This document shows, piece by piece, positions 1 through 64,000 of a DNA stretch of 64,000 nt (its first letter is position 1; each line of letters starts with the position of its first letter). The stretch comes from Anaeromyxobacter sp. (GTDB taxonomy: Bacteria; Myxococcota; Myxococcia; Myxococcales; Anaeromyxobacteraceae): assembly GCA_049840735.1 (NCBI GenBank), contig JASGJN010000026.1, forward strand, positions 512,001 to 576,000, written 5' to 3'. Made by a program: the position numbers and the translations under genes. The notes below the pieces were generated by a model. It ran no database searches, was not told the origin of the DNA, and worked only from the letters and a program-made list of their open reading frames with translations.

Positions 1-775
1 AGGAGGAGAGCAGCAGCACCGCCGCGATGGCCGCCGCGCCGCCGTAGTCGAACTGCTCCAGCCGCGTCATGATCAGCAGCGGGGCGATCTCGGTCTTGCC
101 CGGCATGTTGCCGGAGATGAAGACCACCGAGCCGTACTCGCCCAGGGCCCGGGCGAAGGCCAGGGCGAAGCCGGTCAGCGCCGGCGGCGCCAGGGCCGGC
201 AGCAGCACCCGGCGGAAGGTCTGCCAGCGCGAGGCGCCCAGCACCGCCGCCGCCTCCTCGATCTCCGGGTCCAGGTCCTCCAGCACCGGCTGGATGGTCC
301 GGACCACGAAGGGGAGGCCGATGAAGGCGAGGGCCACGAAGACGCCCAGCGCCGAGTAGGTGACCTTGATGCCCAGCGGCGCCAGCCACCGCCCCAGCCA
401 GCCGTTGGGCGCGTAGACCGCGGTCAGCGCGATGCCGCTCACCGCCGTGGGGAGCGCGAAGGGGAGGTCCACCAGCGCGTCCACCAGCGCGCGCCCCGGG
501 AACGGGTAGCGGGCCAGCACCCAGGCGATGAGGCCGCCCACGCCCACGTTGGCCGCGGCCGCCAGCAGCGAGATCCCGAAGCTGAGCCGGTAGGAGGCCA
601 GCGCCCGCGGCGAGGCGATCACCGCCCAGGCCTGCTCCCAGGTGAGGGTGGCCGACTTGAAGGCCAGCGTGGAGAGCGGCACCAGCACCACCAGGCAGAG
701 GTAGAGCACGGTGAAGCCGGTGGAGAGGCCGAAGCCGGGCAGGGCGCCGCGGCGGCTGCGGGCGGCGGCGCTCAC
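1..775 (-). CDS. cysT: Sulfate ABC transporter permease (3' end runs off the window)
   Basis: Translated by hand from GTG overlapping the cysC stop: [26 protein letters not shown]...[12 protein letters not shown]...[10 protein letters not shown]...[24 protein letters not shown], CysT signature segments. Confidence 0.92.
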
Positions 776-1365
776 GCGGCGCTCGCCTCGGCGGGCGGCC
801 CCGCGTCGGCGGCGGTCGCGCCGGCCGCCAGCAGGCCGCGCGCGCGCAGGTGCTCGAGGATGCGCTCCGCCGACGCGTCCACCGGCTCGGCGTCGGTGTG
901 CACGCGGACGTCCGGCGCCTCCGGCGCCTCGTAGGGATCCGACACGCCGGTGAAGTGGGGCAGCTCGCCGGCCAGCGCCCTGGCGTAGAGGCCCTTCACG
1001 TCGCGGCGGGCCAGCGCCTCCAGCGCCGCGGCGACGTGCACCTCCACGAACGGCAGGCCCTCGGCCTCGGCCGCCCGCCGCACCTCGGCGCGGGTGGCCG
1101 CGTAGGGCGAGATGGCGGCGGTGATCACCGCCACGCCGTGGCGGGCCAGCAGCCGCGCCACGAACCCGATGCGCCGGATGTTTGTGTCGCGGTCCTCGCG
1201 CGAGAAGCCCAGCCCCGCCGAGAGGAAGGTGCGGACCTCGTCGCCGTCCAGCACCTCCACCGGCAGCTGCGCCTGGAGGGCCGGCCGCAGCCTGGCGGAG
1301 AGCGTGCTCTTGCCGGCGCCGGAGAGGCCGGTGAGCCAGAGGATGAAGCCGGTGGGGCGGCTCAT
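772..1365 (-). CDS. cysC: Adenylyl-sulfate (APS) kinase
   Basis: C-terminal part of ORF 772..4161: [13 protein letters not shown]-loop, [25 protein letters not shown]. Confidence 0.95.
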
Positions 1366-2061
1366 GGGCGGGTGTCCTTCCTGTGCAGGCCGCACTCGGT
1401 CTTCTCGCGCCCGCGCCAGCGGCCGGCGCGCGGGTCCTCGCCCGGGGCGACCGGGGTGGTGCAGGGGGCGCAGCCGATCGAGGCGTAGCCCTCGGCGTGC
1501 AGCGGGTTCGTGGGCACCTGGCGCTCGCGCAGGCGCGCCCAGACCTGGTCGTGGGTCCAGGCCACCAGCGGGTTCACCTTCACCAGGCCGAACCTCTCGT
1601 CCCACTCCACCACCTGCGCCCCGGCGCGGTCCGGCGTCTGGTCGCGGCGGATGGCGGTGACCCAGGCGTCCAGCCCGGTCAGCGCGGCGCGCAGCGGCCG
1701 GACCTTGCGTGCCTCGCAGCAGGCGTCCGGGTCGCGCTCCCAGGGCGGCGGCTGGCCCGGGATCAGGGCCGGGGCGTCGGCCCCCTTCACGCCGCGGATG
1801 GTGAGCCCGTAGCGGGCCTCCAGCTCGGTCCAGAGCGCGTAGGTCTGGGCGAAGAGGAAGCCGGTGTCGAGCGTGAAGACGTCCACCGGCGCGCGGGCCG
1901 CGGCGATGGCGTCCACGATCAGGCAGCCCTCGGCGCCGAAGCCGGTGGCGAAGGCGATGCGCGGGAAGCGGGCCGCGGCGGCGGCCAGGATCTCCTCCGG
2001 CGCCTTCCCCTCCAGCGCCTCCGCCAGCGCCGCCAGCGCGGCCGGAATCCGGCGCGCTCAC
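1362..2061 (-). CDS. cysH: APS/PAPS reductase (Fe-S type); apparent 1-nt frameshift near 2046
   Basis: [19 protein letters not shown] and ECGLH motifs. Deleting one base of GAATC (2045-2049) joins GTG 2061 (overlapping cysN stop) to the ORF. Confidence 0.9.
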
Positions 2062-3332
2062 AGGATCATCCCCGCGCCGGCGGTGTCGTTGGTGGCCTCG
2101 TCGATCACGATGAAGGCGCCGGTGGCCCGGCTGTGCTCGTAGCGGTCGGCCGCCACCGGCTGGGCCAGCTTCCAGCGCAGCCGCCCGATGTCGTTCATGC
2201 CCAGGGTCTCGGCCGGCCCCTGGGTGAGCGCGCCCAGGTCCACCTTCCAGTCGATGACCTCCAGCTGGGCGCGGACCTCGCGCGCGCCGTGGCGGATCAG
2301 GTAGCGGCGCGCCGGCGTGAGCGGGCGCTCGGAGAGCCAGCAGACCATGGCCTGCAGCGCGCGGGTGGGCTCGGGGCCGTCGCCCGGCCGCACCAGCACG
2401 TCGCCGCGGCTGACGTCGATCTCGTCCTCCAGCGTGAGCATCACCGACTGCTCGCTCACCGCCCGCGCCAGCGCGACGTCCCCCAGCCGGAGCTCCTTCA
2501 CCCGCGAGGCGCGGCCGGAGGGGAGCACCTGCACCGGGTCGCCCACCGCCACCTCGCCGGCCTCGACGCGGCCGGCGAAGCCGCGGAAGTCGTGGTGCGC
2601 GTCGCTGTGCGGGCGGCAGACCCACTGCACCGGGAAGCGGAAGGCCTCGCCCGACTCGGTGTGGGCGGCCGGGGCCTCCTCGAGCGTCTCCAGCAGCGTC
2701 GGGCCGCGGTACCAGTCCAGGTTCGCGCCGCGCTCCACCACCATGTCCCCGGTGAGCGCCGAGACGGGGATGAAGCGCACGTCGGCGATCCCCAGCTTCC
2801 CGGCGAAGGCCTGGAACTCGTGGCGGATGCGCTGGAAGGTCTCGGCCGACCAGCCCACCAGGTCCATCTTGTTCACCACGATCACCAGGTGCGGGATGCC
2901 GACCAGGTGGGCGATGTACGCGTGGCGCCGGGTCTGCGTGACCACGCCCTTGCGCGCGTCCACCAGGATCAGCGCCAGGTGGGCGGTGGAGGCGGCGGTC
3001 ACCATGTTGCGGGTGTACTGCTCGTGCCCCGGCGCGTCGGCGATGACGTACTTGCGCGTGCCGGTGGAGAAGTAGCGGTGCGCCACGTCGATGGTGATCC
3101 CCTGCTCGCGCTCGGCCTGCAGGCCGTCGGTGAGCAGCGAGAGGTCCATCGCCTCCAGGCCGCGCCGCCGCGAGGTGGCGGCGATGGCGTGGAGCGTGTC
3201 GGCCAGGATGGAGCGGGTGTCCAGCAGCAGCCGCCCGATGAGCGTGCTCTTGCCGTCGTCCACCGAGCCGCAGGTGGTGAAGCGGAGCACGCCCAGGTCC
3301 GGGGCGCCGGGGAGGTTCTCGGCGGGGAGCAT
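2058..3332 (-). CDS. cysN: Sulfate adenylyltransferase large (GTPase) subunit
   Basis: [42 protein letters not shown]. Confidence 0.96.
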
Positions 3333-4301
3333 CTAGAAGTACCCTTCCTTCTTGCGCTGCTCCATCGACGCCTCGGAGGCCTGGTCGTCCAGGCGGGTGG
3401 CGCCGCGCTCGGTGAGCGTGGTCACGGCGGTCTCGGCGATGATCTCGTCCACCGTGCGGGCGGCGGACTCCACCGGCGCGGTGCAGGTGATGTCGCCCAC
3501 GGTGCGGAAGCGGACCGAGAGCTCCTCGACGGCGTCGCCCGGGCGCGCCGGCGTGACCGGCGTGACCGGGACCAGCGCGCCGCCGCGGCGGACCACCGGG
3601 CGGCGGTGGGCGAAGTAGATGGAGGGCAGCGGGAGCGCCTCGCGGCCGATGTACTGCCACACGTCCAGCTCCGTCCAGTTGGAGAGCGGGAAGGCGCGGA
3701 TGTTCTCCCCCTTGCGGATCCGGGCGTTGTAGAGCGACCAGAGCTCCGGCCGCTGGTTCTTGGGGTCCCAGGTGCCGAACTCGTCGCGGAAGGAGAAGAC
3801 GCGCTCCTTGGCGCGGGCCTTCTCCTCGTCGCGGCGCGCGCCGCCGATGCAGGCGTCGAGGCCGAGCTCGGCGATGGCGTCGAGCAGCGTGACCGACTGG
3901 TGCCGGTTGCGCGGCTCGTCCTCGCGCGCCAGCACCACCCGCCCCTGCCGGATCGAGTCCTCGACCGACCGGACCAGCAGCCGCTCGCCCAGCTCGGCGG
4001 CCCGGCGATCGCGGTAGGCGATCACCTCCGGGTAGTTGTGGCCGGTGTCGATGTGGAGCAGCGGGAAGGGGAAGCGGGCCGGCCGGAACGCCTTCTCCGC
4101 CAGCCGCAGCAGGACGATGGAGTCCTTGCCGCCGGAGAAGAGGAGCGCCGGGTTGGTGCACTGGCCGGCCACCTCCCGCAGGACGTGGATGGCCTCGGCC
4201 TCCAGCAGGTCGAGGTGGGGCAGGGGCGCCCGCCGGGCGGTGGACCGGGCGGTGGCGCGCGGAGCCTTGGGCTCCGGAGTTGCGAGCAGGGTGTCCGTCA
4301 T
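3333..4301 (-). CDS. cysD: Sulfate adenylyltransferase small subunit
   Basis: [30 protein letters not shown]-terminal KKEGYF; start could be 4301 or 4316. Confidence 0.96.
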
Positions 4302-4468
4302 AACAGATACGGCCATCCTATGGAGCGGAGCGGCGTCTAGTCAAGCGGACGCAGCGGCCCTGGCCCGGCCCTCCTCGGGGAGGGCTGGGGCGCAGCGATG
4401 CCGTGCAGGTGCGGCGATCCGCGTGGGGTACCCCAGTTGACAGCCGACCGCCGGCATGCAGGATGGGT

Positions 4469-4484
4469 GTCCGTTATAACGGAC
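4469..4484. promoter_or_regulatory. Palindromic operator candidate in the cysD/sbp divergent region
   Basis: Perfect 16-bp palindrome GTCCGTTATAACGGAC; 13/16 copy at 4293-4308 over the cysD start. Confidence 0.6.
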
Positions 4485-4526
4485 GAGCGGCGGACGCCGT
4501 CACGGACGCAACCGGAGGAGAGGATC

Positions 4527-5559
4527 ATGACGACGAGGACCTGGAGGCAGGTGGTGGCGGCGGCGGCCCTGGCCACGGCGGCCGTGCTGGCGCCGGCGGC
4601 GGCGAAGGCGCAGCAGGGCGGGCCGGTGCAGCTGCTCAACGTGTCGTACGACCCCACGCGCGAGCTGTACGAGGCCGTGAACGCGGTCTTCGTGAAGCAC
4701 TGGAAGGCGAAGACCGGGCAGGACCTGACGGTGAAGCAGTCGCACGGCGGCTCGGGCAAGCAGGCCCGCGCGGTGATCGACGGGCTGGAGGCCGACGTGG
4801 TCACGCTGGCCCTGGCCTACGACGTGGACGCGGTGGCCAGGTCCGGCCTGCTGGACGCCGGCTGGCAGAGGCGGCTGCCGCGCAACGCCTCGCCCTACAC
4901 CTCCACCATCGTCTTCCTGGTGCGCAAGGGGAACCCCAAGGGCATCAGGTCCTGGGACGACCTGGTGAAGCCGGGCGTGCAGGTGATCACGCCCAACCCC
5001 AAGACCTCCGGCGGCGCGCGCTGGAACTACCTGGCCGCCTGGGGCTGGGCCCGCAAGAAGAAGGGGCTGGACGACGCCGGCGCCCGCGGCTTCGTGGGCG
5101 CGCTCTACAAGAACGTGCCGGTGCTCGACTCCGGCGCCCGCGGCTCCACCACCACCTTCGTCGAGCGCGGCCTGGGCGACGTGCTCCTGGCCTGGGAGAA
5201 CGAGGCCTACCTGGCGGTGGACCAGCTGGGCGCCGGGCAGCTCGAGGTGGTGGTGCCCTCCTTCTCGGTGCTGGCCGAGCCGCCGGTGGCGGTGGTGGAC
5301 AAGAACGTGGACCGGCACGGCACCCGCGCCGTGGCCCAGGCCTACCTCGAGTTCCTCTACACGCCCGAGGCGCAGGCGCTGGCGGCCAGGCACGGCTACC
5401 GCCCCGGCGATCCGGCCGTGGCCGCCAAGCAGACCCGCTTCCCGAAGCTGGAGCTGGTCACCGTCGACGATCCGCTCTTCGGCGGCTGGCAGAAGGCGCA
5501 GGCCGCCCACTTCGCCGACGGCGGCGTGTTCGACCAGAATCTACGCGCCCGGCAACTAG
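4527..5559 (+). CDS. sbp: Sulfate ABC transporter substrate-binding protein; apparent 1-nt frameshift near 5538
   Basis: [38 protein letters not shown]. Removing one A from GAATC (5537-5541) gives the typical end GGVFDQIYAPGN*. Confidence 0.94.
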
Positions 5560-5613
5560 CAGCGAGCCGTTCAACCCGAGCACCCACCCGCACGATCAAC
5601 AGGAGCTGACCCC

Positions 5614-6825
5614 GTGAAGAAGACCCGCACCCTCCCCCTCGCCGCAGCGGCCGCGCTGGCCCTGCTGGGCGGCCGTGCCCAGGCGCAGTCCGAGCAGTCC
5701 CAGCCCGTCGCGCCCGCACCCCCCCCTGCCGCCGCACAGCCGGCACCCGCCGCGCCGGCTCCGGCCCCTGCGCCCGTCACCGCCCCGGCGGCGGCCAAGC
5801 CCGCCTCCAAGGGCCCACAGCTCTACGGCTTCGTCCAGCTGCAGCTCTCGCAGCTCAAGCCGCCCAGCCCGGCCCACGACAGCTCCACCTTCGAGGTCCG
5901 TCGCGCGCGGCTCGGCGCCAGGGGCGATCTGACCGGGCAGATCGGCTACGCCGCCATCTACGACTTCGCCGACTCCTCGCTCAAGGACGCCGTCATCGCC
6001 GGCAAGAACCTGGGCTGGGCGCCCGGCGTCGAGCTGCGCTTCGGCCAGTTCAAGACGCCGTTCGGCTGGGAGCAGCCCGAGTCGGACTACAAGCTGCTCT
6101 GGGTCTACAGCTCCTACGTGGTGCAGGCGCTGGCCCGCTCCACCACCACCTCCTCGGTCACCGCCACCCCCGACGCGCGCGACATCGGGGCCCAGCTCCT
6201 GGGCAAGTGGGGCGGGCCGGCGCTGACCGGCGAGCTGACCGCGGCCGTCACCAACGGCGCGGGCCCGAACCGCAAGGACGACCTCGACCGGAAGAACCTG
6301 TGGGGCCGCGCCGGCCTGGCCGGCAAGCTCGGCCCGGTCAGCCTCCGCGGCGGCGTCTCCTACGCCCACGGCCGGCAGCTGGCCGGGCTGGGCGCCAACG
6401 CCAAGTTCGACGGCGTGGGCACGTTCACCGACGACACCTTCTTCGACTTCGACACGGTGGGCGGCGACGTCGAGCTGGACAGCAAGTGGCTGTTCGTGGC
6501 GGCGGAGTACATCCAGTCGGATCGCGATCAGTCGGTCTACGCGGCCGGCGTGGCCACCGAGACCTCCTACAAGGCGCGCGGCTGGTACGCCGGCGCGTAC
6601 GGCAAGACGCCGTGGCGGGTGGGCCCCGTCGTCCGGGTCGAGCAGTACGACCGGAACCGCTCCACCGACGACGACACCGCGGAGCGCTACACGCTCGGCC
6701 TCTACTACGACCTCGACCAGGTCCCGGTGAACACCCGGCTCATCTTCAACTACGAGCTGGACCAGTCCGACGACGGCGTGAAGGTCGGCGACCGGGCTGT
6801 CCTGCTCGGTCAGGTGATCTTCTAG
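5614..6825 (+). CDS. Outer-membrane porin, OprO/OprP-like
   Basis: Signal peptide, Pro/Ala linker, FEVRRARLG and RFGQFKTPFG motifs, C-terminal Phe. Confidence 0.75.
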   Translation: MKKTRTLPLAAAAALALLGGRAQAQSEQSQPVAPAPPPAAAQPAPAAPAPAPAPVTAPAAAKPASKGPQLYGFVQLQLSQLKPPSPAHDSSTFEVRRARLGARGDLTGQIGYAAIYDFADSSLKDAVIAGKNLGWAPGVELRFGQFKTPFGWEQPESDYKLLWVYSSYVVQALARSTTTSSVTATPDARDIGAQLLGKWGGPALTGELTAAVTNGAGPNRKDDLDRKNLWGRAGLAGKLGPVSLRGGVSYAHGRQLAGLGANAKFDGVGTFTDDTFFDFDTVGGDVELDSKWLFVAAEYIQSDRDQSVYAAGVATETSYKARGWYAGAYGKTPWRVGPVVRVEQYDRNRSTDDDTAERYTLGLYYDLDQVPVNTRLIFNYELDQSDDGVKVGDRAVLLGQVIF

Positions 6826-7098
6826 GCGGGGCCTGCGCCCCTCCCCCAGCTTTGCTGGGGCCCCCACCCTGCGAGCCGATTCATGCTCGCTCGACGGGCG
6901 AGCGCGGCCCCGGTCCTCTTCCCTGGGAGGCCGGGGCCGCTGCTCGGGTTCGTCGCGGGGCGCCCGTGTCGGGTGATCACTGCACGCCCGGCCCCGGGTC
7001 CACCCACCCCCGCGTTCCGGGGCTTCCACCCCGCCTCCCTGCTGTCGGAAGATGACCCTTCGGCCGTCAGGCGGCCGCTGCAGGCAGCGGGGGTGGTC

Positions 7099-7893
7099 AT
7101 GGGCGTGGCTTCTTCGCGGTTCGCCGTCTTCGGCGTGGGCTCGCACCTGGTCGGCATCCCGGCCGACCGGGTGAAGGAGATGTTCGTCCTCCCCGAGATC
7201 CGGGTGCCGCCCGGCATCCCCGCGCACCAGCGCGGCGTGGCCCGGCTGCGCGGCTCGGTCCTCCCCGCCATCGACCTGCGGGTCTGCCTCGGCCTCACCT
7301 CGTCAGGGGTCGAGGTGGACGCGTTCGTGCAGCTGCTGGTCGATCGCGAGCAGGACCACCGCAGCTGGCTGGGGGAGCTGGAGGCGTGCGTGCGCGAGGG
7401 GCGCAAGTTCACGCTCGCCACCGACCCGCGCCAGTGCAGGTTCGGCAAGTGGTACTACGGCTTCAAGACCGACGACCCGGTGCTGCGCATGGCGCTGGAC
7501 GCCTTCGAGCAGCCCCACGCCGACATCCACGGCCTGGCCCAGCAGGCCGAGGCGCTCCTGGCCGAGGGTCACGCCGCCCAGGCGCAGCAGCTGGTGGAGC
7601 GGGCCCGCACCGGCGTGCTGGCGGAGCTGATCGGGATCTTCGCCCGGACCCGCACCCTGGTGCGCGAGCAGCGCAAGGAGGTGGGCGTCACCGTCCAGCT
7701 GGGCGGGCGCGACGCGGCGCTGATCGTGGACCGGGCCGAGGCGGTCACCGAGGTGGAGCCGCTGCCCGAGAAGGACGACCCGCTCCGCGGCGGCGCGCTG
7801 GAGAGCCACCTGGTGGAGCGGATGGGGCGCTGGAAGGGGAGCAACGCCCCCGTGCTGCTGCTCTCGCTGGAGAAGGTGGCGGCGCTGCGGTGA
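7099..7893 (+). CDS. CheW-like protein with an inserted CZB zinc-binding domain
   Basis: CheW N-part (GVARLRGSVLPAIDLR), CZB motif (DHRSW...CRFGKWYY...HADIH), CheW C-part (ALIVDRAEAV). Confidence 0.75.
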   Translation: MGVASSRFAVFGVGSHLVGIPADRVKEMFVLPEIRVPPGIPAHQRGVARLRGSVLPAIDLRVCLGLTSSGVEVDAFVQLLVDREQDHRSWLGELEACVREGRKFTLATDPRQCRFGKWYYGFKTDDPVLRMALDAFEQPHADIHGLAQQAEALLAEGHAAQAQQLVERARTGVLAELIGIFARTRTLVREQRKEVGVTVQLGGRDAALIVDRAEAVTEVEPLPEKDDPLRGGALESHLVERMGRWKGSNAPVLLLSLEKVAALR

Positions 7894-7914
7894 CGCGGGG
7901 GCCCGGCGCCGCAG

Positions 7915-8385
7915 CTACCGGGCAGCGGCGGCGCGCGCCAGGCTGCGCCGCCGGAAGAAGGCGTGCAGCCGGTGCGGGAAGGACTGCTGCGGCAGCACCA
8001 TGAACGGGCAGAGGTCGGTGACCACCTCCGCGCCGGCCTCCGCGCAGCGCGCCAGCGCCGCCGGGCTGGCCGAGCCCGCCCCGGCGCCGCGGTGGAACCA
8101 GTAGCGGCGCAGGCCGGCCGCCAGGCCATCGGCGACCACGCCGTCGGCGGCCTGCGGCGCCACCAGCAGCAGCGCCCAGTCCACCGGAGGGGAGATCGCC
8201 GAGAGGCGCGGGTAGGCGGGCCGCCCGGCCAGCTCCGCGGCCGTGGGGTGGACCGGCACCACCTCCAGCCCGGCCTCCTCCAGCGCCTCCAGGACGCCGT
8301 GGCTGAAGTCCTTCGGATCGCGCGACAGGCCGGCCAGGGCCACGCGGCGGAGCGTGAGGAAGCGGCGGGCGGTCTCGAGCGGCAT
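7915..8385 (-). CDS. CoA-binding domain protein
   Basis: VALAGLSRDP, VVPVHP, C-terminal CPFM typical of small CoA-binding proteins. Confidence 0.8.
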   Translation of the reverse strand: MPLETARRFLTLRRVALAGLSRDPKDFSHGVLEALEEAGLEVVPVHPTAAELAGRPAYPRLSAISPPVDWALLLVAPQAADGVVADGLAAGLRRYWFHRGAGAGSASPAALARCAEAGAEVVTDLCPFMVLPQQSFPHRLHAFFRRRSLARAAAAR

Positions 8386-8464
8386 GGCGGCACCTCAGGC
8401 CCGCAGCGTCGCACCGCTTGTGCCGCTGCGCAACGCGTCTGCGGCGCGGGATCGGGCGCGGCCC

Positions 8465-9191
8465 TCACGCCACCGGCCGCAGGTACCGATCCTGGCACCC
8501 CTCGCAGAAGGTCCACTCCACCGCGGGCGGTGGGGCGCGGACCAGCTCGGGGATGAAGGCCCAGCGCCGGAACGAGCTGGCGGTGGACTGGATTCGAGCG
8601 GCAGCAGGCGCAGGCGCGCAGCGGCCCCTGCCGCTCGCGCGCGGCCAGGGGCTCCACCGCGTGGGCGCGGGTCACCGGCGAGGTGCCCAGCTCCGTCCAG
8701 GTGGCCAGGAGCCCCAGCGCCCGGCCGCCGCGATCCGAGACCCGCTCCAGCCGCGTGGCCAGCAGCCGGACCGCCTCGGGGGTGTTGCACTCGGAGAGCT
8801 CGATCAGCCCGGGCCAGCCGGGGTCGCGCGCGGCGGCCTCCAGCAGCTCACGGTAGTGGGCCTGCACCTCCTCGCCCGCCACGTGCTCCAGCAGCGAGGT
8901 GCCCACCACCTCCGTCCCGGCCGCCGCCGGCAGGCCGCCGTTGGCGGCCGCGAAGCGGTCCCAGGCCCGGTTGACCAGCAGGATCCGGCCGTCCGGATCG
9001 AGGAAGGCGGCGGGGGACGGGCAGCGCTGCAGGCGCCTGCGCGCTCCGGCCAGCGCCTGCGGCGCGGTGCCGAGCGCGATGACGCCGTCCGGTGGGGTGG
9101 CTTGCTTCTCGAGCCGCCCCTCGCGCGCGGAGCGCAGCTGGCCGGCCAGGCGGCGCAGGCAGGCGGGGCAGGTCACGGCCGCGAGGGCCAT
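8465..9191 (-). CDS. PAS-domain protein with C-terminal CxxC...CxxC module; apparent frameshift near 8593
   Basis: LDPDGRILLVNRAW PAS motif. Removing one base of GATTC (8591-8595) gives CACCRSIQ...WTFCEGCQDRYLRPVA*. Confidence 0.6.
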
Positions 9192-9431
9192 GGTCCAGTT
9201 GTAGCTGGGGCCAGCTCCAGGGCACACGCTCCGCTTGGCCGCGGCGCTCCAGAAGTGGACGATCCGCGGTTTTCCCCATCCACCGCGCGCGCTCCTGCCT
9301 GGGGAGAAGAGGCGCCGAACATGCGCCCTCCCATCCGGCAAGGCGTCACCCTCGACGGGGCAGCTAGCGCGGGTCAGGCCGCGGGGGGGCCCCCGGTCAG
9401 CGGGGCACTCCCGCAGCCGCAGCCGATCCGC

Positions 9432-12400
9432 TCAGGCGGCCAGCGCGGTGCTCCGCCGGCCGCCGCTGACCTCGCCGCGCTTCCAGAGGAAGTAGACCGC
9501 CGGGTAGACCAGCAGCTCCATGAGGAAGCTGGTGATCAGGCCGCCCACCATGGGCGCCGCGATGCGCTTCATCACGTCGGCGCCGGCGCCGGTGGACCAC
9601 ATGATGGGCAGCAGGCCCATCATGGCGGCGAACACCGTCATGGCCTTGGGGCGGACGCGCTTCACCGCGCCGTGGATGATGGCCTCCACCAGGTCGGCCT
9701 CGGTGTTGAGCTTGCCCTGCTTCTTGTACTCGTCGTGCGAGAGGTCGAGGAAGAGCAGCATGAACACCCCGGTCTCGGCGTCGAGCCCCATCAGCGCGAT
9801 CAGGCCCACCCAGACCGCGATGGAGACGTTGTAGTCGAGGGCCCAGAGCAGCCAGACCGCGCCGATGGCGGAGAACGGCACCGCCAGCATCACGATGGAC
9901 GCCTTGAAGGCGCTCTTGGTGTTCAGGTAGAGCAGGCCGAAGATGACCAGGATGGTGAGCGGCAGGATGGACTTCAGCCGCTCCTTCACGCGGAGCATGT
10001 TCTCGTACTGGCCGCTCCAGGTCATGGCGTAGCCGGCCGGCGTCTTGACGCTGGCCTCCACCGCCTTCTTGGCCTCGGCCACGTAGCTGCCCACGTCGAT
10101 CTTCGAGGTGTCGAAGTCCACGTAGACGTAGCCCGCCAGGAGCCCGTCCTCGTCGCGGATCATCGACGGCCCCTGGGCCAGCTGCACGTCGGCGATCTCC
10201 TCCATGGGGATCTGGCCCTTGCCGCCCGGGAGCGGCAGCAGCACGCGCCGCAGCGCCGACAGGTCCTCGCGGTAGTCGCGGGCGTAGCGGACGTTGATCC
10301 CGTACCGCTCGCGCCCCTCCACCGTGGTGCTCTGGTTGTCGCCGCCCACCGCGGTCATCACCATCATGTTGGCGTCGTCCACCGAGAGGCCGTAGCGCGC
10401 CAGCTGCTCGCGCTTGAGCACGAAGTCGAGGAAGTAGCCGCCCGCCACGCGCTCGGCGTAGACGCTGCGGGTGCCCGGCACCTTGGAGACCGCCGCCTCG
10501 GTGTCCTTGGCGATCCGCTCGATGGTGGCCAGGTCGGCCCCCATGATCTTGATGCCGATGGGCGTCCGGATGCCGGTGGAGAGCATGTCCAGGCGCCCCT
10601 TGATGGGCATGGTCCAGGCGTTGGAGATGCCGGGCAGCTGGAGCGCCGCGTTCATCTCGGTCTCCAGGTCCTCCTGCGTGATGCGATCGCGCCAGAACGG
10701 GCGCAGCCCGGCCTTGAGCCAGTCCGGCGCCCAGCCGGAGTACCAGCGCGGCACCTCGCGCCACTCCTGCTCCGGCTTGAGGGTGATGGTGGTCTCCATC
10801 ATCGTGAACGGCGCCGGGTCGGTGGAGGTGTTGGCGCGGCCGGCCTTGCCGAAGACCCGCTCCACCTCGGGGAAGGTGCGCAGGATCTTGTCCTGCAGCT
10901 GGAGCGCCTTCTGCGCCTCGGCCACCGACATGCCCGGCTCCACGGCGCTGGGCATGTAGAGGATGGTCCCCTCGCGCAGGGGCGGCATGAACTCCGAGCC
11001 CAGCTGCAGGTAGACCGGGATGCTGGTCAGCACCAGCAGCAGGCTCACGGCGATGGTGGCCTTGGCGTGGCGGACCACGAACCGGCACGGCCGCTCGTAG
11101 AGGTGGTGCAGCGCCCGGGAGATGGGGTGGCGCTCCTCGGAGTGGTACGTCCCCACCAGCGTGGAGGTGGCCAGCCTGGCCAGCATCCGGGGCCGGAAGG
11201 TGAAGGGCTCGATGCGCGCGAAGAGCATGCGCATGGCCGGGTCGAGGGTGATGGCCAGCAGCGCGGCGATGGCCATGGCCAGCGTCTTGGAGTAGGCCAG
11301 CGGCCGGAAGAGCCGGCCCTCCTGATCCACCAGCGTGAAGACCGGCAGGAAGGCGACCGCGATCACCAGCAGCGAGAAGAAGACGCCCGGCCCCACCTCC
11401 AGCAGCGCCTCCAGCCGGACCTGGTGGAAGTCGCCCTTCTTCCCGTCCTTCACCCAGTGGTGGATCTTGTTGTAGGCGTTCTCCACCTCGACGATGGCGC
11501 CGTCCACCAGCACGCCGATGGAGATGGCGATGCCGGCCAGCGACATGAGGTTGGCGTTGAGCCCCATGAAGTACATGGGGATGAAGGCCAGGGCCACCGA
11601 CACCGGGATGGTGACGATGGGGATGATGGCCGAGGGGATGTGCCAGAGGAAGATGAGGATGATGATCGAGACGATGATGATCTCCTCGATCAGCTTGTAC
11701 TTCACCGTCTCGATGGCGTGGCCGATCAGCTCCGAGCGGTCGTAGGTGGTCACCACCTCGACCCCCTTCGGCAGCGACGGCTTCACCTGCTCCAGCTTCG
11801 CCTTGATGCGGTTGATCACGTTGAGGGCGTTCTCGCCCTGCCGCATCACCACGATCCCGCCCACCGCGTCGCCCTGGCCGTCCAGGTCGGCCACGCCGCG
11901 GCGCAGCTCCGGCCCCAGCGCGACGGTGGCCACGTCCTCGATCTTGACCGGCGTGCCGCCCTCGGCGCGCAGCACCATGTTCTCGATGTCGGCGATGGAC
12001 TTCACGTAGCCGCGGCCGCGGACCATGTACTCGCGCCCGGCCAGCTCCACCAGGCGCCCGCCGACGTCGTTGTTGTTGGCCCGCACCGCCTTGATGACCG
12101 CCTCCAGCGGCAGGCCGTAGGAGGCCAGCGCGTTGGGGTTGACGGTCACCTGGTACTGGCGCACCTGCCCGCCCACGGTGGCCACCTCCGAGACGCCGGG
12201 CACGCTCTGGATGGCGTAGCGGAGGAACCAGTCCTGGTAGGTGCGCAGCTCGTCGGAGGAGTGCTGCCCGGTCCGGTCCACCAGCGCGTACTGGAAGACC
12301 CAGCCCACGCTGGAGGCGTCCGGGCCCAGCTCCACCTTCACGTCGCGCGGCAGCTGCGGGGTGATCTTGGACAGGTACTCGAGCACGCGCGTGCGCGCCC

Positions 12401-12710
12401 AGTACATGTCCGTCCCGTCCTCGAAGATGACGTAGACGTAGCTGAACCCGAAGTCGGAGAAGCCGCGGATGGCCTTCACCTTGGGCGCGCCCAGCAGGGC
12501 CGCGGTGATCGGGTAGGTGACCTGGTCCTCCAGGATGTCCGGGCTGCGATCCCACTGCGAGTAGACGATCACCTGCGTGTCGGACAGGTCCGGCAGGGCG
12601 TCGAGCGGGATCTCCTTCATCGTCGCCCAGGCGCCCACCAGGGCGGCGATGGTGACGGCGATGACGACGTACTTGTACTCCGCCGAGAAGCGGATGATGG
12701 CCTTGATCAC
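9432..12710 (-). CDS. cusA: CusA/CzcA-family heavy-metal RND efflux permease
   Basis: DALPDLSDTQVIVY, GIAISIGVLVDGAIVEVEN, EFMPPLREG, MLSTGIRTP, RVRPKAMT; GTG start overlaps cusB stop. Confidence 0.92.
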   Translation of the reverse strand: MIKAIIRFSAEYKYVVIAVTIAALVGAWATMKEIPLDALPDLSDTQVIVYSQWDRSPDILEDQVTYPITAALLGAPKVKAIRGFSDFGFSYVYVIFEDGTDMYWARTRVLEYLSKITPQLPRDVKVELGPDASSVGWVFQYALVDRTGQHSSDELRTYQDWFLRYAIQSVPGVSEVATVGGQVRQYQVTVNPNALASYGLPLEAVIKAVRANNNDVGGRLVELAGREYMVRGRGYVKSIADIENMVLRAEGGTPVKIEDVATVALGPELRRGVADLDGQGDAVGGIVVMRQGENALNVINRIKAKLEQVKPSLPKGVEVVTTYDRSELIGHAIETVKYKLIEEIIIVSIIILIFLWHIPSAIIPIVTIPVSVALAFIPMYFMGLNANLMSLAGIAISIGVLVDGAIVEVENAYNKIHHWVKDGKKGDFHQVRLEALLEVGPGVFFSLLVIAVAFLPVFTLVDQEGRLFRPLAYSKTLAMAIAALLAITLDPAMRMLFARIEPFTFRPRMLARLATSTLVGTYHSEERHPISRALHHLYERPCRFVVRHAKATIAVSLLLVLTSIPVYLQLGSEFMPPLREGTILYMPSAVEPGMSVAEAQKALQLQDKILRTFPEVERVFGKAGRANTSTDPAPFTMMETTITLKPEQEWREVPRWYSGWAPDWLKAGLRPFWRDRITQEDLETEMNAALQLPGISNAWTMPIKGRLDMLSTGIRTPIGIKIMGADLATIERIAKDTEAAVSKVPGTRSVYAERVAGGYFLDFVLKREQLARYGLSVDDANMMVMTAVGGDNQSTTVEGRERYGINVRYARDYREDLSALRRVLLPLPGGKGQIPMEEIADVQLAQGPSMIRDEDGLLAGYVYVDFDTSKIDVGSYVAEAKKAVEASVKTPAGYAMTWSGQYENMLRVKERLKSILPLTILVIFGLLYLNTKSAFKASIVMLAVPFSAIGAVWLLWALDYNVSIAVWVGLIALMGLDAETGVFMLLFLDLSHDEYKKQGKLNTEADLVEAIIHGAVKRVRPKAMTVFAAMMGLLPIMWSTGAGADVMKRIAAPMVGGLITSFLMELLVYPAVYFLWKRGEVSGGRRSTALAA

Positions 12711-14224
12711 GGCGCGTGCCCCTGGTGCGCGTCGCCCTGGCCCGCCGCCGCCGGCGTGGCCGGCGCGCCCGCGCCCATGGCCGCCAGCGAGGCGCGCAGG
12801 CGCGACTCGGAGTCGATGAGGAAGTTGGCGCGGGTGACGACCTGGTCGCCCTCGCGCAGCCCGGTGACGACCTCGACGTGCGCGCCGTCGGAGTCGCCCA
12901 GCTCCACCTCGCGGGGCTGGAACTTGCCGTCGCCCAGCGCCACGAAGACCACGCTCTTGGTGCCGGAGTCGATCACCGCGTCGGAGGGGATGCGCAGCCC
13001 CTCGCGGCCGCGCCCCTGGAGCACCACCTCGCCGAACATCTCCGGCTTCAGCTCGCCGGTCGGGTTCCCGAACTCCAGGCGGACGTTGACGCTGCGGGTC
13101 TTCGGGTCGAGCAGCGGGGCGATGAAGGCGACGCGCCCCTGGAAGGTGCGGTTGGGGTAGGCCTTGAGCGTGAGCGTCGCCGACATGCCCACCTTCACGT
13201 GGCGCAGCTCGCTCTCGTAGACGTCCGCCACGACCCACACGCGCGAGAGGTCCACGATCTCGTAGGGCATGTCGCCGGCGTTGACGCGCATCCCCGGCAC
13301 CACGTCCTTGCGCGTGATGACGCCGGTGGCCGGCGCGTAGAACATGACGTCCTTCACCGGCTGGCCGGTGCGGGCGATCTTGGCCAGCTCGCCCTCCGAG
13401 ACGTCCCACAGCTCCAGCTTGCGCCGGGCCGCCGCCACCAGCTCGTCGCCGTCGCTGACGCCGGCCCCGCCGCCCTTCAGGGCGTCGCGGGTGCGCAGCG
13501 CCAGCAGGTACTCCTCCTGCGCGGCCAGCAGCTCGGGGCTGTAGAGCGCGAAGAGCGGCTCGCCCCTCCTCACCGCCTTGCCCACGAAGTCGCCGTGCGC
13601 GTGCTGCACGAAGCCGCCCACCTTGACGTTGACGTGGTGCACGCGCGTCTCGTCCACCGCCACGCGGCCGGTGGTGCGCCAGGCGCCGCCCACCGCGCCG
13701 CGGTCGGCCGCGACGGTGCGCAGCCCGATCAGCTGCTGGCGGGCCGGGTCGATGTTCACGGTGGCGAGCCCCTCCGCGTCGGAGGCGGCGGCCCCCGCCG
13801 CGCCGGCCGCGCCCGCCGCCACCTTGACCAGCTTCATGCCGCAGATCGGGCAGTCGCCGGGGTGGTCCTGGACGATGGTCGGGTGCATGGGGCACTGCCA
13901 GGTGTCGTGCGCGGCGGCCGCCGGCGCGTCCTTGGCCGCGGCCGCCCCGGCCCCGGCCACCTTGACCAGCTTCATGCCGCAGATCGGGCAGTCGCCCGGG
14001 TGGTCCTGCACGATGGTCGGGTGCATGGGGCACTGCCACTGCTCCGCCGCCGCGGCCGGGCCGCCGCCGGCGCTGCCGTGGTCGTGGTCGCGGTGGAGGA
14101 ACCAGCTGCCGCCCAGGGCCAGGCCGGCCGCGGCCAGGGCCACCAGCACGAGGCTGCCGGCGCCGAAGCGCGGGCCGCGGGGAGACGGGGAGGAGGGCTC
14201 GGGGGTCGTCATGGGGTCGGTCAC
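12707..14224 (-). CDS. cusB: CusB-type periplasmic adaptor with two heavy-metal-binding domains
   Basis: Two WQCPMHPTIVQDHPGDCPICGMKLV repeats, YSPELLAAQEEYL, LKPEMF, NFLIDSES. Confidence 0.88.
   Translation of the reverse strand: MTDPMTTPEPSSPSPRGPRFGAGSLVLVALAAAGLALGGSWFLHRDHDHGSAGGGPAAAAEQWQCPMHPTIVQDHPGDCPICGMKLVKVAGAGAAAAKDAPAAAAHDTWQCPMHPTIVQDHPGDCPICGMKLVKVAAGAAGAAGAAASDAEGLATVNIDPARQQLIGLRTVAADRGAVGGAWRTTGRVAVDETRVHHVNVKVGGFVQHAHGDFVGKAVRRGEPLFALYSPELLAAQEEYLLALRTRDALKGGGAGVSDGDELVAAARRKLELWDVSEGELAKIARTGQPVKDVMFYAPATGVITRKDVVPGMRVNAGDMPYEIVDLSRVWVVADVYESELRHVKVGMSATLTLKAYPNRTFQGRVAFIAPLLDPKTRSVNVRLEFGNPTGELKPEMFGEVVLQGRGREGLRIPSDAVIDSGTKSVVFVALGDGKFQPREVELGDSDGAHVEVVTGLREGDQVVTRANFLIDSESRLRASLAAMGAGAPATPAAAGQGDAHQGHAP
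13818..14038 (-). repeat. Intragenic ~83-bp duplication encoding the metal-binding domains
   Basis: Near-identical segments at 13818-13900 and 13956-14038. Confidence 0.9.
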
Positions 14225-14231
14225 CTGGGGA

Positions 14232-15689
14232 TCACATTCCGGAGTTCATCGAGGAGGAGCCGCCGCTGGCCTCGGCCGGCGCCGCGGCCGCGGGCGCGCC
14301 GCCGCCGGACATCCCGCCGCCGGAGGCGCCCGCGCCCGGCACCGGGGTCCCGCCCATGCCGCCGCCCGCGCCCGCTCCGCCCGGCGCGTCGAGGCTGACC
14401 TCGCCCGCCGCGATGGCGAGCTGCTGGGCCCCCGCGGCGGCCTGCAGGAAGCCGTCCTCGTCGGCGATGTAGCCGGCGTTGGCCTCCAGCACGGAGGCGA
14501 AGGTGAGCTTGCCCACGCGGTACTGCGCCAGCGTGCTCTCGGTGGTGGCGCGGGACTGCACCAGCAGCCCGTCGCGGTAGAGGCGCAAGGTCTCCAGCGC
14601 CGCCGCCAGCGCGTTCCGGCGCTCGGCCACGCGCAGCCGCAGCGTCTGGGCCACGGCCTCCTGGCCCTGCGCGCTGGCCACGCCGCGCGCCTGCCGCTCC
14701 TCGACCGCCTTGCCCTGCTTGCTGCCCGACCAGACCGGCAGGCCGATGGAGACGCTGGCCAGCCACATGGGCTCGAGCTGGCCGCGGGGCATCAGCCCCA
14801 CCGTGAGCCCCAGGTCCGGGAAGCGCTCGCGCCGCGCCAGCGTGGTGCTGGCGTCGGCCTGCCGGGCCGAGAGGCGCGCCGCCGCCAGCTCCGGGCTGCG
14901 CGCGAGGGCGTCGTCCAGCGCGGCCTGCCCGTCCGGCAGCGCCGGCAGCGGCTGGTCGCGCAGCCGCGCGCCCAGCGCGATGGGCTCGTCCAGCGGGTGG
15001 TCGCGGAGCCGGTTGAGCGCCTGCAGCCGGGCGGTCTCGTCGGCCTGCAGCGCCACGCGGCGCTGGCGCAGCCGCACCAGCTCGAGCTGGGCGCGCAGCA
15101 CGTCGGACTGGGCGCCCTCGCCGGCCTCGTAGCGCGCGCGCGCGGTGCCGATCGACTTCTGCCAGAGCGCCTCCAGCTGGTCGAGCAGCCCCAGCCGGTC
15201 GCGGACCAGCTGCAGCGCCAGGTAGGCGCGGCGGACCTCGGCCTCGGCCGTGAGGCGCTGGCGCGAGACGGTCGCCCCGGCGGCCTCGGCGGAGAGCCGG
15301 GCCACGTCCCGGCGCATGCCGCGCTTGCCCGGCCAGGGGAAGCTCTGGCTGAGCATGATCTGGTAGTAGCTCGTCTCCATCTCGCCGATCTGGATCTTCT
15401 CGAAGCCGTCGTTCTGGATGCCCAGCGAGAGGACCGGGTCGGGCAGCGCGCCGACCTGCGGGACGCGCGCGCGCTCGGCCGCCACGCTGGCCTCGGCCTG
15501 CTTCAGCTCCGGCCGCGCGGAGAGCGTGTCATCGATGAGCCCCCGCAGCACCGGGTCGTCCGGCGGCGTGGGGGGCAGCGGCTCGGTCGCGCCCGCCAGC
15601 GGCGCGGCCAGCAGGATGGCCAGCGCGGCCGCCAGCCGGGCGGGGCGCAGGGAGGGCAACGTGCGTGGAGGGCAGGGGGGGAGGGTCAT
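14232..15689 (-). CDS. TolC-family outer-membrane efflux protein
   Basis: Signal peptide, LPDPVLSLG, SQSFPWPGKR, Met/Gly-rich tail; first gene of the RND operon. Confidence 0.9.
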   Translation of the reverse strand: MTLPPCPPRTLPSLRPARLAAALAILLAAPLAGATEPLPPTPPDDPVLRGLIDDTLSARPELKQAEASVAAERARVPQVGALPDPVLSLGIQNDGFEKIQIGEMETSYYQIMLSQSFPWPGKRGMRRDVARLSAEAAGATVSRQRLTAEAEVRRAYLALQLVRDRLGLLDQLEALWQKSIGTARARYEAGEGAQSDVLRAQLELVRLRQRRVALQADETARLQALNRLRDHPLDEPIALGARLRDQPLPALPDGQAALDDALARSPELAAARLSARQADASTTLARRERFPDLGLTVGLMPRGQLEPMWLASVSIGLPVWSGSKQGKAVEERQARGVASAQGQEAVAQTLRLRVAERRNALAAALETLRLYRDGLLVQSRATTESTLAQYRVGKLTFASVLEANAGYIADEDGFLQAAAGAQQLAIAAGEVSLDAPGGAGAGGGMGGTPVPGAGASGGGMSGGGAPAAAAPAEASGGSSSMNSGM

Positions 15690-15705
15690 GTCCGGGCAGG
15701 TCCTT

Positions 15706-15721
15706 AGCGAACCGCGTGCCA
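15706..15721 (-). promoter_or_regulatory. Sigma54 (-24/-12) promoter candidate for tolC-cusB-cusA
   Basis: Minus strand TGGCACGCGGTTCGCT (GG-N10-GC); GTGAC-N7-GTCAC inverted repeat upstream at 15803-15819. Confidence 0.65.
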
Positions 15722-15950
15722 GCCGCCGGAGGCGCGGCAGAGCCCGAAAACCAGGGCTGGCCGGAGCTTAAGCGGCCTCCGGAGGCGCCGCCCCGGTCAC
15801 GTGTGACGGCGGCAGTCACGGAGGGGAAAGGGCGAAGCGGGGGCGTGAAGGCGTCGGGCTGGCGGGACCCGGGAGCCCTGCGCCTGGGCGGGGACGCCAG
15901 CCCCGCGTGATCGCCCGCTGGTCCGCGAGTTGCTACGCTGCCTCCCGCAC

Positions 15951-17381
<1,431 letters not shown>

Positions 17382-17478
17382 CCGCCCCGGTCTCACCGTG
17401 ACCGGGACGGTCACAGGCGCCTGGCCGTGTGCGCTTGAATTTCACCCTTCCAGGGCCGTCTCTCGGGTGGAAACGCTC

Positions 17479-17494
17479 CGGCACGCCGCGTGCT
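17479..17494 (+). promoter_or_regulatory. Sigma54 promoter candidate for the cupredoxin gene
   Basis: CGGCACGCCGCGTGCT (GG-N10-GC); palindrome GTGACCG-gga-CGGTCAC at 17398-17414. Confidence 0.55.
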
Positions 17495-17528
17495 ATGGAC
17501 CTGCTGCTCTGAGCCGTTTCGCGAACCC

Positions 17529-17583
17529 CCGCTCGCCCTGAGCGTAGCCCCGCCGGCAGGCGGGGCGGAGTCCAAGGGCAGGG
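17529..17583 (-). repeat. GTAG REP-like palindromic repeat copy
   Basis: ccgctcgccctgagcGTAG-hairpin-ggagtccaagg matches the family consensus. Confidence 0.8.
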
Positions 17584-17603
17584 ACCCACAGGAGCCGAAC
17601 CGA

Positions 17604-17984
17604 ATGAACCGCATGCTGCTCGCCGTCTCCGCCGCCGCCGTCCTCTTCGCCGCCACCGCCTGCCGCGCCGAGGACCACTCCCAGCACATGAAGTCGGGCG
17701 CCGCTGCCAAGCCGGGCGCGCGCGTCGTCGCCGTGGAGATCACCGACGACGGCGTGAAGCCGGACCAGATCCAGGCCAAGGCGGGCGAGACGGTGCAGCT
17801 GGCCGTGACGCGGAAGACCGACAGGACCTGCATGACCCACATCGTCCAGAGCGACCTGGGCATCGACAAGGCGCTGCCGCTGGGCCAGACCGTGACCGTG
17901 GACGTGACGCCCAGGGCCGCCGGCAAGATCAAGTTCGTCTGCGGGATGGGGATGGACCTGGCGACGCTGGTGGTGACGAAGTAG
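17604..17984 (+). CDS. Exported cupredoxin-domain protein
   Basis: Signal/lipobox, RKTDRTC, FVCGMGM motif. Confidence 0.8.
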   Translation: MNRMLLAVSAAAVLFAATACRAEDHSQHMKSGAAAKPGARVVAVEITDDGVKPDQIQAKAGETVQLAVTRKTDRTCMTHIVQSDLGIDKALPLGQTVTVDVTPRAAGKIKFVCGMGMDLATLVVTK

Positions 17985-17995
17985 CTGCACCCGAA

Positions 17996-18050
17996 CCCTG
18001 CCCTTCGGCTGCGCGGGCCCTGCGGGCTCGCGACGCCCAGGGCGAACGGG
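17996..18050 (+). repeat. Degenerate REP-like copy
   Basis: cccttcggctgcgc...cgacgcccagggcgaacggg; inverted relative to the 17529 copy. Confidence 0.7.
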
Positions 18051-18165
18051 CCCGGTCGTGACGCACGCGCCGGGGTCGGGCCGACGAGGCCTGGCTCCGG
18101 CGCGGCCGTCTCCGGCCGGCGCGGGCGCTGGCTGGGCCCCGCAGCAGGATTAAACCCGGGTGTTA

Positions 18166-18222
18166 TTGACGCCTGCCCGGCGAGGCGCTATGACGGGCTC
18201 GCGAATTTCATCCGGATGAAAT
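18166..18222 (+). promoter_or_regulatory. Sigma70-like promoter followed by an operator palindrome
   Basis: TTGACG-17 nt-TATGAC, then perfect 18-bp palindrome ATTTCATCCGGATGAAAT (18205-18222). Confidence 0.55.
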
Positions 18223-18235
18223 CATCCGGCCGAGG

Positions 18236-18619
18236 ATGAGCATGACCGGGTCCACCGCAGACCGCCGGGCCGAGCTGAAGCGCCAGGCGCGCGAGGAGAA
18301 GCCGCAGGCGGCCGTCTACCAGATCCGCAACCTCGGAACCGGCCAGCTGCTGGTGGAGCGCACGCCCAACGTGAAGACGCTCAACGGCCGCAAGGTGGAG
18401 CTGTCCCGCGGCGTGCACCGCAACGCCCGCCTGCGGGCGGACCTGGCCGCCCGGGGTCCCGGCGCGTTCGTCTTCGAGGTGCTGGAGATCCTGGAGGAGC
18501 CGGAGGACGGGCTGGCGTACCGGAACGACGCGCTCAAGCAGCTCGAGGCGAGGTGGATCGAGCGGCTCCAGCCGTGGGGCGAGCGCGGGTACCACGACGC
18601 GCCGGCCGGCGGCCAGTAG
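18236..18619 (+). CDS. Small GIY-YIG-like protein
   Basis: AVYQIRN N-terminus, FVFEVLE, LEARWIERLQPWGERGY. Confidence 0.65.
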   Translation: MSMTGSTADRRAELKRQAREEKPQAAVYQIRNLGTGQLLVERTPNVKTLNGRKVELSRGVHRNARLRADLAARGPGAFVFEVLEILEEPEDGLAYRNDALKQLEARWIERLQPWGERGYHDAPAGGQ

Positions 18620-18628
18620 CCCGCCCGC

Positions 18629-19435
18629 TCAGTGCGTCCGCGCCCTGCGCCTGGACCTGCGCCGGACCAGCGGCGCCACCTCCAGGTTCCGGTCGCGGAA
18701 CAGGAAGCCCTGCACCAGGTCCACGCCCAGCGCCTCGGCCACGGCCAGGTCGCCGCGCGTCTCCACGCCCTCCAGCACCGTGCGCACCCCGAGCCGCCGC
18801 GCCAGCCCCACCAGCGCCTCCACCAGCGCGCGGTGGCGCCAGTCGCGCAGGGCGGAGAGCGTGGACCGGTCGAGCTTCAGGTACTGCACGTCCAGCAGGC
18901 TCTCCAGCGAGACCAGCTTGCCCGGCGCGCCCAGATCGTCGAGCGCCACGCCCAGGCCGGCCAGCGAGAGCGCCTGGATCATGCCGCGGATCCGCTCGCC
19001 GTCGCCGTGGCACTCGGTCTCGATCAGCTCCACCACCACCCGGCCGCGCCCGGCCAGCTCGTCCACCAGCGGGAGCTGGCGCGCCTGGCAGCCGGCGAAG
19101 GCAAGCGGGTCCACGTTGACGAACAGGTGGCCGGAGGGCGCGTGATCGAGCTGCACGCGCTTGGCCGCCAGCTCGGCGTCGGCCAGCAGGGCCGGATCGA
19201 GCCGCAGCGCGGAGAAGACGCCGGCGGTGTCGAGCGGCGCGCCGCTGCGGGCGTGCAGGCGGGCGAGCGCCTCGTGGGCGCAGGCGGCGCCGCTGCGCAC
19301 CTCGATCACCGGCTGGTAGCAGACGCCCAGCCGCCCGGCGTCGAGCGCCTCGCGCAGCGCGGCGGGGACGCGGGGGGCCCTGCGGGCGCGTTGGCGGGGG
19401 CGGGGGGTCGTCGTCAGGGCGGTGCCTCGGCTCAT
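18629..19435 (-). CDS. Stand-alone EAL-domain protein
   Basis: YQP, EALARL, FVNV, ELIE, ALDDLG, KLD, EGVE, QGFLF. Confidence 0.88.
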   Translation of the reverse strand: MSRGTALTTTPRPRQRARRAPRVPAALREALDAGRLGVCYQPVIEVRSGAACAHEALARLHARSGAPLDTAGVFSALRLDPALLADAELAAKRVQLDHAPSGHLFVNVDPLAFAGCQARQLPLVDELAGRGRVVVELIETECHGDGERIRGMIQALSLAGLGVALDDLGAPGKLVSLESLLDVQYLKLDRSTLSALRDWRHRALVEALVGLARRLGVRTVLEGVETRGDLAVAEALGVDLVQGFLFRDRNLEVAPLVRRRSRRRARTH

Positions 19436-19637
19436 GGGGTGGCTCTTGGCGAGGCTCCTGGAGAGGTGGCGGAGCCCGGGGGCGGATGCGGGCACCTACG
19501 GCGCACGCGCTCCACCCACCGGCTCCGACGTGTGCAATGCTCGGCGCGTCAGAATGCTTCCGGGTGTCTGCGGAAGTTTCGTCCAGCAGGCCCCGTCAGG
19601 GGGCGCCCAGCGCAGCCCCAGGCGTGCTTAGCTGCAC

Positions 19638-19653
19638 GCGCAAACGATTGCGC
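19638..19653. promoter_or_regulatory. LacI-family (RbsR-like) operator
   Basis: GCGCAAACGATTGCGC, CG-centred palindrome 60 bp upstream of rbsD. Confidence 0.75.
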
Positions 19654-19712
19654 CAGCCCTTCGCCGGTTCAGCCGCCGGGGGAGCGGGCGCCCCGCCGCA
19701 CCGGGAGGATCG

Positions 19713-20132
19713 ATGAAGCGCGGAACGCTGCTGCATCCCGAGCTCTCGATGGTGATCGCCGCGCTGGGCCACGGCGACACGGTGGTGATCGCCGACGCCG
19801 GCCTGCCGGTCCCGCACGGCGTGAAGCGGATCGACCTGGGGTTCGCGCCGGGCAAGCCGAGCTTCCTCGACGTGCTGGACGCGGTCCTGGCCGAGATGGA
19901 GGTGGAGGCCGCCACGGTGGCCTCGGAGCTCCACCTGGCCGAGTCCAGCGAGTTCCGCGAGGCGCTCCACGCCCGGCTGACCGCGCTCCCGAAGGTCACC
20001 CGAGCCGGTGGCCCCGTCATGGTGCCTCACGAGCAGCTGAAGGCCCTCACCCGGGACGCGAAGGCCATCATCCGCACCGGCGAGTTCACCCCCTACGCAA
20101 ACGTGATCCTCACGAGCAGTGTCGTCTTCTAG
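19713..20132 (+). CDS. rbsD: D-ribose pyranase
   Basis: LGHGDTVVIADAGLPVP, RIDL, IRTGEFTPYANVIL. Confidence 0.93.
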   Translation: MKRGTLLHPELSMVIAALGHGDTVVIADAGLPVPHGVKRIDLGFAPGKPSFLDVLDAVLAEMEVEAATVASELHLAESSEFREALHARLTALPKVTRAGGPVMVPHEQLKALTRDAKAIIRTGEFTPYANVILTSSVVF

Positions 20133-20144
20133 GATGGACGGCCG

Positions 20145-21590
20145 ATGGCCCTCCTCGAGATGACCGGCGTGAAGAAGCACTTCGGCGGCGTCCAGGCGCT
20201 GCGCGGGGTGGACTTCGCGCTGGAGGCGGGCGAGGTGCACGCGCTGGTGGGCGAGAACGGCGCCGGCAAGTCCACGCTGATGAAGACCCTCTCCGGCGCG
20301 CTGACGCCGGACGAGGGCGCGATGGTGCTGGAGGGGCGCCTGCGCCGGCTGCGCTCGGTGGCGGAGGGGCAGGCGGCCGGCATCGTCATGGTCTACCAGG
20401 AGATCAACCTGGTGCCGGACCTGTCGGTGGCGGAGAACCTGTTCCTGGGCGGGCTGCACGGGCTGGTCCGCTACGGGGCGCTGCGCGAGCGGGCCCGCGC
20501 GCTGCTCGCGCAGATGGGGCTCTCGCTCGATCCGGCCGCGCCGGTCCGCTCGCTCGGCGCCGGCGCGCAGCAGCTGGTGGTGGTGGCGCGCGCCTTCGCC
20601 CAGCGGGCCAAGGTGATGGTGCTGGACGAGCCCACCGCCACGCTCTCCGCGGCCGAGGTGCGCCAGCTCTTCGCGCTGGTGAAGCGGCTGCGGGGCGAGG
20701 GGGTGGCCATCGCGTACATCAGCCACCGGCTGGAGGAGATCTTCGAGCTGGCCGACCGCGTGACGGTGCTCCGCGACGGCGCGCGGGTGGCCACCCACCG
20801 CATCGCCGAGGTGACGCCGGCGCAGGTGGTGGCGCTGATGGTGGGGCGCGAGGTGCGCCACTTCCAGCGCGCGCCGCTGCTGGGCACGCCGCCGCTGGGC
20901 ACGTTCCAGCTCGAGGGCGGCGGGGTGGCGCCGCTCACCCTGCCGCTCCGCCGCGGCGAGGTGGTGGGGCTGGCGGGCGTGGTGGGCTCGGGCCGGAGCG
21001 AGGCGCTGGAGGTGATGTTCGGCCTGCGCGGCCAGGCCCGCTGGAACGGCGAGGCCATCGGCAAGCCGCGCGACGCGCTCCGGCGCGGGCTCTACCTGGT
21101 CCCGGCCGATCGCAAGACGCAGGGGCTGGTGCTGGGGCTGCCGGCGCGCGAGAACGTGGTCCTCTCGGTGCTGCGCCGGCTGCAGCGGCTGGGGTTCGTC
21201 TCGCGGCTGCGCGAGCGCGCCCTGGTCTCCCGCTGGTTCGAGCGGCTGGCGGTGCGGCCGGGCGATCCGCAGAAGCCGGCCGGCACCTTCTCCGGCGGCA
21301 ACCAGCAGAAGCTGGTGCTGGCCAAGGCGCTGGCCACCGAGCCGCAGGTGCTGCTCCTCGAGGAGCCGACCCGCGGCGTGGATGTGGGGACGCGCAACGA
21401 GCTGTACGGCCTGCTCGACGCGCTGGCGAAGAACGGCCTGGGGCTGGTGGTGTCGTCGAGCGACACCGAGGAGCTGTGCGGCCTGTGCGACCGGGTGCTG
21501 GTGTTCCGGGGCGGCCGGGTGACCGGGGAGCTGGCGGCCCCGCTGGACCGGGAGGAGGTGGTGCGGCATGTCACGGGCGCGGTGGCGTGA
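20145..21590 (+). CDS. rbsA: Sugar (ribose) ABC transporter ATPase
   Basis: GENGAGKSTL, LDEPT, SGGNQQK, EPTRGVDVG. Confidence 0.88.
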   Translation: MALLEMTGVKKHFGGVQALRGVDFALEAGEVHALVGENGAGKSTLMKTLSGALTPDEGAMVLEGRLRRLRSVAEGQAAGIVMVYQEINLVPDLSVAENLFLGGLHGLVRYGALRERARALLAQMGLSLDPAAPVRSLGAGAQQLVVVARAFAQRAKVMVLDEPTATLSAAEVRQLFALVKRLRGEGVAIAYISHRLEEIFELADRVTVLRDGARVATHRIAEVTPAQVVALMVGREVRHFQRAPLLGTPPLGTFQLEGGGVAPLTLPLRRGEVVGLAGVVGSGRSEALEVMFGLRGQARWNGEAIGKPRDALRRGLYLVPADRKTQGLVLGLPARENVVLSVLRRLQRLGFVSRLRERALVSRWFERLAVRPGDPQKPAGTFSGGNQQKLVLAKALATEPQVLLLEEPTRGVDVGTRNELYGLLDALAKNGLGLVVSSSDTEELCGLCDRVLVFRGGRVTGELAAPLDREEVVRHVTGAVA

Positions 21591-22515
21591 GCTGCTGTCG
21601 GCGTACGGCATCCAGCTGGCCTTCGTGGCGCTGGTGATCGTGCTGGCGGTCCTGTCCCCGAGCTTCCGGGACGTGGGCAACGTGATCACCATCTTCCGGC
21701 AGATCGCGGTCATCGCCGTGCTGGCCTTCGGCATGACCGTGGTGGTGCTGACCGCCGGGATCGACCTCTCGGTCGGCTCGATGCTGGCCCTGAGCGGCGC
21801 GGTCGCGGCCGGCCTCGCGGCGCAGGCCGGGTGGCCGCCGGCGCTGGCCATCGCGGCGGCGCTGGCGGTGGGCCTGCTGCTGGGGCTCCACAACGGGTTC
21901 TTCGCCGGCGTGATCGGCGTGGCCCCGTTCATCGCCACCCTGGGCGGCCTGACCATCTTCCGCGGCCTGGCCCTGGTCTACACAGGCGGCCGGCCCATCA
22001 CCGGGCTGCCGGACGCCTTCACCACCATCGGCAGCAGCGCCTGGCTCGGCCTGCCCTCTCCGATCTGGGTGATGCTCGGCTTCCTGCTCGTCACCCACCT
22101 CATCCTCCGGTACACGGCGCTGGGCCGGGCCATCTACGCGGTGGGGGGCAACGAGGAGGCCGCCCGGCTGTCGGGCCTGCCGGTGACCAAGGTGAAGCTC
22201 TTCGCCTACGCCTACTGCGGGCTGGCGTCCGCCGTCGGCGCGCTGGTGCTGACGGGGAGGCTCAACTCCGCCCAGCCCACCGCCGGGGTCGGCTTCGAGC
22301 TGGACGCCATCGCGGCTGTGGTGGTGGGTGGGACGTCGCTGTTCGGCGGCAAGGGAGGCGTCCTCGGCACCTTGCTCGGAGCCGCCATCCTGGGGGTGCT
22401 GAACAACGGAATGAATTTGATGAACGTCGACCCGTTCTTTCAAGGGATCGCGAAGGGCTACGTGATCCTGGGGGCAGTGACGCTGGAGCGGCTGGTCTCA
22501 ACCAAGAAGAACTGA
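21568..22515 (+). CDS. rbsC: Ribose ABC transporter permease
   Basis: GIDLSVGS, FIATLG, AVGGNEEAARLSG, ELDAIAAVVVGGTSL. Confidence 0.9.
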   Translation: MSRARWRELLSAYGIQLAFVALVIVLAVLSPSFRDVGNVITIFRQIAVIAVLAFGMTVVVLTAGIDLSVGSMLALSGAVAAGLAAQAGWPPALAIAAALAVGLLLGLHNGFFAGVIGVAPFIATLGGLTIFRGLALVYTGGRPITGLPDAFTTIGSSAWLGLPSPIWVMLGFLLVTHLILRYTALGRAIYAVGGNEEAARLSGLPVTKVKLFAYAYCGLASAVGALVLTGRLNSAQPTAGVGFELDAIAAVVVGGTSLFGGKGGVLGTLLGAAILGVLNNGMNLMNVDPFFQGIAKGYVILGAVTLERLVSTKKN

Positions 22516-22535
22516 CGAAACCAGGGGAGGTCGCA

Positions 22536-23433
22536 ATGTTCGCACGTGGAGTCGTGGCGCTGGCGCTCGTGGCGCTGGCCGGTACCGCAGCTGCCAAGGA
22601 CACCGTGGGCTTCTCGGTGTCGACGCTCAACAACCCGTTCTTCGTCACGCTCAGCGACGGCGCCAAGGCGCAGGCGCAGCAGGCGGGCGTGGACGTGGCC
22701 GTCCTCGACGCGCAGGACAAGGTGGACAAGCAGGTCTCGGACATCGAGGACCTGATCCAGCGGAAGGTGAAGGTCATCCTGATCAATCCGACCGACTCGG
22801 CCGCGGTGGTCCCGGCCGTCAAGGCCGCCAACGCCGCCAAGATCCCGGTCATCACCGTGGACCGCGCCTCGGGCGGCGGCGACGTGGCCTACCACATCGC
22901 GTCCGACAACGTGGCCGGCGGCCGGCTGGCGGGCGAGCACGTCTGCAAGCTGCTGGGCGGCAAGGGCAGCGTGGTGGAGCTGGAGGGCATCCCCGGCTCG
23001 TCCGCGGCGCGCGATCGCGGCCAGGGCTTCAACGAGGCCATCAAGGCCAAGTGCCCGGACGTGAAGGTGGTGGCCCGCCAGACCGCCAACTTCGACCGCG
23101 CCCAGGGGCTCTCGGTGATGGAGAACGTGCTCCAGGCCCAGCCCAAGGTGGACGCCGTCTTCGCCCACAACGACGAGATGGCGCTGGGCGCGCTGCAGGC
23201 CATCAAGGGCTCGGGCAAGAAGAATCAAGGTGGTCGGCTTCGACGCCACCGACGACGCGGTCAAGGCGGTGAACGCCTGCGACATGGCCGCCACGGTGGC
23301 GCAGCAGCCGGGCGAGATGGGCCGCCTGGCCGTCGAGAAGGCCGCCGCGCTGGGCAAGGGCGGCAAGGCGCCGGCCAAGACCGAGTTCATCCCGGTGGCG
23401 CTGAAGCTGGTCACCGGCGCGAGCTGCAAGTAG
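22536..23433 (+). CDS. rbsB: Ribose ABC substrate-binding protein; apparent frameshift near 23223
   Basis: STLNNPFF, IASDN, NFDRAQG, AHNDEMALG. Removing one A from GAATC (23222-23226) joins KKIKVVGFDAT... Confidence 0.9.
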
Positions 23434-23558
23434 CGCCGCGCTGCAGGCTCGAGGGCCCGGTCTCCGCCCAGGGGGCCGGGCCTTCTCCGTTCAGTCCCGC
23501 TCGGCGTTCGACAGGCTCACCTGCATGCACATGCATGTCAACGTCCCCGGCCGCACCT

Positions 23559-24875
23559 TCATGGCACCACCCAGAACCCGGTCCGGCGGACCAGCGCGGT
23601 GACCACGAAGGCGCGGCCGTCCTCCGGCCAGATGCGCGCCTCGACGAAGGCGGAGCCCTGCCCGGGCTGCGCCGCCCGGGCGTCGAAGCTGATGGAGAGC
23701 GCGCCGGCGTCGGCCGTCGTGGACCCGCCGGCGGGCAGCGCCTCGAAGCCGGCGTAGTACTCGCCCGCGCCCGCCGAGGCGGTCCAGCCGACCAGCAGCG
23801 GGTCGGCCGCGCTGACGGTGGCGCCGTCGGCCGGCGCCTCCAGCGCGAACTCGCCCGGCATGGTGAACACCTGCCCGGCCGAGACGCCCGCGCCGGTCAC
23901 CGAGACCAGGAAGCTGCTCCCCGGCGCCACCAGCGTGGTGGCCGGCTCGGAGAGCACGTAGGCGCCCTGCAGGTCGTCCCAGGGGATGGGCCGCCCGTTG
24001 ACCTGGACGGCGGCGTCGGTGACCGGGCCGGACGGTCCCGTGACGGTCAGTGAAATCTCCAGCCGGTCCCCGTCCAGCACCACGCGCCCGTCGTAGGCCA
24101 GCGTCTCCGGGTCGCCGCCCCCGCCGCCCCACAGCCCGCACACGTCGGCCAAGAGGAAGGTGAGCCAGCCCGCCTGGCAGACGAAGGCGTCGTAGACGGG
24201 GCCGCCGCTGGTCAGCGAGAGGCGGGTCCGGGAGGTGAGCGGGACCACCGCGGCCGAGTCGTCGTCCAGCGCCTGGACCAGGTTGAAGCCAGGGGCCAGG
24301 CCGCTCTCCGCCGGCTGCGCCGAGTCCACGTAGACGAGCGCGAAGGTGGCGCGCGGGTCGCCCAGTAGCGACGAGCCGATCACCCGGTCCACCGGCGCGC
24401 CGTCCTCCGGGATCAGGTCGAGCTGCCGGTCGCCGTCCAGGTCCTGGTAGGCGAGCAGCACGCCGAAGCTGCCGCGGCCGTCGAGCCCGCCGCCCAGCGG
24501 CGCCTGCGCGGCGCGCGGAGGCGGGCGGTAGATGGGGAAGCGGAACTCCACCGGGAAGGTGCCTTGGGCCTCCACGTCCTCGGTCACCACCGTGGGCGGC
24601 GCGGCGCCGCCGGAGGGATCCTCGGCGGAGAGCCACTGCGGGTACCAGGCCACCGCCAGCCGGACCGGGCCGGACAGCTCGGTCTCCGGGGTGGGGACCA
24701 TGCTGCCGCCGAGCGTGGCCAGCGGCTCGCCGGGATAGTCGCCGCCGACCAGCTCGTCGCCGCAGCCGGCCAGGAGCAGCGCGGAGCAGGCAGCGAGCAG
24801 CGGCAGCGCCCCGTTCGTCCTGGGCGTAGCCGCCGCGCCTCGCGGCGGCGGAGTCGAAGGGCAGGGGCGGCGCAT
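23559..24875 (-). CDS. Lipoprotein of unknown function, paralog of 27883..28611 with an extra C-terminal beta-rich domain
   Basis: Lipobox LLAGC, DLDGDRQLD acidic loop, ATG overlaps the caspase stop. Confidence 0.75.
   Translation of the reverse strand: MRRPCPSTPPPRGAAATPRTNGALPLLAACSALLLAGCGDELVGGDYPGEPLATLGGSMVPTPETELSGPVRLAVAWYPQWLSAEDPSGGAAPPTVVTEDVEAQGTFPVEFRFPIYRPPPRAAQAPLGGGLDGRGSFGVLLAYQDLDGDRQLDLIPEDGAPVDRVIGSSLLGDPRATFALVYVDSAQPAESGLAPGFNLVQALDDDSAAVVPLTSRTRLSLTSGGPVYDAFVCQAGWLTFLLADVCGLWGGGGGDPETLAYDGRVVLDGDRLEISLTVTGPSGPVTDAAVQVNGRPIPWDDLQGAYVLSEPATTLVAPGSSFLVSVTGAGVSAGQVFTMPGEFALEAPADGATVSAADPLLVGWTASAGAGEYYAGFEALPAGGSTTADAGALSISFDARAAQPGQGSAFVEARIWPEDGRAFVVTALVRRTGFWVVP
24811..24867 (-). 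repeat. REP-like copy lying in frame within the lipoprotein 5' end
   Basis: ccgttcgtcctgggcGTAG-hairpin-ggagtcgaagg. Confidence 0.8.
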
Positions 24876-26440
24876 CACAGCCTCCAGCCGAAGCCGGCCC
24901 AGGCGGACGCGGTGGCGCGGGTGACGGTGCCCTGCCCCTCGATCGGCGCCGCCGTGGCCATGAGCTGCCCCTGCAGCAGCGCGAAGGCGCGCCGGCGGAT
25001 GGGGACCTCCAGCCCCGCCACCAGCCCCCCGCCCACCGCCAGCGCGCGGCGCTCCGGCAGCGGCGCGCCGCCGCCGCCGCCGATCTCCCCCTCGGCGTCG
25101 CGGGTGGCCTGCTGCTCCACCCCGGTCAGCTCCAGCCCCAGCCCCAGCTGCGGCACCACCGGCCACTCCAGCCAGCGGTACCCCGCCGACAGCCCCACCC
25201 CCAGCCGCCGCTCGTCGATCTGCAGCGCGTCGCCGGGGTAGCGCGAGCTGCCGGCGCTGAGCGCGCCCAGCGCCCACCACGGCCCCCAGGTGTGCCGGTA
25301 GCCCAGCCCCGCCGCCCAGCGCGGGCCGGTGTCCTCCACCGGCGCGGTGCCCATCCCGCCCAGCAGCAGCAGCGCGCCGTTCCGCACCGACACGTACCCC
25401 CCCTTCATCGAGACCTCGGTGTACCGGCGCCAGGCCAGCTCCTCGTCCTGCACCTGCCGCTCCCCGCCGTAGGGCAGCTCCACCTCGGCCAGCCCGGTGC
25501 TGGCGCCGGCCTTCTTGCGCACCAGGTAGCGGCCTGGCGGCACCGCCAGGCGGAGCGGGCGGCCGGCGGCCTTCTCCACCTCGGCCACCACGTCCGGCCT
25601 GGGCTGGCTGGCCACCACGTAGCGCCCGGAGAGCCGGGCCGGGAAGACCAGCGCGCTGCCGGCCGCGCGCGGCTCGGTCAGCGTGAGCTCGCCCGTCCCG
25701 GAGAGCTCCCAGGCGAAGGCGGGGTGCTGCCCGGCGCCGGCCGCGCCCGCCACCGTGCGCCGGTAGGCGTAGGTGTAGGCCTCGGCCAGCGAGACCTTGC
25801 CGTCCCCCTCGGCGTCGGCGTCGCCGCGCAGCCCGGTGAGGAGGTGGTGGGTGAAGAGCGAGCCCTTGAGCGAGTCCCACTCCTCGCTGGCCTCCCCCGG
25901 ACCGCTGGAGGAGATCACCACCTGGCCGTTGAGCGGGAGCTGCTCCAGCGAGACCGCGAACTCCGGCCCCGGCCGCGCCCCCTTGCGCCGGGCCACCACC
26001 CCGCTCTCGCAGGCGTCCACCAGCAGCACCGTCACCCGCGCGCCCGCGTCCCGGGCGGCGTCGCGCAGCTCGGCCAGCGGCAGGTGCGTGCCGCGCAGGT
26101 GGAGCACGCCGTCGTCGGCGTGGGAGGAGACGTAGACGATCAGCACCGCCTCGTCCCCGGCGGCGCGCAGCTCCGAGATGCGGCCGGCCAGCTCGGCCAG
26201 CCGCTGCCGCACCGCCTGGGCGTCGCGGTCGACCACCAGCAGCGCGCGGTCGGCGCGGACCCCGCCCAGCTCCACGAAGACCTGGCGCACGCGCTGGGCG
26301 TCCTCGTCGGCGTAGCTCAGGACGGGATCGTCCGGGTCGCCCACGTTGGCCCCCACCGCCAGCACCAGCCGGTGCGTGGCGGCCGCGGCCGGCGCCGCCG
26401 CGGCCAGCAGGGCCAGCAGCGCGAGCGCGCGGAACCTCAC
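24875..26440 (-). CDS. Exported caspase-family (peptidase C14) protein with putative C-terminal beta-barrel
   Basis: Signal peptide, YVSSHAD (His) and VDACESG (Cys) dyad, SLFTHHLLTGLRGDAD, amphipathic strands ending WAGFGWRL. Confidence 0.82.
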   Translation of the reverse strand: MRFRALALLALLAAAAPAAAATHRLVLAVGANVGDPDDPVLSYADEDAQRVRQVFVELGGVRADRALLVVDRDAQAVRQRLAELAGRISELRAAGDEAVLIVYVSSHADDGVLHLRGTHLPLAELRDAARDAGARVTVLLVDACESGVVARRKGARPGPEFAVSLEQLPLNGQVVISSSGPGEASEEWDSLKGSLFTHHLLTGLRGDADAEGDGKVSLAEAYTYAYRRTVAGAAGAGQHPAFAWELSGTGELTLTEPRAAGSALVFPARLSGRYVVASQPRPDVVAEVEKAAGRPLRLAVPPGRYLVRKKAGASTGLAEVELPYGGERQVQDEELAWRRYTEVSMKGGYVSVRNGALLLLGGMGTAPVEDTGPRWAAGLGYRHTWGPWWALGALSAGSSRYPGDALQIDERRLGVGLSAGYRWLEWPVVPQLGLGLELTGVEQQATRDAEGEIGGGGGAPLPERRALAVGGGLVAGLEVPIRRRAFALLQGQLMATAAPIEGQGTVTRATASAWAGFGWRL

Positions 26441-27186
26441 GGCGCCTTCCGCAGCCGGAGCAGGCTCACCCGGCAGCCGCCGCACTCGAGCCGCGGCTCG
26501 GGCCGGCCGGCCTGCCGGCGCAGCGCCTCCAGCAGGGGCGCGGCCTCCAGCGGCCGCTGCGAGAAGACCGCCAGCAGGAGCTCGGGGCCGGGCGCGTCGT
26601 CCAGCACCACGCTGCCGGGCAGGAAGTCGCGCCGCCCGGCCTCGACCGGCGCAGAGGACGCGCCGCCGAAGGGGAGGAGCACGCCGGCCTGGCCGCGCCC
26701 GTCCAGCTCCAGCACCAGCAGGAAGCCCGGCTGCGCGGCCTCGTACGAGAACCGCAGCGCGTCGCCGGCGCGGACCTGGGCGTCGCTCGCCGCCAGCTCG
26801 GGCGCGCCGCCGGCGCGCGCCACCGCCACGCGGAAGGGCTCGCCCTTGAGCGTGACCTCCGGCGTCACCTGGGCCTGCCGCAGCACCAGCACGGCCAGCA
26901 CCGCCGGGACGGCCAGCGCCAGCACCGGCCGCCAGCGGCGCAGCCAGGAGGGCGCGGCGGCCTGGGCGCGTCAATCCAGCTGGCGGAGGAAGCGGTCCGG
27001 CGGGCGCGCGCGCAGGAAGGCCTCGGCCTCGGCGCGCAGCGCCGCCACGTGCGCGGCGCAGGCGCTGCAGCTCCCGAGGTGGGCCGCGACCTCGGGGGCC
27101 GGCTCGCCGGCGCTGAGCGCCTCCAGCGCCGCCGCCGGCGGGCAGCCCGGCGCGCGGGGGGCAGGGGGGAGTGGGGTGGGGCTCAT
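26437..27186 (-). CDS. Zinc-finger anti-sigma factor with TM helix and periplasmic (DUF4384-like) domain; in-frame TGA at 26971-26973
   Basis: HLGSCSAC (HxxxCxxC). ORFs 26971..27186 and 26437..26925 share a frame; GAT-TGA would be GAT-CGA if GATC is restored. Confidence 0.75.
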
Positions 27187-27195
27187 GGCGTGACC

Positions 27196-27687
27196 TCACC
27201 GGTGGGCGCGCCAGAGCGCGCGCACCTGCTCCTCGAAGCGCTGCAGCTTCTTGCCCACCGTCCGGCGCGAGTAGCCGGTCCGCTCCGCCACCTCCTCCTG
27301 CGTGTAGCCGTCGAGGTGGTGGAGCACGCCGATGGTGCGGGTCTTCCCGTCCAGCTGCCGGAGCGCGGCGCCGACCAGCGCCCGCCGGTCGGCGTCGGCG
27401 GCGTCGCCGTGCCCCTGCCGCTCCAGCGCGGCCAGCTGCTCCTCGCCGGCCACCGGGTCCCGCCGCTGCTTCTCCAGGATGTCGAAGCAGACGCGGCGGG
27501 CCACCGTGTAGAGCCAGGCCAGCGTGGCGCCGGCGTCGTCCGGGGCCGCGCCCAGCCGGCGGATGCGCAGGAAGGTCTCCTGGAGGGCGTCCTCCGCGTC
27601 CTCGCTGCGCCGCAGGAGCTGCCGGCAGCGCCGGTGCACCAGGTAGCCGTAGCGGGTGTAGAGGCTCGTGAGCTGGGCGTCGTCCAT
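27196..27687 (-). CDS. ECF sigma factor
   Basis: DAEDALQETFLR (region 2), WLYTVARR, GYTQEEVAERTGYSRRTV (region 4 HTH). Confidence 0.9.
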   Translation of the reverse strand: MDDAQLTSLYTRYGYLVHRRCRQLLRRSEDAEDALQETFLRIRRLGAAPDDAGATLAWLYTVARRVCFDILEKQRRDPVAGEEQLAALERQGHGDAADADRRALVGAALRQLDGKTRTIGVLHHLDGYTQEEVAERTGYSRRTVGKKLQRFEEQVRALWRAHR

Positions 27688-27882
27688 GTCGGCACGTGGG
27701 GCTCCTCGATCACTGGACCGGGGATCGGCCCGAAACTGGGAACCACCATCCTGGCGAACGCCCATTTATGGCGTGAAACACGTGCGCCGCGCCGCAGCCC
27801 ACTCAGGGCCGTTCCCACCTGGCGCCCGGGTCGCCGTCTCCCTTCCCGAACCTCGCTCACGAGGCCACGAACCGGAGAGACC

Positions 27883-28611
27883 ATGACCGCCACGCCGTCC
27901 AAGTCCACCCACACCCGCGCACTCGCCGTCGCGCTGGCCGTGCTCGCCACCGCCTGCGGCTCCGGCGGCACGTCCGGCTCCCACCCGAGCCTATCCGGCC
28001 AGCTCCGGGCCTCGGAAGGCGGCGCGGCCCAGGGCCCGCTGCGGCTCGCGCTGGCCTGGTACCCCGGGCTGCTCGCCGCGGAGGGGGAGCCCATCAGCCA
28101 GCCCGGCCACATCGCCACCCAGGACCTCGCCTACGAGGGGGCGCTGCCGCAGGCCTACACCTTCTCGCTGCAGGGCGCCCCGCCGGCCAGCGTCCTGCAG
28201 GCCATGCCGGAGGGCTACACCGGGGAGGGCGCGGTGGGCGTGCTGCTCGCGTATCGGGACGGGAACGACAACGGCGCGCTCGACACCATCCCGGCCGACG
28301 GCAGCCCGGTGGACCATGTGGTCGGCGCTTCGCTGGACTGGGCCGCGGCCCCGGCCTACCTGGTGGCCTACCTGACCGAGGATCAGGACCCGGCCTCGGG
28401 GCTCGAGGCGGGGTTCAACCTCATCGAGATCAGCGACGCCGAGGACGCCGCGGTGGTGCCCTTCGGCACCGCGGTGCCGCTGACTATCGGTGAAGGAGGC
28501 CCGCTGCTGGACCTGTTCGTCTGCGAGGCCGCCTGGGACGGCTCGTCGGCCGAGGTGCCCTGCGGGCTGGTGCCGGAGGAGCCGGCGCTGCAGGCCCAGC
28601 CGCGGCGCTGA
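27883..28611 (+). CDS. Lipoprotein of unknown function, paralog of 23559..24875
   Basis: Lipobox LATAC; shares RLA.AWYP, GVLLAY.D, GFNL and D.FVC motifs. Confidence 0.75.
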   Translation: MTATPSKSTHTRALAVALAVLATACGSGGTSGSHPSLSGQLRASEGGAAQGPLRLALAWYPGLLAAEGEPISQPGHIATQDLAYEGALPQAYTFSLQGAPPASVLQAMPEGYTGEGAVGVLLAYRDGNDNGALDTIPADGSPVDHVVGASLDWAAAPAYLVAYLTEDQDPASGLEAGFNLIEISDAEDAAVVPFGTAVPLTIGEGGPLLDLFVCEAAWDGSSAEVPCGLVPEEPALQAQPRR

Positions 28612-28645
28612 TGCGCGCGGCGGGTGAGGGCGCGGCGCGGGGCGG

Positions 28646-30538
28646 TCAGGCCCGCGCCGCCGGGAGGTGGAGCGTGAAGGTGGTCCCCGCCCCGGGGCGG
28701 CTCTCCACCTCCACCCGCCCGCCGTGGTCCTCGGCGATGTGCTGGACCATGGGCAGCCCCAGGCCGGTGCCGCGCCCGGGCGCCTTGGTGCTGAAGAACG
28801 GCTCGAAGATGCGGGCCAGCACCTCGGGCGGCATGCCCGGGCCGGAGTCGCTCACCTCGATGCGCACGCCGTCCCCGTCGCGCCGCGCGCGCAGGGCGAC
28901 GGCGCCGCCCTCCGGCATCGCGTCGCGCGCGTTGATGAGCAGGTTCACCAGCGCCTGCTCCAGCTGCACCTCGCGCCCGTCCAGCGGCGGCAGGCCCGGC
29001 TCCACCTCGACCGTCAGCGTGACCTGCGGCCCCATCACGCGGCCCACCAGCGCGGCCACCTCGCGCACCAGCCGGTCCACCTCGAGCTGCTGGGAGGCCT
29101 GCCGCGGGGCGCCGCGGCTGTAGGTCAGCAGCGCCCGCATCATCTCGGCGCAGCGGCGGGCCGCGTGGCGCGCGACCCTCAGGTCGGGCGTGAAGGGGTG
29201 CTCCGGCCCCAGCGCCTCCAGCGTCGGATCGAGCTGGCCCAGCACGATGGTGAGCTGGTTGTTCACGTCGTGGGCGAGGCCGCTGGCCAGCGTGGCCACC
29301 GTCTCGCGCCGCTGGCTGTGGTGGAGCTGCTCGCGCAGGGTCGAGTGCTCGTGGGCGGCCCGGCCGGCCCGCTGCAGCGCCTCCGCCAGCGCCACCGTGG
29401 GCGGGGCGGGGGTGGGCTGGCCGGCCGGGGCGGCGGGCCGGCCAGGGGCCTCGGCCAGCTCGTCGAGCGGGCGGCCGAAGCGGCGGGCGATGGAGCGGGC
29501 GCGCAGCATCAGCACCACGAAGCCGAGGATGGCCAGGGCCAGCACGCCCAGCGCGCGCCGGCGGCTCACGCCCATGATCTCCGGCTCGGGGATGGCCACC
29601 ACCACGTACCAGGTCAGCCCGGCCGGCCCGCGGTAGGGCCTGACCAGGCCGTAGTGGGCCACGCCCTCCGCGTCGCGGGTCACCAGCTGCCGGCCCTCGG
29701 GCGGCAGCGCCAGGAGCCCGTCGGCCAGCGGCGCCAGCTCGGGGCCCAGCCGCGCCACCGGCCCCAGGAACTGCGCCAGCCGGGCCTCGCGCGACTCGAA
29801 GGCGGCGCGGTGGGGGAGGACCAGCGAGCGGCCCTGGGGATCGGCCAGGACGATCTCGGTGCCGGGCGTGGGGGCGATGGCCCAGAGCCGGCCGGTGAGG
29901 TCGTCGAGCATCACGTCCAGCGCAATCACCCCCTCCAGCGCGCCGGCGCGGCGGATGGGGAAGGAGAGCGTGATGCCCGGGTCCTGCGTGGTCATGAACT
30001 GGTAGGCCTCGGGCGACCAGCGCGGCGCGTCCGCGTCCCCCACGCGCGTGTACCAGTCGCGCTGGCGCGGATCGTAGCCGGTCGCGTCCCAGGGCTCGAT
30101 GCGCGTCACGCCGGCGTGGCGGCGGGTCCAGCGCAGCTCCGCCTCCCCGGCGCCGCGGCGGCGCAGCGCTCGCGAGTGCCAGCCGCCGGGCTGGCGCAGC
30201 TCCAGCACCGAGGTGCCGTCGGCGCTGCACAGGTTCACCGACGAGACGAACGTCTGCGCTTCGAGCAGGGGGAGCGAGAGCGCGTCCACGCGCTCGGGAT
30301 CGTCCAGCCGGAGGGTACCGTCGAGCCACCACCCCGCCAGCGTCGTGCCCACCCGGCTGGCCGAGGCCAGCTCGCCGTCCAGTGCCTGCGCCGCGCGCTC
30401 CGAGGCGTCCGCGGCGCGGGCCCAGGCCTGCGCGTCCAGCGCCCGCACCACCCCCCACCAGCCCAGCCCCAGCACCGCGGCCAGCAGCAGTCCGGTGAGC
30501 GTGAGGATCTCCCGGTAGAGGTAGCCGCTGATCCGCAT
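28646..30538 (-). CDS. Sensor histidine kinase with Cache-like periplasmic domain
   Basis: YDPRQRDWY, AHDVNNQL, NLLINARDAM, FFSTK, GTGLGL. Confidence 0.9.
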   Translation of the reverse strand: MRISGYLYREILTLTGLLLAAVLGLGWWGVVRALDAQAWARAADASERAAQALDGELASASRVGTTLAGWWLDGTLRLDDPERVDALSLPLLEAQTFVSSVNLCSADGTSVLELRQPGGWHSRALRRRGAGEAELRWTRRHAGVTRIEPWDATGYDPRQRDWYTRVGDADAPRWSPEAYQFMTTQDPGITLSFPIRRAGALEGVIALDVMLDDLTGRLWAIAPTPGTEIVLADPQGRSLVLPHRAAFESREARLAQFLGPVARLGPELAPLADGLLALPPEGRQLVTRDAEGVAHYGLVRPYRGPAGLTWYVVVAIPEPEIMGVSRRRALGVLALAILGFVVLMLRARSIARRFGRPLDELAEAPGRPAAPAGQPTPAPPTVALAEALQRAGRAAHEHSTLREQLHHSQRRETVATLASGLAHDVNNQLTIVLGQLDPTLEALGPEHPFTPDLRVARHAARRCAEMMRALLTYSRGAPRQASQQLEVDRLVREVAALVGRVMGPQVTLTVEVEPGLPPLDGREVQLEQALVNLLINARDAMPEGGAVALRARRDGDGVRIEVSDSGPGMPPEVLARIFEPFFSTKAPGRGTGLGLPMVQHIAEDHGGRVEVESRPGAGTTFTLHLPAARA

Positions 30539-30762
30539 GGACGGGGCACTTTAACCTACCGATGGTGAAGGACCAGTCGGGGTCACGGTGGGTGGATGAC
30601 CCACCCGACCGTCGGTACGACCGCCGACGGGTGAAGGCGAGCGGGTGAGCCCGGCCGTCGCAGCGCCCAGCCCTGCGCCGCGGTAGAGTCCGGGCGTCCG
30701 ATCGAGGAGGAAGCGCCCTGGCCCCTGCTCCCCTGCCTGCCGCCCAGCCCCCTGGCTTCCCG

Positions 30763-31374
30763 GTGCCCGGCACCCCGTCGCTCCTGCAGCGCGCCTGCGC
30801 CGGGGCGCTGCGCCTGCTCGGCTGGAAGTGGCGCGTGGACTGGCCGCAGGTGCCGCGCTGCGTGGTGATCGTCTACCCGCACACGTCCAACTGGGACTTC
30901 GCCATCGGCTACCTGGTGAAGGCGGCCTCCGGCGTCCCCATCCAGTTCATCGGCAAGCACACCCTCTTCCGCTGGCCGCTGGGGCCGGTGCTGCGCTGGA
31001 TGGGAGGCATCCCGGTGGACCGGAGCGCGCCGTCCGGCTTCATCCCGGCCATGCAGGCGGAGCTGCTGCGCCGCCCGTGGGCCTGGGTGGTGCTGGCGCC
31101 GGAGGGGACGCGCTCGCGGCTCGATCACTGGAAGTCCGGGTTCCACCGGCTGGCGGTGGGGGCGGGCGTGCCGCTGGGGCTGGCCTTCATCGACTGGAAG
31201 GAGAAGGAGGTCGGGCTCACCGCCTACGTGGACCTGAGCGGCGACCCGGAGCGCGACCTGGAGGTGCTGCGCGCCTTCTACGCCGGGAAGGCCGGCAGGC
31301 GGCCCGAGCTGGCCAGCGACATCCGCTTCCGCGCCGCCCCGCGGGTGGACGGGCGCCCGCCGACGCGGGGCTGA
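30763..31374 (+). CDS. Glycerol-phosphate/lysophospholipid acyltransferase
   Basis: HTSNWD, APEGTR, WKSGF. Confidence 0.88.
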   Translation: MPGTPSLLQRACAGALRLLGWKWRVDWPQVPRCVVIVYPHTSNWDFAIGYLVKAASGVPIQFIGKHTLFRWPLGPVLRWMGGIPVDRSAPSGFIPAMQAELLRRPWAWVVLAPEGTRSRLDHWKSGFHRLAVGAGVPLGLAFIDWKEKEVGLTAYVDLSGDPERDLEVLRAFYAGKAGRRPELASDIRFRAAPRVDGRPPTRG

Positions 31375-31456
31375 CGGGCGCCGAGGGCACGCACAGCAGC
31401 CGGGCGGACGGGCACTGGCGGCGGCGGGGACGCACCGTTGGCTCGCGACCCGCGCC

Positions 31457-31897
31457 ATGCCCGACACCGAGCCCCTGAACGATCCCCTGGCCGACTTCCT
31501 CCGCGCCCGCCGCGACGAGGTGGTGGAGCGCTGGGCCCGCCGCGTGCGCGCGCTCCCCTCGGCGCGGCTCCTGCCCGAGCCGGCGCTGCGCGATCACGTG
31601 CCGCACATCCTGGAGCGGATCGAGGCCTACCTGGCGGCGCAGGTCGGGCGCGACGAGGTGGCGGCGCGGGCGGAGCCGCACGGGCAGGACCGGGCCAGCC
31701 AGGGGTACGACCTGGAGGAGCTGATCCTGGAGATCGGCGTGCTGCGCGACGTGGTGCTGGAGGTGCGCGCCGAGGCCGGCGCCCTCACCGGCGAGGACGC
31801 GGTGCGGATGGTGCGGGCCTTCGACCCGGTGGTCGCGTCGGTGGTGCAGGAGTGGTCGCGCGCCGGCGGGGAGCTGGGGGAGGGCGTGGCGCCGTGA
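31457..31897 (+). CDS. RsbRD N-terminal-like small helical protein
   Basis: EVVERW, LRDHVP, HGQDRASQGYDLEELILE pattern. Confidence 0.65.
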   Translation: MPDTEPLNDPLADFLRARRDEVVERWARRVRALPSARLLPEPALRDHVPHILERIEAYLAAQVGRDEVAARAEPHGQDRASQGYDLEELILEIGVLRDVVLEVRAEAGALTGEDAVRMVRAFDPVVASVVQEWSRAGGELGEGVAP

Positions 31898-32117
31898 GCG
31901 CCGGGCCGGAGGCCGGCGGCGGGCCGGTCCGCGAGGTGGGCGGGCCGCCCAAGCCGGCGCCGCCGCGCCGCGCCGTAAGCGTATGCTGACCATGAACGCC
32001 CGTCCGCGGCGCGATGGCGCTGCGGCCGTGACAGAATCCGAGACACGCGCTCCTTACCTCCGCGGCGACACCGAGATCCGCCAGCGGCGCCCGCGCGGCG
32101 CCGGAGAGGGAGCCGAC

Positions 32118-32997
32118 ATGCCGCTGCTTTACCCCGAGCTGTTCCGGAACCTGGAGCGCGCCCGCTGGAACATGGCGGACGACGTGCCCTGGGACGCGTT
32201 CGACGCCTCCCTGCTCACCGAGGAGCAGGCGCTCACCATCAAGCACAACGCCATCACCGAGTGGTCGGCGCTGCCCGCCACCGAGATGTTCCTGCGCGAC
32301 AACCGCCACGACCACGACTTCTCGGCCTTCATGTCGGTCTGGTTCTACGAGGAGCAGAAGCACGCGCTGGTGCTGATGGAGTACCTGCGCCGCTTCCGCC
32401 CGGAGCTGGTGCCCACCGAGGAGGAGCTGGGGGCGGTCCGGTTCGAGTTCGACCCGGCGCCGGCGCTGGAGACCCTGATGCTCCACTTCTGCGGCGAGGT
32501 CCGGCTCACCCGCTGGTACAAGCGCGCCGCGGAGTGGCACACCGAGCCGGTCATCAAGCACGTCTACGGCCTCATCGCCGAGGACGAGGCGCGCCACGGC
32601 GGCGCCTACCTGCGCTACATGCAGCGCGCGCTGGAGCGGACGCCGGAGGAGGCGCGCGGCGCCTTCTCCAAGGTGGGCGTGCTGATGGCCGCGAGCGGCC
32701 TCTCCGGCAAGCCGCTCCACCCCACCAACCTGCACGTCAACAAGCAGCTCTTCCCCAACGACACGGTGCAGAGCCGCCTGCCGGATCCGGCCTGGCTGGA
32801 GCGCTGGCTGGACGAGCAGAATCCGCTTCGACCGCGGCTGCGAGGAGCGGGTGGTGCGGGCCATGCTGCGCAGCCTCTCGGCGCTCTTCGGCGAGACCTT
32901 CGAGACGGTGCGCGATCTGTCGCGCTACCGGCGGGCCAAGGCGCGGGGCGCGGCGGGCGGAGCGGACGAGGCGCCGGGGGGCGAGGCCCGCGCGTAG
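32118..32997 (+). CDS. Ferritin-like diiron protein; apparent frameshift near 32820
   Basis: EEQKH and DEARH ExxH motifs. Removing one A from GAATC (32819-32823) gives EQIRFDRGCEERVVR...TAG 32997. Confidence 0.8.
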
Positions 32998-33015
32998 GCG
33001 GTTCGTCCCGCTCCG

Positions 33016-33064
33016 CCCTTCGACTCCGCCGCGGCCTGGCCGCGGCTACGCTCAGGGCGAACGG
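33016..33064 (+). repeat. GTAG REP-like copy (partner of the IS-interrupted copy)
   Basis: cccttcgactccg-hairpin-ctacgctcagggcgaacgg. Confidence 0.85.
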
Positions 33065-33099
33065 TGGTACCAGACCCGTTCGGCCTTCTATGAAGCGGC

Positions 33100-33396
33100 G
33101 TCCCCGGTCAAGGGCCGGTGATGTCGTTTGTCCTGAAGCCTGGGCGGCGCTGGTTGGCCATCGGTCAGGGAGTCAGGCGAACGCGAGTTCCATCAGCCTT
33201 CTATTCGCGCTCAACAGGGGCGGCAGTGCCGCCGGCGCAGTGGGGGATTCGAGCAGGGGGCGCCATCTGAGCGACGGCCGTTCCTGGTGACCGGCCAAGG
33301 CCGAACTCGCGCTCACCCTGTCTCGAAACCCGCTTTCGCCTCACTCCCGGATCTCCGGCCCGGCGTCCGCCCGACTGGGTCCGATTTTTCGGTCGT
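33100..33396 (-). ncRNA. Predicted bridge/seek RNA of the IS1111 element (ends approximate)
   Basis: Stem-loop 33248-33327 with internal-loop segments matching the target; stem-loop 33182-33209 with segments matching the circle junction. Confidence 0.75.
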
Positions 33397-34428
33397 CTAG
33401 GCCATCGCGTTTCCCCTGCAGGTGCGGCTGCCGTCGAAGTCCTTCCCGTCCCTCATCATCGCGAACAGGATTCCGGAGAGTTTGCGCGCCAGCGCCACGA
33501 CGGCGACTGCGCGTCCCCTCCGCCGGTGGATCTTCCCCGCCCATTCGCGCAGCGGCAGCGACTCTGCGCTCTTGCTGCGCAAGACGCAGTGCGCGGCCTG
33601 GACGAGAAGCCAGCGCACCCTGGCGTTGCCGGTCTTGGTGATCCGCCCCTTGCGCTGTTTCTCGCCCGAGCTCAGCTCGCTAGGGACCAGGCCGCAGTAG
33701 GCGGACACCTGCTGGGCACTCTGGAAGCGCTTGGGATCATCGATGACGACGTCGTACGCAATGGCCGTCACGACGCCCACGCCTGGCGCCGTCGTGAGCC
33801 TCCGTACCACTGCGCTGTCGCGGGCGATGGCCTCGAGGTCAGCGTCGGCCTTGGCGATCCGGGCGTTCAGCGTGTCGAACATCAGCAGCAACGGCTCGAC
33901 CTCGTCGCGGACCTCGTCCGGCAGGGCCATCTCCAACACCACTCGCGCGAAGTGCTCGGCTTCGCAGCTCGGGGCCCGTAGCCCGTGGCTCCGCAAGGAC
34001 GTCCGGGTCACCGTGATGAACCGCGACCTGGTGCGGACCAGCGTGTCTCTCACCGACAGGCGGACAGCGACCGTCCGCCGGGATTCCGACCTCCGGTGGG
34101 CCGCTCGGTAGGTCCCTGAACGGCAAGCCTCGGCCAGCGCTCGGGCATCTCGCCGATCGGTCTTTACCCGCCTCGTCCGCGTCCCGTACATCGGCGCGTA
34201 ATTCGGGTCGGCCACGATCACTTCGTGCCCGAACGATTCGATGTGCCGCGCCACCCATTCGCTTTCCGTGGAGGCCTCCAGCAGGAGCTTGGCCCGCGGC
34301 CTGTTCGCGAGCACCTCGGCGAACCGGTCGGCCCGGGTGGGGATCCGCACCTCCAGAACCCCGCCCTCCGCGTTCAGGATGCAAAGCTGGCTGTCCTTCT
34401 TGTGCAGGTCGATGCCAATATGGTCCAC
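33397..34428 (-). CDS. IS110-family DEDD recombinase/transposase
   Basis: GIDLHK, LLEAS, KTDRRDA (DEDD); GLVPSELSSG...GRITKTGN C-terminal domain with Ser. Confidence 0.96.
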   Translation of the reverse strand: MDHIGIDLHKKDSQLCILNAEGGVLEVRIPTRADRFAEVLANRPRAKLLLEASTESEWVARHIESFGHEVIVADPNYAPMYGTRTRRVKTDRRDARALAEACRSGTYRAAHRRSESRRTVAVRLSVRDTLVRTRSRFITVTRTSLRSHGLRAPSCEAEHFARVVLEMALPDEVRDEVEPLLLMFDTLNARIAKADADLEAIARDSAVVRRLTTAPGVGVVTAIAYDVVIDDPKRFQSAQQVSAYCGLVPSELSSGEKQRKGRITKTGNARVRWLLVQAAHCVLRSKSAESLPLREWAGKIHRRRGRAVAVVALARKLSGILFAMMRDGKDFDGSRTCRGNAMA

Positions 34429-34515
34429 GGCTGGTCTCCACTCTCTGCGGCTCTGACCGCGTTGTGGGGCATTCGTGCCACCACCCCGAGGTGGAGGCCA
34501 GCCGCTTCATTCCAT

Positions 34516-34556
34516 CTGAGCGTAGCGCCCGCAGCGCGGGCGCGGAGCCAAAGGCC
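34516..34556 (-). repeat. Right part of the REP-like copy split by the IS (left part 33076-33086)
   Basis: Rejoined ccgttcggc-CT-gagcgtag equals the intact copy at 59706. Confidence 0.9.
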
Positions 34557-34561
34557 AGGCG

Positions 34562-35092
34562 TCACGCCCCCAGGAACCTCCGCGCCACCTCCTCCCAGGA
34601 GGCTACGCGGGAGTAGCGGGTCTCGCGCAGGTTCTTGGGGGCGCTGAAGAGGATGCCCTGCCCGCGGAAGCGGGCGAAGTGGTGCGGGCTGTCGTCGATC
34701 AGGTACTCGGCGGCCAGGATGCTCTTGTCCCCGCAGAAGACCACGTGGCTCCCCGGGTGGAAGGGCAGGTGGCGGCGCAGCCAGCCGAACTTGGCGCTGA
34801 AGGAGGCCGGGTACTCGGTGGCGGCGCTGGCCACGAAGACCTCGTAGCGCTCCGAGAGCCGCCGCACCACCTCCGCCGCGCCGGGCATGGGCGGCAGGTC
34901 GGCGAAGAACGCGCCCTCGTGCAGCATGGCCTCGTGCGCATCGCGGTGCTCGGGGCTCACCAGCTGGTGCAGCTCGCGGCCGGCCTGCTCGGCCTCGCTC
35001 CAGGCGTAGCCGAACCGGTCGCGGTACCAGGCCACCTGGGCGGTGTGGGTGTCCACCAGCACGTCGTCCATGTCGATGGCGATCCGCTCCAT
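34562..35092 (-). CDS. 5'(3')-deoxyribonucleotidase, HAD family
   Basis: IAIDMDDVL, KFGWL, CGDK, LIDD. Confidence 0.85.
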   Translation of the reverse strand: MERIAIDMDDVLVDTHTAQVAWYRDRFGYAWSEAEQAGRELHQLVSPEHRDAHEAMLHEGAFFADLPPMPGAAEVVRRLSERYEVFVASAATEYPASFSAKFGWLRRHLPFHPGSHVVFCGDKSILAAEYLIDDSPHHFARFRGQGILFSAPKNLRETRYSRVASWEEVARRFLGA

Positions 35093-35186
35093 GGCAGGAG
35101 GCTACGGCAGCGCTGCCCGCCGCGCCCGCGAAAACTCGCGGCGTGGGAGCCCTGCTGTAAGCTGCGCGCCGCGAAAGGTGGCGAGC

Positions 35187-35705
35187 ATGCGCAAGGTGGC
35201 GGGGCGGAAGCCGGCGAAGCAGGCGAAGGCGGTCCGGAAGGCGGCGAGGCGGACGGGCGCGAAGAAGGCGCCCAGGGCCGTGAAGGCGGCGAAGCGCGTG
35301 AAGAACGCGGCGAAGCCGGCCCGCAAGCCCGTCCTCAAGGTCCGGCGGGCGGCGCCTGCGGGCGCCGCGAAGGCTCGCCCTGCTCCGCGGCGCGCCGCGC
35401 CGGCCCGCGGCGGCGCGGAGTCTGGGCTTCACTGGCAGTCGCGCAGCCCCCAGCACCGGGCCGCTGCCGCGCCCGGCGGCGAGTACGTGATGCTCTCCTT
35501 CGACCGCGTCACCTGGTCGGCCGAGTGGCGGCCCAAGGGCGGCCGCGTCGAGCGGCTCGCCTTCCGCGAGACCCAGGCCGGCGCCGAGGCCGCCTGCGAG
35601 CGGCACCGCACCGTGCAGCGGGCCGACGCGCTCCTCTCGGCGGCCGACGCCGGCGGGCTGGTGGGCAAGGCCATCACCGGCGAGGCGGTGGCGTGGCGGC
35701 GGTAG
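35187..35705 (+). CDS. Hypothetical protein with Lys/Ala/Arg-rich histone-like N-terminus
   Basis: KPAK/KAAK repeats followed by a small globular domain; host-like codon usage. Confidence 0.55.
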   Translation: MRKVAGRKPAKQAKAVRKAARRTGAKKAPRAVKAAKRVKNAAKPARKPVLKVRRAAPAGAAKARPAPRRAAPARGGAESGLHWQSRSPQHRAAAAPGGEYVMLSFDRVTWSAEWRPKGGRVERLAFRETQAGAEAACERHRTVQRADALLSAADAGGLVGKAITGEAVAWRR

Positions 35706-35740
35706 GCCGTCGCGGCGGCGACGTCTGCTCGCCTGGCCGG

Positions 35741-36217
35741 ATGAAGCAGCAGGAGATCCGCGTCCGCCCGGTCACCCCGGCCGACGCCGAGGCCGTGGTG
35801 GCGCTCTGGCGCCGCGTCTTCCCGGAGTACGCCGACCCCTCGCGCCCGCAGCGCGATCCGGTCGCCTCGGTCGCCCGCAAGCTGGCCTTCGGCGACGGGC
35901 TGTTCTGGCTGGCCGAGCGCGGCGGCGAGCTGCTCGGGACCGCGATGGCCGGCTACGACGGCCATCGCGGCTGGCTCTACTCGGTGGGCGTGGCGCCCGA
36001 GGCGCGCGGCGCCGGGCTGGGCCGGCGGCTGGTGGCCGAGGCCGAGCGGGCGCTGGCGGCGCTGGGCTGCCCCAAGGTGAACCTGCAGCTGCTGGAGGGG
36101 AACGAGGCCGGCAGGCGCTTCTGGGCCCGGCTCGGCTACGCCGAGGACCGGGTGGTCTCGCTGGGGAAGCGGCTGGGCGAGGCGAGCCCGTCCGGTCCGG
36201 ACGGGACGAAAGGGTAA
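35741..36217 (+). CDS. GNAT acetyltransferase (YpeA-like)
   Basis: MAGYDGHRGWLY, RGAGLG, GCPKVNLQ, SLGKRL. Confidence 0.88.
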   Translation: MKQQEIRVRPVTPADAEAVVALWRRVFPEYADPSRPQRDPVASVARKLAFGDGLFWLAERGGELLGTAMAGYDGHRGWLYSVGVAPEARGAGLGRRLVAEAERALAALGCPKVNLQLLEGNEAGRRFWARLGYAEDRVVSLGKRLGEASPSGPDGTKG

Positions 36218-36238
36218 TGTGAAAGGACGCGACCCCTA
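36202..36238. repeat. 37-bp direct repeat, copy 1
   Basis: cgggacgaaagggtaatgtgaaaggacgcgaccccta; one mismatch to 36944-36980. Confidence 0.9.
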
Positions 36239-36793
36239 CTGCACGCGGTAGCGAAGGTGGACGACCCCGTTGGCGAAGCGGTGCTCGTCGAGGAGCGCCA
36301 GGTCGATGCGCCCGTGGGCCGGCAGCGCCGGGTTGCGGCCGCCGAGGATGACGGGCCAGACGATCAGCCGGCACTCGTCGACAAGTCCGGCCTGGAGCGC
36401 CTGGGCCGCGAGGTGCGGCCCTCCGACGAGCACGTCCCCGGGCGCAGTCGCCAGCAGGTCGCGCACGGCGCCCGCATCGAAGCGGCGCTCCAGCCGGGTC
36501 CTGGCCGTGGGCACCGCCGTCATGCTCGTGGAGTAGACCACCTTGTCCGCCGCTCGCCAGACGCCCGCGAAGGCGCTCATGAGGTCCGACCGCGCCGCCA
36601 GCGAGGCGTCGGTCTCCCAAACGGCCATCGTCTCGTACATGCGCCGCCCGTAGAGGTAGGTGCCGGCCGACCGCATGAGGTCGGTCGTGAACGCGAAGAC
36701 CGCCTCGTCAGGTGGCGCCCAGTCGAAGGCGCCGGTGGCATCCTCGGTGTAGCCGTCGAGTGACATGTTCGACGCGTAGATCAGCTTGGCCAT
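36236..36793 (-). CDS. Dihydrofolate reductase / RibD C-terminal family protein
   Basis: NMSLDGY, LYGRRMYE, VGGPHLA, GLVDE, PVILGG. Confidence 0.88.
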   Translation of the reverse strand: MAKLIYASNMSLDGYTEDATGAFDWAPPDEAVFAFTTDLMRSAGTYLYGRRMYETMAVWETDASLAARSDLMSAFAGVWRAADKVVYSTSMTAVPTARTRLERRFDAGAVRDLLATAPGDVLVGGPHLAAQALQAGLVDECRLIVWPVILGGRNPALPAHGRIDLALLDEHRFANGVVHLRYRVQ

Positions 36794-36943
36794 GGCTCCC
36801 TCAATCTTCCGGCTCCTGGCGAGCAGGTCAAGCGGATGGGAACGGGGCCGAGCCGGCGCTGCTGGCGCCGGCTCGGCCAAGGCGGGCGTCGGGCGGTTGG
36901 GGCCCAGGGCCGGCGGCCCCGACCGGGCCCAGACGGGCCCGGT

Positions 36944-36980
36944 CGGGACGAAAGGGTAATGTGGAAGGACGCGACCCCTA
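36944..36980. repeat. 37-bp direct repeat, copy 2
   Basis: cgggacgaaagggtaatgtggaaggacgcgaccccta. Confidence 0.9.
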
Positions 36981-38354
36981 GGCGGCCAGCCGCTCGGCCT
37001 GGCCGCGGGCCCGGGCTGCCTGGGCACCGTCCCCGCCCAGCGCCAGCGCCCGGGCCGTGAGCCGCCACGCGGGCGGGCTGGCCGGGCGGGCCCGGACGCG
37101 CTCGGAGGCGAGCGCCTGGGCCAGCGCGGCGCGGCCGGCGCGCAGCGCGGCCTCGACGAGCGTGAGCGACAGCGCGTCCCGCTGCGCGTTGGACCCGCCG
37201 AACCGGACCGCCTGGTGGCGGACCGGGTGGAGCGCCTCCACGCAGGCGTCGTGCTGGCCGCGGCCGAAGGCCAGCAGGGCCCGCCCCACCGGCAGCGCCA
37301 CCTCGCGCACCATGCGCGCGTTGCTGCCAGTGCCCGCCGCCTGCGCCTCGAGCGCCGCCACCTGGGCCGCGGCGTCGGCGTCGCGCCCGGCCGCCACGAA
37401 GGCCATGAGCGCGTGGACGTCGTTGAACGCGTAGTACCCCTCGCCCAGGCGCGGGCGCCAGTCGTCGGCCAACCGCTGCGCCCGCTCCCCCGCGTCCTGC
37501 CCGAGCAGGAACAGCCGCCAGACGAGCGCGGAGGCGTCGATCAGCTCCAGCACGGCCTCGCTGCGCGCCGGCCGGATCCGCTGGTCGTAGAGCGCCAGGG
37601 CCGCCGCCACGTCCCCGCGGTCGAGGTGGTACAGCGCCAGGTGCCACCAGTTGTGGATGGCGAAGGCGTTGTCCGGGGCCCAGTGCCGGCTGGCCTCCGT
37701 GAGCCAGGCGATCCCCTCGCCCAGCCGCGCCTGCATCTCCAGCACGTGCGCCACCGCGTGCCCGGCCCAGGCGTCGGAGGGCGCGACGGCCACGGCGCGG
37801 CGCCCGGCCTCCTCGGCGCGGGCGTACTCGCCGTTCTCCTCCAGGCCGAAGGCGTACATCCCGAGCACGTAGCCGTGGCCGGGCACGCCCTCGTCCCAGG
37901 CGTGCAGCGCCTGGGCCACCGCGTCGCGGAGCCGCGCGGTGCGCCCGAGGCAGAAGCTGCCCAGGTGCGCCAGCTGGATGGCCAGCGCGTCGCGCGGGAA
38001 CTCCGCCGCCAGCCGATCCCAGCGGTCCACGGCGCCGTCGAAGTCGCGCTCCACCCAGGCGCGCGCGGCCGCCAGGTGGCCCCGCTCGCGGTCGGTGGCG
38101 CGGCCGGCGGCGGCCTCGCCGGCCTCCACCGCCGCGCGCAGCATGAACTCGAGGGGCTGCTCGGTGGCGGTGACGAGGAGCGCGGCCTTGAAGGCATGGC
38201 CCATGACGAAGGTCGGGTCGCGCTCCAGGGCGGCGTCGATGGTGGCGAGCGCGGCGGCCGAGTAGCCGAGCAGCTGGCCGGTGGCCTGGTCGAGCGCCTC
38301 CGCGCTGGCCGGGTGGGGGGTGGAGAGGGTGAGGCCCCTGGCGTCGTGCAGCAT
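36978..38354 (-). CDS. TPR protein, TTC38-like
   Basis: GMYAFGLEE, WAGHAVAHV, HNWWHLAL, GGSNAQRD. Confidence 0.8.
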   Translation of the reverse strand: MLHDARGLTLSTPHPASAEALDQATGQLLGYSAAALATIDAALERDPTFVMGHAFKAALLVTATEQPLEFMLRAAVEAGEAAAGRATDRERGHLAAARAWVERDFDGAVDRWDRLAAEFPRDALAIQLAHLGSFCLGRTARLRDAVAQALHAWDEGVPGHGYVLGMYAFGLEENGEYARAEEAGRRAVAVAPSDAWAGHAVAHVLEMQARLGEGIAWLTEASRHWAPDNAFAIHNWWHLALYHLDRGDVAAALALYDQRIRPARSEAVLELIDASALVWRLFLLGQDAGERAQRLADDWRPRLGEGYYAFNDVHALMAFVAAGRDADAAAQVAALEAQAAGTGSNARMVREVALPVGRALLAFGRGQHDACVEALHPVRHQAVRFGGSNAQRDALSLTLVEAALRAGRAALAQALASERVRARPASPPAWRLTARALALGGDGAQAARARGQAERLAA

Positions 38355-38401
38355 GGCTTGATTCCTCCGGTTCGGGTGAACGAGGGGAGGATGCGGAGGG
38401 C

Positions 38402-38441
38402 CCGGGAATGGGGCGTGATCCCCGCGTGAACCGCGCGGGAA
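38402..38441. promoter_or_regulatory. Four heptamer direct repeats at 11-bp spacing (SARP-type site)
   Basis: ccgggaa, gcgtgat, gcgtgaa, gcgggaa at 38402, 38413, 38424, 38435. Confidence 0.6.
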
Positions 38442-38488
38442 ATGCGCACGCCGTCCGGGCCGGCTACGTCGGGGTTGGAGGTGACCGG

Positions 38489-40474
38489 ATGATCCGGCCT
38501 CAGCTGAGCCTGCTCGGCTCGTTCGGGCTGTCCGCCGGCGGCGTCGAGCGGGCGCTCCCCACGCGCAAGGCGCAGGCGCTGCTGGCGCTGCTGGCGCGGC
38601 GCCCGGGCGCGGCGCTGGCGCGCGCGCACCTGGCCGGCCTGCTCTGGCCCGACGTACCTGACGCGCAGGGGCGGGCCAGCCTGCGCCAGGCGCTCTCGGC
38701 GCTGCGGCGCGCGCTGGCGGAGGCGGGCGCGGACGGGCCGGACGGGAGGGGCGACGCGGTGGCGCTCCCGGCCGAGGCGCTGGACGTGGACGTTGCCGAG
38801 CTGGAGCGCGCGCTGGCGCGCGGCGACCTGGCCGCGGCGGTGCGGCACTACCGCGGTCCGCTCCTGGACGGCTTCCCGCCGGTGACGGATCTCTTCGACG
38901 CCTGGCTCGAGGGCGAGCGGCAGGCGCTGGCGGCGCGGGCCGCCGGGGCGCTGCGCGAGCGGCTGGGGGCCCTGGCCGAGGCCGGGGACGTCGAGGCGCT
39001 GGCGCTGGGGGAGCGGGCGCTGGCGCTGGATCCGGCCTTCGAGCCGGCCTACCGCGCGCGGATGCGGGTGCTGGCGGCGGGCGGCGACCGGGCGGGGGCG
39101 CTGCGCGAGTTCGAGCGCTGCCGGGCGGCGCTGGCGCGGGCGGTGGGGGCGGAGCCGTCGGCGGAGACGCAGGCGCTGCGCCGGGCGCTGGAGCAGGAGA
39201 CGGGGAGGCCGGAGGAGCGGCGGGCGCCCACCGTGGCGGTCCTGCCCTTCGAGGTGCTGGCGCTGGAGCCGTCCGCCGAGGTGTTCGCCCGCGGGCTGGC
39301 GGAGGAGGTGGGCCTGGCGCTGTCGCGGTTCAGGTCGCTGCAGGTGATCGCGCGCGAGTCGGCGGCGCGGGCGGCGGCGGAGGGGCTGGACGCGGCCGGC
39401 CTGGGCCGGGCGCTGGGGGCGGAGTACCTGCTCTCCGGCAGCGTGCGCGCGGCGGGCGGGCGGCTCCGGGCGGCGCCGCGGCTGGTGGAGGCCGCCTCCG
39501 GGCGCCAGCTCTGGGCCGAGCGGTACGACGCCGACCTGGCCGAGGTCTTCGACGTGCAGGACCGGATCGCCGGCGCGGTCGCGAGCGCGCTGGTGATGGG
39601 CATCGACGCGCGCGAGCTGGAGCGGGCGCGCGAGCGCGCGCCCGAGCGGCTCGACGCCTACGCCTGCTGCGTCCGCGGGATGACCGCGCTCCGCGCCGGG
39701 AGCGCGGAGGGGGACCGCGAGGCGCGGGCGCTGTTCCAGCGGGCGCTGGCGCTCGACCCCGGCTGCGCCCGGGCGCTCTCCGGCCTGTCGCTCTCGCACT
39801 TCAACGACTGGAGCTGCTCGGCCTGGGAGCGGTGGGACGAGAACGAGCGCGAGGCCTTCCGCTACGCGGAGGCGGCCGAACGGCTCGACCCGCGCGACCA
39901 CCACGCCCACTGCGTGCTGGCGCGGATCCTCTGCTACCGGCGCGAGTTCGACGGCGCCGCCCATCACCTGGAGCGGGCCCTGGCGCTCAACGGCAGCGAC
40001 GCGGACGCGCTGGTCCACCTGGCGGTGGCCGCCACCTACCTGGGCGACGCCGGGCGCGGCCGGACGCTGGCCCAGGCCGCGCGCCGGCTGCATCCGTTCC
40101 ACCCGGACTGGTACGACGCCGCCCTGGCCTTCGCCCATCTCCTGGGACGGGAGCCGCGCCAGGCGATCGCGCTGGTGGAGCGCGCGCCGGACCTGTTCGT
40201 GGACTCGCGCGCGCTGCTGGCGGTCGCGCACGCCCACCTCGGTGAGCTCACCCGGGCCCGCGAGGAGGCGGTCCGCTTCCTCCACCGGTTCCAGCGCCAG
40301 ATCGCGCCCGGCGCCCGCCCCGCCGACGCGGTCACGTGGATGCTGCGCGTGAACCCGCTCCGTCGCGCCGAGGACCGCGCCTGGCTGGTGGCCGGGCTGG
40401 TCGCGGCGGGGGTCCCGGCGGACGCGGCGGCGCTCGAGGCCGGCGGCGGGCAGGGGGCGGGCCTTCCTGCGTGA
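38489..40474 (+). CDS. SARP/BTAD transcriptional regulator with TolB-like and TPR domains
   Basis: KAQALLALLA, LLWPD, SLRQAL, YRGPLLDG, VAVLPF, LWAERYD. Confidence 0.85.
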   Translation: MIRPQLSLLGSFGLSAGGVERALPTRKAQALLALLARRPGAALARAHLAGLLWPDVPDAQGRASLRQALSALRRALAEAGADGPDGRGDAVALPAEALDVDVAELERALARGDLAAAVRHYRGPLLDGFPPVTDLFDAWLEGERQALAARAAGALRERLGALAEAGDVEALALGERALALDPAFEPAYRARMRVLAAGGDRAGALREFERCRAALARAVGAEPSAETQALRRALEQETGRPEERRAPTVAVLPFEVLALEPSAEVFARGLAEEVGLALSRFRSLQVIARESAARAAAEGLDAAGLGRALGAEYLLSGSVRAAGGRLRAAPRLVEAASGRQLWAERYDADLAEVFDVQDRIAGAVASALVMGIDARELERARERAPERLDAYACCVRGMTALRAGSAEGDREARALFQRALALDPGCARALSGLSLSHFNDWSCSAWERWDENEREAFRYAEAAERLDPRDHHAHCVLARILCYRREFDGAAHHLERALALNGSDADALVHLAVAATYLGDAGRGRTLAQAARRLHPFHPDWYDAALAFAHLLGREPRQAIALVERAPDLFVDSRALLAVAHAHLGELTRAREEAVRFLHRFQRQIAPGARPADAVTWMLRVNPLRRAEDRAWLVAGLVAAGVPADAAALEAGGGQGAGLPA

Positions 40475-40643
40475 TCGGCTCCGCCTCGCGGCGGACCGGC
40501 CGCGCCTCGCGGCGGGGTGGAAGGGCAATGGAAGGAAGCGACCTCAGTCCCATCACGAACAGTCAATGGCGAACTGATCGCGCCCCACTCGAGCTATCGC
40601 CGGCGATAGTTGACCGGGGTTGCCTCGAACGCGTGCGCGGCGC

Positions 40644-41129
40644 CTACCACGGCGCCGGCTGGTCCGAGAGGACGCCGTCGGTGGCGGTGGCCTGGTCGAG
40701 GCTGCCGGCCTTGGCCTGGATGCAGAGGTAGGCCAGCGGCTCGGGGCCGGTGGCGCGCCAGCTGCGCAGGGCGGGCGGGGCGATGCGCACGGCCGAGCCG
40801 GCGGAGACGGGGATCCTCTCGCCGTCCACCAGCAGCTCGCCCTGGCCGGAGAGGAAGACGTACAGCTCCTCGTTCTGCTTGTGGGCGTGGAAGAAGGGGT
40901 AGACCTGGCCCGGCTGCAGGAGGCCGAAGGAGACCTCGGTCCCGGTCATGCCCAGCGTCTGGCCCAGGAAGACCTTCCCTGCGAACGGGCCGATGCGCGT
41001 CTGGCGCAGGTACTCGCTCCAGCCGGCGCTGGGGCCGTAGTCGGCGCTGGAGAAGTTCGGGCCCTGGCGGACGGCGGCGGGCTGGCGGCTGCCGGGGGCG
41101 AAGCTGGGGGCGGGGACGTGCTGGGGCAT
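40644..41129 (-). CDS. Cupin-domain protein
   Basis: PFFHAHKQNEELY cupin motif. Confidence 0.85.
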   Translation of the reverse strand: MPQHVPAPSFAPGSRQPAAVRQGPNFSSADYGPSAGWSEYLRQTRIGPFAGKVFLGQTLGMTGTEVSFGLLQPGQVYPFFHAHKQNEELYVFLSGQGELLVDGERIPVSAGSAVRIAPPALRSWRATGPEPLAYLCIQAKAGSLDQATATDGVLSDQPAPW

Positions 41130-41171
41130 GCGCTGCTCCTTCCTGGAACGGGTGAGCTGCCGGACTTGAAA

Positions 41172-41193
41172 ATAGCACGACCGTTCGTTCTAT
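41172..41193. promoter_or_regulatory. TetR operator candidate
   Basis: ATAGCACGA-ccgt-TCGTTCTAT inverted repeat between divergent cupin and tetR genes. Confidence 0.6.
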
Positions 41194-41262
41194 GATGCGT
41201 TCGTGCGTCGCAGCCCCGCCGGGCTTCCCTGGGGGGCGACTTTCGAGGAGGCTCTGGCGGGC

Positions 41263-41901
41263 ATGGGCATCGGTGCGGTCACGCGCGAGCGGATCCTGGA
41301 CGAGGCGGTGCGGCTGGCCAGCCGCGACGGCCTGGTGGCGCTCACCATCGGCACGCTGGCCGACGCGCTCGCGCTCTCGAAGAGCGGCCTCTTCGCCCAC
41401 TTCGGCTCGAAGGAGGCGCTGCAGCTGGCGGTCATCGAGCGGGTGGGGCTGATGTACCGCGAGCGCGCGCTGGCCCCGGCCGCGGCGCTCCCGGCCGGCC
41501 CGGAGCGGCTGCGCGCGCTCCTCCGCGGCATGCTCGACTGGATGGACGCCTCCGACCTGCCCGGCGGCTGCCCCATCTCGGCGGCGTCGTTCGAGCTGGA
41601 CGGCCAGGCCGCCGGGCCGCTGCGCGAGGCGGTGGCCGCCGCCATCCAGGCAGGCCTGCAGCGCAACGCGCAGGCCTTCCGCGAGTGCCTGCCCGGGGTC
41701 GGCGACGCGGAGCAGGCCGCCTTCGAGCTGCGGGCCATCACGCTCGGCTACCACGTGGCGTCGCGGCTGCTGCGGGATCCGCAGGCGCGCCGCCGGGCGG
41801 AGGCCGCGTTCGAGGCGCTGCTGGCGCGGGGGGCGGTAGGTAGGAAGGGCGGATCCCCGGCGAAGTCCGCGCCGAAGCGCAAGTCCGCGCGGCGCGCCTG
41901 A
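41263..41901 (+). CDS. TetR-family regulator
   Basis: TRERIL, LSKSGLFAHFGSKEAL, GGCP. Confidence 0.92.
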   Translation: MGIGAVTRERILDEAVRLASRDGLVALTIGTLADALALSKSGLFAHFGSKEALQLAVIERVGLMYRERALAPAAALPAGPERLRALLRGMLDWMDASDLPGGCPISAASFELDGQAAGPLREAVAAAIQAGLQRNAQAFRECLPGVGDAEQAAFELRAITLGYHVASRLLRDPQARRRAEAAFEALLARGAVGRKGGSPAKSAPKRKSARRA

Positions 41902-41947
41902 GGCCCGGCGCGGGCTCACTGGCTGGAAACCGGTGAGGGTCCACCCT

Positions 41948-42091
41948 CCGTTCGTGGTGGCCGTAGGGCCGGGCTCGCGCCGGCCGGTCGGTCAACCCGG
42001 CCCGGAGTCGAACCAGGAACGGGATCCGCGAGCGGGTCCCTGTCCTTCGACTCCGCGCCCGCTGCGCGGGCGCTACGCTCAGGACGAACGG
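41948..42091. repeat. Pair of REP-like copies (degenerate 41948-42014; intact 42044-42091)
   Basis: ccgttcg...GTAG...ggagtcgaa followed by ccttcgactccg...ctacgctcaggacgaacgg. Confidence 0.75.
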
Positions 42092-42191
42092 GGCCGTGGC
42101 AAGCCCCGGCTTCGAAGCCCCAACGCACGAGGCCCCGGTCCGCTCGGACCGGGGCCCCGGGTGACCGCCTCGTGCTCCGCGGTCCGCCGCC

Positions 42192-43019
42192 CTACCGCAC
42201 CACGTTGAGGATGGTCCGCGCCGGCGGGTCCGGGATCTCCGGGTTGCGCTGGCCGCAGGGCTTCTCGGCCACGGCGTTGCCGCAGCCCTTCTTGCGCAGG
42301 CCGACGAGGTCCTTCACCAGCTCGGCCTTCATGAGCTGGATGGCCTTGGCCGGGTCCACGCCCTTCGGGCACACCTGCGAGCACTCGCCGGCGAAGTGGC
42401 AGCGCCAGGGGCCGCGCTCGCCGGAGAGCACCTCGGCGCGCTGCGCGAAGCCCTCGTCGCGCGAGTCGGCGTTGTAGCGGTGCGCCTGGGCCAGCGGCAT
42501 GGGGCCGGCGTAGACCGGGTCGGTGGCCAGCGTCGGGCAGGCGCCCATGCAGCAGCCGCACTTGATGCAGTAGCTGAACTGGAGGTAGCGCTCCAGCTCG
42601 TGCGGCGACTGCCAGTACTCGCCGGTGGGGGCCTCCTGCTCGGCCACGTCCTCGCGGATCAGGTACGGCTTCATCGCCTTGTGCGAGGCGAAGAGCGAGG
42701 ACAGGTCGGGGACCAGGTCCTTGAAGATGGCGAAGTTGGGCAGCGGGCCGACGGCGACGACGTCCGCCTCCAGCTCGGAGATCTGGGTGTTGCAGGCCAA
42801 GCCCGGGCGCCCGTTGATGAGCATGCCGCAGGAGCCGCAGATGCCCATGCGGCACGAGGACCGCCAGGCCAGCGTGGGCGCGTGGGTCTCCTTGATGCGC
42901 CACAGGCCGTCCAGCACGGTCATGCCGGGCGTGGCCTCGACGGCGTACTCCTCCCAGTGCGGGGCCGCGTCCTTCTCCGGCTCGTAGCGGCGGACCCGGA
43001 AGATCACCTGCTTCGCCAT
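42192..43019 (-). CDS. sdhB: Succinate dehydrogenase/fumarate reductase Fe-S subunit
   Basis: SCRMGICGSC, CIKCGCCMGACP, CHFAGECSQVCP. Confidence 0.92.
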   Translation of the reverse strand: MAKQVIFRVRRYEPEKDAAPHWEEYAVEATPGMTVLDGLWRIKETHAPTLAWRSSCRMGICGSCGMLINGRPGLACNTQISELEADVVAVGPLPNFAIFKDLVPDLSSLFASHKAMKPYLIREDVAEQEAPTGEYWQSPHELERYLQFSYCIKCGCCMGACPTLATDPVYAGPMPLAQAHRYNADSRDEGFAQRAEVLSGERGPWRCHFAGECSQVCPKGVDPAKAIQLMKAELVKDLVGLRKKGCGNAVAEKPCGQRNPEIPDPPARTILNVVR

Positions 43020-43021
43020 GG

Positions 43022-43414
43022 CTAGCCTCCCACCGCCGCCGAGGCGGCCTGCGCGAGGGCCTGGGCCTGGATGGCCACCCACGCGCCGAACACGAACAGC
43101 GCCACGCCGCCCACCGTGAGGACGGCGTCGATGGCCTTCGCCAGCCGCGGCCCCGGCCCCAGCTCGCGCAGGATGTTGCGCAGGCCGTAGAAGCCGTGGA
43201 ACAGCGCCGCGCCCAGCATCACCACGTAGCCGACGGCGAAGCCGATGGCCTTGGTGCGGGCGATGACGCTGGCCCACTCCACCGGGTGGACGCCGGCCAG
43301 GCCGAACCAGCCCAGCGTGGCGTCGAGGTGCATGATGGCCATGTGCAGGCCCAGGCCCAGGAAGAGGACCAGGCCGGCCAGGAGGTGCAGCGCCCAGAGG
43401 GTCCTGTCGCGCAT
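43022..43414 (-). CDS. sdhD: Succinate dehydrogenase membrane anchor
   Basis: Three TM helices, His ligands, FHGFYGLR. Confidence 0.75.
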   Translation of the reverse strand: MRDRTLWALHLLAGLVLFLGLGLHMAIMHLDATLGWFGLAGVHPVEWASVIARTKAIGFAVGYVVMLGAALFHGFYGLRNILRELGPGPRLAKAIDAVLTVGGVALFVFGAWVAIQAQALAQAASAAVGG

Positions 43415-43423
43415 CGTTGGCTC

Positions 43424-43852
43424 CTAGAGGAAGAAGAAGTCGGCCGCGCCCCAGGCGACGATCACGCCCGCGAGCAGCATGCCCACCAGCGCGAGCGGCC
43501 GCTGCCGGCCCACCGAGGTGGCGTAGGGGTAGACCGGCTCGATGGGCTTGCCCACGCCGATCCCCAGCTCCACCAGCACCAGCCGCAGGCCGTTGAGCGC
43601 GTGGAAGCCGAAGGCGGCGAAGACCAGGAACTCGCCCACCACGAAGACCGGACCGTGGACCAGCCCCATCGACGTGTGCCAGGCCCCCTCGCCGAAGGCG
43701 CGGGCCGAGGTGACGAAGAGGTGGAGGACGAAGTAGGCCAGCAGCGCGAGGCCGCTCACCCGGTGCAGCGTGTAGAGGTAGCGCTCCAGGCCCCAGCGGC
43801 CGCCGATGGCCCAGCCGCGGATGCCCAGCCTGTTGGGATGTGGCTTGCTCAT
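43424..43852 (-). CDS. sdhC: Succinate dehydrogenase cytochrome b subunit
   Basis: LHRVSG, FHALNGLR. Confidence 0.85.
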   Translation of the reverse strand: MSKPHPNRLGIRGWAIGGRWGLERYLYTLHRVSGLALLAYFVLHLFVTSARAFGEGAWHTSMGLVHGPVFVVGEFLVFAAFGFHALNGLRLVLVELGIGVGKPIEPVYPYATSVGRQRPLALVGMLLAGVIVAWGAADFFFL

Positions 43853-43874
43853 GGTTGCTCCGTTCGCGCGGGCC

Positions 43875-43920
43875 CCTTCGGCTTCGCGGCGCTCCGCGCC
43901 GCCAAGCTCGGGGCGAGCGG
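43875..43920 (+). repeat. Degenerate REP-like copy between sdhA and sdhC
   Basis: cccttcggcttcgcggcg...cgccgccaagctcggggcgagcgg. Confidence 0.55.
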
Positions 43921-43923
43921 GCG

Positions 43924-45636
43924 TTAGTACTTGCGCTCCACCGGCTTCCACATGTCGGCCACCACCGGCTTGTACTCGAGCCGGGGGCCGCCCTCGGTGC
44001 GGTAGGCCAGCGTGTGCTTCATCCACTGGTCGTCGTCGCGGGTGGTGAAGTCGCGGCGGGCGTGCGCGCCGCGCGACTCCTGGCGGGCCAGCGCGCCGGC
44101 CACCGTCACCTCGCAGAGGTCCACCAGGTTCTCCAGCTCGAAGGCGTGGATGAGGTTGGAGTTGTAGACCTTGGACTTGTCCAGCACCGGCGCCCTGGCC
44201 ACGCGGGCGCGGAGCTCGCGGATCCCGGCCAGCGCCGCGGAGAGCCCCTCGCCGGTCCGGAACACGCCCACGTGCTTGTCCATCAGCGTGCGCAGCTCGG
44301 TCCGGAGCTTGTAGAGGTTCTCGTCGCCGGTGCGGGCCAGCACCGCCGCGATCCGGTCCTCGGCCGCGGCCAGCGCCGGGGCGCTCGCCTCCGCCGGCCC
44401 CAGCGCCGGCAGCGCCTTCGCGATCTGCTCGCCGCAGATGGCGCCGAACACCAGGCACTCGCCGGTGGAGTTGGAGCCCAGGCGGTTGGCGCCGTGGAGC
44501 GAGACGCAGGAGGCCTCGCCGGCGGCCCAGACGTTGGGGAGCCGGGTGCGGCCGGTGATGTCGCACTCCACGCCGCCCATGGAGTAGTGGGCCACCGGCC
44601 GGATGGGGATGGGCTGCTCGATGGGATCGACGCCCAGGAACTTGATGCAGACCTCGCGGATGAGCGGGAGCCGCTGGTTGATCCGGTCGGCGCCCAGGTG
44701 GCGCAGGTCGAGGTGCAGGAAGTCGAGCCCGTCCTCGCGCGCGTAGCCGCGGCCGGCCTCGATCTCCATCATCTCGGCGCGGGAGACCATGTCACGCGGC
44801 GCCAGCTCCATCTTGGAGGGCGCGTAGGCCTGCATGAACCGCTCGCCCTTGGCGTTGACCAGGTACCCGCCCTCGCCGCGGCAGCCCTCGGTCATGAGGA
44901 TGCCGCTGGGCACGAGGCCCGTGGGGTGGAACTGGAGGAACTCCATGTCCTCCAGCGGCAGGCCGGCCCGGTACGCCATGGCCATGCCGTCGCCGGTCAC
45001 GGTCTGCGAGTAGGTGGTGAAGCCGTGCAGCGTGCCGCCGCCGCCGGAGGCGATGAGCAGCGCCTTGGCCTGGAGCGCCACCGTCTCGCCGCTGGTGGCG
45101 TCGAGGCCCACCAGCGCCTGGAAGCGGCCGTCGGCCACCACCACGTCGGTGATGAACAGCTCGTCGTAGCGGGTGAAGCTGTCGTACCGCTGCAGCTGGT
45201 CGTACAGCGTCTGCATCTCGAAGAAGCCGGTCTTGTCGGCGGCCAGCGTGGCGCGCGGGTAGGAGTGGCCGCCGAAGGGCCGCTGGTCGATGTGCCCGTC
45301 GGCGGTGCGGGTCCACGGGATGCCCCAGTGGTCCAGCTGCCGGATCTCCCTGGGCATGGCCTCGACGAAGGTCCGGACCACGTCCTGGTCGGCCAGGAAG
45401 TCGGAGCCCTTCACCGTGTCCCAGGCGTGCAGCTCGGTGGAGTCGCCCAGGTCGGTGCGCATCACCGCGGCGGTGCCGCCCTCGGCGCAGACCGAGTGGG
45501 CGCGCATGAGCTGCACCTTGGAGACGATGCCGATGTCCACCTTGCCGCCGGTGCGGCGCGACAGCTCCACGGCGGCGCGGAGCCCGGCCAGGCCGGCTCC
45601 GAGGATGAGGACGTCGTGCTTCAGCTGGCGGTCCAT
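43924..45636 (-). CDS. sdhA: Succinate dehydrogenase/fumarate reductase flavoprotein
   Basis: GAGLAG, RAHSVCAEGG, QFHPTG, HYSMGG, HGANRLGSNS, ESRGAH. Confidence 0.95.
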   Translation of the reverse strand: MDRQLKHDVLILGAGLAGLRAAVELSRRTGGKVDIGIVSKVQLMRAHSVCAEGGTAAVMRTDLGDSTELHAWDTVKGSDFLADQDVVRTFVEAMPREIRQLDHWGIPWTRTADGHIDQRPFGGHSYPRATLAADKTGFFEMQTLYDQLQRYDSFTRYDELFITDVVVADGRFQALVGLDATSGETVALQAKALLIASGGGGTLHGFTTYSQTVTGDGMAMAYRAGLPLEDMEFLQFHPTGLVPSGILMTEGCRGEGGYLVNAKGERFMQAYAPSKMELAPRDMVSRAEMMEIEAGRGYAREDGLDFLHLDLRHLGADRINQRLPLIREVCIKFLGVDPIEQPIPIRPVAHYSMGGVECDITGRTRLPNVWAAGEASCVSLHGANRLGSNSTGECLVFGAICGEQIAKALPALGPAEASAPALAAAEDRIAAVLARTGDENLYKLRTELRTLMDKHVGVFRTGEGLSAALAGIRELRARVARAPVLDKSKVYNSNLIHAFELENLVDLCEVTVAGALARQESRGAHARRDFTTRDDDQWMKHTLAYRTEGGPRLEYKPVVADMWKPVERKY

Positions 45637-45868
45637 GCGGACCTCCCTGGGTGAACGACCGCTCGCGCGGGATGGCGAGGCGTGGGCGGGCGAGGTTCGG
45701 AGGTGTCCGGTGCGACGGCGCGTGCGCGGAGCGCGGGCGCCGGCGTCCGACGGCGGCGGAAGCTAGCACACGTTTGCAGCGTGCCCGTCCGGCGAAACGC
45801 CGCGCGCGCAGGCGCACGCGCAGGCGCCGCTGCATGTCACTTGGAGTGACGCGGCCGGGGCCGCGCGG

Positions 45869-46282
45869 TCACATCGCCTTACCGAACTCCAGGTGCGTGT
45901 CGGCCGGCAGCGGCTCCAGCGACTCCAGCGCGAAACGGTTGCGCGACCAGTCCACCGCCAGGCGGAAGCGCAGCTTGGCGCCGGGCACGAGCCCATCCAC
46001 CGCGGGCTGGACGTCAGCCTCGATTCCAAACGGCATGACCATTGACGCCATGCCCACCTTCCGTCCCTGGCCGTCCACGAAGTCCGGGATGGCCTCGTGG
46101 CGGATCCAGAGCTGCCGGGTCGGCCCGCTCCCCTCGATGCGCAGGAGCTCGCCGCGGACGGTGTAGCGCTGCGCCGCGCTCGCCGGGCCGGAGGACGCGG
46201 CGGCCTGCGGCGCGCGCTGCTCGCTGCAGGCGAACAGGGAGAGCAGGGCGGCGGCGGTGGCGAGGGCGCGGGCGGTGGGCAT
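45869..46282 (-). CDS. CusF-like copper-binding lipoprotein
   Basis: Lipobox LFAC; IRHEAIPDF...MASMVMPF motif. Confidence 0.7.
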   Translation of the reverse strand: MPTARALATAAALLSLFACSEQRAPQAAASSGPASAAQRYTVRGELLRIEGSGPTRQLWIRHEAIPDFVDGQGRKVGMASMVMPFGIEADVQPAVDGLVPGAKLRFRLAVDWSRNRFALESLEPLPADTHLEFGKAM

Positions 46283-46581
46283 CGCGGGCTCCGGGGCAGG
46301 CGGTGGGAAGGTTCTCGCACACCGCGGCGAAGGCCTCCAGCGCCGGAGCGAGGTGGCGCGAGACGGTGGCGTTCAGCAGCCCGTAGCCGGACGTCCAGGC
46401 ATGCGGCGCTTTCCAGCAACGATGCCCACGCACCGAAGGTTGGCGCCGGGCGCCCCTGCTGATGCGTCGATTCCGCCACGCGCGCGCGAGGCGTTCGCGG
46501 TACGATCGGGATCTCTCCACTGGAAGGCGCTGCCCCGGCCCGCCCCCGCGGCCCGCCAGGGCCGGACGCGAGGGGTGACCC

Positions 46582-49500
46582 TTGAAGAAGAACGGTCGAG
46601 GCAGCAGCCGTGCCCCGGGCACGGGGACGGTGAAGCGGAAGGCCAAGGCGCGCAAGCCATCCCCCGCGCCGGCCCTGCGCCGGGCGGAGAGACCGGGCCG
46701 CTCCCGCTCCCAGCCGGCACCACATCAGGACCCGGAGCTCGCCTCCAGGCCGGCCATGCCCGGCCCGCAAGATGGCCCCACGCCGGAGCCCCGCCCGTCC
46801 GCTCCGGCAGCCGGTACCCTGTCGGTGGTGGGGATCGGCGCCTCGGCCGGCGGCCTGGAGGCGCTGGAGCAGTTCCTGTCCAACGCCCCGGCCGGGAGCG
46901 GCCTGGCCTACGTGGTGGTGCAGCACCTGGATCCGCAGGACCGCGGAGGGATGGTGCCGCTGCTCCAGCGCGTGACGCAGATGCCCGTCGAGCAGGCGCG
47001 CGACGGCCAGCGGGTGGCGCCCGACCACGTCTACGTCATCCCGCCGAACGAGGAGCTCTCCATCCTCCATGGCGTGCTCCACCTCCTGCCGCGGCGAGCC
47101 GTCGGCGTGCACCTCCCGGTGGACCACTTCTTCCGGACGCTGGCCGAGGACCGCCTGGATCGCTCCCTGGGCGTGATCCTCTCCGGCATGGGGACCGACG
47201 GCACGCTCGGCCTGCGCGCCATCAAGGAGAAGGGCGGCGCCACGTTCGTGCAGGCGCTGGCCTCCGCCAAGTTCGACGGGATGCCCCGGAGCGCGGTCGA
47301 GGCCGGCCTGGCGGACGTGGTGGCGGACGCCCGCGAGCTGCCCGCCCGCATCCTGGCCTTCGTCCGTCACGCGACCCATGCCCTGCCCGAGGTGGCCGTG
47401 GCCGAGGAGCGGCAGCTGAGCGCGCTGGCCAAGGTGTTCATCCTGCTGCGCACCCAGACCGGCAACGACTTCTCGGTCTACAAGCGGAGCACCGTCATCC
47501 GCCGCATCGAGCGGCGCATGGGCATCCACCAGATCGACAAGCTCTCGAGCTACGTCCGCTTCCTGCGCGAGAACCCGAAGGAGATCGAGCTGCTCTTCCA
47601 GGAGCTGCTCATCGGGGTGACCAGCTTCTTCCGCGACCCGCCGGCCTGGGACCACCTGCGCGCGCAGGTGATCCCGGCGCTCCTGGCCTCCCGGCCGGCC
47701 GGCACGCTCCGGGCCTGGGTCCCCGGCTGCTCCACCGGCGAGGAGGCCTACTCGCTGGCCATCGCCCTGCGCGAGGCGCTGGACCAGCGCGAGGGCGGCC
47801 TCAGCCTGAGCATCCAGATCTTCGCCACCGACCTCGACGCCGAGGCCATCGAGAAGGCGCGGGCCGGGATCTACCCGGCCAACATCGCCGCCGACGTCTC
47901 GCCGGAGCGGCTGCGCCGCTTCTTCGTGCAGGACGACCGCGGCTTCCGCGTCAGCAAGGAGATCCGCGAGCTGGTGGTGTTCGCGCCGCAGAACATCACC
48001 ATGGACCCGCCCTTCACCCGGCTCGACATCCTCTCCTGCCGCAACCTGCTCATCTACCTCTCGGCCGAGGTGCAGAAGAAGCTCATCCCGCTCTTCCACT
48101 ACGCGCTCAACCCGGGCGGCGTGCTCTTCCTGGGCAGCGCCGAGACGGTGGGGGCGTTCGGGGCGCACTTCCGGCCGCTGGACGGCAAGACCCGCATCTA
48201 CGAGCGGCTGGAGCTGGCCGGCGCGCAGGCGCCGGTGGAGTTCTTCTCGCGCTACGCCGCCCCGGCGCTCGGGCCGGGCGCAGAGCAGGAGGGAGACGCA
48301 GCGCCCGTGCGCGGGCCTGCGCCCAACCTGCAGGCCCTGGCCGACCGGCTGATCCTGCAGCGCTACGCCCCCTCCGCCGTGCTCACCACCGAGAAGGGCG
48401 ACATCGTCTACATCAGCGGCCGCACCGGGAAGTACCTGGAGCCGGCGGCTGGGCGCGCCAACCTGAACATCTTCGCCATGGCGCGCGAGGGGCTCCGCTA
48501 CGAGCTGCAGGCGGCGTTCGCCGCCGCGCTGCGCGACGACCACGCGGTGCAGGTGCGGGGCGTCCGCGTGGGCAACAACGGCGGCGCGCAGCTGGTGGAT
48601 CTCACGGTGCAGCGGCTGACCGCGCCGCGCGAGCTGGCCAGCACGGTGATGGTGGTGCTGGCGGACGCGCCGGCCGCCGAGGCGCAGGCGCGCGCCCCGC
48701 ACCGGCTCAAGGCCAACGCCCGGGCCGCCGAGCTGGCCGCCGAGCTGCAGCGGACGCAGGACGAGCTGCAGTCCACCCGCGAGGAGATGCAGACCTCGCA
48801 GGAGGAGCTCAAGTCGATGAACGAGGAGCTCCAGTCCACCAACGAGGAGCTCCAGTCCACCAACGAGGAGCTGACCACCTCGAAGGAGGAGATGCAGTCG
48901 ATGAACGAGGAGCTGCAGACCGTGAACCACGAGCTGCAGGCCAAGGTGGACGAGCTGTCGCGGTCGAACAACGACATGAAGAACCTGTTCAACAGCACCG
49001 ACATCGCCACCCTCTTCCTGGACGGCGAGCTGCTGGTCCGCCGCTTCACCATCCAGACGTCCAAGCTCATCAAGCTCATCCCCGGCGACACCGGCCGCCC
49101 CATCACCGACATCGCCACCGAGCTGGACTACCCGGACCTGGCGGAGGATGCGCGCGAGGTGCTGCGCACGCTGGTGTTCAAGGAGAAGCAGGTCTCCTCC
49201 CGCTCCGGCCGCTGGTTCGTGGTCCGCATCCTGCCGTACCGGACGCTGGAGAACGTCATCGACGGCGTGGTGATCACCTTCACCGACGTGACCGCCACCA
49301 AGCTCCTGGAGGCGAAGCTCCGGGACCAGGCCAGCGAGCTGCGCCAGATGACCGACTCGCTCCCGGCGCTGGTCTGGGGCTGCCGGACCGACGGGGCCTG
49401 CGACTTCCTCAGCCGCCAGTGGCTCGAGTACACCGGGGCCTCGGAGTCCGAGCACCTGGGCTACGGCTGGCTCGATCAGGTGCACCCTGAGGACCGCGAC

Positions 49501-49740
49501 CGCGTCCGGGAGGCCTGGCGGACCGCCGTCCGGTCGGGTGCTCCATTCGACACCGAGGAGCGGATCCTCGGCCGCAATGGGGCCCACCGCTGGTTCAAGA
49601 CCCGCTCCATCCCCATTCGCGATGAGCAGGGTGCGATCGCGAAGTGGTACGGAACACACACGGATGTCGATGACCTCAAGCGTGCGGCGGATCGCGCCGG
49701 CTTCCCGACGAAGGGGGAAGCCGGAGGGCCGACCGCCTGA
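46582..49740 (+). CDS. CheB-CheR fusion with coiled coil and PAS domains (start uncertain, possibly 46756)
   Basis: GASAGG/VQHL/GMGTDG (CheB), GCSTGEEAYS/CRNLLIY (CheR), EELQSTNEEL repeats, PAS. Confidence 0.92.
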   Translation: MKKNGRGSSRAPGTGTVKRKAKARKPSPAPALRRAERPGRSRSQPAPHQDPELASRPAMPGPQDGPTPEPRPSAPAAGTLSVVGIGASAGGLEALEQFLSNAPAGSGLAYVVVQHLDPQDRGGMVPLLQRVTQMPVEQARDGQRVAPDHVYVIPPNEELSILHGVLHLLPRRAVGVHLPVDHFFRTLAEDRLDRSLGVILSGMGTDGTLGLRAIKEKGGATFVQALASAKFDGMPRSAVEAGLADVVADARELPARILAFVRHATHALPEVAVAEERQLSALAKVFILLRTQTGNDFSVYKRSTVIRRIERRMGIHQIDKLSSYVRFLRENPKEIELLFQELLIGVTSFFRDPPAWDHLRAQVIPALLASRPAGTLRAWVPGCSTGEEAYSLAIALREALDQREGGLSLSIQIFATDLDAEAIEKARAGIYPANIAADVSPERLRRFFVQDDRGFRVSKEIRELVVFAPQNITMDPPFTRLDILSCRNLLIYLSAEVQKKLIPLFHYALNPGGVLFLGSAETVGAFGAHFRPLDGKTRIYERLELAGAQAPVEFFSRYAAPALGPGAEQEGDAAPVRGPAPNLQALADRLILQRYAPSAVLTTEKGDIVYISGRTGKYLEPAAGRANLNIFAMAREGLRYELQAAFAAALRDDHAVQVRGVRVGNNGGAQLVDLTVQRLTAPRELASTVMVVLADAPAAEAQARAPHRLKANARAAELAAELQRTQDELQSTREEMQTSQEELKSMNEELQSTNEELQSTNEELTTSKEEMQSMNEELQTVNHELQAKVDELSRSNNDMKNLFNSTDIATLFLDGELLVRRFTIQTSKLIKLIPGDTGRPITDIATELDYPDLAEDAREVLRTLVFKEKQVSSRSGRWFVVRILPYRTLENVIDGVVITFTDVTATKLLEAKLRDQASELRQMTDSLPALVWGCRTDGACDFLSRQWLEYTGASESEHLGYGWLDQVHPEDRDRVREAWRTAVRSGAPFDTEERILGRNGAHRWFKTRSIPIRDEQGAIAKWYGTHTDVDDLKRAADRAGFPTKGEAGGPTA

Positions 49741-49752
49741 GAAGGAGGTCAT

Positions 49753-51462
49753 GTGAAGCGGCGGGGAGGCAAGCCAGCGCAGCTCAGGGCGCGGGCCGAG
49801 CGGCAGCTGGCGGAGGCCCCCGCTTCGCCCCGCCCCGTCGGCGGCAGCGGCGAGGACCTGCACCGGCTGCTTCACGAGCTGCAGGTGCACCAGGTCGAGC
49901 TCGAGCTGCAGAACGAGGAGCTGGTAGGCTCCAGGACGGAGATCGAGGAGCTGCTGCGCCGCTACACCGAGCTCTTCGACCACGCGCCCATCGGCTACCT
50001 GCACGTGGACGCAGTGGGGCGGATCACCCGCGCCAACTTCTCCGCCGCCCGGCTGCTGGACGCGCCTCGCGGCCTGCTGGTCGGGCGCAGCGTGGCCTCC
50101 TTCGTGGCCGAGCGGGACCAGCGCAGGCTCCAGGCCTTCCTCGCGGGGCTGCTGACCAGGAGCGAGGAGGAGGTGCCGGCCGCCACCGGCGAGTTCGCGC
50201 TCAACCGGACCACCGGCGGCGCGCTCGACGTGCAGCTCACCGGCGCCCTGCTGGCGGGACCTGTGCCCTCCGCGCTGCTGGCCGCCGAGGACGTGACCGC
50301 GCGCCGCCGGGCCGAGCGGCAGCTGGCGGCCGAGGCGGAGCGCAAGGATCAGTTCCTGGCCGCGCTCTCCCACGAGCTGCGCAACCCGCTCGCGCCCATC
50401 CGCAACGCCCTCCCGCTGCTCCGGCGCATGGTGCCGGACAGCCCCCCGGCCGAGCGCTGCCTGACGGTGATCGACCGGCAGGTCACGCACCTCACGCGCA
50501 TGGTGGAGGACCTGCTGGACGTGACCCGCATCGCCCGCGGCCGGGTCGAGCTGCGGCGGGAGCGGGTGGACCTGGGGTCCCAGGTCGCGCGCACGGTCGA
50601 GGATCACCGGGCCACCTTCGACGCGGCCGGCGTGGAGCTGGCGTGCGATCTTTCCAAGGGACCATGCTGGGTGGACGCCGACCCCGCGCGCCTGGCGCAG
50701 GTGCTGGGCAACCTGCTGGGCAACGCGGTCAAGTTCACCGGGCGCGGCGGGCGGGTGGACGTGCGGGTGGATCGCGCGGGCGGCCGCGCGATGCTGCGGG
50801 TCCTCGACGACGGCGTGGGGATCCCTCAGGACGTGATCGGGCACGTCTTCGAGCCGTTCACCCAGGCGCCGCAGACGCTGGAGCGGACCCGCGGCGGGCT
50901 GGGGCTCGGGCTGGCCATGGTGAAGGGGCTGGTGGAGCTGCACGGCGGCACCGTCGAGGTGCGAAGCGCGGGCGCGGGGAGCGGCGCCGAGTTCGTGGTG
51001 AAGCTGCCGCTGGCGCAGGGCGGGCCCGCTGCGCGGACGGCGCACGGGCCGGTGACGCTGGGGCCGCCGCGCCGGGTGCTGATCATCGACGACAACGAGG
51101 ACGCGGCGACCACGCTGCAGGATCTCCTGACGCTGGCCGGCCACGAGGTGCGGACCGCGCTCGACGGGCCGGCGGGCCTGCAGGAGGCCGGCCGGTTCTA
51201 CCCCGAGCTGGTCATCTGCGACATCGGCCTGCCCACGCTGGACGGCTACGGGGTGGCCCGCGCCCTGCGGTCCGGCGAGGCCTGCCCGGGCGCCTGGCTG
51301 GTGGCCATGAGCGGCTACGCCACGCGCGAGGACGCGGAGCGCTCCCGCCAGGCGGGGTTCGATCGCCACGTGGCCAAGCCGGCCTCGGTGGAGCGGCTGG
51401 AGGCCATCTTCGCGGAGGCGCCGTCCCAGCCGCGCGACTCCGGGGGCCCGGCGCAGCCCTGA
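49753..51462 (+). CDS. Hybrid PAS sensor kinase/response regulator
   Basis: HELQVHQVELELQNEEL, SHELRNPL, NAVKF, GLGLGL, receiver CDIGLP. Confidence 0.92.
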   Translation: MKRRGGKPAQLRARAERQLAEAPASPRPVGGSGEDLHRLLHELQVHQVELELQNEELVGSRTEIEELLRRYTELFDHAPIGYLHVDAVGRITRANFSAARLLDAPRGLLVGRSVASFVAERDQRRLQAFLAGLLTRSEEEVPAATGEFALNRTTGGALDVQLTGALLAGPVPSALLAAEDVTARRRAERQLAAEAERKDQFLAALSHELRNPLAPIRNALPLLRRMVPDSPPAERCLTVIDRQVTHLTRMVEDLLDVTRIARGRVELRRERVDLGSQVARTVEDHRATFDAAGVELACDLSKGPCWVDADPARLAQVLGNLLGNAVKFTGRGGRVDVRVDRAGGRAMLRVLDDGVGIPQDVIGHVFEPFTQAPQTLERTRGGLGLGLAMVKGLVELHGGTVEVRSAGAGSGAEFVVKLPLAQGGPAARTAHGPVTLGPPRRVLIIDDNEDAATTLQDLLTLAGHEVRTALDGPAGLQEAGRFYPELVICDIGLPTLDGYGVARALRSGEACPGAWLVAMSGYATREDAERSRQAGFDRHVAKPASVERLEAIFAEAPSQPRDSGGPAQP

Positions 51463-52458
51463 TCACGCCGGCGTGCCGGGGCTGGCCTCCTCCTCTCCGG
51501 GCTCGCCGGCCTCGTCCACCCGCTCCCCCCCGCGCAGCAAGAGCCCGCGGAGCAGATCGGCCTGGCGGAGCAGGTCCTGCTCCTTCTGCTCGAACCGGTC
51601 CACCAGCCCAGGGTTCGGCTGGTGGCGGGCCAGCCGCCGGCTCAGCGCCGCGCTCTCCTCCAGCGCGCGCACCGAGGCCCAGAGCGCGCGCTCCACGTCC
51701 TCGCTCTGCTCGTGGACCAGGTTCTCCAGCGAGAAGGCGTGGCCCACGTGGCAGCGGAAGCTCCGGTGCTGCCCGACGTTCGCCTCGGTGAGCACGCCGT
51801 GGCAGGACGGGCAGACGAACTCCGCCGGGGCGCCGCGCCGGAGCCCCTCCATGGCCTCGAGCCCGGGCGCGGCGGCGACGTCCGAGGTGGCCGGCTCGGC
51901 GACCAGGCGCGTCAGCAGGCCCGGCAGCTCGGCCGGCGCCACCACGTGGTCCGCGCCAACGCGCTGGAGGACGTGGCGCGGCATCTCGGGCACCGTCGCG
52001 GTGTCCGGGTCCTGCACCACCGCCACGCCGCCGCGGGCCCGCACCGACATCATCCCGGCGGTGCCGCAGTCCTGGTAGCCGGACAGCACCACGCCCACCA
52101 CGCGAGCGCCGAAGGCCCAGGAAGCCGTGCGGAAGAGCGGATCCACCGCCGGCCGGTGGCCGTTCTCGCGGGGGCCGCGCACCACGTCGATGCGGTCCGG
52201 GCGCAGCAGCAGGTGGTTGTCCGGCGGCGCAACGTAGATGCGCCCGGGGACCAGCCGGTCGCCGTGCTGAGGGTGGACCGCCTCGAGCGACCCCCTGCGG
52301 CTGATCAGCTCGGGGAGCGTGCTGGCGTAGCCCGGCGCGGTGTGGATGACGACGAAGATCGCGGCCGGAATGCTGGGCGGGAGCTCCGCGGCCAGGTCCA
52401 GCAGCAGCTCGACTCCGCCGGCGGAGGCCCCGATCACCACCACGTCTCGCCTGGACAT
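51463..52458 (-). CDS. CheB-like methylesterase with C-terminal Cys/His domain
   Basis: GASAGG, VIH, HRPAVDPLF, CPSCHG, FRCHVGH. Confidence 0.88.
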   Translation of the reverse strand: MSRRDVVVIGASAGGVELLLDLAAELPPSIPAAIFVVIHTAPGYASTLPELISRRGSLEAVHPQHGDRLVPGRIYVAPPDNHLLLRPDRIDVVRGPRENGHRPAVDPLFRTASWAFGARVVGVVLSGYQDCGTAGMMSVRARGGVAVVQDPDTATVPEMPRHVLQRVGADHVVAPAELPGLLTRLVAEPATSDVAAAPGLEAMEGLRRGAPAEFVCPSCHGVLTEANVGQHRSFRCHVGHAFSLENLVHEQSEDVERALWASVRALEESAALSRRLARHQPNPGLVDRFEQKEQDLLRQADLLRGLLLRGGERVDEAGEPGEEEASPGTPA

Positions 52459-52590
52459 GGTGAAAGGTGGGGCCGGGCGACCTGGCCCGCCCGCCCGCCC
52501 GGCCGCCGGCATGCGGAGCCCTCCAGCGAGGAGGCCCGCCGGCGTGGACCGGCGGGCCTCGGTGGACTGGACTGCGGAAGCGGACGGGCG

Positions 52591-53775
52591 CTACTTCGCC
52601 GTGTAAGGCCGCCGGTTCAGCTTGAGCTTCCAGATCCGGAAGTTCGGCACCGGCGGGTCGTCGAAGTCCATGGCGCCGTCCACCCAGAGGTGCAGGTGGT
52701 TGGAGGCCACGTAGAGCGAGCCGTCCGGCCCCCAGGAGAGCGTGTCGGGCCAGGACATCTCGGGGTGGATGAAGAGCGTGCGGACCTGGCCGGTCTTCGC
52801 GTCGCGCGTCTGCAGGCCGTTGAGCATCAGCGCGGTGGCGATCACGTTGCCGTCGCGGTCGGCGGTCATGCCGTCGGTGTTGGACAGCAGGGTGGTGACC
52901 TTCGTCACCGCCATTCGCAGGTCGGCCTCGCTGGCCTTCGGGTCGCGCAGGAGCGCGGTCGGGAGCGAGTAGAGGACGTTGCCAGTGAGGGTGGTCCAGT
53001 AGAGGGTCTTCTTGTCACCGGAGAGCGCGATGCCGTCGGCGCCGGTGCGCATGGCGTTCTTCTCCAGCACCGGACGGTTGTCGATGCGGAAGACGAAGCC
53101 GGCCTGGTCGTTGGTGAAGACGGTGCGGTCGAGGATGCGGCGGGCCTTGTTGGCCTTGCTGTCGTAGACGATCAGGCCGCCGTCGAGCGGGTCGCAGAAG
53201 ATGCCGGAGTCGGCGATGTAGGCGAAGCCGGTGTCGTTGTCGACCGCGACGTCGTTCAGGAACGAGCACTTCTTGTCGGAGTCCTTGTCGGTGAAGACGT
53301 AGCGCTGGAGCTCCTTGTTGGCCTTGAGGTCCCAGAGGATCAGCTTCTCGGCGCCGGGCTTGGAGGGCGCGCCGGCCACGTGGCCCTGGTCCAGGATCCA
53401 CATCACGTCGTTGCGGTCGATCTCGAAGCCCAGCACCGCCTGGAGCGCCTCGGGGTTGTTCGGGTCGTTCATGGCCAGGCTGGGGAACGGCTGCAGCAGC
53501 TTCTTGCCGTTCTTCTCCACCACCTTGGAGAGCGTGGCCGGGACCTCGGGGCCGCCCCACCGCGCGGTGGAGACGTAGACGTTGCCCTTCGAGTCCACCT
53601 TCACGCCCTGCATCAGGGCCTTCTTGTAGGCCTGCCCCTCCGCCGACGGCACGTCGTACGGGAGCGAGTTCCACTCTGCGACGATCTCGTACTCCACGTT
53701 TCCGGCGGTGGCCGCGCGCGAGGGTGACGGCGCGGCCAGGGCGAGCAGGGCGGCGAGCAGCACGAAGCGGTTCAT
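52591..53775 (-). CDS. Major royal jelly/yellow-like beta-propeller protein
   Basis: Signal peptide, WILDQG, LNDVAVD, AYIADS, DGIALS, WPDT. Confidence 0.82.
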   Translation of the reverse strand: MNRFVLLAALLALAAPSPSRAATAGNVEYEIVAEWNSLPYDVPSAEGQAYKKALMQGVKVDSKGNVYVSTARWGGPEVPATLSKVVEKNGKKLLQPFPSLAMNDPNNPEALQAVLGFEIDRNDVMWILDQGHVAGAPSKPGAEKLILWDLKANKELQRYVFTDKDSDKKCSFLNDVAVDNDTGFAYIADSGIFCDPLDGGLIVYDSKANKARRILDRTVFTNDQAGFVFRIDNRPVLEKNAMRTGADGIALSGDKKTLYWTTLTGNVLYSLPTALLRDPKASEADLRMAVTKVTTLLSNTDGMTADRDGNVIATALMLNGLQTRDAKTGQVRTLFIHPEMSWPDTLSWGPDGSLYVASNHLHLWVDGAMDFDDPPVPNFRIWKLKLNRRPYTAK

Positions 53776-53820
53776 GGACGACCTCCTGGGGTCAGACGGC
53801 ACGGGCGACGGTGCGACGGG

Positions 53821-54750
53821 TCACGGCGACTGCGAGAGCGCGGCTTCGACCTCGGCGCGGCGCGGGATGGGCGCCACCGCGCCGTGGCCGAGGGTGGAGA
53901 GGGCGGCGGCGCAGTTGGCCCACGCGGCCGCGGCGAAGGGATCGGCGCCGCGCGCCAGCTGCGCGAGGAAGGCGCCGTCGAAGGTGTCCCCGGCACCGGT
54001 GGCGTCCACCGCCTGCACCGGCCGGCCGGGGATGCGGCGGCGCTCGGCGGCGGACGCCACCCAGGCGCCGGCCGCGCCGCACTTCAGCACCACCAGCGGC
54101 GCCCCCAGCCCGAGGTAGAAGGAGAGGATCCGCTCCGGGTCCTCGAGCCCGGTCAGCGCGGCGGCGTCCTCCAGCGAGGGCAGGAGCACGTCGCAGAGCG
54201 GCACGGTGGCGTGGACCACGGCGCGGGCCCGCTCCAGCGGCCAGAGCTTGAGCCTGAGGTTGGTGTCGTAGGAGACGCGGGTGCCGGCGGCGCGGGCCTG
54301 GCGCGCGGCGGCGAAGACGGCGTCGCAGGCGCTGGCGCTGATGGCCTGGCTGATCCCGGAGACGTGCAGCCAGCGCGCGCCGGCCAGGTCCGCCGGGACG
54401 TCGGCCGGGGACAGGCGGCTGGCCGCCGAACCGGCCCGCAGGTAGCTGAAGGCGTGGCCGGCCGGGCCGTGCGTGACGAAGTAGACGCCGGTGTGGGCGG
54501 CCGGGTCCCGCTTCACCAGCGCCGTGTCCACGCCCTCGCGCCGCCACAGCTCCAGCAGCAGCTCGCCGAAGGGATCCTGGCCCACCGCGCTCAGGTAGCC
54601 CGCCCGCGCCCCCTGGCGGGCGGCGGCGATGGCCACGTTGGAGGTGTCGCCGCCGAAGCCCTGCAGGTAGACGGGCGGCTCGCCGGCCTTCGACGGGAGC
54701 TGGTTCAGCTCCACCATGGCCTCGCCGAGGCAGAGGACGTCGAGCTCCAT
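53821..54750 (-). CDS. kdgK: PfkB sugar kinase, 2-keto-3-deoxygluconate kinase-like
   Basis: GGDTSN, YDTNLR, DATGAGDTF. Confidence 0.8.
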   Translation of the reverse strand: MELDVLCLGEAMVELNQLPSKAGEPPVYLQGFGGDTSNVAIAAARQGARAGYLSAVGQDPFGELLLELWRREGVDTALVKRDPAAHTGVYFVTHGPAGHAFSYLRAGSAASRLSPADVPADLAGARWLHVSGISQAISASACDAVFAAARQARAAGTRVSYDTNLRLKLWPLERARAVVHATVPLCDVLLPSLEDAAALTGLEDPERILSFYLGLGAPLVVLKCGAAGAWVASAAERRRIPGRPVQAVDATGAGDTFDGAFLAQLARGADPFAAAAWANCAAALSTLGHGAVAPIPRRAEVEAALSQSP

Positions 54751-54757
54751 GGGGCCC

Positions 54758-55408
54758 TCAAATCCGGTTGTAGCGGGCCAGCCCCTGGCGGAGGGACTTG
54801 GCCTCGATGATGAGCCTGGCCTGCTCCAGCTCGCGCTTGTCGATCTCCTGGGCCATGGCCAGCACCGCCTCGGCGTGGGCCCGCGGCACGATCACCGCGC
54901 CGTCCACGTCGGCCACCACCAGGTCGCCGGGGTGGACCAGCACCGGGCCGATGGGCACCGGCACGTTGGCGGCCAGCGTCTTGAAGCGGCCCAGCGTGGT
55001 GGCCGGGCAGACCGCGCGCGCGTAGACCGGGAAGTCGTAGTCGCGCCGGATCTCGGCGATGTCGCGGACCGCGCCGTCCAGGATGGCCCCGGCGTGGCCG
55101 TTGGCCACCGCGCCGGCGGTCATGAGGCCGCCCCACACCGCCACGTCCTTCACGCCGCCGATGGAGATGACCAGCACGCTGCCGGCCGGCGACTCGTCGA
55201 TCAGGTCGAGCGCGTGGGTGGGCGGCAGGAGCTCGTCGGTGGGTCCCTCCAGCACGGTCACGGCCGGCCCCACCACCTTCTTCTCGTTGATGCGCGGCCG
55301 GATCTCGTGGTCGAGGAAGCCGCGGCGGCCGGCGACCTTGTCGACGGCGTCGGAGACCGAGGCGGTGGCCACCTCGCGGAATCCGGCGATGAGCGCTTCG
55401 AGGGTCAT
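54758..55408 (-). CDS. RraA / HMG-aldolase family protein
   Basis: VSDA, GPAVTV, AVWGGLM, DGAVRD, GDLVVADVDG. Confidence 0.85.
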   Translation of the reverse strand: MTLEALIAGFREVATASVSDAVDKVAGRRGFLDHEIRPRINEKKVVGPAVTVLEGPTDELLPPTHALDLIDESPAGSVLVISIGGVKDVAVWGGLMTAGAVANGHAGAILDGAVRDIAEIRRDYDFPVYARAVCPATTLGRFKTLAANVPVPIGPVLVHPGDLVVADVDGAVIVPRAHAEAVLAMAQEIDKRELEQARLIIEAKSLRQGLARYNRI

Positions 55409-55440
55409 GGCGATGCGTCCTTCCTTGCGGCGAGGGTGGG

Positions 55441-56115
55441 TCAGTCGTCGAGGGCCGGGGGCGGCTGGGCCGAGCGGGCCCGGTCGCGGGCCTCCAGCAG
55501 CGCGCGGGCCACCGCGGTCACGGCGGCGTGGTGCCCCTTGCGGATGGCGGGCTCGTTCACCAGCTCGCCGCCCACGCCGGCGAAGGCGGCGCCGGCGGCC
55601 AGGTAGGCGCCCACCGTGTCCGGGCCGATCCCCCCGGTGGGCGCCAGCGGCACGCCGGGGAAGACCGAGCGGAGCGCGCGGATGTGGCCCGGCCCGCCCA
55701 TGCTGGAGGCGGGGAAGACCTTGACCGCGTCGGCGCCGGCGCGCGAGGCGGCCAGCACCTCGGTGGGCGTGAGCGCGCCCAGCACGCAGGCGACGTCGGC
55801 AGCCCGGCAGGCCTCGGCCACCTCCGGCGCCAGGCAGGGCGAGACCACGTAGGCCGCGCCGGCCGCCACGCAGCTGCGCGCCGCGCCCGCGTCGAGCACG
55901 GTGCCGGCGCCGACCAGCAGCCCAGGGCGCTTCGCCAGCTGCTCGATCAGCCCCAGGGCGCCGGGGATGGTGAGGGTGATCTCGAAGGTCGAGAACCCCG
56001 CCTCCACCAGCCAGTCCACCGCGGTGGCGGCCACGGCCGCCTCGGTGGTGCGGATCACCGGCACCACCCCGTGGCGCACCAGCTCGGCCAGCACCTGGGG
56101 GGCGCGGGCGGTCAC
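55441..56115 (-). CDS. eda: KDPG/KHG aldolase
   Basis: VPVIR, FEIT, GAGTVL, TPTEV, KVFPA, PTGG. Confidence 0.88.
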   Translation of the reverse strand: MTARAPQVLAELVRHGVVPVIRTTEAAVAATAVDWLVEAGFSTFEITLTIPGALGLIEQLAKRPGLLVGAGTVLDAGAARSCVAAGAAYVVSPCLAPEVAEACRAADVACVLGALTPTEVLAASRAGADAVKVFPASSMGGPGHIRALRSVFPGVPLAPTGGIGPDTVGAYLAAGAAFAGVGGELVNEPAIRKGHHAAVTAVARALLEARDRARSAQPPPALDD

Positions 56116-57095
56116 GGGGCGGCCCCCGGCCAGCGGTTCACCCAGCTCCTGGGCAGCTCGCCGCGCAGCACGCGGGCCACCTCCTCCGCGGCCTTGCGCT
56201 GCAGGTCCACCACCGAGCCCTCCGAGTACCAGGCGGTGTGGTCGGTGAGCACGGCGTTGTCGAGCGCGAAGAGCGGGTTGTCGCGCGCCGGCGGCTCCTG
56301 CTCGTACACGTCCAGCCCGGCGCCGAAGAGCCGCCGCTCGCGCAGCGCGGCCACCAGGGCGGCCTCGTCCACGAGCCCGCCGCGCGAGGTGTTGACCAGG
56401 ACGGCGGTGGGCTTCATGCGCGCCAGCTGCGGCGCGCCCAGCAGGTGGCGGGTGGCGGGGAGGAGCGGGGCGTGGAGCGAGACCACGTCCGCCTCCGCCA
56501 GCAGCTGGTCGAGCGGGACCAGCGCGGTCCCCTCCGGCGGGGCGGTGAGCACCGGGTCGTGCACCAGCACGCGGGCGAAGCCGAGCGCGGCGGCCTTGTG
56601 GTGGAAGGCCTGCCCGATGCGGCCGTAGCCCACCAGCCCAAGCACCTGGCCGCGCAGCCGGTACATGGGCTCGGCGCGGGCCACGTTCCAGGCGCCCTGG
56701 CGGGTGGCGCGGTCGCGGCTGGGGATGCGGCGCGCCACCGCCAGCAGGAGCGCCAGGGCGTGGTCGGAGACGTCGTCCACGCCGTAGTCCGGCACGTTGG
56801 CCACGTAGATGCGCCGGGCGGCGGCGGCGGCGCGGTCGATGTTGTCCACGCCCACGCCGCTGCGGACGATCACCTTGAAGTTCGCGCCCACGCCGGCGAT
56901 GGCGGCCGCGTCGATGGGGCTCTCGCGGACGATGGCGGCGTCGGCGCCGGCCATGGCCCGCCCCACCGCGGCGGCGTCGCCGCGGCAGTAGCTGGGCACC
57001 ACCTCGGCGCCCACCTCGGCCAGGATGGCCTGCTCGATGTCGTGGCTGCCGTACCCCTCGTCCAGCACCACCACCCGCCGCGTGCACGTGGTCAT
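56112..57095 (-). CDS. D-2-hydroxyacid dehydrogenase (CtBP-like)
   Basis: GVGVDNID, GYGRIG, NTSRG, DVYEQEP, HTAWYS. Confidence 0.9.
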   Translation of the reverse strand: MTTCTRRVVVLDEGYGSHDIEQAILAEVGAEVVPSYCRGDAAAVGRAMAGADAAIVRESPIDAAAIAGVGANFKVIVRSGVGVDNIDRAAAAARRIYVANVPDYGVDDVSDHALALLLAVARRIPSRDRATRQGAWNVARAEPMYRLRGQVLGLVGYGRIGQAFHHKAAALGFARVLVHDPVLTAPPEGTALVPLDQLLAEADVVSLHAPLLPATRHLLGAPQLARMKPTAVLVNTSRGGLVDEAALVAALRERRLFGAGLDVYEQEPPARDNPLFALDNAVLTDHTAWYSEGSVVDLQRKAAEEVARVLRGELPRSWVNRWPGAAP

Positions 57096-57118
57096 GGCGT
57101 CCTCGCTCGGTCCTGGGC

Positions 57119-58417
57119 TCAGCGCGCTGCCGGCTGCGGGCCGGCGGCCGGCGGGTGCGCGGCCCGCTGGATGGCCAGCGTCAGCACCATGGCCATGAAG
57201 GGCAGCGCCGCCAGCGCCATCAGCGCCACGGAGAAGCTGCCGGTGGAGGTCTTGATCCAGCCGATCATGTACGGCGCCGCGAAGCCGGACAGGTTGCCGA
57301 TGGAGTTGACCAGGGCGATGCTGGCCGCGGCGGCGGTGCCGCTCATCAGGCCGGTGGGCAGGGTCCAGTAGGGCGGCAGCACGGCGAAGATGCCGAAGCC
57401 GGCCAGGCAGATGAAGACCATCTTGAGCACCGGGTCCTCCAGCTGGCTGCCGATCGCGAGGCAGCTGGCGGTGAGGAGCAGCGGGCCGGCCACGTGCCAG
57501 GTGCGCTCGCCGGTCCGGTCGGAGTGCTGGCCCCACCAGTACATGGCGGCGGCGCCGCAGGCGTAGGGGAGCGCGGAGATCACGCCGGTCTGGAAGTTGG
57601 TGACGCCGAAGGCCTTGACGATGGTGGGCAGCCAGAAGGAGAGGCCGTAGTTGGAGGCGGCCACGCCGAAGTAGATGAGCCCCAGCACCAGCACCCGCGG
57701 GTTGGCGAGCCCCTGCCAGAGCGAGATGCGGTGGACGATGGCGCGGCTGGCGCGGTCCCGCTCCATCACGCGCTCCAGCGTTTCGCGCTCCTCGGGCGTG
57801 AGCCACTTCGCCTCGGAGGGGCGGTCGGACAGGAAGCGGTAGACCCAGAGGCCGAAGAAGACCGCCGGCAGCCCCTCGATGATGAAGAGCCACTTCCAGC
57901 CCTGCAGGCCGAGCACGCCGTGGGTGGAGAGGATCAGCCCGGAGAGCGGGCCGCCGATCACGGTGGCGATGGGGTTGGCCAGCATGAGCGTGCCGATCAC
58001 GCGGGCGCGCTGCTGGGCCGGGAACCAGTAGGTCAGGTAGAAGACGATGCCGGGGAAGAAGCCGGCCTCGGCCATGCCCAGCAGGAAGCGGAGCGTGTAG
58101 AAGCTGGCCTGCCCCTGGACCAGCGCCATGGCCATGGAGATGACGCCCCAGGTCAGCATGATGCGGGCGATCCACTTGCGGGCGCCGAACCGCTCCAGCG
58201 CGACGTTGCTGGGCACCTCGAACAGGAAGTAGCCGATGAAGAAGATGCCGGCGCCCCAGCCGTAGACCAGCGGGGTGAAGCCGAGGTCCTTGTTCATCTC
58301 CAGCGCCGCGAACCCGACGTTCACGCGGTCGATGTAGGCGATGAAGTAGCAGACGATCAGGAACGGCAGCAGCCGGAGCCGGACCTTGCGGAAGACCTGC
58401 TGCTCGAGATCGGACAC
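57119..58417 (-). CDS. MFS anion/acid transporter
   Basis: YIDRVNVGFA, FEVPSN, AEAGFFPG, NSIGNL. Confidence 0.92.
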   Translation of the reverse strand: MSDLEQQVFRKVRLRLLPFLIVCYFIAYIDRVNVGFAALEMNKDLGFTPLVYGWGAGIFFIGYFLFEVPSNVALERFGARKWIARIMLTWGVISMAMALVQGQASFYTLRFLLGMAEAGFFPGIVFYLTYWFPAQQRARVIGTLMLANPIATVIGGPLSGLILSTHGVLGLQGWKWLFIIEGLPAVFFGLWVYRFLSDRPSEAKWLTPEERETLERVMERDRASRAIVHRISLWQGLANPRVLVLGLIYFGVAASNYGLSFWLPTIVKAFGVTNFQTGVISALPYACGAAAMYWWGQHSDRTGERTWHVAGPLLLTASCLAIGSQLEDPVLKMVFICLAGFGIFAVLPPYWTLPTGLMSGTAAAASIALVNSIGNLSGFAAPYMIGWIKTSTGSFSVALMALAALPFMAMVLTLAIQRAAHPPAAGPQPAAR

Positions 58418-58477
58418 GGGCTACCTCCCTGCTGGTGGGACTCCTACATCCGGCGACCTGTCCGCTGCCTGATGGTT

Positions 58478-58624
58478 AGTAGCTATACTACAAAATCGAC
58501 TGCGGCAAGGGACCCTGTCGGGTGCGCACGCGGAGTCCGTCATCGAAGCGTTACCGCTGGCGTTCAACGAAAAATGACGCATCGCGCGGCTGTTCGCGGG
58601 TCTTGGAAATGTAGCGTAACTACA
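58478..58624. promoter_or_regulatory. Two HexR-type operators
   Basis: AGTAGCTATACTACA (58478-58492) and TGTAGCGTAACTACA (58610-58624), TGTAG-N5-CTACA pattern. Confidence 0.75.
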
Positions 58625-58696
58625 ACATTGGTCGCGCAAGAGTGTGGTAGGTGTTCGGAAACACAGGCGTCCGCAGGCGTGGAAAGGCCGCAACAC

Positions 58697-59551
58697 GTGC
58701 GACACCCGAACGTCCTCGAACAGGTCCGGAGCATGCTGGACCAGCTGCGCCGGTCGGAGCGGAAGGTGGCCGAGAAGGTGCTGGCCAACCCCGCCGACTT
58801 CGTGCACCAGCCGCTGGCCGCGGTGGCCCGCAGCGCCGGGGTGAGCGAGCCCACCGTGGTCCGCTTCTGCCGCGCGGTGGGGGCCGACGGCTACCAGGAC
58901 TTCCGCCTCCGCCTGGCCATGTCGCTGGGCTCGGGCGACGGCCTGCCCTACGTCTCCGAGGACATCGGCCCGGGCGACTCGATCCGCGAGGTGATCCAGA
59001 AGAGCGCCGACCACGCGCTCTCGGCGCTCAAGGAGGTCCGCGACGCGCTCGACCCGGCCGCGGTGGGCGCGGTGGTGGAGGCGCTGGCGGTCGCGCGGCG
59101 CGTGCAGTTCTACGGCTCGGGCGCCTCGGGCGTGGTGGCGCTGGACGCCCAGCACAAGTTCATCCGCATGGACGTGCCGGGCATCGCCTACGTGGACGCG
59201 CACCAGCGCGTGATGGCGGCGGCGGCCACCGGCCCGGGGGACGTGGTGCTGGCCTTCTCCTCCACCGGCCGCAGCCGCGACATCGCCCACGCCACGGCGC
59301 TGGCCCGCTCCAACGGCGCCACCTCGGTGGGCGTGACGCGCGCCGGCTCGCGCCTGGCGGAGGCCTGCTCGCTGGTGATCGACCTGCCGGCGCGCGAGAA
59401 CACCGAGCTCTACACGCCCATGGTCTCGCGCCTGGCCCAGCTCCTGGTGGTGGACGTGCTGGTCACGGGCCTGATGCTGCGCCGCGGCCCTGCGCTGGTG
59501 GACCACCTGCGCAAGCTGAAGGTCAGCCTGGCCTACTTCCGGGAGGAGTGA
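58697..59551 (+). CDS. hexR: RpiR/HexR-family regulator
   Basis: SERKVA, VSEPTVVRFCR, DAQHKF, TPMVSRLAQL. Confidence 0.85.
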   Translation: MRHPNVLEQVRSMLDQLRRSERKVAEKVLANPADFVHQPLAAVARSAGVSEPTVVRFCRAVGADGYQDFRLRLAMSLGSGDGLPYVSEDIGPGDSIREVIQKSADHALSALKEVRDALDPAAVGAVVEALAVARRVQFYGSGASGVVALDAQHKFIRMDVPGIAYVDAHQRVMAAAATGPGDVVLAFSSTGRSRDIAHATALARSNGATSVGVTRAGSRLAEACSLVIDLPARENTELYTPMVSRLAQLLVVDVLVTGLMLRRGPALVDHLRKLKVSLAYFREE

Positions 59552-59585
59552 GGGCGCCTTCGCAGCGCTGCCCTCCGACCCCTGG

Positions 59586-59757
59586 CCTTCGACTCCGCGC
59601 CCGCGATGCGGGCGCTACGCTCTGGCCGAACGGAGTTCACTGTCCGTTCGCCTTGGGCTCTTCGACTCCGCCGCGGCTACGCTCAGGGCGAACGGGGCGG
59701 GATGGCCGTTCGGCCTGAGCGTAGGGTCCGCCGGCAGGCGGGCCCGGAGTCGAAGGC
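59586..59757. repeat. Cluster of REP-like copies (59586-59633, 59660-59695, inverted 59706-59757, partial 59644-59657)
   Basis: Repeated CTTCGACTCCG...CTACGCTC..GAACGG units between convergent genes. Confidence 0.88.
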
Positions 59758-59766
59758 CAGGGTCTT

Positions 59767-61833
59767 CTACGGCGCCTCCCCCGCCAGCGCCGAGCTGCGG
59801 CGCTGCACGAAGCGCTTCAGCGTGTCGTTGCTCTCGATGGCCTCGGCGAAGGCGTCGCCCGGGTACGGGCCGCCCAGCTGCTCGGCGAGCGAGTTCTGCG
59901 CGCTCACCCAGGACCCGTAGGTGTAGCGGTCGCCCAGCGCGGCGGCGCGGCGGTAGTCGGTGTCGCCGCTGTCGGGCGAGGCCGCGGTGGTGGCGGCGAT
60001 GGCCGGCTCGAGCCGCGTCACCCAGGCCTCGACCACCGGGCCGGTGCGGTGGCTCCAGTCCAGCCACTCGCCGCGGATGGCGGACACCTGGTCCAGCAGC
60101 TCCTGGCGGTGCGCGGCGCTCTCGAAGATCCGGTCGTAGAGCACGGGGTTCATGGTCTCCGGCACCCGCACGTCGCGCCAGCGCTCCGTCGTGCCGGCGA
60201 AGATGGTGGTGGAGACCACGTCGCGGAAGGGCAGCGTGTCCGGCCAGGACGCGATGTGCGTGTCGCGGAAGGTGAAGTCGTAGTCGTACGGGATGTAGGT
60301 CCACTTGCCGGTGTCGGGGTTCAGGTACAGGTAGTAGTTGTTGGCCACGCGCGCGTAGTGGTCCACGCCGCCGATGGCGACGTCCACCGCCTGCGCGCGG
60401 ATGAAGCCGTCCACGTCCAGCGCCGCCTCGATCTGCGAGAGCGGCGTGGCCGGGTCGGCCACCTTGGCGATGAAGGCGCGCAGCGCGGCCCGCGCCTCCA
60501 CCACGCCCGACTTCCTGGTCTTGAGGTCGTAGCTCGGGCGGTAGGGGGCGAACTGCGAGGTCGGGCCGCCGTCCTGGTTGATGGCGGAGTTCACGTAGTC
60601 CGGGTCGGCGGCGTGCTCGGCGCCCACCCAGTCGGCGCGGGTGTCGGGGTCGGACTGCTCCACGCCGACGGTGCAGAAGTCCGGGTCCACGAAGACGGCG
60701 CCGCGGCTCTCGTAGGGCACGCAGCCCTCCGGGTCGAGCCAGGAGAGGTCGCCGCCGGAGACCTTGAACATGTAGCCGTTGCGGCCGAAGCTCCGGACCA
60801 GGAACGGCTTGTCCACCGGCTCCACCAGGGTGAACACGCCCATCTGCGTGGTCTGGGGCAGGGCGCGGTTGTTGAGCCAGGGGTTGCGTGCGGTCGCGGT
60901 CACCACCAGCTCCAGGGTGGTGTGCACGGCGCGCGCGGCGGGCACGCCGCTGTCGCGCAGCACGGTGTAGGCCAGCGCCTCGCGGACGTAGGTGGGGTCG
61001 TCCTTGTTGTACTTGAGGGCCACCGCCTCGAGGCCCATGAACGTCCGGTCCTTGTTGGCGGCGACCTCCGGGACGTCGTCGGCGATGAGGCCGCTGCAGT
61101 TGCCGGCCCAGCTCGCGGTGGGTTGACCGTTCGCGTCGATGCAGGCGTAGACGCTCTCGTCGCCGTCGAAGGTCTCGTCAAACTTGAGGTTCAGGTGGAA
61201 GCGGCGCGGGATGGCGGTCCAGCTGCCGTCCCCCTGGTCGTACCAGTACTCCGGCCACATGCGGCTGGTGCTGCCGCGCATCCGGAAGCCCACGTCCGGC
61301 AGCGTGGCCGTCACCTGGCCCTGGTCGTCCAGCACCTCCAGCGTGCCGCGCCGGTAGACCTCGCTCACCGTCCAGAGGTTCCAGGCCGGCCAGCCGCGGG
61401 CGTCGGTGAGGTAGCCGGAGCGGCCGGTCTGCAGCACGAAGGCGCTCCACTCGTCGGCGCTCACGGTCAGCCGCAGGTGGTGGACCTGGGCCGGGTCGAG
61501 GAAGGCGGCGCTCTCGTCGGTGGAGCAGCGCACGGCCACGTCGCTCACCGCGCCTGCGCGGGCGGCGCCGATGGCCCTGTCCACCACGCAGTGGGCGCCG
61601 GCCGGCTGCTGCGCGACCTCGACCTCGTACCGGTCGCCGGCGGCCAGGAGCACCGGGAAGGAGAACGCGCCGTTGCCGCTGACCTCCAGCGCCTGGCCGA
61701 CCGCGGCCAGCGTCAGGTGCTGCCCGCCGGGCAGGCCGGAGACGGTGCCGCCGAAGCTCACGTCCTTCGGGGCGTCGCTGCCGCCCTTGCAGGCGGCCAG
61801 GAGCAGCGTCAACGTCAGGAGCGATCGGCGCAT
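59767..61833 (-). CDS. CotH kinase family lipoprotein
   Basis: Lipobox LAAC, GFRMRGSTSR, DPTYVRE, NNYYLY, IPYDYDFTF. Confidence 0.85.
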   Translation of the reverse strand: MRRSLLTLTLLLAACKGGSDAPKDVSFGGTVSGLPGGQHLTLAAVGQALEVSGNGAFSFPVLLAAGDRYEVEVAQQPAGAHCVVDRAIGAARAGAVSDVAVRCSTDESAAFLDPAQVHHLRLTVSADEWSAFVLQTGRSGYLTDARGWPAWNLWTVSEVYRRGTLEVLDDQGQVTATLPDVGFRMRGSTSRMWPEYWYDQGDGSWTAIPRRFHLNLKFDETFDGDESVYACIDANGQPTASWAGNCSGLIADDVPEVAANKDRTFMGLEAVALKYNKDDPTYVREALAYTVLRDSGVPAARAVHTTLELVVTATARNPWLNNRALPQTTQMGVFTLVEPVDKPFLVRSFGRNGYMFKVSGGDLSWLDPEGCVPYESRGAVFVDPDFCTVGVEQSDPDTRADWVGAEHAADPDYVNSAINQDGGPTSQFAPYRPSYDLKTRKSGVVEARAALRAFIAKVADPATPLSQIEAALDVDGFIRAQAVDVAIGGVDHYARVANNYYLYLNPDTGKWTYIPYDYDFTFRDTHIASWPDTLPFRDVVSTTIFAGTTERWRDVRVPETMNPVLYDRIFESAAHRQELLDQVSAIRGEWLDWSHRTGPVVEAWVTRLEPAIAATTAASPDSGDTDYRRAAALGDRYTYGSWVSAQNSLAEQLGGPYPGDAFAEAIESNDTLKRFVQRRSSALAGEAP

Positions 61834-61938
61834 GAGGTCTCCCCGGGGGTGGTGCGCGCCCGGCGTGGGCGCGCGCAGCTTACCCCGCACAGACGAGGCG
61901 CGGCGACCGGTGTGACCGGCGACGCGCCTGCACCCCGC

Positions 61939-64000
61939 TCAGTGCTCCACTGCGGCCGCCGAGGTGAGCTCCGGGCGCACCAGGTTGTCGTCCGAGTTGC
62001 GGTCGATCCGCTCGTTGAACGGGTCCAGGCCGGCGAAGGCGGGCGCGCGGTCCACCACCGCGGTGAGCACCTGCTCGCCGTCGTGGACGCGCCGCTTCTC
62101 CAGCAGGATCACCGAGCCCTCGTCGAACCCCTGCTTGCCGGGCTCGGCCTCGAACAGCCCCACCTCGACCAGCTCGTCCATGGCCGCCTCGGCCTCGACG
62201 CCCTTGCCGTCGGCGTACTTCTTGGCGGCGCGCACCGTCAGCGCCACGTCGAAGCGGCCGTCGGGCCGCGGCGTGACCTGGGCGGCCACGGCCTGCAGGT
62301 CGTAGAGCGTGATCCGCTCGAACAGGTCGGCGATGAGCTGCTCGTGCTCCGGCCCGGCCTCCTCGCGCAGCAGCCGCAGGAAGTCGGCCGAGGTCGGGTA
62401 CGGCGCGGGCTTGAGGCCGTACTGCGCGATGAGCCGGCGCAGCGCGCGGTCGATGGGCTCGCGCCCCACCACCTCGGCCAGCCAGGCCATGGCGAGCGTG
62501 CCCTTCTGGTAATAGACGTAGGACTGGTCCTCGACCTGGGCCAGCGGCAGCTCCTCCAGCAGCTCGGTGCCGCGCGAGGCCAGGTACCGGTCCAGCTCGT
62601 ACTTGAGGAAGCGGCGCACCTGCGCCTTCCCGTAGAGGTCCTCCATCACGCGCAGCGCCGAGTACTGCGAGAAGGACTCGGAGAGCAGCGTCGCCCCCTG
62701 CTCCTCGGCGCCAATCACCTGGTGCGCCCACCACTGGTGCGCCACCTCGTGGGCGGTGACGTAGGTGGCCAGGTCCACCTTCTCCGGGTCCGAGCCGTCG
62801 GCGACGAAGCCGATCGACTCGGAGAAGGGGATGGTGTTGGCGAAGGACTGGGCGAAGGTGGCGTAGGCCGGGAACTCCAGGATGCGCAGCTGCCGGAACT
62901 GGAACGGCGAGTAGGCCTGCTGGAAGAGCTCCAGCGAGCGACGCATGGCCAGCATCATCCGGTCCACGTTGTAGGGGTGGTCCGGGTGGTACAGCACGCT
63001 GGTGGTCACCGCGCCGACCTGCTCGGTCCGGACCGCGTAGCGGGCCGACTGGAGCGAGAAGAAGTGGTGGATGGGCGCGTCGGTCCGGGTGTGGATGGTG
63101 CGGCGGCCGCCCGCCGTCCGGTCCTCCAGCAGGTAGCCGGGCGCCACCGGCAGCTGGTCGGCGTCGGTGGTGACGGTCAGGTCGGCGTTCACCCAGTCCG
63201 AGTCGCGGCGCAGGTAGTGGTAGGCGCGGGCCCGATCGTCGCCCAGCCTGGCCCAGCGCGGCGGGTCGCCCAGGCCGTACTTGCGCCGCTTGGAGCAATC
63301 CTTGAGCGTCTCCTCGCCGTACCAGAAGCCGAACTGCAGCCCCAGCTCGAAGCTGTCCACGAAGGTCCCGTTCTCGACCACTCGCGTGAGCGGGTCGAGG
63401 GCCGGGAAGCCGCGCTCCTGCAGCCGCGTGGCGAAGCCGACGCTGCGCCGCTCACCGGGCGCCATGGGCGTGGCCAGCCGGTAGATGCGGTAGTGGAGCG
63501 GGCCGAAGTCCTGCTCCAGCGTGGCGCCGGGCAGCTCCAGCGACACCAGCTCGGTGCGCAGGTTCCAGCGCACGTGGAGCCGGTCGAGCGGGGCGCCGGT
63601 CCGGTTCTCCAGGTCGTAGCGGCCGCGGGTCTCCACCCGCACCTGGCGCGGGAAGAGCTGCACGTCCAGCGTGACGTCGGTGACCTTGGGCTGCGGCAGC
63701 CCCAGGTACGGCGAGAGCTGCTTCTCCACCTCGGCCAGGCGGGCCTCCGCCGCGCGCGACGGGACGTAGGCGTTGAGGACGTTGGTGTTGGTGAAGATCC
63801 AGCTTCCCGTCCCCACCCAGACCAGCGCCGCCCCGCCCGCGAGGGCCGCGGGCGAACCGGCCAGCCGGCGGCGCAGGCCGCGCAGCCGCGGGCGGAGCGC
63901 CTGGTCGTTGCCGCGGCGCGAGAGGCCGTGGGCCACCACCAGCAGGATCACGGCGAAGGCGGCCCAGTAAAGCGTCAGCCAGGCCGCGCCAATCCAGAAG
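61939..64000 (-). CDS. Membrane-anchored M1 aminopeptidase (ABC-permease fusion type; 5' end off the window)
   Basis: FAQSF, HEVAHQWW (HExxH), LSES, YYQKG, N-terminal TM segments. Confidence 0.88.
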   Translation of the reverse strand, partial: FWIGAAWLTLYWAAFAVILLVVAHGLSRRGNDQALRPRLRGLRRRLAGSPAALAGGAALVWVGTGSWIFTNTNVLNAYVPSRAAEARLAEVEKQLSPYLGLPQPKVTDVTLDVQLFPRQVRVETRGRYDLENRTGAPLDRLHVRWNLRTELVSLELPGATLEQDFGPLHYRIYRLATPMAPGERRSVGFATRLQERGFPALDPLTRVVENGTFVDSFELGLQFGFWYGEETLKDCSKRRKYGLGDPPRWARLGDDRARAYHYLRRDSDWVNADLTVTTDADQLPVAPGYLLEDRTAGGRRTIHTRTDAPIHHFFSLQSARYAVRTEQVGAVTTSVLYHPDHPYNVDRMMLAMRRSLELFQQAYSPFQFRQLRILEFPAYATFAQSFANTIPFSESIGFVADGSDPEKVDLATYVTAHEVAHQWWAHQVIGAEEQGATLLSESFSQYSALRVMEDLYGKAQVRRFLKYELDRYLASRGTELLEELPLAQVEDQSYVYYQKGTLAMAWLAEVVGREPIDRALRRLIAQYGLKPAPYPTSADFLRLLREEAGPEHEQLIADLFERITLYDLQAVAAQVTPRPDGRFDVALTVRAAKKYADGKGVEAEAAMDELVEVGLFEAEPGKQGFDEGSVILLEKRRVHDGEQVLTAVVDRAPAFAGLDPFNERIDRNSDDNLVRPELTSAAAVEH

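What the first reader, a model, noticed from the sequence alone, without database searches (positions are those of the whole stretch)
33248..33327. Readable bridge-RNA target-binding loop programmed against the host REP repeat
Seen: on the transposase strand the 3' non-coding end reads GUUCGGCCU (33306-33298), an inner GGCCG/CGGCC hairpin, then CGCUCAG (33273-33267), all enclosed by an outer stem (33248-33263 with 33309-33327). The first segment equals the left target plus CT core (gttcggcCT). The second is the reverse complement of core plus right target (CTgagcg). Known: this left-guide / hairpin / right-guide layout is that of IS110 bridge RNAs (IS621), and IS1111 members encode the RNA downstream of the transposase. 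Inference: this is an RNA-guided recombinase whose specificity can be read directly. Both guides also run past the core to match the post-insertion junctions (ccatctgagcg 33263-33273 equals 34512-34522), possibly handshake-like bases. Whether this particular element is already catalogued cannot be told here.
Basis: partly seen in the sequence, partly recalled or inferred. Interest (0 to 1): 0.9.

Follow-up and report, generated by a model that had tools for sequence, protein, structure and literature searches.

The report
IS1111-type bridge RNA aimed at REP
A small jumping gene in this bacterium carries, behind its transposase gene, a folded RNA whose two short guide stretches spell out the repeated host sequence it inserts into; this is a real but ordinary example of a mechanism published in 2024.

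Summary
Window 33087-34517 (minus strand) is a 1431-bp IS110-family insertion sequence of the IS1111 group: 343-aa DEDD transposase, 10-bp subterminal inverted repeats, 7-nt left and 3-nt right extensions, and a 310-nt non-coding region behind the gene. Five copies in this genome all sit at the same point of a REP repeat.

The 80-nt feature (33248-33327) is the target-binding loop of the element's bridge RNA (seekRNA). GUUCGGCCU and CGCUCAG match the two strands of the target cgctc-AG-gccgaac around a 2-nt core. None of 20,000 shuffles gave both guides.

In 36 aligned relatives (45-66% protein identity, 33 different guide pairs) the same two loop segments change with each element's own flanks. 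The stems around them keep pairing through compensatory changes.

All 5 insertions lie in the REP variant that matches the guides exactly, which is 106 of 849 sites within 2 mismatches.

A second module reads the element's right end plus core: its 5-mer equals the last 5 nt in 40 of 43 relatives.

Transcription could not be tested. This is a new member of a known kind.

The parts
33087..34517 (-). Whole insertion sequence, 1431 bp (convention of Partridge/Hall: the left AG counted inside the element)
   Evidence: Alignment of the 5 genomic copies loses identity exactly here. The two junction strings each occur 5 times in the genome.
33397..34428 (-). Transposase gene, 343 aa, GTG start. Motif positions: IGID at 4, LLEAS at 49, KTDRRDA at 89, GLVPSELSSG at 246.
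   Evidence: ORF list. Pfam PF01548 + PF02371. NCBIfam NF033542 'IS110 family RNA-guided transposase', 249 bits against a cut-off of 140. PDB hits ISCro4 and IS621 transposases. Motif positions.
34501..34510 (-). Left subterminal inverted repeat ATGAAGCGGC
   Evidence: The core TGAAGCGGC is conserved in relatives.
33090..33099 (-). Right subterminal inverted repeat GCCGCTTCAT
34511..34517 (-). 7-nt left terminal extension AGATGGA (first two bases are the AG core copy)
33087..33089 (-). 3-nt right terminal extension AGA
34518..34522 (-). Left half of the target in the REP (CGCTC), matched by the 3' guide
   Evidence: Identical in all 5 copies
33078..33086 (-). Core AG plus right half of the target (AGGCCGAAC), complementary to the 5' guide
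   Evidence: Identical in all 5 copies
33248..33327 (-). Target-binding module (the finding): outer stem, internal loop with two guides, inner hairpin. Its 80 nt is the size of the short seekRNAs (82-96 nt) reported for IS1111 elements.
   Evidence: Folds. The consensus structure of 28 relatives leaves the guides unpaired. 96.4% of cells are paired, 5 of 12 pairs have changes on both sides, and 0 of 500 shuffles reach this. seekRNA sizes from PMC11187229 section 9.
33298..33306 (-). 5' guide GUUCGGCCU: complement of the transposase-strand AG + GCCGAAC
33276..33296 (-). Inner hairpin GGCCGGUCACCAGGAACGGCC between the guides
   Evidence: The C-to-U change in copies C21 and C22 keeps a G.U pair.
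33267..33273 (-). 3' guide CGCUC + AG (same sense as the transposase strand, so it pairs with the other strand)
33263..33266 (-). Run-on AUGG matching the first bases of the element after the core. AU (33265-33266) behaves as a handshake guide; GG belongs to the conserved GGCGCC stem motif.
   Evidence: Handshake guides are defined in PMC11208158.
33196..33204 (-). Right-donor guide AUAGA + core AG (+GC) in the second module
   Evidence: The 5-mer equals the last 5 nt of the element in 40 of 43 relatives, across 4 variants
33207..33238 (-). Inner stem (GCGCC with GAGCGC) and apical hairpin of the second (donor) module
   Evidence: Consensus fold of 36 relatives; the apical hairpin pairs show 12-13 sequences with both sides changed
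33239..33247 (-). Candidate left-donor guide (UCCCCCACU, ends in the core complement CU). Weak.
   Evidence: Local alignment score to the reverse complement of the element's own left end: mean 10.5 against 8.3 for other elements' ends. The window copy itself scores only 7.
33324..33349 (-). 5' arm of a long closing helix that would enclose both modules (predicted RNA about 33349-33167, about 183 nt)
   Evidence: Duplex with 33167-33192: -41.2 kcal/mol. Across relatives, own partner mean -23.2 against cross -16.5; the own partner is in the best 10% for 20 of 36.
33167..33192 (-). 3' arm of the closing helix
33106..33111 (-). TTGACC, a possible -35 half of a promoter completed only in the excised circle
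   Evidence: TTGAC lies 14-20 nt from the right end in 37 of 45 relatives. Junction promoters in this family are described in PMC12288879 (passages). Not tested.
34518..34560 (-). Larger part of the interrupted REP copy (left flank)
33010..33066 (+). Neighbouring uninterrupted REP in opposite orientation; its target reads CTCAGGGCGAAC, one mismatch to the guides

Best explanation
Window 33087-34517 (minus strand) is an intact IS1111-group member of the IS110 family. Its 3' non-coding region encodes a bridge RNA (seekRNA) of roughly 180 nt.

The first module (33327-33248) is the target-binding loop. The 5' guide GUUCGGC-CU pairs with the transposase-strand AG-GCCGAAC. The 3' guide CGCUC-AG pairs with the opposite strand of the left half. 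Together the two guides read both strands of the 14-bp REP site cgctc-AG-gccgaac around a 2-nt core. Two further bases (AU) after the 3' guide can pair with the element's own left end after strand exchange (a handshake).

A second module presents AUAGA-AG, which matches the element's right end plus the core, so it would hold the donor (the circle junction).

The DEDD/Ser recombinase bound to this RNA would exchange strands at the AG core. That inserts the excised circle precisely into REP copies that match the guides.

Shown here: the anatomy, the guide/target identity, covariation of guides with flanks in relatives, conservation of the fold, and site choice among REP variants. Inferred from published work on relatives: that the region acts as RNA bound to the transposase, and the strand-exchange chemistry.
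For: (1) Protein. Pfam PF01548 + PF02371. NCBIfam NF033542, 249 bits against a cut-off of 140. PDB hits to ISCro4 (E 1.5e-15) and IS621 (E 1.1e-12) transposases.

(2) Ends. The 5 copies share ...gctacgctc|AGATGGA-ATGAAGCGGC...GCCGCTTCAT-AGA|aggccgaacgg.

(3) Target. The uninterrupted site GTTCGGCCTGAGCG occurs 101 times.

(4) Chance. 0 of 20,000 shuffles hold both guides.

(5) Relatives sampled. One search returned 80 loci. Both ends were found in 62. Of these, 59 had enough flank; with the window that makes 60, giving 45 distinct non-coding regions.

(6) 5' guide against right flank. A match of 7 nt or more was found in 32 of 45 elements with their own flank, against 173 of 1624 cross pairs.

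(7) 3' guide against left flank. Anchored on the element's own first bases, at least 4 contiguous flank bases matched in 22 of 35 own, against 14 of 1482 cross.

(8) Column-anchored test on 36 aligned RNAs with 33 different guide pairs. The five flank columns of the 3' guide match own flanks 72-94% and other elements' flanks 23-34%. The first handshake column matches 92% against 46%.

(9) Fold. In 28 sequences 96.4% of cells are paired, 5 of 12 pairs have changes on both sides, and 0 of 500 shuffles reach the observed values. Sliding the partners drops pairing to 30-70%. The guides are unpaired in the consensus.

(10) Donor module. The 5-mer before the core equals the element's last 5 nt in 40 of 43 relatives, across four variants.

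(11) Site choice. All 5 insertions are in exact-match sites. The genome holds 101 empty exact sites, 340 with one mismatch and 403 with two.

(12) Guide order. The top-strand complement comes first, then the bottom-strand complement. This is the order reported for IS1111 seekRNAs (PMC11187229 abstract and section 9).
Against: No transcript evidence could be obtained.

No sigma-70-like promoter or intrinsic terminator was found in 33000-34600.

No Rfam family matched at E <= 1.

In the free-energy fold of this copy, 3 nt of each target guide pair with each other, and the right-donor guide is mostly paired (unpaired probability 0.07-0.25 for 7 of its 9 bases).

In 13 of 45 relatives the best 5'-guide match is under 7 nt.

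Column-anchored identity of the 5' guide is only 47-75% for the nine guide columns, against 17-58% cross; the first of the ten columns compared is the base before the guide and matches 22% against 21%. Part of the shortfall is because one clade is shifted by one column.

The flank-only test for the 3' guide had no power: both guides properly spaced were found in 4 of 45 own against 30 of 1624 cross.

A left-donor guide is only weakly detectable, and weakest in the window copy.

The base after the core in the donor module is an invariant G. It does not follow the target, so a second handshake is not supported.

Relatives are not phylogenetically independent.
Confidence: 0.9

Rival explanations
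1. The loops are genuine bridge-RNA modules but the element is now a relic in this genome: no transposition occurs and the RNA is not made in useful amounts.
For: 2 of 5 copies have broken transposase frames, reading 182 and 167 aa from the start. No promoter-like site was found in the linear element.
Against: 3 of 5 copies, including the window copy, keep the full 343-aa frame. The copies are 98-100% identical. The guides are identical in all five. All five sit in exact-match sites. In this family a promoter can be assembled only in the excised circle (PMC12288879 passages), and a conserved TTGAC sits near the right end.
Confidence: 0.1
2. The non-coding end acts as DNA, not RNA. Single-stranded DNA segments of the element end would pair with the target, as the guide sequences of IS200/IS605 elements do.
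For: Sequence alone cannot tell RNA from DNA pairing.
Against: The protein is an IS110-family DEDD recombinase, for which an RNA co-purifying with the enzyme and required for transposition has been shown in four IS1111 and one IS110 member (PMC11187229 abstract). The guides sit 180-220 nt inside the element, in a fold conserved through G.U-tolerant compensatory changes: G.U or U.G pairs occur in 6 of the 12 pairs counted. That fits RNA rather than DNA.
Confidence: 0.03
3. The matches are not guides. The element would simply have captured or retained a fragment of the REP, or the resemblance is chance.
For: REPs are very abundant in this genome: 844 sites lie within 2 mismatches of the 14-mer.
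Against: The two halves are split, lie in opposite senses, and are separated by a conserved hairpin. 0 of 20,000 shuffles reproduce them. Relatives in other phyla, with unrelated targets that are not this REP, carry their own flank sequences in the same columns.
Confidence: 0.01

Closest known systems
ISPa11, ISEc11, ISKpn4 and ISPst6 (IS1111 family) with their seekRNAs (Siddiquee et al. 2024, PMC11187229)
   Same: Transposase of 330-350 aa with the GL-P----SG motif. Subterminal inverted repeats with 7-nt and 3-nt extensions. Long non-coding region downstream. A module of about 80-96 nt with the top-strand complement placed 5' of the bottom-strand complement. Precise insertion with no added bases. 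That ISPa11 inserts into REP copies is my recollection; the passages read say only that its target logo rests on more than 1000 insertions.
   Different: The best plasmid-borne relatives of this transposase are at most 35.5% identical, so this is a distant clade. It was found here mainly in Gemmatimonadota and Vicinamibacterales assemblies. The inverted repeat is 10 bp, just under the 'usually 11-13' quoted. No experiment exists for this element.
IS621 bridge RNA (Durrant et al. 2024, PMC11208160; Hiraizumi et al. 2024, PMC11208158)
   Same: Two guides per loop read opposite strands on either side of a CT (=AG) core. A hairpin sits between the guides. A 2-nt handshake guide follows the guide that pairs with the core's top strand. 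The RNA is about 180 nt. The target is a REP.
   Different: The IS621 RNA lies upstream of the gene, in the left end. Relative to the gene, the guide order here is reversed. Here the donor module is not a simple internal loop: its left-donor guide is degenerate, and no second handshake is supported. Protein similarity is only E 1.1e-12.
ISPpu9 / ISPpu10 of Pseudomonas putida (PMC12288879)
   Same: IS110-family elements inserted at an AG dinucleotide inside REP copies, several copies per genome.
   Different: In ISPpu9 the bridge RNA is described as preceding the tnp mRNA on the transcript (passages). Here it follows the gene. No Ssr9- or Asr9-like RNAs were looked for here.

Membership tests
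IS110 family (DEDD RNA-guided transposases) | N-terminal RuvC-like DEDD domain plus C-terminal Transposase_20 domain | tested here: met
   PF01548 (E 8.3e-13) and PF02371 (E 1.1e-23). NF033542 at 249 bits, above its 140-bit cut-off.
IS110 family (DEDD RNA-guided transposases) | Catalytic D, E, D, D and the Ser of the SG motif | tested here: met
   The pairwise alignment to ISCro4 keeps IGID, lEA.ST, KTD..DAR and the ...SG motif. Motif positions are 4, 49, 89 and 246. The IS621 residues are named in PMC11208158. Equivalence rests on alignment and motif only.
IS110 family (DEDD RNA-guided transposases) | Precise site-specific insertion at a 2-nt core, no longer duplication | tested here: met
   AG lies at both junctions of all 5 copies, and there is a single AG in the 101 empty sites.
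IS1111 group | Subterminal inverted repeats (7-17 bp; usually 11-13) | tested here: met
   10-bp perfect repeat ATGAAGCGGC / GCCGCTTCAT. This lies within the 7-17 range quoted in PMC11208160 and one short of the 'usually 11-13' in PMC11187229.
IS1111 group | Asymmetric terminal extensions, 7 bp left and 3 bp right | tested here: met
   AGATGGA and AGA. The rule is quoted from PMC11187229.
IS1111 group | Long non-coding region downstream of the transposase gene | tested here: met
   310 nt downstream (33087-33396) against 89 nt upstream.
IS1111 group | Transposase of 330-350 aa with the GL-P----S(t)G motif | tested here: met
   343 aa, with GLVPSELSSG at 246-255. The criterion is from PMC11187229 section 6.
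IS1111 group | Transposase falls in the IS1111 clade of a family tree | not tested
   No tree with named IS1111 and IS110 references was built. No ISfinder sequences were available.
Bridge RNA / seekRNA | Two guide segments in one loop, complementary to opposite strands of the target, overlapping at the core | tested here: met
Bridge RNA / seekRNA | Guides covary with the target across related elements | tested here: met
   (own against cross controls).
Bridge RNA / seekRNA | Order of guides as in IS1111 seekRNAs (top-strand complement first) | tested here: met
   GUUCGGCCU (complement of the transposase strand) precedes CGCUCAG. The rule is from PMC11187229.
Bridge RNA / seekRNA | Second loop with left- and right-donor guides | tested here: inconclusive
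   The right-donor guide plus core covaries (40 of 43). The left-donor guide is only weakly supported. PMC11208160 notes that many IS1111 RNAs hold donor-binding bases in a multi-loop.
Bridge RNA / seekRNA | Handshake guides in both loops | tested here: inconclusive
   Target loop: the first handshake column matches 92% own against 46% cross. Donor loop: the base after the core is an invariant G, and by my reading of the listing the next base fits the target in only 5 of 11 target classes.
Bridge RNA / seekRNA | The RNA is transcribed and bound by the transposase | not testable with these tools
   No RNA run was listed for this element. Expression and binding need bench work.
IS621-type (IS110 group) bridge RNA | RNA encoded in the left end, upstream of the gene | tested here: not met
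   The structured, guide-bearing region is downstream. It therefore works like the IS621 RNA but is not of that group.

The most novel reading that the evidence does not exclude
This clade, found in soil Gemmatimonadota and Acidobacteriota and in this genome, may use a variant bridge-RNA architecture. The donor would be read asymmetrically. The right end plus core is read by a strict 7-nt guide. The left end would be held mainly by the conserved subterminal repeat, a degenerate guide in a multi-loop, and the 2-nt handshake of the target loop. If so, only the target loop would need reprogramming, on a compact scaffold that is conserved across relatives carrying 33 different natural guide pairs and that can tell REP variants apart by a single base.
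Probability: 0.2. Interest if true: 0.45.

Novelty: new member of a known kind. Interest (0 to 1): 0.3.

Why it matters
It matters modestly. It shows that the specificity of an uncharacterised IS1111-type element can be read directly from sequence and checked by comparison alone. It supplies a natural set of 33 guide pairs on one conserved scaffold from GC-rich soil bacteria. It also gives in-genome evidence that the guides discriminate REP variants differing by one base: 5 of 5 insertions are in the exact-match class, which is 106 of 849 sites. It does not open a new question, because the mechanism, its placement in IS1111 elements and REP targeting are already published.

Tried and rejected
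- Rfam scan of 32500-35000 at E <= 1: no match.
- RNA sequencing runs: none was listed.
- Promoter and terminator scan of 33000-34600: 0 and 0 sites.
- Orthologous empty site: the IS was not found in the 20 relatives searched, 12 of them of the same genus. The best syntenic match (G006, L112) has no REP after the neighbouring gene, so no orthologous empty site could be shown. Paralogous empty sites were used instead.
- Flank-only longest-match test for the 3' guide: no power. At least 5 nt matched in 42 of 45 own against 1479 of 1624 cross. Both guides properly spaced were found in 4 of 45 against 30 of 1624. It was replaced by the anchored tests.
- AUGGAA at 33188-33193, which matches the element's left end: rejected as a guide. 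The aligned bases in relatives do not follow their left ends (L099), and in this copy the stretch pairs in the closing helix.
- Run-on GC after the donor-module core as a second handshake: rejected.
- Search of the held supplementary files of PMC11208160 (7 files, one cut when stored, one unreadable) and PMC11187229 (6 files, one unreadable) for the repeat and donor-module strings: only 3 occurrences of the 10-mer, in an unrelated alignment, and none in the second paper. Whether this element is catalogued could therefore not be told.
- Earlier-findings look-up: nothing.

Full report
**What is there.** The minus strand of window 33397-34428 encodes a 343-aa protein. It carries Pfam DEDD_Tnp_IS110 and Transposase_20. 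It scores 249 bits on NCBIfam NF033542, 'IS110 family RNA-guided transposase', whose cut-off is 140. Its only solved relatives are the ISCro4 and IS621 transposases, at E 1.5e-15 and 1.1e-12.

A DNA search of the window's own genome (6.67 Mb, 26 contigs) found five copies of the element at 98-100% identity. Aligning them with their flanks fixes the ends. On the transposase strand the sequence reads ...gctacgctc | AGATGGA-ATGAAGCGGC ... GCCGCTTCAT-AGA | aggccgaacgg.

This gives window 34517-33087, 1431 bp. It has a 10-bp perfect subterminal inverted repeat, a 7-nt left extension and a 3-nt right extension. There are 89 nt before the gene and 310 nt after it. These are the features that Siddiquee et al. 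give for the IS1111 family: extensions of 7 and 3 bp, NCR downstream, transposase of 330-350 aa, and a GL-P----S(t)G motif, here GLVPSELSSG at 246-255 (PMC11187229 sections and passages read; motif position).

Three of the five copies keep the full frame. Two are broken, reading 182 and 167 aa. No other IS110-family gene is present in the genome.

**The target.** Both junctions carry AG. The uninterrupted site, GTTCGGCCTGAGCG on the plus strand and cgctc-AG-gccgaac on the transposase strand, occurs 101 times in the genome. Each junction string occurs 5 times. The site lies near one end of a REP-like repeat that is present in hundreds of copies. In the window the interrupted REP is paired with an uninterrupted, inverted neighbour.

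**The observation.** The free-energy folds pair 33327-33309 with 33263-33248 and form the inner GGCCG/CGGCC hairpin. For the whole 321-nt stretch folded, z is -2.5. In 20,000 dinucleotide-preserving shuffles of the non-coding region, none held both guide strings 15-60 nt apart. One blemish: in this copy GGC of the 5' guide and GCU of the 3' guide are predicted to pair with each other.

**Test on relatives.** A scan of one genome per species returned 80 loci encoding relatives at 45-66% identity. Most come from Gemmatimonadota and Vicinamibacterales assemblies. The repeat core TGAAGCGGC / GCCGCTTCA and the extensions (AGxTxGxA on the left, xAGA on the right) are conserved, so the ends could be placed in 62 loci. 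Of these, 59 had enough flank. With the window that gives 60 elements and 45 distinct non-coding regions.

The flanks of these elements are unrelated to one another. Yet in each element the reverse complement of the right flank appears about 90-130 nt into the non-coding region. About 30 nt later comes the left flank, followed by AG and the first bases of the element.

Controls:
- A right-flank match of 7 nt or more: 32 of 45 own, against 173 of 1624 cross pairs.
- At least 4 contiguous left-flank bases immediately before the AG anchor: 22 of 35 own (10 elements had no anchor), against 14 of 1482 cross.
- A flank-only test of the 3' guide had no power, and this is reported as such.

The layout is nearly fixed: arm - GAGCGCG - N - 5' guide - U - GGCCGC...GAGAGCCG - N - (5 flank nt + AG + 2 nt) - GGCGCC - arm. 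The two conserved motifs lie 45-46 nt apart in most elements and 50 nt apart in the window.

On an alignment of 36 full RNA regions there are 33 different guide pairs. (Forty elements had both anchors; four near-duplicates, L040, L076, L092 and L097, were left out. Five lacked an anchor.) The five flank columns of the 3' guide match the element's own flank in 72-94% of sequences and other elements' flanks in 23-34%. The nine 5' guide columns match 47-75% against 17-58%; the column before the guide matches 22% against 21%. The 5' figures are lowered by a one-column register shift in one clade.

**The fold.** On 28 target-loop sequences RNAalifold predicts the outer and inner stems and leaves both guides unpaired. 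For 12 pairs, 96.4% of cells form standard pairs and 5 pairs have changes on both sides, for example GAGCGCG/GGCGCC becoming GAGCACG/GGUGCC. None of 500 shuffles reaches the observed pairing or covariation score. Sliding the partners by 1-3 columns drops pairing to 30-70%.

The single difference between the five genomic copies in this module is a C-to-U change in the inner hairpin, and it keeps a G.U pair.

**Handshake.** Hiraizumi et al. define handshake guides as the two bases after the core-pairing part of the right guide. They pair with the non-cognate DNA after strand exchange (PMC11208158, passages).

Here the 3' guide continues AUGG, identical to the element's first bases after the core. 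In relatives the first of these columns follows the element's own left end in 92%, against 46% for other elements' ends. The second gives 83% against 75%. The two G's belong to the conserved GGCGCC stem.

So a handshake of about 2 nt is supported in the target loop. The extra U after the 5' guide is the invariant U of the U.G pair closing the inner hairpin, and is not a handshake.

**The donor side.** A second module follows. It has a stem GCGCC/GAGCGC with an apical hairpin rich in compensatory changes. The stem is followed by A-xAGA-AG. The 5-mer equals the last 5 nt of the element in 40 of 43 relatives, across four variants: ACAGA, AGAGA, ATAGA and ATAAA. In the window this is AUAGAAG at 33204-33198.

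The segment before the stem resembles the reverse complement of the left end only weakly. The mean local alignment score is 10.5 for own ends against 8.3 for others, and the window copy scores 7.

The base after the core is an invariant G and does not track the target. The AUGGAA that matches the window's left end does not covary, and it pairs in a long closing helix.

That helix joins 33349-33324 with 33192-33167 at -41.2 kcal/mol. Across relatives the own-partner duplex averages -23.2 kcal/mol against -16.5 for cross partners, and the own partner is in the best tenth for 20 of 36.

The whole RNA would thus be about 183 nt, with the donor-reading bases in a multi-loop. Durrant et al. remark on this arrangement for many IS1111 elements (PMC11208160 passage).

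**Site choice in the genome.** Within two mismatches of the 14-nt target there are 101 exact empty sites, 340 one-mismatch sites and 403 two-mismatch sites. The commonest variant (118 copies) differs by one base. All 5 insertions are in exact-match sites. If the element chose among these 849 sites at random, five exact hits would be expected with probability of about 3e-5 (my arithmetic, assuming independent events).

**Origin.** The element's G+C content is 67.4% against 73.7% for the window. It was not found in the 20 relatives searched, 12 of them of the same genus. Same-genus relatives do carry the REP. The best plasmid-borne relatives are at most 35.5% identical. This fits a recent arrival from outside the genus.

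**What could not be done.** No RNA run was listed for this stretch, so transcription, RNA ends and processing are untested. No promoter-like or terminator-like site was found in the linear element. A TTGAC lies 14-20 nt from the right end in 37 of 45 relatives, TTGACC at 33111-33106 in the window. It could be the -35 half of a promoter completed in the circle, as described for this family (PMC12288879 passages). This was not tested. Whether the element is catalogued in ISfinder could not be determined.

**Comparison and verdict.** The mechanism is the one published in 2024. For IS621 it is a bridge RNA with target and donor loops. For the IS1111 elements ISEc11, ISPa11, ISKpn4 and ISPst6 it is a downstream seekRNA with the top-strand complement first (abstracts and sections read). 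The window element meets every IS1111 feature that could be tested. It works like IS621 but is not of that group, because the RNA is downstream and the guide order is reversed relative to the gene.

The finding is a new member of a known kind, of modest interest.

Noticed in passing
own genome, contig C20 211357-212041: A tandem array of at least 9 REP units at about 79-bp spacing. REPs of this family are also present in same-genus genomes that lack the IS.
   Followed up: no
window 33106-33111 (minus strand) and the right ends of L033-L109: TTGAC is conserved 14-20 nt from the right end in 37 of 45 related elements. It may be the -35 half of a promoter formed only at the circle junction.
   Followed up: partly
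L049: In this relative the core reads AA instead of AG in the left end, the right flank, the 3' guide and the donor module alike. This is a natural change of the core carried through all four places.
   Followed up: partly
own genome C4:42300-43731 and C26:118178-119614: Two copies with frameshifted transposase genes keep both RNA modules and both ends intact, so the three intact copies could move them in trans.
   Followed up: no
L033, L034, L042, L056, L062 (right flank starts AA); L036, L040, L044, L052 (GG); L054 (AT): In a minority of relatives the dinucleotide after the right end is not AG, although their donor module still reads ...AGAAG. In the AA group the 5' guide is shifted by one column. 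The ends may be offset by one base there, or the cores may be mismatched.
   Followed up: no
L065-L071, L078-L083, L098, L107: One Vicinamibacterales chromosome (OZ252227.1) contributes 15 of the 80 returned loci. Most have the same flanks (...GTCGGGG | AGGATCTTCA...), so the relative there has also multiplied into a host repeat.
   Followed up: no
window 33010-33066: The REP next to the insertion, in inverted orientation, is unoccupied. Its target differs from the guides by one base (CTCAGGGCGAAC).
   Followed up: partly
window 31983-33290 (plus strand ORF): The 435-aa ORF listed here runs through the REPs into the element's non-coding end and is overextended. In another frame a TAG at about 32995-32997 is followed directly by the REP, which fits the neighbouring gene ending there; no ORF was checked against this.
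   Followed up: no
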